Below, one piece after another: positions 1 through 64,000 of a DNA stretch of 64,000 nucleotides (within the stretch, counting starts at the first letter, position 1; the number at the start of each line of letters is the position of its first letter). The DNA lies in the NCBI GenBank assembly GCA_048013815.1, contig CM106585.1, positions 2,728,001 to 2,792,000 on the forward strand. The letters run 5' to 3'. The stretch is from Setoptus koraiensis (lineage: Eukaryota > Animalia > Arthropoda). The translations under genes were made by a program, and so were the position numbers. Below the pieces are notes generated by a model that did no database searches, was not told the origin of the DNA, and saw only the letters and a program-made list of their open reading frames with translations.

Positions 1-136
1 ATCAGTCACAGGTGAGTTGATGATTGCGCTCACTACATTTCATGAATATAACAGCTAATCATAGATTACGCTCACAGGATGCCCGATATGTCGTTCAAGA
101 ACTGTTAGTTCCTGCTTAAAACACCCGATTTCTTAA
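1..136 (+). CDS. Possible 3' end of a RING-finger protein gene entering from the left (exon ..11, intron 12-77, last exon 78-136)
   Basis: Donor CAG|GTGAGT at 11/12 and acceptor CTCACAG| at 77. The phase-1 join reads ..SVTGCPICRSRTVSSCLKHPIS*, and CPICR is the typical last CxxC of RING domains. Only 22 residues are visible and two other AGs (54, 64) are possible acceptors. Confidence 0.3.
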
Positions 137-1843
137 GGAATCCATTCTCGATATTTACCGATTCTGAAAAGGCAATCATGTTGAGTTCAATAATGTAAGA
201 CTGTAAATCTGATCATTTGCCCTAGAAATAAACTAGAAAAGATTGTCGTGTTTGTTTAGTTTCGAATTGGATGAGTTTTGATTCTATTCTCAAGCCAACA
301 CTCTTCTAGCAATCGAATAATCGTTCATTAATCTACAACCGAATCAAACTAGAAAGGATTCATCGGTATCGAGGCTTGATTCAGTGGTAGAATGGTCAAT
401 ATATAGTGACGCAGCATAACTAGTCGTGGTCCTATGACGGCCCATAATGATAAGTAGCGATCTACGTTTTTTTTTTCTGATCTCTAATACTCGGCTCAAA
501 AGAATCTATTGGTTGTTGACAGAAATATTTCGGGCTTGAGGCTGAAAACTGAAAAGTTTATTTGGGGCTTGTCAGTTATAGACAAACAATCATATTTCGC
601 CTTGAACAGATTCTTGTGCCTCCATCGCATACCTGCCACAGAATAGAGAAATATCGACTGAATGCAGAAAATTGGAAAATAGTTTTTTCGATCTTGAGGA
701 CTGATTTGGTTGGGGCTATCAATCGATCAGCGATTAATAACTTCAAAGAAATATGAACAGTTGGATCTGAACCTCTATATATGCTTCTTCGTCGTCTTAT
801 TCTGCTCTAACGCTAGAAAATGCCATAATGTATGAGTCCGATGAAAAGTTTTTCAACTTCTTATGGTGTCTTGCCTCGGCAGGTTTATTAGGATATTATC
901 ATCAGTTGTCCTTGCTTAAAATCAGCACTATTAGTGATGATTTGGCTGTCAACAGTAGAAGAGAAATTTCTGATCATGGTTCGGATAATAGGATGACAGG
1001 CAACCGAAAAGAATCTATTCTATCTGTAGATAATGTCTCGGCGATAGCAAATTCTGGTAGGTAGTTACTGTTAATCCGGAAGATAACGAGGGCGTATGAT
1101 ACGCGGGCCAAAATAAACAATCGACATTGAATTTAAACAAGATCTAGAATAAGGGTCAACCGTGGATAAAAATACCATTTGTATTGTTACCAGGTGATAA
1201 ATTGTGTTGGCACCCCGAGAAACAAACAAAACACAAGATTTTGTAAATAGTGAATTTCATTCACTGATATGTGTGCCTACAGTTACTGCTAAGTTGTTCT
1301 TGTGTGCCCATAATATTTGGTACAGTTTTGAATTATTCATATGCAACCAACTCCGACTGCATTAAGGCGTTTTATTCATTCAAAGAATTCAATCTGAGTA
1401 TAGTCTTATCGGCACCTTTCGAGCATACATTGTTATTGGTGTGTGCTTTCGTCCACCTTCTTCTGGAATTGAAAAAGCATATATCCAACATATTATAAAC
1501 AAGTTACCCCTCAGACCACACATTTATGTTTTTCAGTTGTCTGAGACGAAATTTAGACTGAATGGTGCCAAAAATAGATGCGGTGATCAATTATTTATAA
1601 TGCACCATTGTAAATTTAATTCATGTCTAGATGCATTACTGAGAACAGCGTTAGTAAATATTGTCGTGTAGTGTTAGCAGGGGGCACTAGATGGGCTCCT
1701 TCTTGACTTGCTTCCTCTCGCGAAATGTCGGTTACAAATTTGTTAGTGTTGTTATGTTAATTTACAACAATTGTGTTTGCAACATTAGATACATACTTGG
1801 AAAGGTTTTATTCAAATATTAATTTACCATATAATAAATCACA

Positions 1844-4061
1844 ATGACTGAGCGAATTGAGCAACTAATGAGCTGGGTATTTTCAAGTGTTGGTAAAAAT
1901 TGTCCAGGCAATCGAGACGATCACGCAACCATAGAGTGCCATTTCTTAACTAAACCATACATGTCGGACTCAATAGAAAAAGATTTCATGAAATTGTTTG
2001 ATGTCAGTCTGGAGCAAGATAGTCAAGTGAAAAATACTTACATGGATATTGCGTTGGGTATATCAGTGGCGGGCACTACTATTTTCCATGACAGGTACCC
2101 CATATACCAACGACATAAACATCAACTACAACAGCAAATTGCGTCAATTGGGGTCGAGCAAACAGAGCAAAAATCTACAACTGAAATCATGGAGGAAAAG
2201 GATAATTATGATTGTCAAGCACCAGATTTAGAGACGTCCAAGATGTCGGACGAAGAGCGTTATTCTGTGAATGTTGACAGCACATTACGACTGATCATTC
2301 ATTGCACATTCAGAGTGTATCAATTGATAAATTGTATTATGTTATTTAAGTTAATAACTGGTTTATTTGTAGACAGACCGACAGGACTATTTTATGGTGA
2401 TCTATTTCTGACAAAATACTTTGACATTGGCGACCCTATGTACTCGCTCATAGTGGCCATAGTCTTACTGACAGGTTTTACGGGTCTCACATTTAGAGAC
2501 AGTGTAGAGCCAAACAACAATAGTCCGATAGACTCAGCTATGGCCAAAAATCAGTACACTTATTTTTGTGAGCCATTTGTTAGCGAGCAACAGTTCAAGC
2601 AACAATCGCGAAGTATTAGATTTACATGTAAACAATTCAGTTTGGATATTAGAGATCACACCCGACTATCTATGACACTTATAATTGCAAGCTCACTCTT
2701 TACCTATGTCTATAGCTTATGGTATCAGTGGCCTATCGTTGGTCATGTGTTTGAATATTCTAATACATATAACAACACAACTAAAACGCACAATGTCACC
2801 AGAATGGAAGAGGATCCCATTTATGCATCTATAATAGTGACGCATAACCTCAAGAAGATAAATTTAACCGAGGACGAGATGTTTTGGATCAGGTTTTGCA
2901 CAATAGCGTGGTCGCCAATTTACCCATTTTGGACAAGTATGACCATATTAAGAATCTACTGCATGATCTATTGTTTCAGATCGCGCTCGAAGATGCTCAT
3001 GCAACAATTTAAAGCGATTCGATTACGACTGCAATATCTCGTAAATCAACTTATCAAAGAAGACAACAAGACTCATTATTCAGCACAAAACTTCAATTTA
3101 CTGCACAACACACATGAAAACTTCTACGAGAATTTCCACTCAGTGACAATGGCAAACAACAGTGCCGGAAGTGACAGAGGCGCGCACCACAAGGATCAAA
3201 TGAATTATGTTTGCAAAGTATTGAGAATAAACGAGGACCATTGTCGCAAATTGGCGCTGTTATTTTTAAAACACAATGAATTGTGCGAAATATTGCACAG
3301 GTCCGACCTGTTCTGGTCAGGCATTATGCAACAATATTGGCTCAGTGCTTTCTTCATAATGGCCTGGGTCTTGTTTTATTTATTTCACGTGAAAACTAGC
3401 ATGTTTCTAGCTATCAATTACGCTTATATAGGAATGATATTTCTGGTGCAGTTGGCCATAATCGCAGTCAGTTGTATGAGACTCACTAGAGAGGCACACG
3501 CACCTAAGGACCCTCTGGAGTATATTCTATACAATGTGCGCCTGCCCAAACTAACCACCCACTATGTAAGTAGCTTGTTGGCGACGATTCGTGCCAATAA
3601 ATACAAGATCTAATTAATTAAGATCTCACTAATTAAGATCTCACTAATTAAGATCTTACTAATTAAGGTCTGGTTATGAGATCATCAATTAGATTGCGCC
3701 AATTATATTCATCAATCATTATCTTTTCGCCAATCCGATAGGTGATTGACTTTTACGAGCGCACCAGCGGCCTCACAATCGGCTACACGACACGGGGACT
3801 AGGCGAGCGGGTGCTAGACGCAGCCGGATTGGCTTGGGTAAGTTGCGTGCGCCAAATTGACGCTGATTGACCAGTGAAATATCTCGAATTTGATACGTAT
3901 ACTAATAATGATAATTGAACCATTGCTCTTATCCCCTACAGTTGGCCAACACGTTCGTTTCCGTGTTTTTCGTATTTAGCGAATTAATAATTACCAGTGT
4001 CAGAGTGCACCATAATGCCACTCTGAACGCCCACACACCCAACTCGAATCGTGCCCACTAG
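1844..4061 (+). CDS. Gustatory receptor (7TM chemoreceptor, chelicerate type), join(1844..3565,3742..3837,3942..4061), ~645 aa
   Basis: The long ORF has several hydrophobic segments and a GR-like C-terminal half (HNELCEILHRSDLFWS..AVSCMRLTREAH). Splice sites: donor TAT|GTAAGT at 3566, acceptor CCGATAG| at 3741, a 96-nt exon VIDFYERTSGLTIGYTTRGLGERVLDAAGLAW, donor TGG|GTAAGT at 3838, acceptor CCCTACAG| at 3941, and last exon LANTFVSVFFVFSELII..AH*. Both introns are phase 0, as is typical for GR C-termini. FYERTSGLTIGY resembles the recalled F-x-ERL-SG-x-x-IGF motif of mite/tick GRs. Confidence 0.85.
3615..3671. repeat. 15-bp tandem repeat (TAATTAAGATCTCAC) x~3.8 inside GR intron 1
   Basis: Units start at 3615, 3630, 3645 and 3660, with degenerate later copies. 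Confidence 0.9.
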
Positions 4062-4355
4062 ATAGAGCCACATACTCAGTGATAAACAGTTATTTGTTGC
4101 AAGCATAATCACATGTATACATTATAGTATATGTCGCATCGGAATATCGCTTCGAACTGGCTGTTCGGGCCTCCTTCTAGAGGCGAAATAAACAGAAACG
4201 ATGAAATTGGAGTGAGAATTTGCAAGAATTGACCCTTCGAGAATCATTTTCGGCCACTTGTATTTCTAACGTGCTTTCCAACATGGCGATCGAACACGAT
4301 TTTTGGCGATTTTGGCGATCGACTTGTGTGTAATGACAATCATATGCACGTTCGC

Positions 4356-5516
4356 ATTTGTCTCACGTTCGCCTGTTTCGCGTGGCCCAACTGGCTGACA
4401 CTGTCGTCAGCGGTGACGTGCGATATGCGGCTGTGGCAAGTGAGCAGCGAGCGTCGTGTCAGCTAATGAAGACGACAACAAAATGAGCCAAAGAGAGAGA
4501 GAGATTTTGTTATGTAATCATAATTTACTTTACGTGCATTTCAGTTGCATTATTGGTGTGTGAATAATGGTGAATAATGGCGAGATAAACGCAGCGCCGA
4601 GAGCGACAGACGAGCAACGAGAGCAATGAGAGTTGCAATCAAGCAACAAACAAACAAACAAACAAACAACGACATGACTCCATTTATCTGAACACTTCTA
4701 TAATGTTCTATAAGTTGTTGTTTTACAGCCAACTACTGGCGTTTGCTGGCTCATGCCACACATACGCTGCTCACGACACGCCGATATATACGGGATAATA
4801 TGCAGGATAATAGGCAGGATATATCCGCATATATCCGTATAAATATCCGTGGCTGGCTGCATGCCAGCGCAATGTGTGCCAGCGAGTGCTTGAGTCCGTG
4901 CTCGGTGCGCCGCGTATATCTGGCAGCAACTGTTGCTCGCGAGCGGCGCTTGTGGCGCTGCCGGCCAAGTATGCGTGGCATATGGGGCGCATCTGGTTTA
5001 GATTATTATTATCTACTTCGGCGTTCGCGGTTCGGCGTTTGCGGCTCGCAGCTCGCAGGTTTGCTGTTCGGAGGCGAAGAAGCGAGCGAGCTCAAGGATG
5101 CAAATGGTCGCATCTTTTACAACATGCGCAAGCGACGTCTGCCTCGCTGGCCAGACCAATCAGTGTATTGCAATCAACACTGAGCACCTGTCACGCGAAT
5201 CGGGTGAAGTGACATGAATCAAACAAAAACCATATTGTGCAACAACACGCAGAACACACAAACAAAGAACAATCAAACAGTAATTAGCATCAGTAACAAC
5301 ATCAAGTGCAATTGCAACCACACCAACCACACCAACAATCACAACAATCACAAACAACGCCCACAACCTTACCTGTAAACTTACCTGTGCATAGAAAATA
5401 CCTGTACCTATAGCCCTCACCTATACAGGTAAGTTGTCGCCCATTTGTTATTTTGTGCACCTGCCGTACAAATTTTGTACTACAAAACTGCTTTCAACGG
5501 CATATGCCAGTGAACA
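4356..5516 (+). repeat. Direct segmental duplication, copy 1 (shorter)
   Basis: 4356-5133 matches 11219-12048, and 5141-5516 matches 13420-13800. Both are near-identical by eye with scattered substitutions and small indels. Confidence 0.97.
4493..5434 (+). promoter_or_regulatory. Putative core promoter and non-coding first exon of the iGluR locus
   Basis: (GA)n at 4493-4504, Inr-like TCAGTT at 4541-4546, and donor CAG|GTAAGT at 5428/5429 with stops in all three frames shortly upstream. A matching acceptor CTACAG| at 5926 lies 1 nt before the iGluR ATG (5928). Confidence 0.5.
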
Positions 5517-5927
5517 GTTAATTAGATGCAGCCCTAAATACATTCGTTTCACTATCAAATGGTCAGACACTGCGAAGTCATCGCAGTTATCGTTTTGCAA
5601 CGAGTCGTGAATATCTTTCGCTGAAGGATTGCTTTGACGCGTCCACATGATTAATTAAATTGCATCATCTTCTATTCTTATATAATCTCTCGCCTCTTGC
5701 TCGATGAACTAGAAAGAGGAAACTACAGCCAATCCGGATAAATCGCACACATGTACAATTGCATTACAAGCACTTTGGACTCATGTTCCAGCACTCGGGA
5801 TGATCAAAAAGAAGCAACATCCGGAATCGTGTCGTGCAATAGTGTAGCCATGAGCTATAGCAAGATATTTAATAACGGCTGAAGAGAAAATTTATCACAA
5901 TTATCATTGCTATTGATAATCTACAGC

Positions 5928-7178
5928 ATGTCCACTCGATCAAACCTATGCCTGGGCCACTGTTGGATAGTTGCAACAATTCTATTGTTAATGCTGGATT
6001 TTAGAAGCATATTTAAATACGACACTGACACTAGTGGCGTTGTGCAGTGTTTGCCAAATCAAATAAATATTGGCATCCTATTAACTGACGATCAAATAGA
6101 GCAGGGAATTCTGTTTAAGTGGGCCATTGAGCAGATAAATTCAAATAGGCGATCATTGCTAGCGAGAACAAAATTAATTGACCATATTAGACGCATTCAA
6201 GAGGGCGACTGTTGGGACACCGAGCAGAAATTGTGCGAACTAATATTAAACGGCATAGTGGCCACAGTGGGCCCGTTGAATCCAATAACGAGCTATCATA
6301 TTGGTAGCATTTGTGACACACTTGAGGTGCCCCATTTGAATATTTTTTCGAAGTGATTTGTTCTGAACGAGGGCACCGACAAACAATGGAACGGAATGAT
6401 CAAGGAAATAATGGAAGGCAAAACGGATTTGGCCATAGCGGATCTGAGTATAACTGAAATAAATCTGAGTCGTCGCGCGAGCACGCCGTCGATTTTACGT
6501 TGCCGTTCATGAATACGGGCATATCGATATTGTACAAGAAGCCGCTGCAATCAGAGCTGAAATTGTTCTCGTTTTTGTCGCCGTTCAAGAACGACGTCTG
6601 GATATGGATGTGATAATAGCCTACATTGGGGTCAGTTTGTCGCGTCAGTTTTTCGTGGGCCGCATCAGCCCATACGAGTGGTGCGATCTGCACCCATGCC
6701 GCCACGACGGCAAGATATTGCGCAACCAGTTGGGCGTGGGCAACAGTTGCTGGTTCATCATAGCCGCGCTCATACAGCAGGGCTCCGATTTGACGCCCCG
6801 TTCGCCGAGCACCCGCTTGGTGGCGTCAACGTAGTACTTTTTTACGCTCATAATGATATCGTCTTACACGGTCAATTTGCGCAAACAAACGAGGACGGAA
6901 AACGACGCGTCGAAGCAGGAAATTATGCCTTCTTCATGGAGTCGGCCTCCATCGACAACAGCCAAAGTGGCGAAAGTGTCAAAGAGCTCGCCATGGCCAA
7001 TGTTGGCGGAATATTCTTGGTGCTGTTCTTGGGCGGCTGCAAATCCATTCTCATCTGTCTGCTTGAATTGTATGTCAAGTGTCGCAAAACGGCCAGGGCC
7101 CACCTGAGTATAGCGACAAATTGCGCCTCTAACATTGTCATCTCAATATTCTGGCTCACATTATCTCACATTTTCTAA
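5928..7178 (+). pseudogene. Degenerate ionotropic glutamate receptor, kainate-type (GRIK/KaiR-like)
   Basis: Collinear motifs: signal peptide plus ATD start (INIG..FKWAIEQIN..LCELILNGIVATVGP..SICDTLEVPHL), S1 (WNGMIKEIMEGKTDLAIADLSIT; REHAVDFTLPFMNTGISILYKKP; LFSFLSPF..DVW), M1-M3 (RISPYEW; NSCWFIIAALIQQGSDLTPRSPSTRLVA; FFTLIMISSYTVNL), S2 (RRVEAGNYAFFMES) and M4 (LAMANVGGIFLVL). Lesions: stop at 6354-6356, frameshifts near 6465, 6605 and 6880, TAG in place of a conserved Trp at 6832-6834, and large deletions in the ATD and S2. Confidence 0.9.
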
Positions 7179-9051
7179 TGCCCATACCTACTAGAATTTG
7201 CCCCTTCCGCAGGGCACCGGAAGCAGCTGAGGCGGCGCTGGAAGCTGACCACATCCTGTTGGTGATTGATACCTGTTGCTGTCCATTTCGGCTACGCTAT
7301 CAATGTTCATTTCAGCTGCACAATCAAGCTACAACTCGCAAATATCACCTGACCTGACAAATGTTTCGCTGCTTGCATTCCATCGCTGCTTCCATGCTTT
7401 CATCGGCGGATTACGACAAATTCACTCTCTGTTTGAACCGAACTGGAACAATAAGTTGATGGGAGACAGTGATAGTTCTAAGGGCCACTCCACCGGAAGC
7501 ACTAGTGCCCATATTACTCCCTTATTATATGTTATATATTCAGTTGTTGGTTCAAGCCTTTTGGTAGATGATGCAAATCGTGCTGCAACTGGTAGCAGTC
7601 TGAATGTTACTGCTCATTGAGGAGATTGTAAGTTTTCTGTCATCGTTGTTTATTTTTGCCGTTGTACATAGATATATTGTATTGTTGAATGTTTATGTAA
7701 GTGCCTCTATAAACAATTTATCCTGCAATCACACGAAATGTCGCAATTATCGTATGCGGGTTACGGCTAAAGAAAGAGGCCAAAGTTTTATAAACTCTCC
7801 CCGCCCCGGACCGGTGGTGCAAAATGTGAGGGACTTTTGTGGAGACAGAAGGTGGATGATAAGAAAATTGACGAACAGCCTGCTGGAAGGCGAGATGCCC
7901 AAGAACTTGTTCTTGGCAATAAGATAGAAGCGTTCTCAATGCCGGCGATGCGATCGATATGGTGGCCCAAATGTCGAGGCCCAAACTGCCCTCACATGTT
8001 CTAAATGGGTAGAGGGTGCCATTTACACACGACAAATATTAATTACCACAAATATAAATTATTACAAGTACAAATTGTATTATGCAATGTTTTTTACATA
8101 TACCCAACATTCAATGAAAACTGGGCCCATCAGATGGAGCCACATACCCAGCGATAAACTGTTTGTTGCGGGCACCATCGCATGTATAGTAACTGCTAAC
8201 TGTGTAAATAAGTTGCATCGCATCAAAATATCGCGTCGAAAATGGCCGAACTGGCTTTGCGGGGCCCCTATCTGGCGAATGAGGCAAAAAGGATGAAACT
8301 GGGACGAGAATTTGCACAAATTGAGCCGCTGAAAATCATTTTCGAGCAGCGCGTTCGGTGTCTCTGGCGTGCGTTCCAACGCGCAATCGGACACGGGCCG
8401 ATTCGGTGATCGATTTTGGTGCAACGGCGATCATTGGTGCACGTTACGCAATCGGCATTGAGATATATACATCTGTGTATATAATATATACAGATATATG
8501 TCTATGCCAGGCAAACAAAAGTCTCACGCAGCAACAATGAAACGACGACATTACATGATGGACATGATGCGATAAAGTCATGTGTCCCTCTATCTTAATT
8601 TGCCATCTCCGTGGCCATAGATGCTTTATGGCCAAATTGACTTTAGATGCGGCATTGCATTCGATACTGCATTTGATGTGATATAATTAATAGTATATTT
8701 GCAGTGATTTCCTGAATGTTGTTGCTGTCGCTGTCGAAATTGTCGTCTGTTTCTCTGTCGTGCATTCGTAGCAATTGTGCCTCTATCTCTTTGTTTGTGT
8801 GTCGCTCTGTCGCAATTGTTGGGCTCGATTGTTGGGCTCGATTGGTCGGCCGATCGGTCGGCCCGATCGGTGGCCGCCATTTGTGATCGGTGATGTGTGT
8901 GCGTGTACGTCGGATCAAACAACAATTACGTATTGATCGCGACGGCTATTAACGTCAACGTTGCTCGCACCACCAATTAGAGACTTGTGTGCGCCCCTAA
9001 TGACTATTGACCGTTGCCCGTCATGATCGAGGGGCGCCCCAAACGCGGCCA

Positions 9052-9067
9052 CGTTGCGGCCGCAACG
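9052..9067. other. 16-bp perfect palindrome CGTTGCGGCCGCAACG
   Basis: Read directly; equals its own reverse complement. Confidence 0.95.
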
Positions 9068-10959
9068 CGTCCAGATCTGGCCGCCGGTCAAGACACGAGC
9101 GCCGACAAACAACCGCTTTGTTCAAATGTCGGTGCTCGGGACGTTGCGGCCGGGATGCGGGTCGGCGGCGCCGCCGGCGACCCGATATCATGCAAGTTAC
9201 ATGTGCACACACATGTGGCGTATGTGCGTCTGTATAGATATTTGGTATTTATACGCTCCCATCCTGGGATTGCTGTGCAATTTGGCGCGGATAGGCGGCA
9301 ATTTAGATTGCTGCAAACTGATTAATTGCAACTAATTCTTGCACCGCTAGCGAACAGACAACAGCAAGTTATGCAACAACCTATGCTGCACAGTTCATTG
9401 ATTTGGCTTGGCTTTCAATTGGGCGCCCCAATTCAATTGGGCCGGCGAGCTGGCCAGCGCCATGAGGGGCAGCATAAAGGGGCAAACCTATTTTAAATGA
9501 TGGATAAACACTGGCCGGCAGACTTGTACGCAAATTGCAACTTGTAACTTGTGACTCGCGACTTGCGACTCGCGACTCGTGCGTTTGTGTGTAAAATAAA
9601 TGATGGCGTGCAGAAATAATAGCAAATAATAGCAAGTAATAGCAAATAATAGCAAATAATAGCCCGGAATAATAAATAGGCAGCGCCACTAATTATTGCC
9701 GGCGCTTATAGGCCGGCGCGCTGGCCGCCGATAATTAGTGGCCGCACAAGCCAGCAGGGCAATCGTTGATTGAGCCGGCCCGGCCAGCTCGGCAGTGTGC
9801 GCACGCCGGCCAGCGGCGAGGGGCGCCCGCGACGGGGCCAGGTTACACACAAACGAGTGCGTGTTTGCGTTGGGGCCCCCGCCATTGCGACTCGCGTGAG
9901 AGTTGCGCCGACGGTCGTGCCGCCAGTGGTGCCGGTCGCGGTGCTATCAATGGACAGCAACAACAACAATTAGGCGCTGTCCGCCGATATCGCTGGTGGC
10001 GTTTTAAATGAAATTGTCGCTCGTCGGGCTGTCGGGCTCATCGGGCTGGTCGGGCACGGCCGCGCACCGACAGGCCAAAGCCACGGAACGGGGGCACCCA
10101 CAGGCGCACAGCGAGCGGACGGGGCGCCCATAGGCGCGCAGCAGCGGACGGGGCACCCACAGGCAGCGCACCGCCGCAGCCGTGAGCGTTTCATTTGGGC
10201 AGGGGTGAGTTTAATTTCAAAATTAATTAATGATCTGCTACAATTGGCGGCCGGCGTGACCGTTGCTTGACCGAGTGGCGAGCATTGATCAACTTTTCAA
10301 TTGGTATACATTTGCCAATTGTGCCGATTGTGCCAATTGTGCCCCGTCTACGTGTTTACTGTTTGCTCGTGAATGGCTGGCGACGTTTTTTTGCTCGCTT
10401 TCGCTCGCCCTCGCACTGCTCGTCGTGCCCGCTCGTCCGGCCCACTCGACGGGCCCCACATGCCCGCTCGACTTGCGCGTGCGGCAACGCCGCCACTGGC
10501 GACGCTGACGTAATGGCCGCTCGGCGCTATCGCTCGCCGGTCGGTGTTCGGTGGCTTCAGCGATAATTGTATTCGTGTATTCGTTTGTGACAAACGGTTT
10601 ATTGTCTACTTTTCACCAGTTTGGCCACCAGTGACGCAATCAGCGGCTCGTTGAAAACTTAAATTAGTGATGAAAATTAGTGTTGGTTCAAGCCGGACTG
10701 CAGTGCCATCTGCAGGCAACGTGCCGCAAGCTGCCGCTTGCGGTGCCGAGTGGTGCAGGCGTTCAGGCGCTCATGGTGGCGCACCGATCAGCGCCAAAAT
10801 CAGCGCCATTTTCTGTCTATGTTTGCGAAAATTTCGCCGAAAGCCGGATAAATGGATAGACGGATAAATGGCTGGCTGGCTGTAGGGAATAAATGGCTGG
10901 ATAAACGAGACGGAGTGAACGAGTAACGAGCAGCCAGTCAACGAGCAATGAGTGGATGA

Positions 10960-11095
10960 GTAAATGGGCAAATGATAAAAATGAGTAAACGAGCAAATGA
11001 TAAAAACGAGTAAATGAGCAAATGATAAAAACGAGTAAATGAGAGAAGGAGAAAATTAGAAAATGAGTAAATGATAAAAATGAGCAAATGATCGA
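10960..11095. repeat. Purine-rich degenerate ~23-25-bp tandem repeat (AAATGATAAAAACGAGTAAATGAGC-like)
   Basis: About 5 imperfect units shortly upstream of duplication copy 2. Confidence 0.8.
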
Positions 11096-11218
11096 ATGCA
11101 GCCAGCACAAAGACGTTCAAGTCACCGCAAACAGCACGGTGACGACTGTGACGAGCTGCAACACCGACAAAGAGAAGACAAAAAGTAGATTACTTTTGCT
11201 GTGATTGCCAGTCGCCGT

Positions 11219-13800
11219 ATTTGTCTCACGTTTGCCTGTTTCGCATGGCCCAACGCTGGCTGACACTGTCGTCAGCGGTGACGTGCGATATGCGGCTGTG
11301 GCAAGTGAGCAGCGAGCGTCGTGTCAGCTAATGAAGACGACAACAAAATGAGCCAAAGAGAGAGAGAGAGATTTTGTTATGTAATCATAATTTACTTTAC
11401 GTGCATTTCAGTTGCATTATTGGTGTGTGAATAATGGTGAATAATGGCGAGATAAACGCAGCGCCGAGAGCGACAGACGAGCAATGAGAGCAATGAGAGT
11501 TGCAATCAAGCAACAAACAAACAAACAAACAAACAACGACATGACTCCATTTATCTGAACACTTCTATAATGTTCTATAAGTTGTTGTTTTACAGCCAAC
11601 TACTGGCGTTTGCTGGCTCATGCCACACATACGCTGCTCACGACACGCCGATATATACGGGATAATATGCAGGATAATAGGCAGGATATATCCGCATATA
11701 TCCGTATAAATATCCGCGGCTAGCTGCATGCCAGCGCAATGTGTTCCAGCGAGTGCTTGAGCCCGTGCTTGGTGCGCCGCGTATATCTGGCAGCAACTGT
11801 TGCTCGCGAGCGGCGCTTGTGGCGCTGCCGGTCAAGTGTGCGTGGCATATGGGGCGCATCTGGTTTAGATTATTATTATCTGCTTCGGCGTTCGCGGTTC
11901 GGCGTTCGCGGTTCGGCGTTCGCGGTTCGGCGTTTGCGGCTCGCAGTTCGCAGTTCGCAGTTCGCGGCTCGCAGTTCGCAGTTCGGAGGCGAAGGAGCGA
12001 GCGAGCTCAAGGATGCAAATGGCCGCATCTTTGGCAACATGTGCAAGCATTTGTTTGTTTGGTGCCCGTCGTTGGTGTATTTGTTGTGCCACTGGCGGCC
12101 ATTTGCCACTAACTAACACGGTTTGCATCTCGCACGATCTGCATCTATCACCATTTATCTGGCTCTGGCAAAAATTGCCCACCAAACGTATTAGCTGGCG
12201 GCCCGTCGATGCCACGGTGCGACACAACCGGCCCACAGACGCAGCCAGACAGCGAGAAGTGGGCAAAAGTAGGCAAAAGTGGGCACATGTGGCACCATAA
12301 CCGATAGCCATCGTGGAAGCGATCATCATCATCATCACTGTCGAACAACAACTGCCAGCCAAATAATAGTAATAATAATAATAATTAGAGCACCAGTGTA
12401 TAATGGCCATTCAAATGAGATGACGTTCATGATGATTAATTAATTAATTAGCAAACGAGCGAACGAGCGACGAGCCGAGAGTGACGAGCACGACCGGCCC
12501 AAATTGACAAACGTACACTGACAATTGTCAGCTCCGACGTTTCGCTGGCGTCAACTCACGTCGACTGCGTCAATGTTCAACAATGAGCCGCGACAACAGC
12601 GACACCACCGACACCAACAACAACAGCAACAACAACAGCAGCAAAAACAACAGCAGAAGCAGCAGCAGCAACGACGCCAACAACAACGCCAACAACCGCC
12701 CAACTTGGCTCATCTGCAATCGTTGTCGGAATGACGGCAGAACAACAAAACTTTTGCGCCAGCCACAATAAAATAATTATACATAAATTCATGCAGTCGG
12801 CCAATTGCGACAATTGCTGCCAATCACCGAATTGGCCAAATTGGCCCAAAGTCAAACTGTCGCCCCCGCAAACTGCAGACTGCAGCTCGCCAGCCCATAA
12901 ATTGCAGCCCGCAAACTGCAGCCCGCAAACTGCCACTGGTGACTGCCAACTGGTGACTGCAAACTGGTGATTCGCGAGCTTCAAACTGCGAGCCGCAGTT
13001 TCCAGTGAACTGCAGTTTCCAGCGGACTGCAGTTTACTCGATTACTGCTGCGATTTGCATGCTGCGATTTGCATGGCGGCCGCGGACCGCGCCGACCGAG
13101 TTCGCCCGGCGCCGGCCCGACAAACAACGAGCAGGCAACCATAAGCCACAACATTGGCTTCATGGCAAACATGCGCGCGCATTAAAAACAAGCGGCGTGC
13201 AGCTTGTGGGAGCGTGCGCGCGCACGATGGGGGCGCTTGTCACTTTCGCTCATTTGGCGTATCCTCTCTGTCTGCCTGTGGCTTGCTCACATTGATTTGG
13301 CTGTTCATCGCGAAACACAACAACAACAGCAACAACTGCAACAACTGCGACAACTGCAACAACTGCGACAACTGCAACAACTGTAACAACAGCAACCACA
13401 GCAACAGCAACAATCGCAAGCCTCGCTGGCCAGACCAATCAGCGTATTGCAATCAACACTGAGCACCTGTCACGCGAATCGGGTGAAGTGACATGAATCA
13501 AACAAAAACCATATTGTGCAACAACACGCCGAACACACAAACAAAGAACAATCAAACAGTAATTAGCATCAGTAACAACATCAAGTGCAATTGCAACCAC
13601 ACCAACGAACACAACAATCACAACAATCACAAACAACGCCCACAATCTCACCTGTAAACTTACCTGTGCATAGAAAATACCTGTACCTATAGCCCTCACC
13701 TATACAGGTAAGTTGTCGCCAATTTGTTATTTTGTGCACCTGCCGTACAAATTTCGTACTACAAACAAACTGCTTTCAACGGCGCGTATGCCAGTGAACA
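11219..13800 (+). repeat. Direct segmental duplication, copy 2 (longer; 1.37 kb extra at 12049-13419)
   Basis: Same orientation as 4356-5516. It retains (GA)n, TCAGTT (11408-11413) and the donor CAG|GTAAGT (13707/13708), and has an expanded TCGCGGT/TCGCAGT 7-mer tract at ~11888-11985. Confidence 0.97.
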
Positions 13801-16800
13801 CAGCTAGCGTCCATTGTGTGTTGCGGTACCAACAATTGGCCGCCATTTCAAAAATGAGACAGTTACAGTGAATTTGTCGTTGTTGCGTCACACTGACTCA
13901 CCGCCAATTCGCGCCCATGATTAGCGACACTGACTCACAACAGACTGTTAGCGCTGCAACTCGTACAGTTATGATGCGATGATGCAACACACCAGCAGCA
14001 GCAGCATCATTACCGCTACGTTTGAGCCGTGAGTTTGGGCCAGCTCCTTTTAGGCCCTTTTAGGCCAGCTTTTGGGCTCAAACTAAAGCCAAACATTATA
14101 TTATTATGTCTCACCTCTGGTGTGGGGCCAGTGTCGCTTCCGCCGCGTGATCACGCGCGCCAATTGCGAGTGGCGGCCAAATTAAGGTTACGCGCACACA
14201 ATCGTGCGAGCAGCACAACAATAAATGCGAGCGCGCCCGTCAACATTTGATACAATTTAGAATGCGCAAATTGGAATGGGCCAACTCTAACGGCAGCGTT
14301 GGGCGCCCCCCAATTCGCGGCATCAATTCACGGGATTCAGTCACCGTAACAGTTGCAGCGCAAGTTATATAATAAATAATATGATAAGTATGACACTGTT
14401 AACAATGAGGTAACCGTTTGGCCGGCTCGCCTTGTTCGCTGGTTGTGCTCGGCGCGCCGGCAACTCGAGCAACAAACCCACAAACAGCCAGAGAGCGGGT
14501 TAGATTTTCACAGACAGATAAACAGAACAGAACAGAGCAGAGCAGAACAGCACTGAACAGCACTGAACAGAACAGAGCAAAACTGAACAGAGCGCGGCGT
14601 GTGCCCGATCGCATCATTAGGGCCCCAGCGCCGAAATCAGCCATCATATCATATTTGTCTCTCGCTGGCTCCGTTACAATTGTGCGCGTTCGCCCCAATG
14701 TGTCCTAATGCGCGTTCTAATGTGTAACAGACGACGACGCGCCGAAAGAGTTCGCTGGCCCTGAAACGGTTTCGCGACCGAGCAGCGCCAACCGCGACAC
14801 GTCGCCCGCTTGCACGTGCAAATTGGCCACAGCATCGTGTGCAAACCAAAGGTGCGCACCTTCACTTGTCTACCGCAGCGACTCGCTAGCGGCTGGCTTT
14901 TGCATCCGCTCTCATAAACATTGCGTAATACCTCTCGTAAACACTGTGCAATATCTGGCTGGCTGGCAACTGTTGGCTGGCCGGCGAGCTCGCGCTAACC
15001 GACCGCCGCCAACCGGCAACCTCGCGCAACAAAAATTGGCAGCCTCAAACCAACAAATGCTCATTTATTAAATCTAGGCAACACGAGCGAGCAACAATAG
15101 ACCAATTGGCTGTGGGGCCCACAAATATGAGCGTAACTGTTTACTGTTCCATTGGACACAATAGAGAATAGTTGGCACACCGCGACACATCGCTGCGCCA
15201 CTTTGGCCGGCATCCGGCAACGGCACGCCATTTATCTGTGTATTTGGCTCGGTGTGCCAGTACCATGTCGTCCGTTTGTATCTGCAAATGGCCCCCGCTC
15301 ACCCGCACACACCCGCCACCTACGCCACGGGTCTCGTGGCAGACCAATGGGGCCAGACAAATGGCGGCAAACGAACACCAGACGGCTCTGGTGTGTCTAT
15401 TCCAAGAGTGTGTGTGTGCGGAATTAATCAGCCCGGCCGAGCGCCATCTACACGCCGATACGATCGCACGAGATCGGGAGCGCCTCGGGTCACCGGAATC
15501 GCGTGCTCGCCGAGGCCCACGGGCTCCCAAACACCTGTGCGCGCGCGCTAATTGTGCCGATTGTGCCACCGGCGCGGCAATCACGGTGCCCACGGTGCCA
15601 ACGGTGCCAACGGTGGCACCAATTACGACACCAATTACGACACTAATCACGACAAGTTATGCCCACTGTCGCCTGTTGGCGGGCACAAATGCGGAATTAC
15701 AGTTACAACCGGGCCGGATTGATGGGCGCGCCGGCCCGATTGTAACTCGTTGCGGGTTGTGACTGGTTGCGGGCTGTGACTGGTTGCGGGCTGTGACTGG
15801 TTGCGGGCTGACCGCTGGCGCTGGCAGCCGGCGAGTCGGTTAAAGTTGGCTCAAGCAAGTTGGTCAAGTCAGGGCGAGCGCGTGCTGCCGCTGCCGGCGA
15901 TATTATGCAATATGTAATATGTGCGCCGATTAATAGTTGCCGAGTTGCAGGGAGGCACGAGTTTAAAAAAACGCAACGAGGCAGAGAGATTAGACAAGCG
16001 ATTATGTTGCGTTGGCAATGGAAATTCAATTAAGAGGGGCTGTGTATGTCGAAGGCACTAATTTCAAACATAGTGCAGTGTTGCAAATTACACAACAGGA
16101 GAGCGTTTTGTGAGAAAGGGGCCATGCGCAAGATTGACTGCACAGCAAAACAGCATTGAGAGATTCTTAATTAGTTGTTGCTGATTAACCTCATTATAAT
16201 AAATTTATATTGCTTCCCCTCGAGCAAACACACACACACACACACATACACGATGTACCTACAACAGGGTGTGCACACAGTAGTTTATTATTATTATTAT
16301 TACATTCATATATTCATATGGCACCGACCCACCGACTACAATGCACTGTGCAGTGTAATGTGTTGTTGTGTATACTGTGCACTGACTCTAAACATTGTCA
16401 GTGGTGTGCTCATTACGTCATTAGATGTTGCTTGTGTGTTTGCTCAAACTTTAAACTATGAACCGATGTGACTTGTGTGTGTGTGTGTACCAATATAAAT
16501 AAACTGGCTCACGTTACGTAATGAAATCGCACTATGCGATCTGTTCAGCAGATTCTGCTGGTTTGCACTAGCTGGCACTGGCGTGTGGAGCCCCCACTAG
16601 TGCCCGACTAGTAACACTAGTGTGTGTGTGTGAATTGAATTAGACTCCCTCTCTCTGCCTGCCTGCCCATTGATCCGATTGTGATGTAATATTTATGTGT
16701 AACATTGTACCACTAGTAGCCAATAATACAGCACAGAGGTCGCCATAGAGAGAGAGAGAGAGCGACTTCAACTTACAATTATAGGTCGCAAATTAATTAC

Positions 16801-16865
16801 TTAAATATCTAATTACTTTGTGTGAGTCTTCGCATTTACCACTAACTTATTCTTTTTGTTTTCGT

Positions 16866-16897
<32 letters not shown>

Positions 16898-17114
16898 CAA
16901 CAACAAACAAACAACGCTGCTGCTTGCTCCAGTTTAGCTGCATAGCTCACACACTGCATTCCGAATTGGACGTGGGGCTCAAAAGTGAAAGTGAGAGCAA
17001 GATTGAAACGTTGCAACAGCGCTGAGACTGAGGCAAAAAGTGAAAGTGAAACACAAAGTAAAAGTGCAAGTGAGAGTAAAAAATAAATCAAATTAATCTG
17101 GCTTCCCCCGCGCA

Positions 17115-17154
<40 letters not shown>

Positions 17155-17601
17155 GACATTACATAATAGGCAGCTACGTAACATTACGTAACATGTGCAC
17201 AACAACTACTTGTGTCTGGGCAAGGTAAACAGACCGCATAAACGACAGAGAGAAGGAGAGACAGAGAGAGTCTATAATGTGCTTATTAGCACACATTATA
17301 TTATACCTCACGACACATTATATTGTGCCGTTTGCTCGCTAGGTGGCTAGCGGCGCAAACGGCGCCGATAGTCTTGGCCCAAGACGGAGTGGAGCGCCCT
17401 CTCTCGCCGGCCTCTTGTCTATTGCACTGTATTGTATTGTAGTGTATTACAGTGATACTATTACAGTGGCTAGCCAACAACAACAGCAGCAACAACACAC
17501 ACACACTGTGTGCACAGCAGCACACAAACACGCACAGTGCACAGCGCAAGCTACCTGCAGTCACATGTATACTGAACACGGTACAATGTTGTATGCGCAC
17601 C

Positions 17602-17662
17602 TATAAAAGGTAGCGAGTGGCCTAGGTAGGCGCGCGCGAGCACAGGTAGGCGCCTATAAAAG
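17602..17662 (+). promoter_or_regulatory. Pair of TATA-box-like CTATAAAAGG elements 53 bp apart
   Basis: TATAAAAG at 17602-17609 and 17655-17662, each in a GC-rich flank. No clear Inr downstream. Confidence 0.3.
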
Positions 17663-17991
17663 GTCGAGCTTGGCGCGCTATAGGTTTGTTTTGTGTGACA
17701 AAGCGGCGGGCGCATTGTTCACTGCAGCCATCGGCATGGCAACTGGCGAGCGCGTGCAAAGGTTGGCCGGTTGCAGTTACGTAATGATAGATTGGGCGAC
17801 ATGTAATAACGGTAATTCTAGCAAGCGATTGGCGTTGTTGTTTGTGGCGCGACGCGACGCGATCTTGTGATTTTTATTTTGCACTTTTGTATCACAAGAT
17901 GCGAGCTGCGCCAATTGCGACAGAGATGGGGGCCAATTGTGATTTGCGATTTGTGTCTGTCGAGTGCCAAACTGGTTCGAGTCGCCAACTG

Positions 17992-18100
17992 GCCAACCGG
18001 TCGACCGGTCAACTGGCCAACTGGTCAACCGGTCGACTGGCCGACTGGTCAACCGGTCGACTGGCCGACTGGCCGACTGGTCAACTGGTCGACTGGCCAA
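17992..18100. repeat. Degenerate ~24-bp tandem repeat (ACCGGTCGACTGGCCGACTGGTCA-like)
   Basis: About 4 imperfect units built from CTGGCC/CTGGTC/GGTCGA words. Confidence 0.8.
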
Positions 18101-19914
18101 TCGAGCCGGCAACAAATTGGCGATAATAATTTCTGTGGCCTAACCAAGCGGCGGCAATATCGGTGTCGCTGGTCGCAGTGTGGGCAGCGACACCGAGCGA
18201 GTCGCGAGCGTCTCGACACAAATCGGTGTTGCGCTGACAGGCTGATTAGTTGGTTGGCGGGCCCCAGTCACATATATATATATATCAGTTTGTTTTGTTT
18301 CAGTAATCAATGCGCGCTGATATTTTATTTTGCTCGTTGCAAGTTTTGCTCGTTGCACGAGCGGCACAACGAGCCGCCCAAGCAAGTGACCATTGTGCGC
18401 ACTGGTCACTTTGCTTTTATTAAATTGATTTGAATGGCTCGCTGCGAGGCAAACAATGGCCGCCCGAGTGCAAAGTAAACTGGCCCACTAGCAAACAACT
18501 GGAGCAGAGTGCAGAAACAAAGTACTCGCTGAAATTGATTCCTCTCTCTCTCTCTCTATGTTGTAATTGCCGCTGTTGTCGTTGTCGTGTTGTTTGAACA
18601 ACAGCAACAACAACAACAACAACGACAACAACTCCTGAACTCGAAACGCTCGCGCGACCGGTGGCAGCACTTTAATTTGGCCAACAGCGGAGGCCCGAAT
18701 TACCGACAACAACAACAACGGCAACAACCAACCAACTAACTAACTGACGACCTGAAGTTGGCAAGCTGTGATAACGGTAACTGGTCGCTGGCGCCGCCCA
18801 GTTGCCAGCGGCCAGCGCTCGCTGCAAACGACACGTCGGACAAAACGTATCGATCTTGTTAAATGCCGCCTACGACACACACCGACCCACCGAGCCAACA
18901 AGCAGCGAATCCATTAATGTTTGTTTGTATGTTCATCTAGTAACAATTTGGGCCTCGCAGCGCGCCTAGCTCACTCATAAAAACAGTTAAGAATTAGAGT
19001 GATGACGCCAGCGAATGATGACAAACCAATGAGACCATATTATTACCATTCTGTGCCACTTGGCCGCTGCGGGGCCCCGCTGGCCCGGGCCTCGCTGTGC
19101 CGCTCGGGCGCACACTTGCGCTACATTGCTCAGCGGCTCAGTGCTCTGTGCTCTGTGCAGCGCTACAAAGTTGCAAAGCCGGCCAGTGTGCGCCCAATCT
19201 GGCACAAGTGCGGGTGCGCGGCATTAAATCACCGCACAATACCGCCGCCGCCGCTCTAACGTCGGGCGGCCGCCCGACCGGTGTCACCTTGGCCGCGCCG
19301 CGGCCGCTGCAAGTGGCACAGTTTGAGCCGGCACCGTTGCAGTATTGTGCTCGCCGCGCACGGGCCGCGCCCCGCGAGCGCCCGCGCGACAAGCGCAACG
19401 ACCGACCGACCGAAAGCGAGCGAGCGAGCGACCGACCGACCGACGCAAAGCGAGCGGGCGAGCGCGGTAATCATCAATTACCAGTTAACTAATGATACTT
19501 TCTCTCTCTCTCTCTGCCCCCTCTCGGCGTGTGTTCCAACAAGCAGCAGATATATATTGGTGCAGAGGGTGCACGAGTAGGGGCGCAAACACACAATTCA
19601 ACGGCAACGTATAAAAGCCGAATGCTGTTGTTTGGTGGTGCTGCTGTTTATTGATTACAATTGACATGGTTTTGCTTGTCATCAATCGATTACAAAGTTA
19701 TTGATGACTTGTTCTCTACTGTCCCCCTACTGGCGAGTTGCGCAATGTTATATGTGTGTGTATATCATCATCATCATCATCATGATAGTCATATCAATGT
19801 TTCTTTCTACTCATCTCATTTCATTTCATTTTATCTCGACTCGACTGTGGCTCTCAGCGTCTTGTCTCATTTGGTCGTATACTCGTCTCTCCGTGGCGCC
19901 CATCTCTGGGTCGA

Positions 19915-19946
<32 letters not shown>

Positions 19947-21216
19947 AGTTACGTAACAGTTATAGTTTATAGTTGTTATGTCGACGACGAGACAAGAGAG
20001 ACAGACATTTGAATTGGAGAGCAAAGCGACTCATCGATTGACACACACACAAAGACCATTTACGGCCTGAGCACTCATGGAGACAACAGCAACAGCAACA
20101 ACAACAACAACAACAACAACATTCTTGTTGTTTGTATGACATGAATTTGCACGTTGTCGATGGCTGCGTCGTAAAGACAACAAATATAAATATAAAAGTC
20201 ATCATTACTTTGATTTCTTACCACTACTGTGTTCATTTGCGAAATGGACTCGCGGAGAGGGGCCACTCGTGGCTCTATAAATATCCGCGGATAGCTCCAA
20301 ATATAAGTTACATTTGTACACGTCACTCAGGCACAATTGTCGTTTGTCGCTGCTCGTCGTCCAATCGGTTGTTGTCGGTTGTTGTCGGTTGTTGTCGGTT
20401 GTCGTCGGTCGTCGTCGGTTGTTGTTGCGGGCGACGGTGAGTGGCGAAAAACGGATAAAACTTTTGTTGCAACGGCGCCCAAAGCATCGATCGACAGGCA
20501 GCCGAGAGCGCCGACTGGGGCCAGATTTACTGCTTATTATTTATTCTGTGCACCATTGTAAATGTATCAACAGCAACTGGAGCAATATCTGGCCCGAGCC
20601 GAGTTATTGTGTCACTTGTTTATAGTTGCTCGCCACTGACCTACTGCCAACACCAGCGCCACTAATACTCAACTAATACAACTAAACTCATAAACGAGAC
20701 TCACCACGCAACCACTTTAAGTAACGGTCATCTCGTTACATGCTGCTATGGCCGCTATGTTACCAGCTATAGCTAGTAGTGGTATAGTAGCGGTGTGGCG
20801 CTGGCCGTGTAGCGGACAGTTAAACAGTTAAAACCGGCGCTAATGGACTATGATTGACACGGCCCATCAAGCTGCAACTGCACTAACTGGGCAACTAACT
20901 AACTAACTCGAGAACTGGCCGCTAGGCGCAACTCTGGCTGCAAACAGGCTAACAAACATAAAAGATCCATACGTATGTATAAGGTGATACACAATATATT
21001 ATATTATGTTATATTACATAAGTTGGTCGCCAACACGATAAGACGGCCTGTCGATGTGTGTGCCGCTCGAATTAGTCGCTGATTGACACGGCTCGACACA
21101 AAGGTGACACTAACAACGGCATATGATGTTTATTAATTAGATGACGTCCTCTGTGTGTCTAGATCACGCGTACAGATTAGACAGCCGCCATGACAGTCGC
21201 CCGCGACGGGGGCCAG

Positions 21217-21219
<3 letters not shown>

Positions 21220-21259
<40 letters not shown>
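21220..21259. repeat. (CA)n microsatellite, representative of many
   Basis: Long CA run. Similar CA/TG runs occur at ~16872, 17117, 19915 and 30749, and a CT run at ~24656. Confidence 0.95.
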
Positions 21260-21260
<1 letters not shown>

Positions 21261-24200
21261 AATTATAAGAGCACACATTGCATAACATTGTGTGCGTGTG
21301 TGTGTGTGCGGGGGGGGGCGACCTATAAAACTTGACTGGATAACCTGACAGTTATATACTGTCAGCTGTTCGCTGCAACTGTATACAAATGGCTAAACAC
21401 ACAACATGTACGTACTATTACGTAATAATAAGTAGTGGATAGTAGTGGTAATTTCGAGATGCGAATAACTAATCAGACAACAATGGCTGCTTTGGTGCCG
21501 CTATTAAAGCTGCTGCCAGCGCTGTTATTTACTCATGTCTTGCCACCACTTTTAGCCTTCGATGAGTGTGTGTGTGTGTGAGCTGGCGATCATGAACATG
21601 ATTATGTAATCAATGCTATGCACACACTTCGACGACAACAAACGCGCTGATTGTGTAGCTAGTGACCGGAAACATGATAAGAGTGAAACATTATACAGGG
21701 CCTGTCGTTGTTGCTGTCGCTGTTGTTGCTGTCGTTGACGAACGAGAGCACAATTGGCCGGCGCCAAAAAGCAGCTCTGAAAAGCTCAAAAGCACAAACT
21801 GGCCCAGCTCTGAGTGGACGAGCGTTACGTAACAAGCACAATGGGCAGTATTGTCACAACAGCAGCAGCAGCAGCAACAACAATGACAGTAGTTAACCTC
21901 CAGATAAGCTCCTCCAAAGTGCCACCGACGAGCCTCCCACTAAACGGCTAAGCTCATAAGAGCGCCCCTTACGTAACGTGTTGCACCTATTTAATTTGGA
22001 TTGTTGGCGCTTGTTTGGTGTGTCTAGACTGATCTGGTTTCGCTTCTGGTTTTGTCATCATTAATTGTGATGTTGCAAATAAAGTTGCCATTCGAGTCAC
22101 TGTTCGAGTCGCTACTCGAGTCGCTAGTCAAGTTGCTGGCACTGCAACTTGTGTGCCGATGCCATCGGATCGTCATACATCCGCCAATTGCATTGGCAGC
22201 GCAATTGGCGGCGCACAATAATTGCACAGACAGGCTGTGCGGCATCGGAGGTGCCTCATTAGTTACCTTGATTGACCCCATTAATTAGCGATGATTGCGC
22301 AATTGTTGTTGTTGTTGTTGTTGTTTGTTGCCAATTTAGCTGGCTGCTGCCAATGCCGCTGTTGGCTCACATCGGCTCATAGTGCACCAGCAAGATTGTG
22401 TGCCAAATAGCGGTGCCCCGCACACGCGCACGAAACGCGCACAATGGCTGGCACGACTTTACGAATCATTAGTCGAAGCTAGTCGAAATTGGCTGCTTGG
22501 TTGGCTCGCTGGCAACTACCTATGAAATGGCTCATTAAATGAGCCGGCTCACAAATACCTCCCGTGCGCCGTTATTAGGCGCAGGCAGCCCCGCTTGTGC
22601 CGGTTATGTAATTTATCCCGGCGCAATCGTTTTATCCGCACCGTTGGCGGTTGAGCGAGTGTGCGCCTGCAGAGATAAAAGTAAACAATTGTCTGACAAT
22701 CAATTGCATATTTTTGCTCGCCGTGCATTGTTGTTGTTGTTGTTCGGCTCGCAATGGCGTTGTTGTGCGAAACAACAAAAAGACAACGGCAGCAACAACA
22801 GCAGCAGCAACAACGGCAACAACAACACGGCTTATTATTAACTTTCTAGTTGGCCAGCGCGCGATTATGCACGTGATTAAATGCGCGCCATCAATTATCT
22901 TTCAGTCAGGTTGCAGCGCGCTCTTGCGCTGATCCGCTGCACTTGCGCCCGGTCTGCATCTTTTATCGCCATTATGTTGCCCTCTCTGGCGGGCCGGTTG
23001 GCGGGCCGGCTGGCTGGCGGGCTGACTGGCAGGCTGGATGAGTGATGATGATAATGGCGCGATGACGGGCCCGCCAGAGTCAATTAAAATAAGAGCAAGC
23101 GAAGAAAGTAAATACATTTGCGCTTACGTAACCCGCCGTCGCCGCCGCCGAACAACCAAACAACCAAATAACCAACTTGCCAACTTACGCACAGCGTTAG
23201 CGTTGGCAAGTTGGGGCAACAACAAAAGGTGCCCGCACGTACTAAATCACGTGCACCACGAAAGGGCTGACGAGTTGCTGGCGGGTTGCCGCTGCGAGGT
23301 AGCGCGGGCGACGCACCCGAGACGGAAGCGGCGCGGCCCGAGCGCTTGCGGGGTACACAAGGGGCAATGTTTGTGTAATCAAGTTAATTAAAAGCCGGCC
23401 GCTTGTTGTACTTGTGTGCATGGACAGTGGTAATTTAGTAGTGTCATTGGAGTGCGAGCAGCATTGATTTAGTTATTTATCATTACCATTATTATTATTA
23501 TTATTATTGCTGTTGTTATTGTTATTATCTGCGCGGTGCGCGTTCGAATTGCAGCGCACCGAGCGGGGGCCCAGCAAGCAGCGTCGTTGTCGTTGTTGCC
23601 AAACAACGACAACGACGAGAACAACAACAACAGCAACAACAGCGGCAACAACAGCGGCAACAACAGCGGCAACAACAACGGCGCCAACGGTGCGCAAACA
23701 AGCCGCTCGGTATGGCACGGCTGAGCAGGCCTCCTTATCAATCAAGGCCAATAACAACAATGACGATAACAACAATGCCGCTCGCAATAACAATGCCCGG
23801 CCTAATAAACGGGCCCCACAAGCGCCGGTGATGATCGCTCGGGACCCCTGCCGAACGCGCCGTCATTATTGTGCCATTGGCCAGATCGCGGCCGGCCCAT
23901 TCATTAGCCAATGAGCTGATGATTCGAATTGTGGGCCCGATTGTTATTGGGCCGGGCGCCAACTTGAAACTGGCTCAATCTCTATCTCGATCTCTATCTC
24001 TAGCGGCCAGCCAGCCAGTCAGCCAATCAGCAGATATGCGCCATCATTTGCCAATTTGATGCCGGGCCCGGCGCGCGCTGTAAAGTGCGCCAGACGAGGT
24101 AAGCTCTAAATGGGGCCCTTCGGTTTGCTGCGCTTAATCAGGCCCGATCTGTGCCTGTGCCAGATATGCATAGATGGGGCCAGCACACTGTATAATCGAC

Positions 24201-27200
24201 GACCCGTCGATTCGACAGTGTGGCGGCTAATGGCGACCGAAGCGGGCCACGCGCTTCGGGCCAAGATTGCATCTAACAGACAACAGTTAATTCGAGTTAA
24301 TTTAAGCGACCGATTTTAAGTTTACCGGCCCATTACGTAACAAATAATCAAATAATGGCCCACTATATGGACTGGCGGCACTATTGGCAGCGCGCTGCTA
24401 TTGGTGCGCTGCCAAGTGCCGTTCGGGCGAGCCGATACACAAATGCCAATGACGCCAGCCGAGCCAATGATGCCAGCCGAGCCAATGATGCCAGCCGAGC
24501 CAGCGGTCCAATGGGGCGCCACCGAGCGCACAGGCAGCGGCTAATGAGTTTTACTGCTGTCACACAATCAGCGATTCTTTTTTTCCTTTTTAATTCTCAA
24601 GATAAGATTGAATTAATTGGAAAAACTGGCTGCCGCACTGTCTGTCGGCGTGCCGCTCTCTCTCTCTCTCTCTCTCTCTCTGTCGGATTTGCTCGAATGG
24701 GGCGCCCCAAATGAACTCGAGCCGAACGCTATTAGCAGCCTAGATAGGTTATATAAACATGCAACAAACACCGAGAAGCTGCAAGGTATAAACAGAGAGA
24801 TAAACACGCAGCGAGCCTCAATCAATTTAAAAAGCCGCTGCCCCACAGGAATGCTGCGCACATGCCCGTGCGTACCCAACCGCCGTTTATACCCAAACTG
24901 GCTACTTGCTGCGAATCGGCGGCCTGGGTATCGGTGCGAATCGGCGGCCGCTAGCCGGTGCCGGGTATTGCCCTGGTAGCTGCTAGCGCAATACCCCGGC
25001 CGCGGCTGCTAGGTTGTGCCGATGCGAAGATTGAATTGTGCCACGTACACGTAACACGTGCTGTCTCTTGTGGGCACTCGACGGTGGGCAGGCGAGCTGA
25101 GGCGAGTTGGGGCGAGTTGAGGCGAGTTGTTGGCGGCACCGGGCCCCAAAATCCCCATTTAAAGTGAGTGCCGAGCGAAGTGGCGCAGAAGGTAGGGAAA
25201 CAAACAGAGAAAATGGCTGATTTGGCTAGTCACTTTCAGGTGATGATGCAGCCGGCGCCGTGATTTGAATACGTGACGTCGCTCATTCGCTGGCACTTAC
25301 TCTTTGCCGGCCGCGCTCTCATTCTCTGCAAAGTCTGGCCCGTTCCCAAGTCGCTTTTTGTTAAATTGAACAACAACAACAACGACGACGACGACTGGTG
25401 ATGGGCACATCCCTTTGTTTGTGCGAGCGCCTAGCGAATTGCACGACTTGTCACCGGCAGGCTGGGTGTGGCGGCTCGGCGGCTCGCGGCCTCGTGCCGC
25501 CGAGATACCGGAGTGCCGAGCCGGCAGCGCGGCCCGCCGCGGCGCGCTGCCGCGCGATACCGAAGCGATGCCGCGCGATGCCGGAGCGCGGAGAGCGGGC
25601 CCTCAAAGGGGCGAAATTACGCGAGGGCACCTCTTATTTACTTAAATTATACGCAAGCCGGAGTTGTAAGTAAGTTAATTAATGGACTGTGACTCCCTAT
25701 TATGTGACTGCACCGCGCCGCGCCGATGCCCGCCGCGGCGGGCCGACCCGTCGAGGTACCCAGGTGACAGTGAGTGGGCCAATTGCGATCGGCGAGCCTG
25801 GCAGCGCGATTGAAATGCGCGACTTGCATAACAAAAGTGCGCGTTTGCGTCATCATGTGCGTATGCAAATCAAGCTTGGCGCCGCTGTTGTTGTTGTTGT
25901 TATTATGTTAGGCACTTTCCGTCTATTATATTTATTTAACAGTCTGTCGTCTGTTGTGTAAGGTTATTATTATATAACGTTATACAACTGGCGTGTGTTG
26001 TGTTCAGTGCAGTGCAAGTATAACTTGTGCATTGTGTTGTTGCGTAACGTTGCCGTGTTTGCGCAAAATGGGGGCCCCGTGGAAACGCGCTGCAAAGTTA
26101 AAGTTTAATCTAATTGTAAATGACAAATCAAACGTTGATGTATTGCGTAAGATTTCTCACGTCTGCTGTCGCTGTGTCATAGGTGAATCGATCTGACGGC
26201 GTTAGATGCAGAGATTTGCATTGTGTGCATGCGATGACGAGACTTCATTCAGTTAAACTTCATTCAGTTAAAAGTGAGCTCTTTTGAGTCACTCGAACGG
26301 CACGCCAGCAGTGATTTAAATATATACACTCACAGTCAGTCAGCCAGTCAGTCGGCTAGACAGAGGCAGCGCTTAGTGGGGCGCGCTCACTCGAATAAGA
26401 TTGACAAGATGAAATATTGTTGCACGGTATATCACGTGGCACACGCGCGCGCACATTGTTGTACTAGTGTGACAACAATGTGTGCGTGTGCGTGTAAACA
26501 ATGGATCCCCCGGCAACTAGGTGAACGAGAAAAATAATTTAAACAATTGACACGGATTGCGGGGGCCAGGTCTGCACAGAATCGGGTGCACAGAATTTGT
26601 GTGGCAGAAAGGGGCGCACAAATGCGGTGGCATCACATTGGCGAGCCCACTAATCTGAAGAAGAAGAAGCAGCGAGAAGCGAGTCGCCTATTTGGGGCCC
26701 CGTTGCTCAAATCGAAAACGCGCGCAGTCAGACAGTCGCCAGTCTGAACACAATTGTCCGCATGAAAAATACAATTGAAAAGATTGATATGCCGCCGCCG
26801 CACAACAACGTCGCTGTGACGCAACGAGGAGCAGTGGCGCCCCTCGCGAGCACTTGTCCGAGTAACTGGCACACACTGACTCTTGGCTCCGTCGGTTGTT
26901 GCGATCGGTTGTTTTGGCGGCGCGCAAAACAAGTGCCGTATGTCAGTGGCCAGTAACAGGCCCCAACAACCGGCCGACAACCGGCCAACAACCGGCCGGG
27001 CACCTCAAAAGTGACCTGGCCGCCGACAGGAAATGGGTCAATCATCTAGCGACAGGTTGTCGCTGCTGATGATTGATGGGCCGGCAGGAGTGGCGCAATA
27101 TTGCCAATATATATGGCATGATAATATATTTTTTATTTCGGCCCACGATGACACTTGTCTGGCGCCGCTGTCCGGTGAACTTGCGTGCACAAGCGGCGCA

Positions 27201-27297
27201 CGTCGGGTCGCCACTGCGTCGGGCCGCAGTCGCGCCGCTTGGGGCGCCGCTCGGTCGCTGAAAGGGGCCCGTGCCCGCGAAAGCCATGCCAGTGTTC

Positions 27298-27370
27298 AGA
27301 AAGTCAGCGCTCAGAGGGTCAGCGTTTAGAAAGTCAGCGCTCAGAGGGCCAGCGTTTAGAAAGTCAGCGC
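27298..27370. repeat. 30-bp tandem repeat x2.4 (AGAAAGTCAGCGCTCAGAGGGTCAGCGTTT)
   Basis: Period of 30 visible directly. Confidence 0.9.
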
Positions 27371-29070
27371 CGGCAGAGTCAGAGCGGGACCGCATTTCAC
27401 TTTAATAATTTCAAAATGCGTTTTGCTTGACCGGCCAAGAATTGTTGTGGCGCGCGACGCGCGCGAGATTAATGTCGCCCTGAACCAATATTGCGCCGTG
27501 CCGCAACCGTCCGCCAGCCGGCCAGGTTAATGCGCCGCCGGGACCCGTGCAGTGGCGCGGGCCCGATAAGCGATGTGGCCCCGGCGAGCGTCATAAGTAT
27601 GTAATAGCCAGCGGTGCGAGGGCGCCGTTTTAAAACTGGCGCACAGCGAGCAATAAATTGTTCATTATTGTCCGGCGATACAGGCCGTTATTAAGCTCAC
27701 TTGGCTGCTAAACGCTGCCTCAAATGGCCCCGTTTTACCTCTCTTTTCGGTGCACTGTCCGCCCGGCCCGCATTGCTGCGGCTCGGTCGGGCCGCGGTGC
27801 CGACTGGCGGCGATCGTCGCGCCCGTTGCAAATAGCGATCTAATTTAATTAAACTTTTCTTTTTCCTGTGTCGCGCCGGCACAAAGCGACGCTGGCGCGT
27901 CCGTCCAAGGGCCGCACCGCGCCACTGTAAGTCGCCAAATATACATGCCACTCGGTATGCGCAAAGGTATTGTGGAGAGGTATTTGTTGAAATGCTGGCC
28001 CGCTGAGTGAATGGCGGCGCAAACTGAATTTGGCGAATCGGGTAACTCGAGCCGCGAGTGATCAATAAAGTATGAACTTGGCCGCGCTGGCCGCACGCGG
28101 ATGCGCCACGAGTGGGGCGACTTACAATTTTCTCGGGGCCAAAAGAAGCAAAAGTAGATCATCATCATCATCATCATCAACTGGCGCTCGCTCAAGCATA
28201 AACTGCTATCCTGAACAAAACAATTCTTGCTCGCTGCTCCGCGACTTGGGCCCCTCGTCTGCGCCGCCAGTCGCCGCTCGTCGCTGCTGGTCGGCGCTGG
28301 CCCGTGGCTGGGCCCGCGGTCGGCCAAGTGGCAGCCAGCGCACAGTCCGAGGGGCCCGGCGACCCGCGACCGGGCAGCGGCACACGCAGAACAAGAGGCA
28401 ACAACAACTGACAATTGTGAGCGCAACACTTGCGCCGCTCCCGGTGAGAGGCCGGCCTCATCGATTGTGGTTAGACTGTCATCAGTGGCGCGTTGCGGGC
28501 GGTCCCACTCGACATACCCGACCGCCGCCGTTGTTGCGGGTCGCTTGTGGGTACGCGCGACCTGTGCCCGATTTGCGCACATTAGAACAGCTTCGCATCG
28601 CAAACAATGCGCACATTAGTCAACAGTGGCACCCACTAATAATATTAGTCTTACTGGCCCATCAAACCGGCAAGGTGATTTGTTGCCGCTGTCTGGTTGT
28701 CGCCGCTGTCTGGTTGTTGCTCGCTTGTTGTTGCTCTCAATTGACAGTTGACTCGCTCGATTGTCACTTGTCTCGGCAGCGGCCTCACGCGTCTCGCCGG
28801 ATATCTGGCGATATATGTTGTCTCGAGACTCGAACTGGTAACTGACGCGGTCGCAACTGTTGTTAACCTGTTCGAAAAGGCACCGCGGGCCTCGTTGACA
28901 CTTTTTCGTGCTCGCTCGCTCGTCTGCGCGCTCGTCGGTCTGGCTCGTCGTGATTTGGATGATTGATCAACAATCGTGATGCAACACAACGGAGCGAGCC
29001 TCTTTGTTTGTTTGCTTGTTTGTTTGTTTTTTCCACACGCACAGCAGCAACAACAGCTAATGGGCCTGCC

Positions 29071-29143
29071 AGTTGTGCCGTTGTTGTTTGTAGTTGTGCC
29101 GTTGTTGTTTGTAGTTGTGCCGTTGTTGTTTGTAGTTGTGCCG
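29071..29143. repeat. 21-bp tandem repeat x3.5 (AGTTGTGCCGTTGTTGTTTGT)
   Basis: Units start at 29071, 29092, 29113 and 29134. Confidence 0.9.
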
Positions 29144-29270
29144 CTGCTGTTGCTGCTGTGCCGTTGTTGTCGCTGTGCGCTTGCGGCAACTCACCAGCTC
29201 GCAACTGACCAATGATCGATGGTCAGTTGCGAGTTCGATGAGCAGCGCCCAACTGGCAACACCAACACCG

Positions 29271-29302
<32 letters not shown>

Positions 29303-30747
29303 AGCAGCTGATACTTACAACACACAAATGGAACAATCGCATTGAACAATTAATCACTGGCCACTTTTTGTGTTGTTGTTGTTGTTGTTTTGTCCGATGG
29401 TGAGTTGGTGCGCAAGCCAACAAACAACAACAACAACAACTAACTGGCTCGCATTCAATTAGCATACTCATATCATTTAGGTGTGTGTGCGTGTGACAGT
29501 CGCGCAAACGATGATGATGATTCACTTGGTTGTTGCGCAATAATCGCTGCTTCAGTATTACGCAACTATTACGCAAGTATTACGCAACAACCAAATGCTT
29601 TTGCAACGCACACACACACACACACACACAATTGCCATGAACTAGGCGCACCTACACGCACGCATATACAAAGCACTATATAAAAGTAATAGTTACGTAA
29701 TATATATGTAATGGGCGATCTATGGTCTATATGTGAGCGAGACTAGGCTGACGCGAGGTCCAATAAGAAAGTCGCCAGTGTGTAGACTGTGTGTGTGTGT
29801 AGTTGACTGCGACGACGCCGACTTTGGGAGAGTTTTTTCACTGCCGACAACAACAAGTTTAGCGCCCATTGAGCGACTAGCGGCCCTTACTTTAACTTTA
29901 TTTAGTCCAACCTTAGCCGGGCCGGCTGCGGGATGGCCTGGCGAAGCGACACCTAGTGCCAGTTTCATCTCAAGTGGCCGGCGGTGCCGATCATCTCCAA
30001 TGACCGGAAGTGCGAGCCAAACGCTGCTGGCTGTGTGTGTGTGTGTGTGTGCTGCGAATGTGCTCAATGTGCCGGTTCTATTTGATAGTGCGACATTAAT
30101 AGAATAGATTTGGCTGGGCCACTGTGCGCGCTGTGTGTGCGCGATCATTATTGAACCCGTGTGCATTATCATGAGCTGACGACCACTGATGATGATGCAA
30201 TATTTGATGATATGACCCAATGACGCAATCGCAATTTATCAGCGCTGCTGACTTTGCACTGGCGCTGACTGTGCGCAACGTGCCACGTAGCACGTGGTCA
30301 GTAAGTCAGTTGGTCAGTTGGAATATTCGTACAACTGTGTCTGTGAGTGCGTGTGACAAACGACAACAGCAACAACAACAACAACAACAACACGTGCACT
30401 TTTGAATTGGATTACATTTGAATTGGATCATCTCATCAACAATGAAACACGCTGGAATTCGTGTGTGTGTGTGTGTGTGATGGCGGGGCCCGCGAGCGAC
30501 AAAATTTCTCGCTTGTCGCTGTCGGGCAAAAGTCAATCTTTGCGCCGCACGGGATCTCTCAACAAGCAAACGGCGGAGAACTTTTGTCAAGTAGGCCCAA
30601 CACAAAACTGCCACGTGCTGCCGCTGCGCCAACCGCGTCGCTGTGCCCTCGCCGGCTGCAACTGTGCCGTTTTATCCCTGCTGCTTTCGCTCGCTGTTGG
30701 CCGCTCACGTATTGAGAATGGCGGCTCGTGCCGGCCAGTCGCTCGGA

Positions 30748-30783
<36 letters not shown>

Positions 30784-31796
30784 CGGTGCGGCCACCTTTG
30801 TGGGGCCAACTTTTGTCTGTGGCGCTGCCACGAGCTCTGATTGAGCGCCACGCAACGGCTAATGAATAATAATAATCAAAATACGGCGCAAACCGGAACC
30901 AGTTGGATGAATTGCGCTCACTCGCTAATGTGTAATATGTATATGGAGCAATCAAAACAATGGTCATTGCGCGCACTGCGTAATTCATTCAGCGACGTCG
31001 ACACACACAATCAAAGGGGGCGCTTTATCACTTTGGGCCCTATGCGTGCCCTCGACATTGGACAGTGGGACGCGCGCTGCTCGTTGCGCGCCGGTCACGG
31101 CAACCTGAGAGAAGGGGGCCCCTGTCCGCTCGCTGTGCCGCAAATCAAGCGCGCGCGCGCTGTGCAAACTGAGCGTTCGTTGAGACGGCGCTGCAATCGG
31201 AAGTGGCCGTTACTCTCTGCTAGCCTCGTCTATTTATCTCTGTGTCGCTCGTTTGCGCAGCCCGGCGACCGGCAAACTGTCGTAACTGTTGTAACTGTCG
31301 CTGCTGTCGCTGCTGCTGTCGATGTTATGGCAGCGCGAGCGCATAGCGACATTTGCGAGTTTGCGAGTTTGCGAGTTTGCGAGTTTGCGAGTTTGCCAGT
31401 TTGCTAGTTTGCGACTCGACGACAAGCGTGACGGGTGTGCATGACCAAATCAATGTGATTTATTGACAGACAGTCAGTGTGTAACAGTTATGGAAATTTG
31501 CCATTTCTCTCGAGAGCGGCCCCTCTTGGCGATTCTCAGCTATTGGCGCTGGCCGTCGGGGGCCCATTGTGGGCCCAGTTGAGTTGTCAGCCCGATCGCT
31601 GGCCAGTCGTTACATATCGGTCTATCAGTTAACTATTGACATTGATTCCATTAAGACGCGCGCGGGCCACAATATCTGTGTCACTGTGTCACATGTTGTT
31701 TGTGCCGCTAGTTACTGAAAAGCAAATAATCATAATCATTATGATTATCGTTATCATTATGCAATAACATTGTTGCAGCGCTTCTGTCACTGCGAT

Positions 31797-31860
31797 GTTG
31801 TTGTCGTTGTCTTCGTTGTCGTTGTTGTTGTTGTCGCTGTTGTTGTTGTCGTCGTTGTCG

Positions 31861-31936
<76 letters not shown>

Positions 31937-31948
31937 CGTCGTTGTTGT
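31797..31948. repeat. Long (TTG)n/(TCG) trinucleotide tract
   Basis: Pure TTG at 31861-31935 (~25 units) inside a 150-bp degenerate tract. Confidence 0.97.
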
Positions 31949-32825
31949 TTCCAATGTTGTCGGCGATGTCGTTGGCTAGCCGGTGGTCGCGATCTCGCTC
32001 GCGATTACGCCACCAACCAGTACGCCCCCTGCCGGCTGGCCACGTTGTATGCGGCGCATAGTTTGCGCCGCACGGGATCGCCCACACACTGGTGGCCCCC
32101 CCCTCACACAAATGCTGGCCAGTGCTGATAGAGCTAAAAAGCGGCCCGCGACAAGCAACGTAATTGCTACAAACTACAGACATGGACAACTCATCACTCA
32201 TCTGCACTCTCTTATCAATCGGTCGCATCAAGCCGGGCGCGCACCCGCGCCGCGTACCGGCGCCATCCGCGCCCGGGTCCATTGATGCGGCCAAGCACGG
32301 GTCCACTGATGCGGCACTCGGCTGTGTTTGGGCACAAGTGACGCGAGGCCCGCGAGTACCGTTGCCCATCGTATCGTTGCCCGGGGTGTGTCCGTGCGGC
32401 GACAGCGGTCAAGAAAGTTACTGCCGTATATTTGTGTGTGTGTCACATACACACACATACAGTATCATACTGTCAGTATGTGTGTGCCCGTATGCGGGGG
32501 GGGGGCGAGGGGGCCTCAGTGGCGCAGTTGCTTTAGCTTTTAGTGATTACATAACATTTTTCCAGTGGCCTGATTGCGGTGCTTGTGCCATGCTGCTGGC
32601 ACGACGACAACAACAACTAAAGCAATATTTATGTGCGTCTTGACCACTACTCGTCGCTGCTTGCGCAACCGGCGGCCAGCGAGCCAGCTAACGGTTGTTG
32701 CGCAACTCATCAGCGAGTGACCAATGGGCGCCAACAAGCTGCAGTGGCCATAATAACAATCATTATAATGGCCATTTGAGTTTGTCTTGTCCGCTGTGCG
32801 CTGTGCACTGTTACCGTTGCACACA

Positions 32826-32903
32826 CACTGGTCAGTGGCTTGTGTCGCCGTGAGTCGCACTGGTCAGTGGCTTGCGTCGCCGTGAGTCGCACTGGTCAGT
32901 GGT
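32826..32903. repeat. 32-bp tandem repeat x2.4 (CACTGGTCAGTGGCTTGTGTCGCCGTGAGTCG)
   Basis: CACTGGTCAGTGG recurs at 32826, 32858 and 32890. Confidence 0.9.
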
Positions 32904-35900
32904 TTGGGCCGCCGCCGCCGCGAACAACAAAGTAGAGCAGTAAATTGATGATCGTCAAATGAGCAACATTGACAAACATCATCCAGCGTGCAATGTGCGC
33001 GCGTCAACTAATAGTATCTAGAGTGGCCAGAGCAAAATGATAATCAGATGCTATCTATCCATCTATTTCCAGTGCTCGCGGCCAACGAGCGGGCAAGCGG
33101 AGCATTTGAGAGCAACGAGCGAGCGAGCGAGCGGCATAAAAGACACAGTTGCATTCATTGCGTCAAAGGCAAGATTGAATGCGCGTTACGTAACGGGCAG
33201 CCGGGCAGCGGCCGGAGAGCGGGCAGCGGTCAGTGAGCGAGCGCAATGAATGACCCATTGCTGACCCGCTGCCGCTCGTTCCATTATAACTATCGCTATT
33301 ATTGAACAATAATCATCATAAATCCCGTCGATATCGATTGGCCGCAGCGTTGGCCGTTGCTCGTGGCGCGCACTCGCCACGCACTCGCCACAAACAGTCG
33401 ATTTCGGCCAGCTTGCCCAGCCAACGAACCAACGAACCGCCGAACCACCGAACGCCAGCTCGAATGGGGGCCCCCCATTTGGCCGTTGCGCCATTTCGCA
33501 AATATTGCAGCTTGCACAGGCCAAACACGTAGCCAGCGCGTAACAACAATTAAAGGGGCCCTTGTGCCGTGTTATAGGTCACTTTGGATTTGGCGAGCGC
33601 ACCTAGGTACACCTAGACGCACCTATAAGGGTCACCTATACGGCGCCCTGTGCGCGCCCCGTTGTGGCCCCATGCGCACACCGGTGCGCCACCGTTGCGC
33701 CATCGTTGCGTCACCGTTGCGCCTCACCTCGTACGTGCGTATTGCTAGTATTACGGCATTACTGGAGTCGCTATAACCCAGGTGCCTCGCGCACCTGTCC
33801 GACTCGTGGGCGAGCTGCTGCCGCTGCTCGCCCACGACCAGCTGCCACATACAACAACGCAACGACAAAGGCTGACCGGAAGTAGGCACAGGTCGGGCCG
33901 GCGTTCATCACGCCGAGACGGTATAACGTGGCTTCGGCTCGTTTGGGCTCATATTCAGCGCGCTCGTTCTGTGGCCAGATCATCGGCTGGCGAGACGCGG
34001 ATGGGCGCGCGAGCAGGCAAATTCACCAAATGACCCAGATGAGGCTCGTATTATGAGCGAAATTATCATTGTGATGCGGCGACATTGATCGTCCGCTTGC
34101 AACAATGCCAACGTGTGACCTCGATCGCACATCGGCATCAAGGTGGCCGCGTCGTGCGCGCCTCTTTGCGCCACTGGCTGACGCGCGTCGGGGCCCCGGC
34201 AACGCACCAACCGCCGACTGGGAAGCTGCGCGAAAGAGAGATCTAATTGTCGAATTATCGGCTCAATTCCGCCTCGCTGGACATTGGCTCCGATGGCATT
34301 ATTTGTTGTTTGGGCTGCTCGGGCTGGCTTGCACAACTATTCACAGTTGCCATCTATTTATGTGTGCGACTTTTGTCGCGCCTCGGTGCCCCATATATAT
34401 ATTTGTGCGTCCCATCATTTTGTATCATTTTGGCGCCTTGATGATTTGCAATCCTGTCGCCGTTGCCGCTGGCGTGTTGTTGGTGGCGCTGTTGTTGGTG
34501 GCGCTGTTGTTGCTGGTGAGAGGGCGGTTTGTGGCCGCCGCTATCATATCATGCGTTATTATCGTGGCGCGCTGAGCGTGGCACGGACAAAAAGAAGGCG
34601 CACGTTCGTTCTTTATCCGCCGCGAATCGGCCCGCAAGCCGCGCTTATCCTCAAGAAACAAATCTATTCCGTGTCGCGGCCATTCATCGCGCGGCCACAG
34701 TGGCCGCGCGGACGAGCGGACGGACGAGCGAACGGACGAGCGGACGAACGGGCGAGCGGACAGAGGGGCAAGAATTAAACTGGCCCCACAAGTAGAGAGC
34801 TCATTGTTGTTACGCATGCATTTGTTACGCAAGCGTTACGTAACGGTCAGCGAGTTTTTTCACGCATTTACTTTTGTGCCGCGGCTGTGCTGCACATTGT
34901 GCAGCAGCCAGCAAGCCGCTGACCAGTCCATATATCTATCTGTCTATCTATGCGCACTGTGCGCGCGCCCCATAACACATAGACAGTGCAGATATACAGT
35001 GATTGGCGAACGGTAAGCGTGCGCGAGGTGATGGATCAACTGTGCACTGTCATCACTAGTTATCTTCTCCTAATGTATTTATCATAATGTCTAACTCTCA
35101 ATATATATCTTGTATTTTCCATCTCTATTATGTAACGCGCGCATCTATTATGTAACGCACATTAGTGAGCGCAACCAGGTCCGTATTCACCGCTGAAGTG
35201 TGTGCTGTGCGCTGTGCGGGCACCAATTGGGGACCCTTATTATATCGCATATTATATTATATCATCATATTATATATATATATATATATATATACTGTAT
35301 ATTATACATGACCTATTGGAGCCGTAAGTAGAAGCGCCCTCGCGCGGCCATTTCTCGCACCAGTGCCATTGTTATTTTGGGGTTATTTTATTATTTCGTT
35401 TGCTGCTCGCACAGTCTGGCCGCTGTGCTGCGCAGACTGTGTCGTATGTCGTGCCGAGACGAGACCAACAGAAACGAAACGAAACGAAGGCAACGAGCCA
35501 GAGCAAAGTGCAAAGGACAAGCAATGATGAATAACAATAGTGACCGTTAAATAGAGATTTGAAACGACGACAGGGGCCCAGATTTGAAAACACGTGGACT
35601 GTCCGCCGCGGACACACACCTAATGTGATATTGGCTGGTGCGCGCGTGCTTGTGTGTCACCTAAATGTCGTAAACGCCAACCGATGACCAACTAACTGTC
35701 GACACTTTGAGTGACCATTTATGCAAATGCTCTGCGTTGCACGCATCAGTGATTGCGTTGTCGCTGGCCGGCGTTCGCGTTACGTTTTACCGTTACTCTG
35801 TCCGTGGCGCTGGTTTGTTTGTGTTTGTTGGCGTGTTTGCGTCCGCCGCGTCTGCCGCGTCGGCCGTGCTGCCGTCGCTGCTGCAATCACGGCTAATGGT

Positions 35901-37153
35901 CACTGTCAGTTTGCGTTACGCAACGCCGACCAAACGGTAGCCGAACGGTAGCCGAACGGTGGCGCAACGGTGGCGCAACGGCGGCGCAACGGTGACGAAA
36001 CGGCAGAGGTGGGCATTGTCTGAGTTGGTTCGTTTGACTTTGCTGTCATTTGTTGGCGTGTCCATTTAACTAACCTATGTGCAGCATTGTGCGTTGTGTC
36101 GTGTTGTGGCAAATCCTTTGTGCCCCCCATTCCCGTTACAAACAAACAAACAAACGACGAATTAACGAACAAACAAGCGCACCAGACAAACACGCGCACA
36201 CGCACAAACAAGCTTTCACCTGATTAATGTCGTTGCGCAATATGGCATCGGAGGGGGGGAGGGGGCGAGTTCATCTCAAGAGATCCGCTCATTAGCCGTG
36301 GCTGCGCCCGTGGCCAGTGAGCCGACAAGCCCGCAGAATGGCGCAATCAGCGTCACACTGACAATTGTGAGAGGAATCGAGCGCGTCCAGCGAACAGAAA
36401 CGACCGAATTTCCATTCTCGATCTCGATCCTTTCGAATCGTTCGAACGGTTCGAAAGAATCGAGCGAATCAAGGGGGCGACACATCGAGCGAATCAAGGG
36501 GGCGACACATTCGAGCGAATCAAAGGGGCGACAGAAGCGAAAATAGGCGCGTACCGTTAACTAGTTTGAGTTTGAGTTTGAGCTGTTGCGCAAGCCAACA
36601 ATGTCCGCTAAAACACTGGCCCATAAACAGTTAAAAGTGAGCCAGTCAGTTAAGCAGCAGTTATTTATGCTTCTTCATACAGCAGTTATTTATTGTTATT
36701 TACGTGGCCCCGCTATCAACGCGCATCTCGTTCTTTTGGGGCCCGGCTTTTTGGGGCCCGGCTTTTGGGGGGCCGGCTGTTTGGGCAGTGCAGTGGTTCG
36801 AATGGGCCGCGGTGCCATTCGCGCAAGCCTCACATCGAACAACTTTGATTGCGACTTATCGATCTCCATGTGATTTATTTGCCAACAGATATAAATCAAA
36901 GCGAGATTATATTCACATAATTTATCTGGCTCTCTAATGGAGTCGGCCATACATTGAGTATACTTGAGTATGATACTTGTTCTGTTCGCCGCTCGTGTGT
37001 GTCTTGTTTCAGCTTCGATGGAGGCGCCACCAGCTTGCCGAGCGGCCACAGCACAGCCAGAGAAGCCAAACAAAAGTGATCTGTATCAATCACTTGTTAA
37101 TAGATGTTTATTCATTTTGTAAGTGTGCTCCCTACAATGCCAATTAGACCCTG

Positions 37154-37260
37154 TTCTTTGCGTTCTTTACGTTCTTTGCGTTCTTTGCGTTCTTTGCCTT
37201 CTTTGCCTTCTTTGCCTTCTTTGCCTTCTTTGCGTTCTTTGCGTTCTTTACGTTCTTCGC
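37154..37260. repeat. 9-bp tandem repeat x~12 (TTCTTTGCG/TTCTTTGCC)
   Basis: Read directly. It produces spurious SLR/SLP and KNA/KKA ORFs. Confidence 0.95.
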
Positions 37261-38833
37261 CCCGTTCGCCTTCTTCGCTTCGTCCTCCTCGCCTCGCCCT
37301 CCTCGCCTTGCCCTCCTCACTTTGGCCCCTTTATGCGCCATGTCGAGCCTCGTGCCTCGGCCGGCATCGCGAAACAAGCCCCAGATTAGCGCTGGCTCAA
37401 CAACTGGCGACTCACTTCTGGCCACAGCGCGAATCCTTTCGGCGTTTCGACTCGTCGCTTCGGCTCGTCGCTCGTCCATCGGCCCCACTGACAAGTGCAC
37501 TGTGCATGTGCGCAGTGTTCCCGGTCGCGCACACAAAGGTCCAGTGGGGCCCCTCGCTTGCTGTGCCGAATAGACCGAACAGACGCTGGCACTGGCAAAT
37601 GAACGCACACACTGACTCAATAAACAGTTACAGTCGGACATCATCATGGTTACGTAATAAATTATTATTGTTCTGGCGCTATCTGTCACAGTTGTTTCTA
37701 TTGGCCGTTATTGGCCAGCTTTGCCAGCGTTGCGTTGTGTAGCTCTCGCTGGCAGCACAACAACAGACCCAATTGTTTCAACTTTTAATTCTTGGCACAC
37801 ACACACGCACACGCACACGCACACAATAGAGTAATCAACAATATCATTGTGTGCAACGATCAATTGTATCATGTTGCGCAACCCGTAGCGACAATTGTGT
37901 TTTTGTCGTACGTTTGCACACACAACAACAGCGAGCTTGCCAGCTTGCCAGTCGGCCAGCCAGCCAGCGACACGTTGCCGTGAACGTGAGAGCCGCTGTT
38001 GAAAATTATAGCTATTACAGTGTACGTTGCATAACGTCGCTGCGACAAGATAACGCCGGCCCGCTTTTTGGGCCGATATTTTCGCTAGCAGCGCCTCAAA
38101 AGAGCCCCAGAAGCGCCCAGAAAGGGGGGCCAGAGAGCGCCATTTTCAAGTCTGCGCATTCAGCACATACCAATTGAATGAATCATGAGAGTGACTTTAA
38201 ACCCAGAGTCACCCATTATTAGAGAGGCGTGTCAAGCGCAGCGCAATATCACGGCCCCAACAAATATCCAGCAAAAGAGACGGATATTTGGTGGCGCTTT
38301 GGGGCCCACGGTTTGAGGTTGGCCCGCGACGCACACGAGCACAGGTCGGCCTAACAACTCAAACAACTGGCTGGCGCCACTGCAATATTGTGTGTGCGTG
38401 TGTGTGTGTCGGAGACAGGATGGCATTTTTTGTCCATTTGAAATCATTTTTCTTTAGTTTAAAATTAATGATTCGATGTGGGCAAAAAAGGGGGGCCGAG
38501 CAGAGGCTGCGCTAAATAGCCCGACTGCGAGACGTCGTTGGGGCCGAGCGCAGATTGGGCCCCAACGAGCAACGCGTGCGAGTGGCTGGCGCAGCACGAG
38601 CAACTGCACACAAAGACTTTACACGTGGTTTGATTGCGCCAGCGAGCCAGCGACAAAGGTTAGGCACAATGATATTGTGTGACAGACGGACAGATTAAAG
38701 GGTTGAGTCGAAGCGGCCAGGGGCAGCGACAACGAGAGAGAGAGAGAGAGATAAGAATATTAATTATGTAATCTGGCGTCGACGTGTCACCATATGATGT
38801 GATATTTGTTGTTGTTTGTTACGTAAGCAGTCG

Positions 38834-38864
<31 letters not shown>

Positions 38865-40015
38865 GTTTGATATGGCCGGCGCCAGCCAACAGGCACAACG
38901 GGCAACAGCGGCGCCGGCAACTGCGCATAATGGTGATGAGTCATTATTCATGTGGATCACAAACAAACGGAAGCTGTCGCGCCACTGCTGCCTGTGACTG
39001 TCTGGCGCTCGTTGGGGCCCCGCGAGCCGCTCGAACCGTTCGAGGTTCGCCGTTCGAGGTTCGCAGTTCGCAGTTCGCAGTTCGAGCCATCGGAACAGTT
39101 CGGCGCGTTCGCAGCGTTCCAAGGGGGGACATTGTGATAAAAAATGCACGTTTGCAGCGCGACGAACGGAAGGCACTTTATGAAAAGTGATTAACGACGA
39201 CCACTGCCGTTCTCCTCATTTTGTCGCGCCGCGCTCGTCGTCATTTGCATCGCGAGTCGCGACAGCAGCGCCGCCAGATAAACGCTGTCGCGGCGTGTGC
39301 CATTCGAACGGGCGCGCCAACGAAACAGCCGATGGGGCCCCGTGCGCGTCTAATGGACTCATTGCGCAACTTTGCTCACTCGTCAGGCGCGGCCCGATCG
39401 GCAGACGGACCAACGGCGACGACGAGTCGATAAAAATAAAAATTTCTATCCGGATTAGCAGACAGGCAGGCAGGCAGGCAGGCAGACGACAATGAGACAA
39501 CGACATTCACACGTGCGACACGGGCCCAATATGGAAACCGTCGGCAGCCGGATAATTTCGCTGGCCTGGCAACTTATCGAGGGCAAAGAGTTGACAGCAG
39601 CTCAAGCACGAGCGGCGGATAATTGGCGCCCGCAACAGTCTTGCCAGGCTCAAGTGATCGGCAGACGTGATTAGTTTTTAATTAAAACTTTTTGTGTCCC
39701 ATCGCCGCACTCAACTGGCTGAGACGGGCCCCCGGTGTCGCGCACAGCGAACGCGCGCTGCCTCGCAAGCACGTGCGCGCCAATCTTGCCAGTTGGTTAG
39801 CTCACACACACGAGCAAAACGGCAGCCATTGTTTTGTTGTAAGGGTGACTCAAACACCTTGAGGACATATAGCTCCAGGTTGGCGGCACGTACACCTCAG
39901 GTCCGGCTGAGCGAGTCGTTTCGCCCGCTCGTTTAGTCACTTCATGATCGCGCTAGCGCGGCTGAGTGCTATAGCGCCGTTCGCGATCCATTTTAGCCGC
40001 TTAATCGACTGCACA

Positions 40016-40041
40016 GGCGACAAAGGGGCCCCTTTGTCGCC
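40016..40041. other. 26-bp perfect palindrome GGCGACAAAGGGGCCCCTTTGTCGCC
   Basis: Checked base by base; equals its own reverse complement and is centred on GGGGCCCC. Confidence 0.97.
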
Positions 40042-43000
40042 CGGCGTTTGCATACTTCGGATGCGTGGAGCGCCTCGGATGCGCCGAACGTCTCGAACGC
40101 CTCGAACGCTTCGGACGCTTCGGAGCCATCGAATGCCTCGATGGCAAAACAAACAACAATAATTGTTTGTTGATGAAGGCCGCCGTGTCTGAGGGCGCAC
40201 AATGCACTTTGCTCGCTCTCCGCTCTCTTGTCAAGTAATTAATATTCTCGACAAATATAACACTATTTGCTCTTTGGGCCCCTTGGTCGTCGTCGTGTGC
40301 TCGCTCGTCGTCGCTCCATTAATGCGCCGTGGCGCCCCCTGGCCGAATGTTTCCCATCGGGCCGTGCCTATCGGTTCAATAGGGAGCCAATTTTAAAATT
40401 ACCGGCTCACAGCACTCCCAAAACACAACGCATACGCAAATGCGGCACAGGCAGCGGCAGCGCTCGAGAATTGATTAACAGTTTATATTGTAGTGGGGGC
40501 CAAATGAAATAATAGCGACGACAAAAATCGATTAGACGCGCCGCTCCGACAAAGCCGTTAAAGCGCGCGTTAATTGTCAACGATTAAGCGATTAATAATC
40601 ATAAATGCATCCCGATAATCGCATGGCCACTTGTTTGCCTGGCCCGGCTCTATTTTGTGTCGTACACGCCAAAATAGAGCCAAAATAGAGCGAAAATAGA
40701 GCGAAAATCAATGGAGCAAGGAAGAGAACGCAAAATCGGATGATGGAGCCGCCGAAAAGTGGGCGCCAGTGACCCTAATGAACTTTTTGCTCGTCGTGTT
40801 TTTGTTCGCATGGCCGCTAATGGCGACATAGCTGGCATCGTTAGAGGCTGAATTAATGCGCTCAAAACTGCTTTTAACAAGTATTGTCGCCATAATTATC
40901 ACTGTTGGCTGGCTAGCTTTTAATTAATATTGTTGCGCCACGGCGGCCATCAGCCAGCAACAATTCACTTTGCAGTAACAATTGTTGTTGTTGTTGTTGT
41001 CGTTGTTGTCGCTGTGACACTCGCTCGGCCGACGACGCAATCAACTAACAACGCCAATCAATTCATACGCAACTTGCAACAAACTCTCTAAACCGGATGT
41101 TGGCGGGCATGCGATACGCGCGCAAATGTAAATTGATATTCGAGTGCCAGTCACTTGATTTTGGCATTAGCATTAGCGCGCTCGCTTCATTAGTCGCTTT
41201 GTGCCAACTTTGTGATATTATTCCCAGTTTTGCATTACTTGTTGTCGTGGCATGGATTGCGCGCCGATGAATTATCATCGACGCGATCTGTGCCATTTGT
41301 GCCATTTGTGTGATCTGTGCCATTTGTGCCACTTGTGCGATCTGCGCGATCTGTGCGATCTATGAAATTGGATTCAGATTTTGATTGCAGCGAGCACTTT
41401 TTGCCCCTCTCGTCTTATCCCTGCTCGTCCCTGCGCTGGCATGGGGCCCCCGCTCGGCAATTCGAGTGATCGATAATCACCGAGACGCACTTTTCTAATT
41501 GCCTCCAATGCGCGGCCCCCAACTGAAACAAAGTCGCCCATTAACGACAAAGTGCCCGCGCTCAAAATAATTAATTTGTCAGGCCAACAAACGGCGACCT
41601 TTGGCCCGTGTTGCGCAATATAGTTCAAAGTATGCCATGCGATATAGGCCTCGACACGCCGGCCAGCTCAAGTGGCTCGAGCCAATGTAGGCATGGGATG
41701 AGTGCCGTCAAGGCCGCTACCTGGGCAAGGCGCCATCTGGAGCTGGGGTCGCGAACTGGCGTCGTGAGTCACAAATGGCTAACTGACGGGCGCGACGATC
41801 AGGTTGTCGACATGCCAGCAGCGATGATTAAGCCAACGGCCGGTGTGTGGCTATCACTGGCCGGCTGACCGGCTGGCACACTCATGATTTAATTGGGCTG
41901 GCCGGCCGGCTCGGATTGGCCGGCTCTCGGTGTTGTCTGGGGCCCCGCGATGGTGGCTCGCGAATTGGCGAATTCGCGAATTAAACACGCCATATCAGCA
42001 ATACAATTACAATGATTATTAGCGACAGTATTCCCGATGCCGGCCAGTGTGCGTGTGCGTGTGAGGCCCAGTGTGGGCCCAATTGCAAACTGCCAACAGG
42101 CAAGTTAGAACTGCTTTGTTGAATTGGTGCCACCATGAATTAATACAAAGATTAAGATTGCTTATCACGTATCGCGTTGGGGCCCCGCGCACCGTTATGC
42201 CAGCGCCAGCGCAGCGTGGCGACTTTGAGGCGCCAGCGTCGAATGGTGGCACCACCGTTGCACCACGATCGCGCTAATATTAAACATTATACTACCTCGT
42301 GCGCCTTACGTAACCATATGTAACCGGCCCGCTGGCCGCCATGCAAACTCCCCACCAGTCTTGGCCTTGCCACTCGCCCACACAACTTACCTAGCGATCG
42401 GGGCCCCAGTTGAGGCCGATATTATTATATACTGGACAGTATTATTATATAGTATTATTATATAATATTGTTGTGTAATAGCATTGTATGATATTATGGC
42501 TTCTCTAATTCATCACTGGCCGCCAGCATTGCGACTTGCGTCCGCCGGGCGGCCACTCGCGTCAGTTGTAACGGGCCGCAACTTACGCCGGTTGCAACGG
42601 GCCCCAGCAACGGACATTAAGCGCAGGGGTGCCGGCCAAAGGTACCGGCGCTCAACGGCCACCACGAATAATAATAATAACAGGGCCCCCCCCCCCATTT
42701 AAGGTCGGCCAACCTTTGCCTAGATTGTTGGCAGTTTATTGGGCAGTTAAGAAACGATAAATATCGCATCGGCGCTAATATCAATGATATATGCCCATGA
42801 GAAAGAAGTGGGCGCCCGATGCCCGGCGCCCATATCGGCCAGCTTGATTTTCGACCTATTTTTGTGTGCGTACTGCGCTATTTCTTGAGATATCGTCCGA
42901 TATCGTGCGGAGCGACTTTGTCCAAAGTCGCCCGTGCCGGTCACGCCCGCAAAGGGCCGCAGAGCCCGCAAGAGGCGCGCCGCGCCCCGTACAACACGTG

Positions 43001-44826
43001 CGCAAGCCAGAACTGCCGGCCCGCCAGAAATGACAACCACACACCACGATCCAGGCAGCGAAATTCTTTAAATGGGGCCAGGGGCCCCGCTCATATTGGA
43101 ATGGCAATCAACACACGCACACGCACGCACCAGTATTATCACTGTTTACATCATAACGGCGCAGACAGACAGAATACCCAAATTGATAATAAAAGCCTGC
43201 CAGTGCGCCATCAAAAACTACTTATCCGTTTCTTAATGCTCGGCTCTTTCGCTCTGCTCTAATCTACACATTTACACACTTGCACACCATTGAAACACAC
43301 ACACACACACTACTGGCGCACACACTCACGCTGACCACTAGTGTTGTGTATTACGTAACATGTTGAATTTAGAGCCCATTGTTTGCCGGTGTCGCGTTAC
43401 GTAACAGTTGCAGTGACGCGCACTGCTGCGCGGGCATTAACAACCGGCCGGTGGCCAGATTTATTATCAGTTTACCTAGCTTGAGTGAGCCGGCCCATCG
43501 GCTGTGAACGCTGTTTGCGCCGACATTAGTGCCGCCGTTGTCGCCGCTGTTGTTGTCGCCGCTGTCGTTGTCGTTGTCGTCGTTGTCGCTGTTGTCAGTG
43601 GGGCCCGGCAGTAGCGGTGTCGATGTCGCCAATGTTGCGCCGTTGTTTGTTGACAAACATCAATCAAGGCGATGATGCGTGAATTGAAAAAGTAAAATCG
43701 CTCGCAGTTGCGCGTGCCCGTTGATCTTCAGGTGTCGCCTCGGTTGTCGTGTTTGTGCTCACGCCACGCTCGCGCGTTCGGCCAAGCTCGCACGAGTTCG
43801 GCCGGCACGAGTTTGGCCGGCACGAGCTCGGCCGGCACGAGTTGTGCGCCCGTGGCGAGCCGGCCTCTGGCTCGGCTTCGGTCGTGTGTGTGTGCGTGTG
43901 CTCGTGCCAGAGAATATTATCCAGATATTATAGATATGTTGCAGCCGAGCGGCAGCAGCAGCAACACAGAGGCCTAATAGAGGCTCGCTGGCGCGCGCTC
44001 TTGGGTAGCATTTTTCTGCGTTTTACTTTTTATTTTATCTCTTTTACATTTGCACACACTCGACACAGTGCGCACAATTGCAGTGGACACAATTTTGACA
44101 TTTTGACGCTCGATTTGCTTCGGCAAGTTTCGTCGTCTGCGAACACAGCGATTCGCTGCAAATGTTTAAAGTGTAAACTCGCCAACCAACGGCGCATTGG
44201 TCAGTTGTTGTTGTTGTTGGGCCGTGCCAACCTGACTCTCTTGGCCCATTTCATTTTTTGTCCGCTGCCATTGGGCCGCTCTTGGCCTGTTGGCTTTTTG
44301 GGCGCACTGGGCGCGTCTCGCATTGGCCGTTCGGGGTCCGGTCTGGTCATTTTGGCAAGTCCATTGTCATTAGAGCGAGCGTATAGGTCGTGGGCGAGCA
44401 GTGGACAGACAGCAGCATCAAAAGTGAGCCCAAGCGTATGAGGCCAATATCTGGTCGCTATATCCTGCTGCCGCTGCTGCCGTTATGTATGCTGTTATGT
44501 GTGCTGTTATGTGTGCTGTTATGTGTGCTCTAATATATGCTGTGATATAGCGGACAGGCTGCTGTGCTACAGCGGCGCACCTAGGGTCGTTCGCGCGCGA
44601 CTTGGGGCCCACTTAAACTTGCGAGCGGGGCCCCACATTTTACACTAACGTTTTACACTGGATTTTACATTGGGTCGAGGGGCGGCAGCTGGCGCACGGC
44701 AAGCAAGTGGCGGCGCTCGCGACTCGCTGATTGCCGCTACAATCGTAACTATTCATATGCCAGTGGACATCACCTAACTTGCGCCCAATATTCGGGCTTT
44801 CGACTTTCAATTTGCTGCAGCGACAA

Positions 44827-44886
44827 CTAGCGACGGCGACTAGCGACGGCGACTAGCGACGGCGACTAGCGACGGCGACTAGCGAC
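44827..44886. repeat. 13-bp tandem repeat x4.6 (CTAGCGACGGCGA)
   Basis: Units start at 44827, 44840, 44853, 44866 and 44879. Confidence 0.95.
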
Positions 44887-47690
44887 ACCAACCGGCAACA
44901 ACAACTAGCGATATCAAGTAGCGACAACCGGCAACAACCGGCACGACCAGCGCCACCAGCGACCAACAACTCGTGCACACGTATCGCGCGTGCTGCGCCG
45001 GGGTCAAGTGGTTATGATTTAATTTGACAACATCTGTCAGCGCGCACACTTTTGGCCGATCCGACCGAACGGGGCCCGTTGGCCGTCGAGCTGCCCAGAG
45101 CGGGGCCCGATCGGTCGGCCATCGGCTCGAGCGCGGCTCAGTTGCACAGGGCGATAATAATGACACTTGTGTGTCGCGCCAACAACAACAATAAGACGAA
45201 CAGGTTCAGCGGCAGGCGCAAATGTTATTATTAATTTAGAGCGGGCGCATTAGATTTATTTAGAGATTTGTAACGTTCATCGTCCGCCCGTCTGTGAAAA
45301 GTGGCAATTCAATTCTAGCGGCGCCCCCAACGATCAAATAACGGTCAGCTGTCGCGATTGGCCAACTTGGGCGACTTTGCGAGACTGCTCGCCCAGTTAT
45401 CTTCTCGTGCGCCACAAATTACTGTCACCAGCAATTGCATCAGCTTTGGCTGGCTGTAAATGGCAGCCTGGTGGCGAGTGTCAGCGACACTGGCCACTTA
45501 ACGGTATCGCTGAGCGTCTCGGAAGGGGCCAACACAATGTTGGCCCCACTCAAGCGAGCAGCAAATCGGCGACTCGTGCCAACAGAAGCGAAATAAAAAT
45601 TATTGTTTTCATCATCGCTAACAAGGTGTTGTGCAAACCGGAAGCGCATCAAATTATCCCCCGCACGCCAAAATGCCAGCGCGTGCTCGCTGGTCACGCC
45701 TGTGTCAACACATTCTGTACGAGTGCTGGGCCGCGCGCGGTTCTCACCGTGAGAATCTCACGGGCCCCACCGACGCCCAACATGCACAACATGCACAACG
45801 TACTGAGCGTGCACAGCGTAAGAAGTTGCCTGAGAATCGGTTGGTTTTTTGAGCTGGCACAGTGTTTTTGGCTTCGAGCGTCGCCACTTCGAGGCCCCGC
45901 CGCTCAGAAATCGGCGGCGCTCAGAAGCTGGCGGCGCCTCGGACGAGCTGATTGTTGACTAATAACAGTTGTGGCTTCTGATGGTGATGGCGCGCACGAC
46001 GCGCAGTGACTTTTTGTCACTCTGTTAAATTAGAGCCACTTTCCACCAGTTACGTAATGGATGCCACGTGGCTTACGTGTTGAAAATGTCTCACACTTAC
46101 CTATTTAGGCGGCACCTTCTCAGATTACCGCCGCTGCGCCGACGGCTGCCGTGCCGACGGCCCAAAAAAGAGCGCAGCCAGCTCGTCCCGTCGGCGGGCC
46201 GTCGCTCGCTTGCGGCCTGTTGCGGCCGAACCGCGGCCGCACGGGTCCGACGGGCCGCTCTCTGGCTGCAATTTGCACGCGCACCGCAAGCACGTGTAAA
46301 TTGCGGCCCGCTTGTGATACAAGCGGGCGCTCAGCGAAAGTGCTCAATTTATCATCAAATTCATTGTGTGTGCGTTACGTAACAATTACTACTAATCGTC
46401 GCATGCACTTCTCGTCGTCGGCGGCGTCGGCGTCCACAGCGTTATACTTTGCTGGCCATCGACGCAACCACGTTGCTCGTTGCGTGCACGGGACCCCGGC
46501 AAAAAGATGCGCCTTAAAAGATGCCTCTTATGTAACATAAGAGGCCGGGCGATAAATAGATATAAGATTATATTTATTTATGAGCGGCCCTGGCGGACAA
46601 TCTTGCACTTTGTTTGCAATTTGTTGTGCCAGTGCTGGGCAAATGTGTCCACCACTGTGGCACTGTCAGAATACTGGCCAGTGGCCACTATTAATTCAGT
46701 GGCCAATGTCAATATTTGAAAGTTGCAGCAATTGAAATTGTCGTGCGCACTCAATATTTGGCCAGTGGTCAGTTTGAAGTTGGTCGATTCACCTTAGCTG
46801 GACTTTGGCTCACATGAGCGCGCATTGTATGCAAATAGACTCATTGTTATAGATGCAAATATGAATATCAATTCAGCGTGGCAAATGGGAAAAACGACAA
46901 AAATGGGAGGCCAGCGCCAACAGACAGACGATCGATAGGTACAGCAGCTCCCATGCTCTCCCAATCCGAATGCCCGACAATGCCCGACAATGCTCGACAA
47001 TGCCCAATAATGCCCGATAATGCCCGATAATGCTCAATATGCTGGCTCCCATAATGGCCAATAACTAATGGCATTATAATGATAGGTGACGTATCAAGTG
47101 CCTGCGCCCACCGACCAGCGCCACCTATTTCTACGTGACACGTTATTATGTAATCCTATTACGCTCACCGCAACCATTTTTGTAGGCGTTTGTGCGTGCG
47201 TGTGTGTGTGGCACGACTTGTTATATAACTTGTGACTGCCAACTTTTGGCTGGCTTGCGCAATTGTGGGGCCCGCTCATTGGTAGGTGCCGGCGCCATTA
47301 TATCTATACGCCACTGCCATTGCGTAATATATACGTAATATGCCGCAGTGTACCGTTATATCGCAATACATCGCAATACATCGCAATACACCGCAATATA
47401 TCGTAATATATCGTAATAGGTGTGTGTGTGTGTGTGCATTACGTAATAATAATGCTCAATACATACTTGACAACACCGTTGGAAAACTTGCCGCTGCTGT
47501 TAGTACTATGTGTGCATTGCACGGGCAACTTATTGAGGCACGGCACGCTCGATGATTACGCAATACTTGAGCGTGCCGTGCCTCGCTAAGTTACGTGCGT
47601 CTCGATCGTCCGTTGGTCGTCTTGCCGACCACGACAACCTCTCGACAGGCGCCGTGAGCGGGGCCCCTGTGCCGGTTCTGTGCAGACTTT

Positions 47691-47792
47691 ATCTAGTGTG
47701 CATTCTCGATCTAGTGTGCATTCTCGATCTAGTGTGCATTCTCGATCTAGTGTGCATTCTCGATCTAGTGTGCATTCTCGATTTAGTGTGCA
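47691..47792. repeat. 18-bp tandem repeat x5.7 (ATCTAGTGTGCATTCTCG)
   Basis: Five identical units plus one partial unit, with no spacers. Confidence 0.97.
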
Positions 47793-49848
47793 GTCGTTAT
47801 GTGATGCAACTGGGCCCGCATAAACTGTGCGCTTTGTCGCCGGATCGCCGAGCCTGAGCCGGCGCACCTAGCGCCAAATGGAAAATGTGAGCAATATGAG
47901 GTGAGAGCGAGCGGGCGCCAAGTGGGCGCCCTCTCATTCTCTCGTTCTCTCGGCCCCACAAGCGAACAACAGCAACGACACCAGCAATTTATTGTTTATT
48001 TACTCCGATGGCGCGCTAATGAAGTTATGCAGCGCCCTCTCAATGGGCACCGATCAAGATGTAAATCGATCTGGCCTCTATCGGCGCCTAATAGCATACG
48101 TAATAATAGCACTGGCAATAACTGGCGATGAGCCGCCAATTTGAGTCAGTGTGCACGGCATTGGGAGCCGAAATGGCGCAGCACGAGCGCCAGTGTCGCG
48201 CTACCTGTCGGCCGGGCCGGAATCATCGAGAACGATGGTCGCTAATGGCCAACAAGTTCACATATACGACACCTAAACCCACTAAACCAACAACAGGGCC
48301 GGCTCAGCAAACAACTGGGCCAGCCAGCCAGACCAACGGGGCCAACGGGCCAATGGGGCCAGCAAATAGACAACGAGATTGCGTGTTACTGAATACCAAA
48401 TTAACCAACACAATGCACTTGTCCAGTGGCCGATAATTGATATTCACAGAGCACACAAGTTATGGCACGCAGCTCGTGTTATTGGGGGCCCGCTGGTTCG
48501 ATGGACTTTATAATGGCCGGCGCCATTAGTGCCGTTAAGTGCTGTCGCTGGCCGCTGGGCGCCGCCGTTGTGACCGGCCACTGAATAGCGCCACGATAAA
48601 TAAATAAATGAGCGCCAGTTTGATTGGTGATCTGTTTGAGGTAACAACCGGCCCCCGTTGCAGTGCCAGCGAGTGCAAGTGGCGCCACTGTTGCGATGCA
48701 TTAGAGCCAAACTGTGGAGCCCCTCGCAATCAGGCTGCACCTCGATACGAGTTAGTTTAGTTGCGTTTAGGTGCGAGAGGAGGCGAGAGTGCAACCGCAA
48801 ATATTGGCCAGCATTAAGGGGGGCCCAGTGGGCGCAAGTAAACATGCACATGAGCCAGTTAACAACTTGAGCAAACAAACTTGATAGTTGATATATCATT
48901 AGTTGCGGCGCAACGCCACCAGAGCTCGCCTGCTTGCTCGAGAGCCGCTTGAAATGTAGCCATTTACTCATCTCGCTCATTCTTTAAACCGGCCATTTAT
49001 TCCGGCTAGACCGACCGGCTGACCGAATGACCGACCGGCTGACCGACTGACCGACCGACACACCGATCAATCGTGGCCGGGCTGGGCGTGACCGGTCAGA
49101 GTGAGCGCGGCTCACTCTCAGCCTGAGAGTCTCAGGTGGTGACAGTGACAGGCAGGCGATTAGCGCCCATCCAACTGTCACATAACGCACATTACATAAT
49201 AGTTATGCTTGCGACAGTCGTGCGGGCTGCGCGCGATCGCGTAACGGGCCGCTCGGGCGACCAACTCAACGATGACTAATCAAGCCAGTGCCAGAAATTG
49301 ATCGAGTTACGTGGCTCGAAAACGCGGGCGTTATGTTCGCAATGCGTGCGATATGTGTGATGCGACACGCACACGCACACAACTTGGCCCCCGCTAACGG
49401 TCACACTAGGTAAACAACGGGCCCGAATGCCCGCTCACCGCCCAAAAGCCATTAACGCCCGAGACGCCTGTCAATGGGTTGGCCATGATTCAACTGGGGC
49501 CCCACGTTTTGCGAGCGGGCCCGACAGTTCGGCGAACGGGCCCGACAGTTTGCGAATGGGGCCCGGCGCGAGCCGAAAAGCGCCTCTGATATCCAACAGC
49601 CTCTACCTTTGGGGCGCCTTTGCAGCCGGCGATGGCTGTGACGGCAAGCGTGTAATCAACTTTTGCCGGTCGCCGCCCGACGCCCGACGCAGACACGAGA
49701 TGAGGCCGGCCATTGCGTAATCTTGGCGCTGGCGGTTAGCGGGCCGCCGCTCTGTCTAGGCGCCTCTTGCCCTGACTAACTCAGCGCCGACTTGTTGTCA
49801 CGACGAAGGCGCCGACCGGCGCCGACCGGCAACGGACGCCGCCGAACA

Positions 49849-49906
49849 GCAACCAAAGGCAGCGAGAGGCAACCAGAGGCAGCGAGAGGCAACCAGAGGC
49901 AGCGAG
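49849..49906. repeat. 20-bp tandem repeat x~3 (GCAACCAGAGGCAGCGAGAG)
   Basis: Period of 20 visible directly. Confidence 0.9.
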
Positions 49907-51358
49907 GGGACTGGACAGGAATGGCTTTGCGCGGCCCATGAATCATCATTCATGGCTGCTGGCGGCGGATCAAGCGCCCGCGAATAGACGCGGCTAAAAA
50001 GAAGCGTTCGCTGGATTAATCTAGGCCCATCCATCATTCTTGGCTTCATCATCTGCGTTGTGTGTGATGTCTCATAATTTCTAACCGATCATCGGGGCGC
50101 CTCCGTGAGAGCGCCCACTCATCTCGCTGGGCCGCATCTGTCTCTCACAAGAGCGAGTCCATCTAGCGTGCCGGTGCTAGCTCACTTGTGGTGGGGCGCC
50201 ACTGGCGCCGCTAGTGCCAGGTCAATAATAAAAGTTGATGAGATGACGTAACGAGAAGAAGAAGAAGAAAAAGAAGTGAATAACGGTGAATAAAGTGATA
50301 GGTGGAAAAACACGCCGCCCCCACACTGGCCCCCCCAGCCGACTAACTACCACAACTAACCGCATTAAAATATATATATATATATATAGCCGCCTCAAAT
50401 ATCCATATTGTGACTCAAGTATCGGCGTCACTTTTCGGCTAAGCGATGCATCAGCGACGCCCACCTCTGCGCTAATGGGGCCCCTGATGAAAGAAGCAGG
50501 CGCGAATTTCGGGCCAAAGCTCAGCCATTAGACCTAATAAATATACGACGTGATAAATATAGACTGAGATGGCTGGTTCGTGTGCTGCGCCGGCAACGCC
50601 AGTTATCTCACAACTTGTCAGTGAACCAATTGGCCGGTCGCGAGGTGCTATCTGGGGCCCCCGTCTTGAGGATCGGTCCACTGGTCAGGGCCATTATTAC
50701 GCTGAAAATAAGTCAGTGACAGTGTCGCCAAGTTGCGACTAATTTACAATTTCCATATTGGCGCATATCGGCGCTGCCAGCGACTATCAGTGACGCGTAA
50801 TTATTGTTTTATCGCCGGCTGCCTTTTGCGGCCCGACCAACCGCTGAACAATCATCAGGTGTCAGGCTGTCATTTGAATTTTGAGCGACTCCAAGAGTCA
50901 AATTACGTCATAGAGCGCGCGGCAAATTTATTTTGCGACGAGCTAATAACGCCATTTTGAGCGTAAATGAATCAGTTGGGGCCCGGCTCGCCCATCAGGC
51001 CGCCGTATAACACTTAACTGGTGGCGGCGACGAAAGATTATTTAATAACTCAGCAAATACAATTCAATTTAATAATTCAATTTTCTTCCTTGTCTGTTCA
51101 TCCAATATCGCCCCATCCACTACCCATTATGTATGAATCGTTGTGTGCTGTACGCAATGAATAAATCTTGTGCAAATTACTGAAATTTGAACGATAGCAG
51201 GGCAGCGCAAATGCGACACACTGCTGGCATATTATTTGCATATTGAATTTGCTCAAGTCGCTGTGTGACCACTAGATAAACGTGCTAGATATTGCGCAAC
51301 ACGAGTGCACCGCCACGAGACGCCCCGAGACGCCCCGAGACGACAACGCAGCAGGCCA

Positions 51359-54300
51359 ATGGCAGCAGCCACCTCGATTGAGCCGGCCAAGGCGCACGAC
51401 AGCGGCGAGATTGATTCTAGCGACGAGGAACGTCAATTAGAGAAGCAAATCGATTGTGTGAAAAATGAGGCCGACGCCATGATGCTGGCGGATGATTGTT
51501 TGCAGAAAGCCGTCGAAAGCTGCTCAGAGAGCCGGCTCAAAGCCGGCAGCCTAGTCGACGACGATGGCCAATTGGCGGCCACCGGCGCAGCAGCAGGAGC
51601 AGCCATTCCTATGGACGCGGGTTCGCCACTGGGCAACGAAGATTCGAAGAGGCCAACCGAGGCCCGAATTGGAGAAGATAATGGCCATTCGTCGGACGGC
51701 ACAGATTGCTTGGACGACGACGACGACGACGACGATTTTAGCGGCGGCGGCGGCGCTCCTAATTTAGACCATTATCGGTCGAAATTAGCGCCAGTGACTG
51801 GTCACAAACTGACTGCTATCAAGCGCGAGCCGCTGACTCTGGGCGCCCACCTAGGCCAGCTCAGAGAATTCGAAGAGGAGCGGCCCGAGCGGGCCCCATT
51901 TATGCAGCGGCACAGGCACGGGCCAGAGCATCAGCCGATGCCCAACGGCGCTCAATCGGCGGCCGAGCTGACGCAAACAAACAACTTGGGAGCGGATTCG
52001 GACGACGGCTTGACGGAGGCACCGCTAGCTTGCGCGATGTCGCCCTCGTCCGACCGATCGTCGCCGATGATGCTGTCGGCGGGCCTCAAGCAGCGCGTCA
52101 ATCAGCCAGTCAACAACAGCCAGTCGGCCGAGCGGAAACAAGGCAACAACAAGAGACACAAGTCGCGACAATCCGCAATGCAGCTCGACCCGCAGCAACA
52201 CATGGGCGCCGGCCAGCCATCGCCCGAGTCCGCGGCCATGGTGTTTGCGGCAGCGGCTGCGGCCGCCGCAGCCAACATGGGCCACGCGCATTCGGCCAAC
52301 TTCCGGTCATACAAGAGCAACCAGTTACACAGTGGTCGCAATTACAATACAGAGGGCGCCAGTGGCAACATGTCGCCAAGTCCCACAGCACTGAACAACA
52401 GCAACCACAACAACAACAACAACAATATCGACACACAAAACATTCACAACAATCATCACGACAGCAATGCAATGATGCAATCATATATCACGCCAGCAGC
52501 AGCAGCAGCGGCACAACAGCACCATTTGTCCGGCATTCACAATCATCAGTCTGGCGGTAATCAATTGAGACCAATTGGCCACCACGCGGACAGTGCAGCA
52601 ACGATGCAATTCGGGAATGCACAGCAACAAGCTGACAACATCAATAATGTCAATAATAATAGTTCTGTTAACCAGGAGAACGCCAACAACAACAACGACG
52701 CCAATGTCAATCTGACAACAGGTAACAACAGACAACAGAAGAGCAACACATCGGGCTTGCCAATGACCGCCAGAAACAGCTGTCAGGGGGCGCCCGCGAT
52801 GCAGGTCGGGGCCGGTCAGCAGCAGCAGCCAGCGCAGAGGCAACTGGCTCAAAACGGGGTGGTGATGGTGCCCAGATTGAGCATCAGAGACCAGCAACAA
52901 ATGAACGACCAGGCGCTGAGGCGCTTCAAGTGCGAAGAATGCGGCAAGGCGTTCAAATTCAAGCATCACCTGAAGGAACACATCAGAATACATAGTGGCG
53001 AGAAGCCGTTCGCTTGCAAGAACTGTGGTAAGAGATTCTCTCATTCTGGCTCATATTCGTCGCATATGACGAGCAAAAAGTGTCTAATAATGAACCTGAA
53101 GGTTCGCAATAAAGCCCAAACAAACAACAACAACAACAACAATCATTCGTCGACGGCGATCACAGCGAACAACGCGCCAACAACAATCACGCCAACCGCA
53201 ACAGCGGCACCCGCAACAACGGCAACCACACAACCAACAACCACGAGCAGCGCCTCACCTGTTAACAACAATAAGTCACCCGCAACACGAACAACGGCGC
53301 ACAAGAATAACAACAGCAACAAAAAGACGCCAATGGCCTCGTCGAGGCAGTCGTCAAATTCAAATTTTTCAAATTCGCCAGCGTCGTCGGTGTCGTCGTC
53401 GGCCAACGCAAGACGCTGCAACAAGCAGCAGAACAGCGCCAACTCTAACGGTCGCAACAATCGCCACAACAATCACGCCATAAACCACAATCCAACCACA
53501 AACAACAACAACACCGGCCCGAGCGCCGCCACCAACGACACCAGCAACGGGCCGGCCGCGGCCCTGGCAAACTCAATGGGATCGAACGTCGCTCAATTGA
53601 ACAACGGCCAGCACCAGCCGGGCCAGTACCAGGCCGATGGTCAGTCGGTGAGCGCCCTGTTCGCGGCGGCGGCCGCCGCAGCCGCTGCCTCCTCGGACCC
53701 GTCGGGCGCGGGCGGACACCCGGCCGCTAGCGCGGCCCTGCAAACGGCGCTCGCAAACAAATTTCACCAGCAACAAGTGCAAAATCTGCTCTATCATCAG
53801 CAGCAACAGCAGGCGTCGTTCAATTCGAGCGGCGGCCCCTCAAACCCACTGCTGGAGCCCTACAAAAACAATCGTCTGTCCTATCACGGCTCGAGCCACT
53901 TGAGCCAGCCGGGCGCTTCGTTGCCGCTGAAGCAGCAAGAGCCCAACGGTCAATTTGACGACGCCAGCTCCGGCGATCACGCCAGAACCAGACAGTCCGC
54001 GCAGCATGCGGATAATCCCTTTGCGGCGGCCTCATTCATCAACACTCTGTCGTCGATTATGATGATGGCCAACAGCAACAACAGCAACAACAGCAACAAC
54101 AACAACAACGCTGCCAGCAAAGTTGCCGGCGACGCCAACGATGCCAGGCAGTCGGCTTGCGAACAACAAAACGCGCTCGGGCCCCAGCCGCCAAAGGACA
54201 ATCAGCAGTCAATAATTAATTATTTAAACTATTTATCTTCGTTCAGGAACTACATGCAGCAGCAGCAGCAGCAACCGTTAGTTGGCGGCGCCTCCATCAA

Positions 54301-56065
54301 CCAATCGGCGCCCGACAACTCGTCGATGAAAAAGATGACCGTCGACGTAACGGGCGTCGCAAACAGCAAAGATTCACAGCAGCAATCAGCATTCAACAAG
54401 AGCGGCAACATTTTGACAGTCGACGAAATGGAACCCGACGAGTCGGACGGCGGCGGCTCGTATCTGGGTTCGTCGCGGCCGTCCACGCCAATGTCCTACG
54501 AGCATCAGCTAAACCAGGTAAATGTCTACAGTCCAACATTCCAGGCTATGTCTATGCCGATGCTGTCCACACCACACAGCAACAACAGCAACAACAACAG
54601 CAACAACAACAAGGGCCTACAACAACAATTGCGACATCATTCAACAATGAATCACAATCAACAAAATCATGACGACGACATGACTACGCAAGAGGACGAC
54701 GACAACGATTGCTGGTCAATGGCCATGAACGATTACGTAATGAACAAATATCACAATTCAACAAATTCGCAACTGTCACATTTATTTAATAACGACAATC
54801 ACGACCTAATGACGGATCATCATCATCACAATGCTAGTCATCGCCATCACCACATGCAAAATCAGGCCAGCCTGTTGAGATCAAGCGCGTCTAGTCAACG
54901 TGCCAACCAACAATTGACGCTTGCCAATGGCGCTTGCATGGATGATATTATTAATAGTGATAATGGTAGTGACAATTATCATAATGGCCTATTATTACAT
55001 AACAACAACAATAATCCGTTAGCCACTGGCAATAGTCACTCGCTGCTTATGATGAATCATCATCATCATCAGCAGCAGCACACTAACGATCAAATGATTA
55101 ACGACTTGAATATGAGCCAAAATCATAATCACAATCACAGTCAAAACAACAAAAAGGTACGCGTCAGATCTGTGTTAGGCGAGGACACATTGAAGATATT
55201 GCGAGCTCAATATGAGATTAATCCACGACCAAAGAAGCACGATATTATTAAATTGTCGCATCAGGTAGATTATCCAGCCAGAGTTGTTCAAGTTTGGTTC
55301 CAGAATATGCGCGCCAGAGACAGACGCTTGGGCAGGCCGTTGCCCATATCGTCTTCGTTGGAGTCGTCGTCGTCGTCGTCGGCCGCTCAATTACGCCAAC
55401 AACAGCAACAACTTCACTGTCATATTATGAACAGCGGCAACATCAGCAGCAACAACAGCAGCAGCAAATGCAGATTGAATTACAACAACAGCAACAACAA
55501 TATCGGCGCTACGATAACGGCCGACAACAGAGAAACGCATCAACAGCAACACTTCAACAACAACAACAACTCAGCTCAACATCAGGCATCCATCTACGAA
55601 CACCACGACCACTACCAACAACAACAGCAACAACAGCATCACCCAAGGCGCCTAACCGACAGCTCCAGTCCGGTTTCTCAATCATCATTACTGAGCCAAG
55701 ATGATATAATAGTGCCAGCTAATAGTAGCTGCGCTGGTCAGTCGTCGATTAACGGTGTCAGTGGCAACAACATGTTAGACCAAGAGCACCACACAATGCA
55801 AACAACCAATGATATTTACACCACTAAACAACGGCAACATCCAAATCAAATGAACGCGGCCGCGAAACAATTCATGCAAGCAATATCATCTTATCAGCAA
55901 CTACACCAACAACATTCTTCGTCGGCCTCATCGAGTCCAAACACTTTCTCCCCAACGGACAATCCAAACGCCACCATTTTGACACAAACAATACAAACTA
56001 CCACTACTACCCCAATAACGGCATCTGATACATTTCAACCTCTCGATCTCAGCAGTAAGACATAA
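51359..56065 (+). CDS. zfh1: Zinc finger E-box-binding homeobox protein (zfh1/ZEB/Zag-1 family), single ORF, 1568 aa from the first ATG
   Basis: ZEB-diagnostic fingers [53 protein letters not shown] (52925-53083), a ZEB-type homeodomain [40 protein letters not shown] (~55151-55330), and CtBP motif PLDLS (56039-56053). The ORF track's GTG start at 51305 was replaced by ATG 51359. Further 5' or 3' exons cannot be excluded. Confidence 0.93.
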
Positions 56066-56447
56066 GGAACGTGCAAGAAATGCAAACAATGCCAACTGCA
56101 ACACACTCGACTATTTGCACACAACACATTTAAGCCACCCACGAGAAGCAGCATAATTTTTTAGCCTTTCATTATCACCATCTTCGTCGAATCATAATAT
56201 CACTATATTCAATATTATTATATAATATATACTTGTATATGTAATATTCACACAACACAAATCACGGGGCATTCACGGAATGATTCCAGGGATATTTCCA
56301 ACATCTTAACTTCCGCTCAGGATACAACCAGCCCTTATGGTGCTATTCTTTTGACCAATTCATTGATCGGACAACACATACACAAATCATGATAGCCTAG
56401 TACAGAAACATGACATACATCCGTGTACATTACTATACATTATTATA

Positions 56448-56453
56448 AATAAA
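56448..56453 (+). terminator. Candidate polyadenylation signal for zfh1
   Basis: AATAAA about 380 nt after the stop, in AT-rich UTR-like sequence. Confidence 0.4.
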
Positions 56454-57517
56454 AACATTATATATTGACAATAACACACAAATAGAAATACACATATTCT
56501 ATTCCATTTCGATAGTTATCCAATTATAAACAACGAAAGAGTTAATCATCATCACCTATTATATAATAAACTAAATTAAATCAAACATTTCGTCTAATTG
56601 ATGCTCTCATCATTGAAATATGATGAAATAGTGAAAAAATTATCGAGAAATGCGTCTCTTAGCATTGAAATAAAACGTCAATGCTACAATCGTCTGCATA
56701 TCGGGACCTCGGTGATGCCTGTATCGCGTCTGGGTCGTGGATCGGTGGCGTACGTGATACGATTCATTTGAAAAATCTCAATGATGCTAACAATAATAGC
56801 AAAATGCTAACCATATTTATGCGAGATAATAATAATGACTATGGTGGTGATGTAATAATAATGACATCGCTCGAGCACTTGCCTGGGGAAATCCGGCGTG
56901 CACATATTTTGTGATTCGCGAAATTTGTCCCGCGTTAGACCCTCTTCAACGTGGCCGAATCAACAAAACTAGCCTGCTCATTGTTGTCTTTGGTTCGTTT
57001 TCACGATTTAAACAATATTTGTTCCATAGTTAGCCGTCCCAATACATAATCGAACTCTCCCTCACTCCTGACAAGTATCCCTGCTCCATCGCCCCATGAT
57101 TTGCCTATTTCGTACAATGGACAATAGGGTCCAGGTAAATTATTAATCTGTGTAATGTAATAAATGAGTGCAAGTCGATACACGATATACTGCAATGATT
57201 TGAGGGTTGAATTGATGAAAATAAAGGAAAATCAACAATTATAGCCGATGTAAACAAATAACACGGCACGCAATGCGCAACTGGTATTCTGTGTTATTTT
57301 ACCACCATGTGTGTTGTCGCCACAATCCGGAGACAAAGCCAAAGAGCGCGCTAAACGTCAACATCAACAAACAACGAGTGCATTGAGGTGACCACAAGCA
57401 TCAAGAGTTGGCATCTCTGTATAAACACCAGCAAAGTATAACATTATTATCACATTATTTTTGTATAATTATTGCCATACCGTATTATTTATTTTCAATC
57501 AATTGATCAGCTACGAA

Positions 57518-59929
57518 ATGCCGTCGTCTCTGGGAAAAGCGGGCGAAATCAACACCATGGACGCGATAATTTCCTCGCAATCTTCGGGCGAGATGTTCGG
57601 ATGTGACGAGAATGGAAAGTAAGTTGGCCTCAGTCTGGTCGTTCACAATGACATTTCGTTATGACGACTCATAGATTATTATATTAAAACTCTCTTAACT
57701 CTAATTAATTCAATAATCAGATGTATGGTCAACGAGTCCGGTGTGCACGACCGAGGGAAGAACAGTAAATGTTGGATATTTGGTCGCGGTGAGGACCAGG
57801 ATGAGCCATCACAAGAGCCCAATAATGACGAACCTGTTGAAGATGCAGAAGAAAACTTCGATGACATGTTCGATGACGACGAAGATGACATTCCCAACCC
57901 CAGTCCAAATGGCAACCTCGACAAAGATTCCGACGAGGTCGATCCTGACGACATTCTCAATAGAGACCCTGATGAAGATGATGACGACCCTGATGATTTT
58001 CTCAACAAAGATCCTGTTGTTGAGGATGATGACGACGACGACTTTCCTGTAAAGAAACGAGGACTCAATTCAAAACAGGTTCGAGAACTATTAGATCGCG
58101 ACGATCCGCCACCAGAAATGGACGGAAACGACGACATAATAAATGACGATATAGAGTTGAATGAAGAGGACATGGATGTAGGAAAAATAAAAGCCGAATA
58201 CTTGGCAAAGATGGGCCTTGATGAAAATGGTGACTTACAAGCAACAAGCAGAGACAAACTAAACAAGAAAGATGTCGAAGAGTTACTCGATAGTATTCCC
58301 ACGCCTGTTATTCAAAAGCCTATTCAACCCGGCGCCACACCCGAAGAGGATAATGTTAGATTCTTGTGTTGGAACGAGACGGGTATTATTAGGGCCCAGT
58401 ATGGAGAAGATCAATGTATTGACGTTTTGTTTCACGACTCTGAGAGGCATTCCTCAATTAACTTTCAAAACGAACCCAATCATAGTTTTGCTTCAATGTC
58501 GGATGATTTGATTGTCATGGGCTCAAATGGAAAATACGGTACTGGTCCTTCGACTATTTTTGGTATTAATTTGCTCGAGAATGACCGCGATCAGAGAGAA
58601 TGGCACGTCAATTTACCTCACGTTGAACTCATTGAAGCATTGGCAGCAGGAACTGGTTTTGTGGCTGTTGTGACAGACAAGAGATATCTGAGACTATTAA
58701 CTCACGGAGGCATGCAATCATATGTAATAAGCTTACCTGGACAAGTTCTCTGTATGAATGCCCACGAGCAACAATTACTCATAATCTATCATAATGGTTG
58801 GGGACATCCAGACGACCAGAATTTGAGCATGAACACTTATCACATCGATCTATTCAATAACAAAGTCAGAAAATCCCTCAAGGATATACCCGTTGCGCTA
58901 AGTAAGCGATCGCCTCTCTCGTGGGCTGGTTTTTCTGATGAAGGTGCACCGGCGACAGCTGATTATCATGGAGTTGTTCGTATGTACAAGGATGACATTG
59001 CCGAATCATGGCATCCAGTTTTAGATTTCAGAGAGCTCAGTTCGAGCGCCTTAGATCATTACTTTGTTGTTGGTGTGAGCGAACTGCGAACAGGGGTTCG
59101 AGCTGTACAATGTTCCAACTCTCGCTACCCTGATAAGAGCCAAGATGTAGCTATTTTTTACCCGTTCACGGTACCACTATGTGACATGGACTGTCAGCGA
59201 GTTCAATTGGAAGAGGAACACGTTCGACTCAGGCTGGCCAGATCATCTTACGATCAGATAACTAGGCAAGGAGCCCACATGCGCCGAGTAGCAGTGCCTT
59301 ACATCGAGTCAAATGTAGAGGAACTGGCCGGAACCATACTCAAATTGTTCAGTATTTATTTGAATGATTCAAAAGAGGAGGCAGCCAAGAATCTGGTCTA
59401 TCTTATGCCAAAAGAATATGTTTACAAGTTGCCGGAGTATGCCTGGCATACGAAGCGTCGCTCATATTTCATAGAATCGCTGACGAAAGCAATTGAGGAG
59501 CGCGAGAGGAACGACGACGAGGAACGACAACAAAACATGGACAGCGATCACCGTCTAAACCAGCATGACATTGTAGCTGCCAGCGACCACGAAAGTGAGA
59601 AAGAATCTGAAGTTCTCAAGCCGAAACCTCTGGAACCAAAGAACCATCGCCTCGCATCGGAATTCGTGGGCACCTTGGGACCTGATGGACAATTGGTGAG
59701 AAAGAAGAGGAAGAATATCGACGATGACGATGACGACGACGACGACGACGATGGAAATGACAACAACGGCGAAAGTGACCAAGATGAGAAGTCAGTTGAT
59801 GAGAATGTCGACAATGCTGCCAACGGCGACAGTATGGACTCCGAGGTGCGTGTTGCGAAGAAATCGAAAACAATCTGTCGGCCTGTTACCGCCAACGGCA
59901 AATCGAATCCTTTCAAGAGAAAAAAATAG
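57518..59929 (+). CDS. WDHD1: WDHD1/And-1/Ctf4 replisome hub protein, join(57518..57618,57721..59929), 769 aa
   Basis: SepB domain motifs PIQPGATP..RFLCWNETGII..IDVLFHD..EWHVNLP..IEALAAGTGFVAVVT..LSWAGFSDEGAP..DHYFVVGV. The upstream exon was found by hand: ATG at 57518, donor AA|GTAAGT at 57619, acceptor ATCAG| at 57720. The phase-2 join keeps the frame (..GCDENGK|CMVNES..). Confidence 0.9.
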
Positions 59930-60376
59930 ATTTTTTAATAATAATCTGTATTTCTATGTGTAAGCCAGCGCAAACGATTAAAGCGAGCTAGTTTTCTACA
60001 ACAAGTTTTGTCGAGCACTGTGTTTTGTCCGCAGCTATATGAGGAAAGTATCAAGTTAGATGATGATGATACATATGAAACGAAATGATGGATTAAAAAG
60101 ATGATTGAAATAACGATCAGATTGATACCAACACTTTGAATGATTCTTCCAACGGGGCGAAAAAGAAATTGTACACGCATGCACCAGCTGACTGAAATGG
60201 TGAGCGAATGACAGAAGAATTGCCTAAAACTGTGCGATACAAGACGCTGCCAATAGAGACTGCTCTCATATGTTTTCACAATGTGATGTTTACAAGCAGC
60301 CAAATGCGTATGCAATGTTATGAGTGAATTTAATTGTTACTAGCACCACATTGCAACTGAGGCCACATTCTTATTT

Positions 60377-63157
60377 ATGGATAAATTGAACATATCCCTG
60401 GGAACTGTGCCCAATATCCAACCACAAATGGCTAATCCGGACCATTCGAGCCTACAGGCAAACAAGCAGACAATTTCTTCGTTATCTTCAAGTCAGCAAG
60501 CGAATTCATCTAAGGGCAACAGCACTAACAGTAACAACAAAAAGCTTCGTGGCGGCGGTCGTCGTGGTCGCTATCCCAGAGACCCATCCAATGGTGGCGC
60601 CGTTCATCGGTCATTTCAATCATCGAACACAGCCAACGAATCGTCGTCGTCCTCCAACAATAATAACACAAGCAACGCAATCCAATTTAACCCACGCAAT
60701 AGACACAAGAGAGGCTCCGCTCGTGGTGGCGCTGGCGGACTCGGTGGCGGCCCAGGCAGCTCGGGCAAATACAAGCAACGTCAATCTGCCGAACTATATT
60801 TAGACGAGCTCACATTGGCCGGCCTCGACATAGATCTGGCCGAGAGCATTGTTTCCAGTTCCACTGGGCCCACAACTTCGTCAACGTCTAACCAACGCCA
60901 TTCTGCTAGCAGAAAACTAAATCTGACACATTTGCTAAATTATAAATTCGACGGCAAGGATAGATCGCGTGCCAATTATCATCAAAACACCAGCGGGAGC
61001 CACCACCACCAATCACATCACAATTTGCCCAGACAATTTGTTGGCCACAGTGGTGGTCAGTACTACTATGGCAACAAGGACCGGCCTATGCGCTTTAATA
61101 AGCAACAATTTTTGCAGGCCAACTGTCAGTTTGTTGTATTGTCTGGCCACGATTATTCAGTTCACAGCGCCGATCCAGATTTGCCTGTTGATTGGGACAA
61201 AGTGGAGGAGGTTCGTTTCTTTCAGACCACAACAACCGAGACCACTTGTCCCATTTGTCTTCAGCCACCAATAGCGGCCAAAATAACTCGCTGTGGACAC
61301 ATCTATTGTTGGCCCTGTATATTGCACTATCTATCTCTTAGTGACGAAAATCATCGTCAATGTCCAATTTGTTTTGAGACAATCTACAAGACAGACCTGA
61401 GGAGCGTTGTGTCGCACACCTACAAAAATTATTCATTAGAGGACGAAATCACACTAAGGCTAATGGTGCGAACTAAAGGAAGCGTTGAAGTGTTCCCCTA
61501 CACGGATCCCAATCACAATGATGACCAGACCAACAGAGATTGCCATCATTCTGGTAGTGGTGGCACGACGCAAGATGAGGACAATTTTACACCACAACGC
61601 AATCTATTGATTGTAGATGGCCAAACTGTCATGGATAAAATAATAGCCAGAGAACAGGAGCAGCTTGAATTGATGAGGGACGCCGAAAGTGACGAGCCAG
61701 AAGTGTGTTTTGTTATTCAGGCCTTATCGTTGTTGTCTCGTCGGAAAGAAATCATGGAGAAAACAATTGAGTCAATGATTATCGCTGAACTTGCTGCTTT
61801 AACTTGCGACACAACAACAGCAACCACAACAAACAACGACCTAGCCAACGACTGTTGCAGCTATCCAAAGATGATGCCGTCGCCCGTCACAATGTCAACT
61901 TCGCCCTCTGATAACAACAACAAATTGAGCAGCCCTTGCGAACAAAAACGTGGCTTTAAAAATTATTTATTCTATCAATCAATGGATGGTCAACATATCT
62001 ATTTGAACGCTTTCAATACCAAGATGTTTTGTCACGAGTATCAGTGCATCGAAAATTGTCCCCCGCTTATTAAGGCAAAAATAATACAAATGGACTGGAT
62101 ATCTATGAACGAGGCTTGGCGGCGGCGTTACCGTTTCTTGGAACATTTACCATTGACGTGTGAGTTTCGCCTGGTCGAAGTAGAGCTGGCAAATCACCAG
62201 TATATCTCAGAGGAGACCTACAGACATTTTGAGGGTGAAATTATGAAACGAGAACTGGAACGTCAGAGAAGATTGAAAGAGGAGCGTAAACGCGAAAAAA
62301 TTATACGGGTGGAACAGCGAAGAAAAATCTATGGCATTCAACCGTCGTTGAAGATCAGCTTAGATAATAGTGAACAGTTTCCGTCTGTTATGGACGAACG
62401 ATTTCTTAGCTCTTACCCTCCACCGCCTTCAAATAGATCAACAGATGACATAATATCCAGTGATGATGATTATGAGAACGAAGAAGCACATGTTGTGTCA
62501 CAACAGACGCAGCAACAACCTGTGAGAGAAACGATGAATCAATCTCAATGTGAGCGGAATATTACTCCCGAGCCCAATGAGGAACCACCAACCTCGTCGT
62601 CGGTTTCGCTCAATCCTGGACCGTTGTCTTTTCGTGAAATTCAAATGCAAGAGGCCGCTGCTTTGGAGGCCCAGATGAAAAAGAAAAAGAAGTCCAAGGC
62701 CACCCAGGCTAAGACAGCTTGGGGCCACCAGTCATCGCTGGCGCAGAAGCTGGTAGACAACAAGAATCATGACAGCAACAATTTGCCATCTAGTTCCCAA
62801 TCTCAAGCGACTGTCGATAACAACAATGACCCTATATCTAGTGGCGAGCAACAATCTTCGTTCGCAAAATTATTGTTAGATGCTAAGTCAAGCCAGAAGC
62901 AATGGACCACCAGGGCAATCCCACAGCAATCATCAAGAGTGCCAGTAAATGATGGTTCAATTAATCAATCACAACCACCATTGCGTCCCTCAAACAAGGC
63001 ACGCATGTCGTCAAATCAGACTGATTATTCGGACAGTGATGATCAAGTGATGGCTACCAGGCCCCCAAATGAGTTTACATTAGCAGATTTTATTCAATTT
63101 AACGTCATAACAAGTAGCAAGAAGAGGGCTAAAAAAAGTTCCAAGAAGGCATCATAG
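60377..63157 (+). CDS. RNF10: RING finger protein 10 (E3 ubiquitin ligase), intronless, 926 aa
   Basis: FNKQQFLQANCQFVV..DPDLPVDW, RING CPICLQPPIAAKITRCGHIYCWPCILHYLSLSDENHRQCPICF, and FYQSMDGQHIYL and RRRYRFLEHLPLTCEF, all recognised as RNF10-family motifs. Confidence 0.93.
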   Translation: MDKLNISLGTVPNIQPQMANPDHSSLQANKQTISSLSSSQQANSSKGNSTNSNNKKLRGGGRRGRYPRDPSNGGAVHRSFQSSNTANESSSSSNNNNTSNAIQFNPRNRHKRGSARGGAGGLGGGPGSSGKYKQRQSAELYLDELTLAGLDIDLAESIVSSSTGPTTSSTSNQRHSASRKLNLTHLLNYKFDGKDRSRANYHQNTSGSHHHQSHHNLPRQFVGHSGGQYYYGNKDRPMRFNKQQFLQANCQFVVLSGHDYSVHSADPDLPVDWDKVEEVRFFQTTTTETTCPICLQPPIAAKITRCGHIYCWPCILHYLSLSDENHRQCPICFETIYKTDLRSVVSHTYKNYSLEDEITLRLMVRTKGSVEVFPYTDPNHNDDQTNRDCHHSGSGGTTQDEDNFTPQRNLLIVDGQTVMDKIIAREQEQLELMRDAESDEPEVCFVIQALSLLSRRKEIMEKTIESMIIAELAALTCDTTTATTTNNDLANDCCSYPKMMPSPVTMSTSPSDNNNKLSSPCEQKRGFKNYLFYQSMDGQHIYLNAFNTKMFCHEYQCIENCPPLIKAKIIQMDWISMNEAWRRRYRFLEHLPLTCEFRLVEVELANHQYISEETYRHFEGEIMKRELERQRRLKEERKREKIIRVEQRRKIYGIQPSLKISLDNSEQFPSVMDERFLSSYPPPPSNRSTDDIISSDDDYENEEAHVVSQQTQQQPVRETMNQSQCERNITPEPNEEPPTSSSVSLNPGPLSFREIQMQEAAALEAQMKKKKKSKATQAKTAWGHQSSLAQKLVDNKNHDSNNLPSSSQSQATVDNNNDPISSGEQQSSFAKLLLDAKSSQKQWTTRAIPQQSSRVPVNDGSINQSQPPLRPSNKARMSSNQTDYSDSDDQVMATRPPNEFTLADFIQFNVITSSKKRAKKSSKKAS

Positions 63158-63348
63158 CCAGCAATATAATCGCCAGCTAGAATTGTCCAACTCTAAATCT
63201 AATTGAATAAAATAACACTGTTCACAGTCTGATGAGTCAGTTGTAGTTTATTAATTGGGGTTACCACACACATCAATATGCTGATGGCATCCGTTCAGAT
63301 CTCCCTCAAGCATCTGTCCATCTTTTTTGAAAAGATTACTTTCATTTT

Positions 63349-63663
63349 TTAGTACTCATTTTTAGGACGAACGTGTATCTCTATATCTATACATCTTGGC
63401 TTGGACGCCTCCAACCAATCGAGGAACCGAGCCAATCCACTAATTCCTTCCTCTCTTGACGGTGGACCGTTCCTTTGTTGCTCCTCTTGAACCGGACGGT
63501 TCCTTTGTTGCTCCTCTGGAGCCGGATTGTTGGCTTCTTCATTTTGATAATAATCTTTGTACAAATCGACCATATAGTCAGCCCAAGATTCATGAATTTC
63601 GCCGTCTTTGAAGTAAAAGGTTTGTAAAGGTTCGTCGTCGACGAATAAACTGATATTCGACAT
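63349..63663 (-). CDS. Small acidic hypothetical protein (104 aa) with a 10-aa internal repeat
   Basis: ATG start, non-microsatellite composition, and convergent with RNF10 across a 191-bp gap. A 30-bp duplication (63469/63499) encodes EEQQRN twice. No family recognised. Confidence 0.4.
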   Translation of the reverse strand: MSNISLFVDDEPLQTFYFKDGEIHESWADYMVDLYKDYYQNEEANNPAPEEQQRNRPVQEEQQRNGPPSREEGISGLARFLDWLEASKPRCIDIEIHVRPKNEY

Positions 63664-64000
63664 TTTTTATCTTTTTATCGCTTGTGATTGGAATTTAAAT
63701 TGGAATTTTTTCGGTTGGATATTTGTAACTGGCGAATGACAAATGTGAACTGATTGTGAAATGAGATTCGTAAATCGACTCACTACAGAAAACGGTTGGA
63801 AATGTCGCTCGCATTGCTCCTTTTGGATGCAACTCAAACTCGCGTATCGAGCGTGATCGTTGGCGCCTTATTGGCATGAACAATGCAGCAAACCGAACAA
63901 ATCCGAAATGGAGGATTCCCCAGAAAAGCGAGCCACATCAAGAACGGGCAAATACTCCAATCGTCGAGCGTCGAAAACACTAGATTCTATCTGTGCTTCC

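What the first reader, a model, noticed from the sequence alone, without database searches (positions are those of the whole stretch)
52925..56065. zfh1/ZEB apparently reduced to two zinc fingers: no C-terminal finger cluster, and a splice donor right after PLDLS
Seen: only the last two fingers of the N-terminal cluster plus the homeodomain are present, and the ORF ends PLDLSSKT*. A consensus donor A|GTAAGA sits at 56055, but I found no C2H2-coding exon between there and WDHD1 (57518), and no finger-coding ORF upstream. Known: ZEB1/2 and Drosophila Zfh1 have a three-finger C-terminal cluster after the CtBP motifs, and ZEB high-affinity binding is bipartite, using both clusters. Inference: either a truncated monopartite ZEB with altered specificity, which might explain the dense clustered sites upstream, or a distant 3' exon lying beyond same-strand WDHD1 and RNF10. 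Both would be unusual.
Basis: partly seen in the sequence, partly recalled or inferred. Interest (0 to 1): 0.75.

Follow-up and report, generated by a model that had tools for sequence, protein, structure and literature searches.

The report
Mite ZEB/zfh1 gene split in two
In this tiny-genome gall-mite-type genome the developmental repressor zfh1/ZEB is encoded as two separate genes on different chromosomes, each keeping one DNA-binding finger pair and its own CtBP co-repressor docking motif, so the "missing" C-terminal fingers are relocated rather than lost.

Summary
One intronless ORF (window 51305-56065, +, 1586 codons) carries two ZEB N-cluster fingers and the ZEB-type homeodomain, and ends QPLDLSSKT*. 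No other real C2H2 finger lies in the 64 kb.

This gene really is truncated, but the C-terminal cluster is not lost. An own-genome search finds it on the other chromosome-scale contig (G000:C2:1966893-1967333, minus strand). It is a roughly 146-aa ORF: Met, DQPLDLSLK, a low-complexity linker, then the last two ZEB C-fingers. Those fingers are 90% identical to other mites and begin exactly at the ancestral last-exon boundary.

All other acariform orthologues hold both clusters and a single PLDLS in one protein.

Four related Logan contigs show the same truncated N-gene: stop 3-12 codons after PxDL(S/T), with WDHD1 abutting. A fifth shows the same C-mini-gene (dN 0.045, synonymous sites saturated). 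The split is therefore old and both halves are under selection.

The GTAAGA "donor" is not conserved and is no more frequent than chance. Independent DNA contigs rule out a local misjoin.

No RNA data exist, so independent transcription is inferred, not shown. I found no report of a split zfh1/ZEB gene.

The parts
51305..56065 (+). zfh1-N: intronless ORF of 1586 codons (first ATG at 51359). It is the N-terminal half of the split zfh1/ZEB gene.
   Evidence: 72% identity to the N-fingers and 47-51% to the homeodomain region of mite orthologues; it holds the only zfh1-type homeodomain in the genome.
52925..53080 (+). Two C2H2 fingers, equivalent to the last two fingers of the ZEB N-terminal cluster. 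They are preceded by SIRDQQQ..RRFKC, a relic of the lost preceding finger.
   Evidence: The relic motif is shared with relatives P0214 and L026. N-fingers 1-2 have no specific match anywhere in the genome.
55163..55327 (+). ZEB-type homeodomain
   Evidence: E 6.4e-12; best hits are mite zfh1/zag-1 proteins at 70-77% identity.
56039..56053 (+). PLDLS CtBP-docking motif, four codons before the stop codon
   Evidence: Orthologues carry exactly one such motif. Relatives keep PIDL(S/T) at the same C-terminal position.
56055..56060 (+). Donor-like GTAAGA (the codons AGT AAG). Most likely a chance match.
   Evidence: two occurrences in the ORF against 1.2 expected; not conserved in four relatives; the ancestral intron lies elsewhere.
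56063..56065 (+). TAA stop codon of zfh1-N
   Evidence: The position relative to PxDLS is conserved in relatives.
56448..56453 (+). AATAAA, the candidate polyadenylation signal of zfh1-N
   Evidence: Sequence only; no RNA data.
57518..59929 (+). WDHD1/Ctf4 gene (one short intron near its 5' end), the conserved neighbour of zfh1-N
   Evidence: Mcl1_mid. Relatives have WDHD1 next to zfh1-N but convergent. DNA contigs span 55447-59000 unbroken.
60377..63157 (+). RING-finger (RNF10-like) gene. Context only.

Best explanation
The single ancestral zfh1/ZEB gene has undergone fission in this mite lineage.

- **zfh1-N** (window 51305-56065) encodes the last two N-cluster fingers, the homeodomain and a C-terminal PLDLS. 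Its transcript most likely ends at the AATAAA about 385 nt downstream of the stop.
- **zfh1-C** (G000:C2:1966893-1967333, minus strand, between a hexokinase gene and Rpp40) encodes a roughly 146-aa protein. It starts at one of two ATGs just upstream of DQPLDLSLK and ends with the last two C-cluster fingers.
- Lost altogether: N-fingers 1-2, C-finger 1 and the ~250-aa linker.

Each product therefore keeps one DNA-binding 'hand' plus its own CtBP dock. The retained fingers are the pair in each cluster that matters for CACCT(G) binding in vertebrate ZEB.

The simplest mechanism is two separately expressed, monopartite, CtBP-recruiting E-box repressors. Because CtBP is an oligomer, they could also be held together on bipartite sites.

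**Shown:** the genomic arrangement, its conservation in relatives, purifying selection on the C-half, and the presence of CtBP.
**Inferred:** independent transcription, DNA specificity, CtBP binding, and the route of the split.
For: **The C-cluster is on the other contig**
- the second-best own-genome hit to the finger pair (72% identity, E 1.5e-19) lies on the other contig.
- it is an open frame with Met, DQPLDLSLK, a linker and two fingers ending HRYSYCKP.
- it is 90% identical over 62 aa to C-fingers 2-3 of Oppia, Medioppia, Dinothrombium and a millipede. No other zfh1 relic lies in 50 kb around it or in window+20 kb.
- the genome has only one zfh1-type homeodomain. C-finger 1 and N-fingers 1-2 have no specific match.

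**The ancestral state is one gene**
- eleven orthologues from mites and other arthropods. The nine complete ones have both clusters and exactly one (D/E)(Q/E)PLDLS motif in one protein; the two cut-off ORFs (P0162, P0154) are uninformative at their 3' ends.
- the conserved last intron lies at EHSGQ|RPH. The C2 homology begins exactly at RPHKC.

**The split is shared with relatives and under selection**
- Logan contig L020 from a relative carries the same mini-gene (Met..PVDLSLK..linker..RPHKC fingers, no C-finger 1, no homeodomain in the 693 nt upstream).
- the K in HLKEH is shared only by these two among 182 sequences.
- dN 0.045, synonymous sites saturated, third-position identity 45%.
- four related contigs carry the same truncated N-gene, with a stop 3-12 codons after PIDL(S/T), WDHD1 abutting, and no further finger in 7.3 kb downstream in L026.

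**Assembly and partner**
- independent DNA contigs span from the ORF end into WDHD1.
- CtBP is present in two tandem copies (E 7e-174 to solved CtBP1).

**Literature**
- PMC8304685: two fingers in each ZEB cluster are crucial for DNA binding, and both clusters are needed for bipartite binding.
Against: - No RNA data exist for this organism. None of the 16 runs found is on record as RNA, and the contigs laid behave as DNA. So neither the 3' end of zfh1-N nor the 5' end, or even the expression, of zfh1-C is shown.
- Placement of the two loci on different chromosomes rests on the assembly's scaffolding, which I could not check. Only the window locus was verified by independent contigs.
- If this is the published Hi-C assembly, about 6% of the sequence was left unplaced and is not in G000.
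- Only one relative of the C-half was found. Its contig is short (1757 nt) and its organism is unknown.
- The homeodomain tree does not itself place this genome with the five relatives. That link rests on shared architecture, the SIRDQQQ..RRFKC relic and VDYPARV.
- Whether the second PLDLS is homologous or convergent is unresolved.
Confidence: 0.78

Rival explanations
1. Trans-splicing. The two loci are transcribed separately, and the pre-mRNAs are joined to rebuild a two-handed ZEB protein.
For: - A GTAAGA lies one base after PLDLS.
- A phase-compatible AG (..cctag|AT) exists five codons after the C2 PLDLS (read). A join there would be in frame and would keep a single PLDLS.
Against: - About one such phase-compatible AG is expected by chance within 20 codons.
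- The donor is not conserved. L026 has no GT between the motif and the stop, and L022 and L025 have weak GT contexts, while the residues T-M/I-V-S after the motif are kept through different codons.
- The C-half keeps its own Met and PxDLSLK in two species whose synonymous sites are saturated. That would not be expected of intronic sequence.
- GTAAGA frequency in the ORF equals chance.
Confidence: 0.04
2. Ordinary cis gene with a distant 3' exon, or an assembly or scaffolding error. In reality the C2 exon lies downstream of the window gene.
For: - In the published assembly that I take this genome to be, chromosome placement is by Hi-C scaffolding of PacBio CLR contigs (PMC11920263).
- I could not lay reads on the C2 locus.
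Against: - Independent short-read contigs from two studies are colinear with the window from 55447 to 59000.
- No finger lies in the 28 kb downstream.
- There are no Ns in either region.
- In relatives WDHD1 is convergent and ends 100-190 nt after the zfh1-N stop, followed by SAC3 and MMS19 with no finger exon.
- The C2 ORF has no acceptor at the ancestral exon boundary, and has its own start.
Confidence: 0.04
3. Only zfh1-N is functional. It is a truly monopartite ZEB, and the C2 finger ORF is a decaying relic or is not expressed.
For: - There is no expression evidence for zfh1-C.
- It has lost C-finger 1, and its linker is low-complexity.
Against: - It is 90% identical to distant orthologues.
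- dN 0.045 with saturated synonymous sites against a relative that has the same architecture.
- A 198-codon open frame is kept in AT-rich sequence.
- PxDLSLK is conserved upstream of the fingers in both species.
Confidence: 0.08

Closest known systems
Zfh1 (Drosophila), ZAG-1 (C. elegans), ZEB1/ZEB2 (vertebrates): two-handed zinc-finger/homeodomain repressors
   Same: - The same signature fingers ([26 protein letters not shown] in the N cluster; [27 protein letters not shown] in the C cluster).
- The same divergent homeodomain.
- The same PLDLS CtBP motif between the homeodomain and the C cluster.
- Best hits are mite zfh1/zag-1.
   Different: - Here the N cluster with homeodomain and the C cluster are on separate genes on different chromosome-scale contigs.
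- PLDLS is present on both.
- Each cluster is reduced to two fingers.
- The linker and C-finger 1 are gone.
Intact zfh1 of other acariform mites (Halotydeus destructor P0122, Oppia nitens P0124, Dermatophagoides P0136/P0137, Dinothrombium P0140)
   Same: - 70-77% identity in the homeodomain, about 72% in the N-fingers and 90% in C-fingers 2-3.
- The large central exon is conserved, and the last exon starts at RPH(K/Q)C.
   Different: - They are one gene of 5 exons (Halotydeus, 5.8 kb) with 3-4 N-fingers, 3 C-fingers and one PLDLS.
- There is no synteny with WDHD1, hexokinase or Rpp40.
Gene fission by duplication and complementary degeneration (my own recollection of the general literature, for example the monkey-king family in Drosophila)
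   Same: - Two daughter genes together cover the ancestral domains.
- They overlap in a short shared segment (here the CtBP motif).
   Different: - The route is not established here. The C-half's conserved block begins exactly at an ancestral exon boundary, which fits equally well a break or duplication within the last intron followed by de novo gain of a PxDLS motif.

Membership tests
ZEB/Zfh1/ZAG-1 family | N-terminal C2H2 cluster with the ZEB signature (..[12 protein letters not shown]..; ..[18 protein letters not shown]) | tested here: met
   Two fingers, about 72% identical to mite orthologues including flanks. Fingers 1-2 of the cluster are absent.
ZEB/Zfh1/ZAG-1 family | Central ZEB-type homeodomain | tested here: met
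   top hits are zfh1/zag-1/ZEB proteins; unique in the genome.
ZEB/Zfh1/ZAG-1 family | CtBP-interaction motif (PLDLS) C-terminal to the homeodomain | tested here: met
   Motif presence only; binding was not tested. CtBP itself is present in the genome.
ZEB/Zfh1/ZAG-1 family | C-terminal C2H2 cluster on the same polypeptide (two-handed architecture) | tested here: not met
   - The window ORF stops 3 codons after PLDLS.
- No finger lies in 64 kb + 20 kb.
- The cluster's last two fingers are encoded at G000:C2:1966893-1967333.
- Hence this is an orthologue by descent, but not a canonical family architecture.
ZEB/Zfh1/ZAG-1 family | Binding to CACCT(G)/E-box half-sites and transcriptional repression | not testable with these tools
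   Needs EMSA, SELEX or reporter assays. The retained fingers are near-identical to orthologues.
Split (fissioned) gene pair | Both halves exist as separate, independently transcribed genes | tested here: inconclusive
   - Separate loci, own start and stop codons, conservation in relatives and purifying selection are shown.
- Transcription is not shown, because no RNA runs exist.

The most novel reading that the evidence does not exclude
The two halves are not just independent one-handed repressors. They are re-assembled non-covalently: each docks through its own PxDLS motif on a subunit of the CtBP dimer or tetramer, so that CtBP acts as the linker of a two-handed ZEB complex on bipartite CACCT(G) sites. 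This would explain why both halves have kept a CtBP motif since the split. It would also make the mite a natural test of whether covalent linkage of the two ZEB finger clusters is needed.
Probability: 0.2. Interest if true: 0.8.

Novelty: new variant of a known kind. Interest (0 to 1): 0.68.

Why it matters
ZEB/Zfh1 proteins are textbook 'two-handed' repressors, central to epithelial-mesenchymal transition, neurogenesis and muscle and gonad development. Their high-affinity binding is attributed to two finger clusters on one chain.

A lineage that has kept both hands on separate genes for a long time offers three things:
- It is a natural separation-of-function experiment on the two-handed model.
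- It shows which parts are dispensable: N-fingers 1-2, C-finger 1 and the linker.
- It points to CtBP recruitment as the function that both halves could not lose.

It is also a clean example of fission of a deeply conserved developmental regulator during extreme genome streamlining. Finally, it is a warning for annotation: homology-based pipelines will call zfh1 'truncated' and leave the C-half as an anonymous small zinc-finger gene.

Tried and rejected
- **Protein word search with the finger region.** Swamped by poly-zinc-finger proteins and useless. Replaced by the homeodomain region.
- **RNA evidence.** The look-up of sequencing runs on the 3' UTR found 16 runs, none on record as RNA. The four laid were Logan contigs that read straight through the WDHD1 intron, so they are DNA.
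- **Exact-protein look-ups.** P0136, P0213 and this genome's own 146-aa C-half were not on record.
- **Synteny with Halotydeus.** Its neighbours are a FA hydroxylase and a cyclophilin, so this says nothing about how the split arose.
- **The upstream minus-strand 'gene' on L020.** Low-complexity, and it gave no synteny with Rpp40.
- **Homeodomain tree.** The five relatives form a 100/100 clade, but this genome falls in an unresolved polytomy. The tree is not used as evidence of sisterhood.
- **'VS' after PIDLSTM as a read-through GTAAGT donor.** Considered, then rejected on the DNA: GTC TCT in L022, GTT CCG in L025, and no GT at all in L026.
- **Literature.** No paper holds both 'gene fission' and 'zfh1'. 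The run accession of L020 is in no paper.
- **Joined model.** The pieces were searched apart by reference.
Full report
**1. What is in the window**

- The ORF listing shows one uninterrupted ORF at 51305-56065 on the + strand. It has 1586 codons; the first ATG is at 51359.
- Pfam finds two C2H2 fingers (aa 541-563 and 569-592; window 52925-53080) and one homeodomain (aa 1287-1341; 55163-55327).
- The protein ends [11 protein letters not shown]. The codons are ..CTC AGC AGT AAG ACA TAA, so a GTAAGA lies at 56055, and an AATAAA follows at 56448.
- A six-frame C2H2 regex over the whole 64 kb returns only these two genuine fingers.
- The downstream same-strand genes are WDHD1/Ctf4 (Mcl1_mid, E 1.6e-66) and a RING protein.

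**2. Where the C-terminal fingers are**

The window is G000:C1:2728001-2792000 of a 48.76-Mb genome in two contigs.

- I searched that genome with the window's own finger pair. In ZEB proteins this pair is paralogous to C-fingers 2-3.
- After the self-hit, one outstanding match appears: 72% identity, E 1.5e-19, at G000:C2:1966947-1967105 (minus). Everything else is at or below 55% identity.
- The locus (L002) is a 198-codon open frame containing only two ATGs, both just upstream of DQPLDLSLK.
- Then come about 60 residues of T/N-rich linker, then [35 protein letters not shown] and a stop.
- tblastn of eight orthologues shows this block is 90% identical over 62 aa to C-fingers 2-3 of Oppia, Medioppia, Dinothrombium and a millipede.
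- No other zfh1-like relic lies in 50 kb around it or in the window plus 20 kb downstream.
- The locus lies between a hexokinase gene (same strand, about 700 nt downstream) and Rpp40 (divergent, about 3 kb upstream).
- The genome has only one zfh1-type homeodomain, the window's; the next best is 39% identical.
- C-finger 1 and N-fingers 1-2 of orthologues have no specific match anywhere.

**3. The ancestral state**

- A homeodomain-region search returned intact orthologues from Halotydeus, Oppia, Oppiella, Medioppia, Dermatophagoides, Dinothrombium and other arthropods.
- All the complete proteins have 3-4 N-fingers, the homeodomain, exactly one (D/E)(Q/E)PLDLS(L/V/I/F)(K/R) motif and three C-fingers ending HRYSYCKPYRE in one protein.
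- The Halotydeus gene (L021) has five exons. The large exon ends ..KYEHSGQ and the last exon begins RPH.
- Many representative ORFs from other Acari start at MTSKKC and end ..KYEHSG followed by junk, which shows the same intron.
- This matches the vertebrate layout, in which one large exon encodes the last N-finger, the homeodomain and the CtBP sites (PMC8304685).
- The conserved block on C2 starts exactly at RPHKC, so it corresponds to the ancestral terminal exon.
- The ancestral intron is therefore after C-finger 1.

**4. The split is shared with relatives and is under selection**

*The N-half.* The exhaustive representative search with the homeodomain and tail contains five clusters (P0203, P0210, P0211, P0213, P0214) that form a 100/100 clade.

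- They show the same architecture, complete in P0214: SIRDQQQ..RRFKC, two fingers, the homeodomain with VDYP(A/P)RV, then PIDL(S/T) and a stop after 3-12 codons.
- Their contigs (L022/L023, L024, L025, L026, from five different SRA runs, L022 and L023 sharing one protein) show WDHD1 convergent and ending 100-190 nt after the stop.
- On the 10.6-kb L026 there is no further finger in the 7.3 kb downstream, which holds WDHD1, SAC3 and MMS19.
- After the motif the DNA reads ACG AGA GAT TAG (L026, no GT), ATG GTC TCT (L022), ATG GTT CCG (L025) and ATA GTA AGC (L024).
- So the residues T-M/I-V-S are kept through different codons, and a donor is not conserved.
- In the window ORF, GTAAGA occurs twice against 1.2 expected.

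*The C-half.* P0357 (Logan contig L020, 1757 nt) is an ATG-initiated 275-aa ORF.

- It has NNPVDLSLKQ, a long low-complexity linker, then LRPHKC..KHKHHLKEH.. fingers. It has no C-finger 1, and no homeodomain coding in the 693 nt upstream.
- The K in HLKEH is shared only by this protein and C2 among 182 ZEB C-termini.
- Over 56 finger codons, dN is 0.045 while synonymous sites are saturated. Third-position identity is 45% and GC3 is 0.34 against 0.80.
- Both species have the split architecture, so this divergence is post-split. The mini-gene has been under strong purifying selection.
- The six QPLDLS codons of the window and C2 copies differ at five codons, so that duplication, or convergence, is also old.

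**5. Assembly**

- The 3' UTR words are held completely by five runs. Two of these (X1/X2) appear to be one data set filed twice and two (X3/X4) may be the source of this assembly, so at most three independent sources; none is on record as RNA.
- Laid on 54000-59000, a 2469-nt contig (X1/X2) covers 55766-58234, and a 4265-nt contig from another study (X5) covers 55447-59000. They differ at one or two positions and read through the WDHD1 intron.
- They are therefore DNA, and they exclude a local misjoin between the ORF end and WDHD1.
- The genome's two contigs and the 24,533,333-base length of C2 match the published Setoptus koraiensis assembly: two chromosomes, N50 24.53 Mb, built from PacBio CLR, Illumina and Hi-C with no RNA-seq (PMC11920263).
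- I take this identification as probable, not proven. The paper gives 47 Mb anchored, against 48.76 Mb here.
- Chromosome placement thus rests on Hi-C scaffolding that I could not re-check, and unplaced scaffolds are not in G000.

**6. How it most likely works**

- Each half has one finger pair and one PxDLS motif.
- The ZEB2 review states that in both clusters two fingers are crucial for high-affinity binding, that both clusters are needed for binding to paired CACCT(G) boxes, and that PLDLS sites recruit CtBP.
- From my own recollection of the primary literature, the crucial fingers are the last two of each cluster. Those are exactly the ones kept here.
- CtBP is present in two tandem copies on C2 (about 22.118 and 22.123 Mb), with E 7e-174 to solved CtBP1.
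- The best-supported reading is two separately encoded, CtBP-recruiting, one-handed E-box repressors.
- A more novel possibility is that oligomeric CtBP bridges them into a non-covalent two-handed complex. This is my inference and was not tested.
- How the split arose is open. One route is duplication with complementary loss, with the PLDLS segment as the retained overlap. The other is a break or duplication in the last intron, followed by recruitment of new 5' coding sequence and de novo gain of PxDLS. The exact coincidence with the exon boundary favours the second; the nine-residue match DQPLDLSLK to the ancestral consensus favours the first.

**7. Rivals**

- *Trans-splicing.* A phase-compatible AG exists five codons after the C2 PLDLS (read), but about one is expected by chance. 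The donor is not conserved, and the C-half's own Met and PxDLSLK are conserved.
- *A distant cis exon or misplacement.* This is contradicted.
- *A dead C-half.* This is contradicted.
- None can be excluded finally without RNA.

**8. Limits and procedure notes**

- Literature searches found no report of a split zfh1/ZEB gene. Absence from this library is not proof of novelty.

Noticed in passing
G000:C2:22116410-22124676 (L028, L029): CtBP is present as two tandem copies about 4.7 kb apart, each in a 543-codon open frame. That is unusual for a genome of about 6,000 genes, and it is relevant if two ZEB halves each dock on CtBP.
   Followed up: partly
window 51305-52924: zfh1-N has a roughly 540-residue Q/N/A-rich extension in front of the fingers, and large low-complexity inserts elsewhere. 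It is 1586 aa against 413 aa for relative P0214. Whether translation really starts at 51359 or at a Met near aa 521 or 533 is unknown.
   Followed up: no
window 57518-59929 versus L022, L023, L024 and L026: The zfh1-N/WDHD1 adjacency is conserved, but WDHD1 is on the same strand here and convergent in four relatives. That points to a local inversion in one lineage.
   Followed up: partly
L002:1950-2300 (minus strand); L020:40-690: Candidate 5'-UTR intron of zfh1-C. In this genome there are GTGAGT donors about 200-330 nt upstream and a pyrimidine-rich ..caccag acceptor about 70 nt before the first ATG. In the relative there is a CCG|GTAAGT near position 46 and a ..ttcgcag acceptor 6 nt before the ATG. 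Sequence only.
   Followed up: no
P0129 (Oppiella nova annotation): The public model repeats the last C-finger segment twice, with intron-like text between the copies. It looks like an annotation or assembly artefact rather than biology.
   Followed up: no
window 55336-55669: Logan contig depth rises to tens of thousands, with many spurious joints and loose ends over the CAA/CAG (poly-Q/N) repeats of the ORF. This is a repeat artefact, not structural variation.
   Followed up: partly
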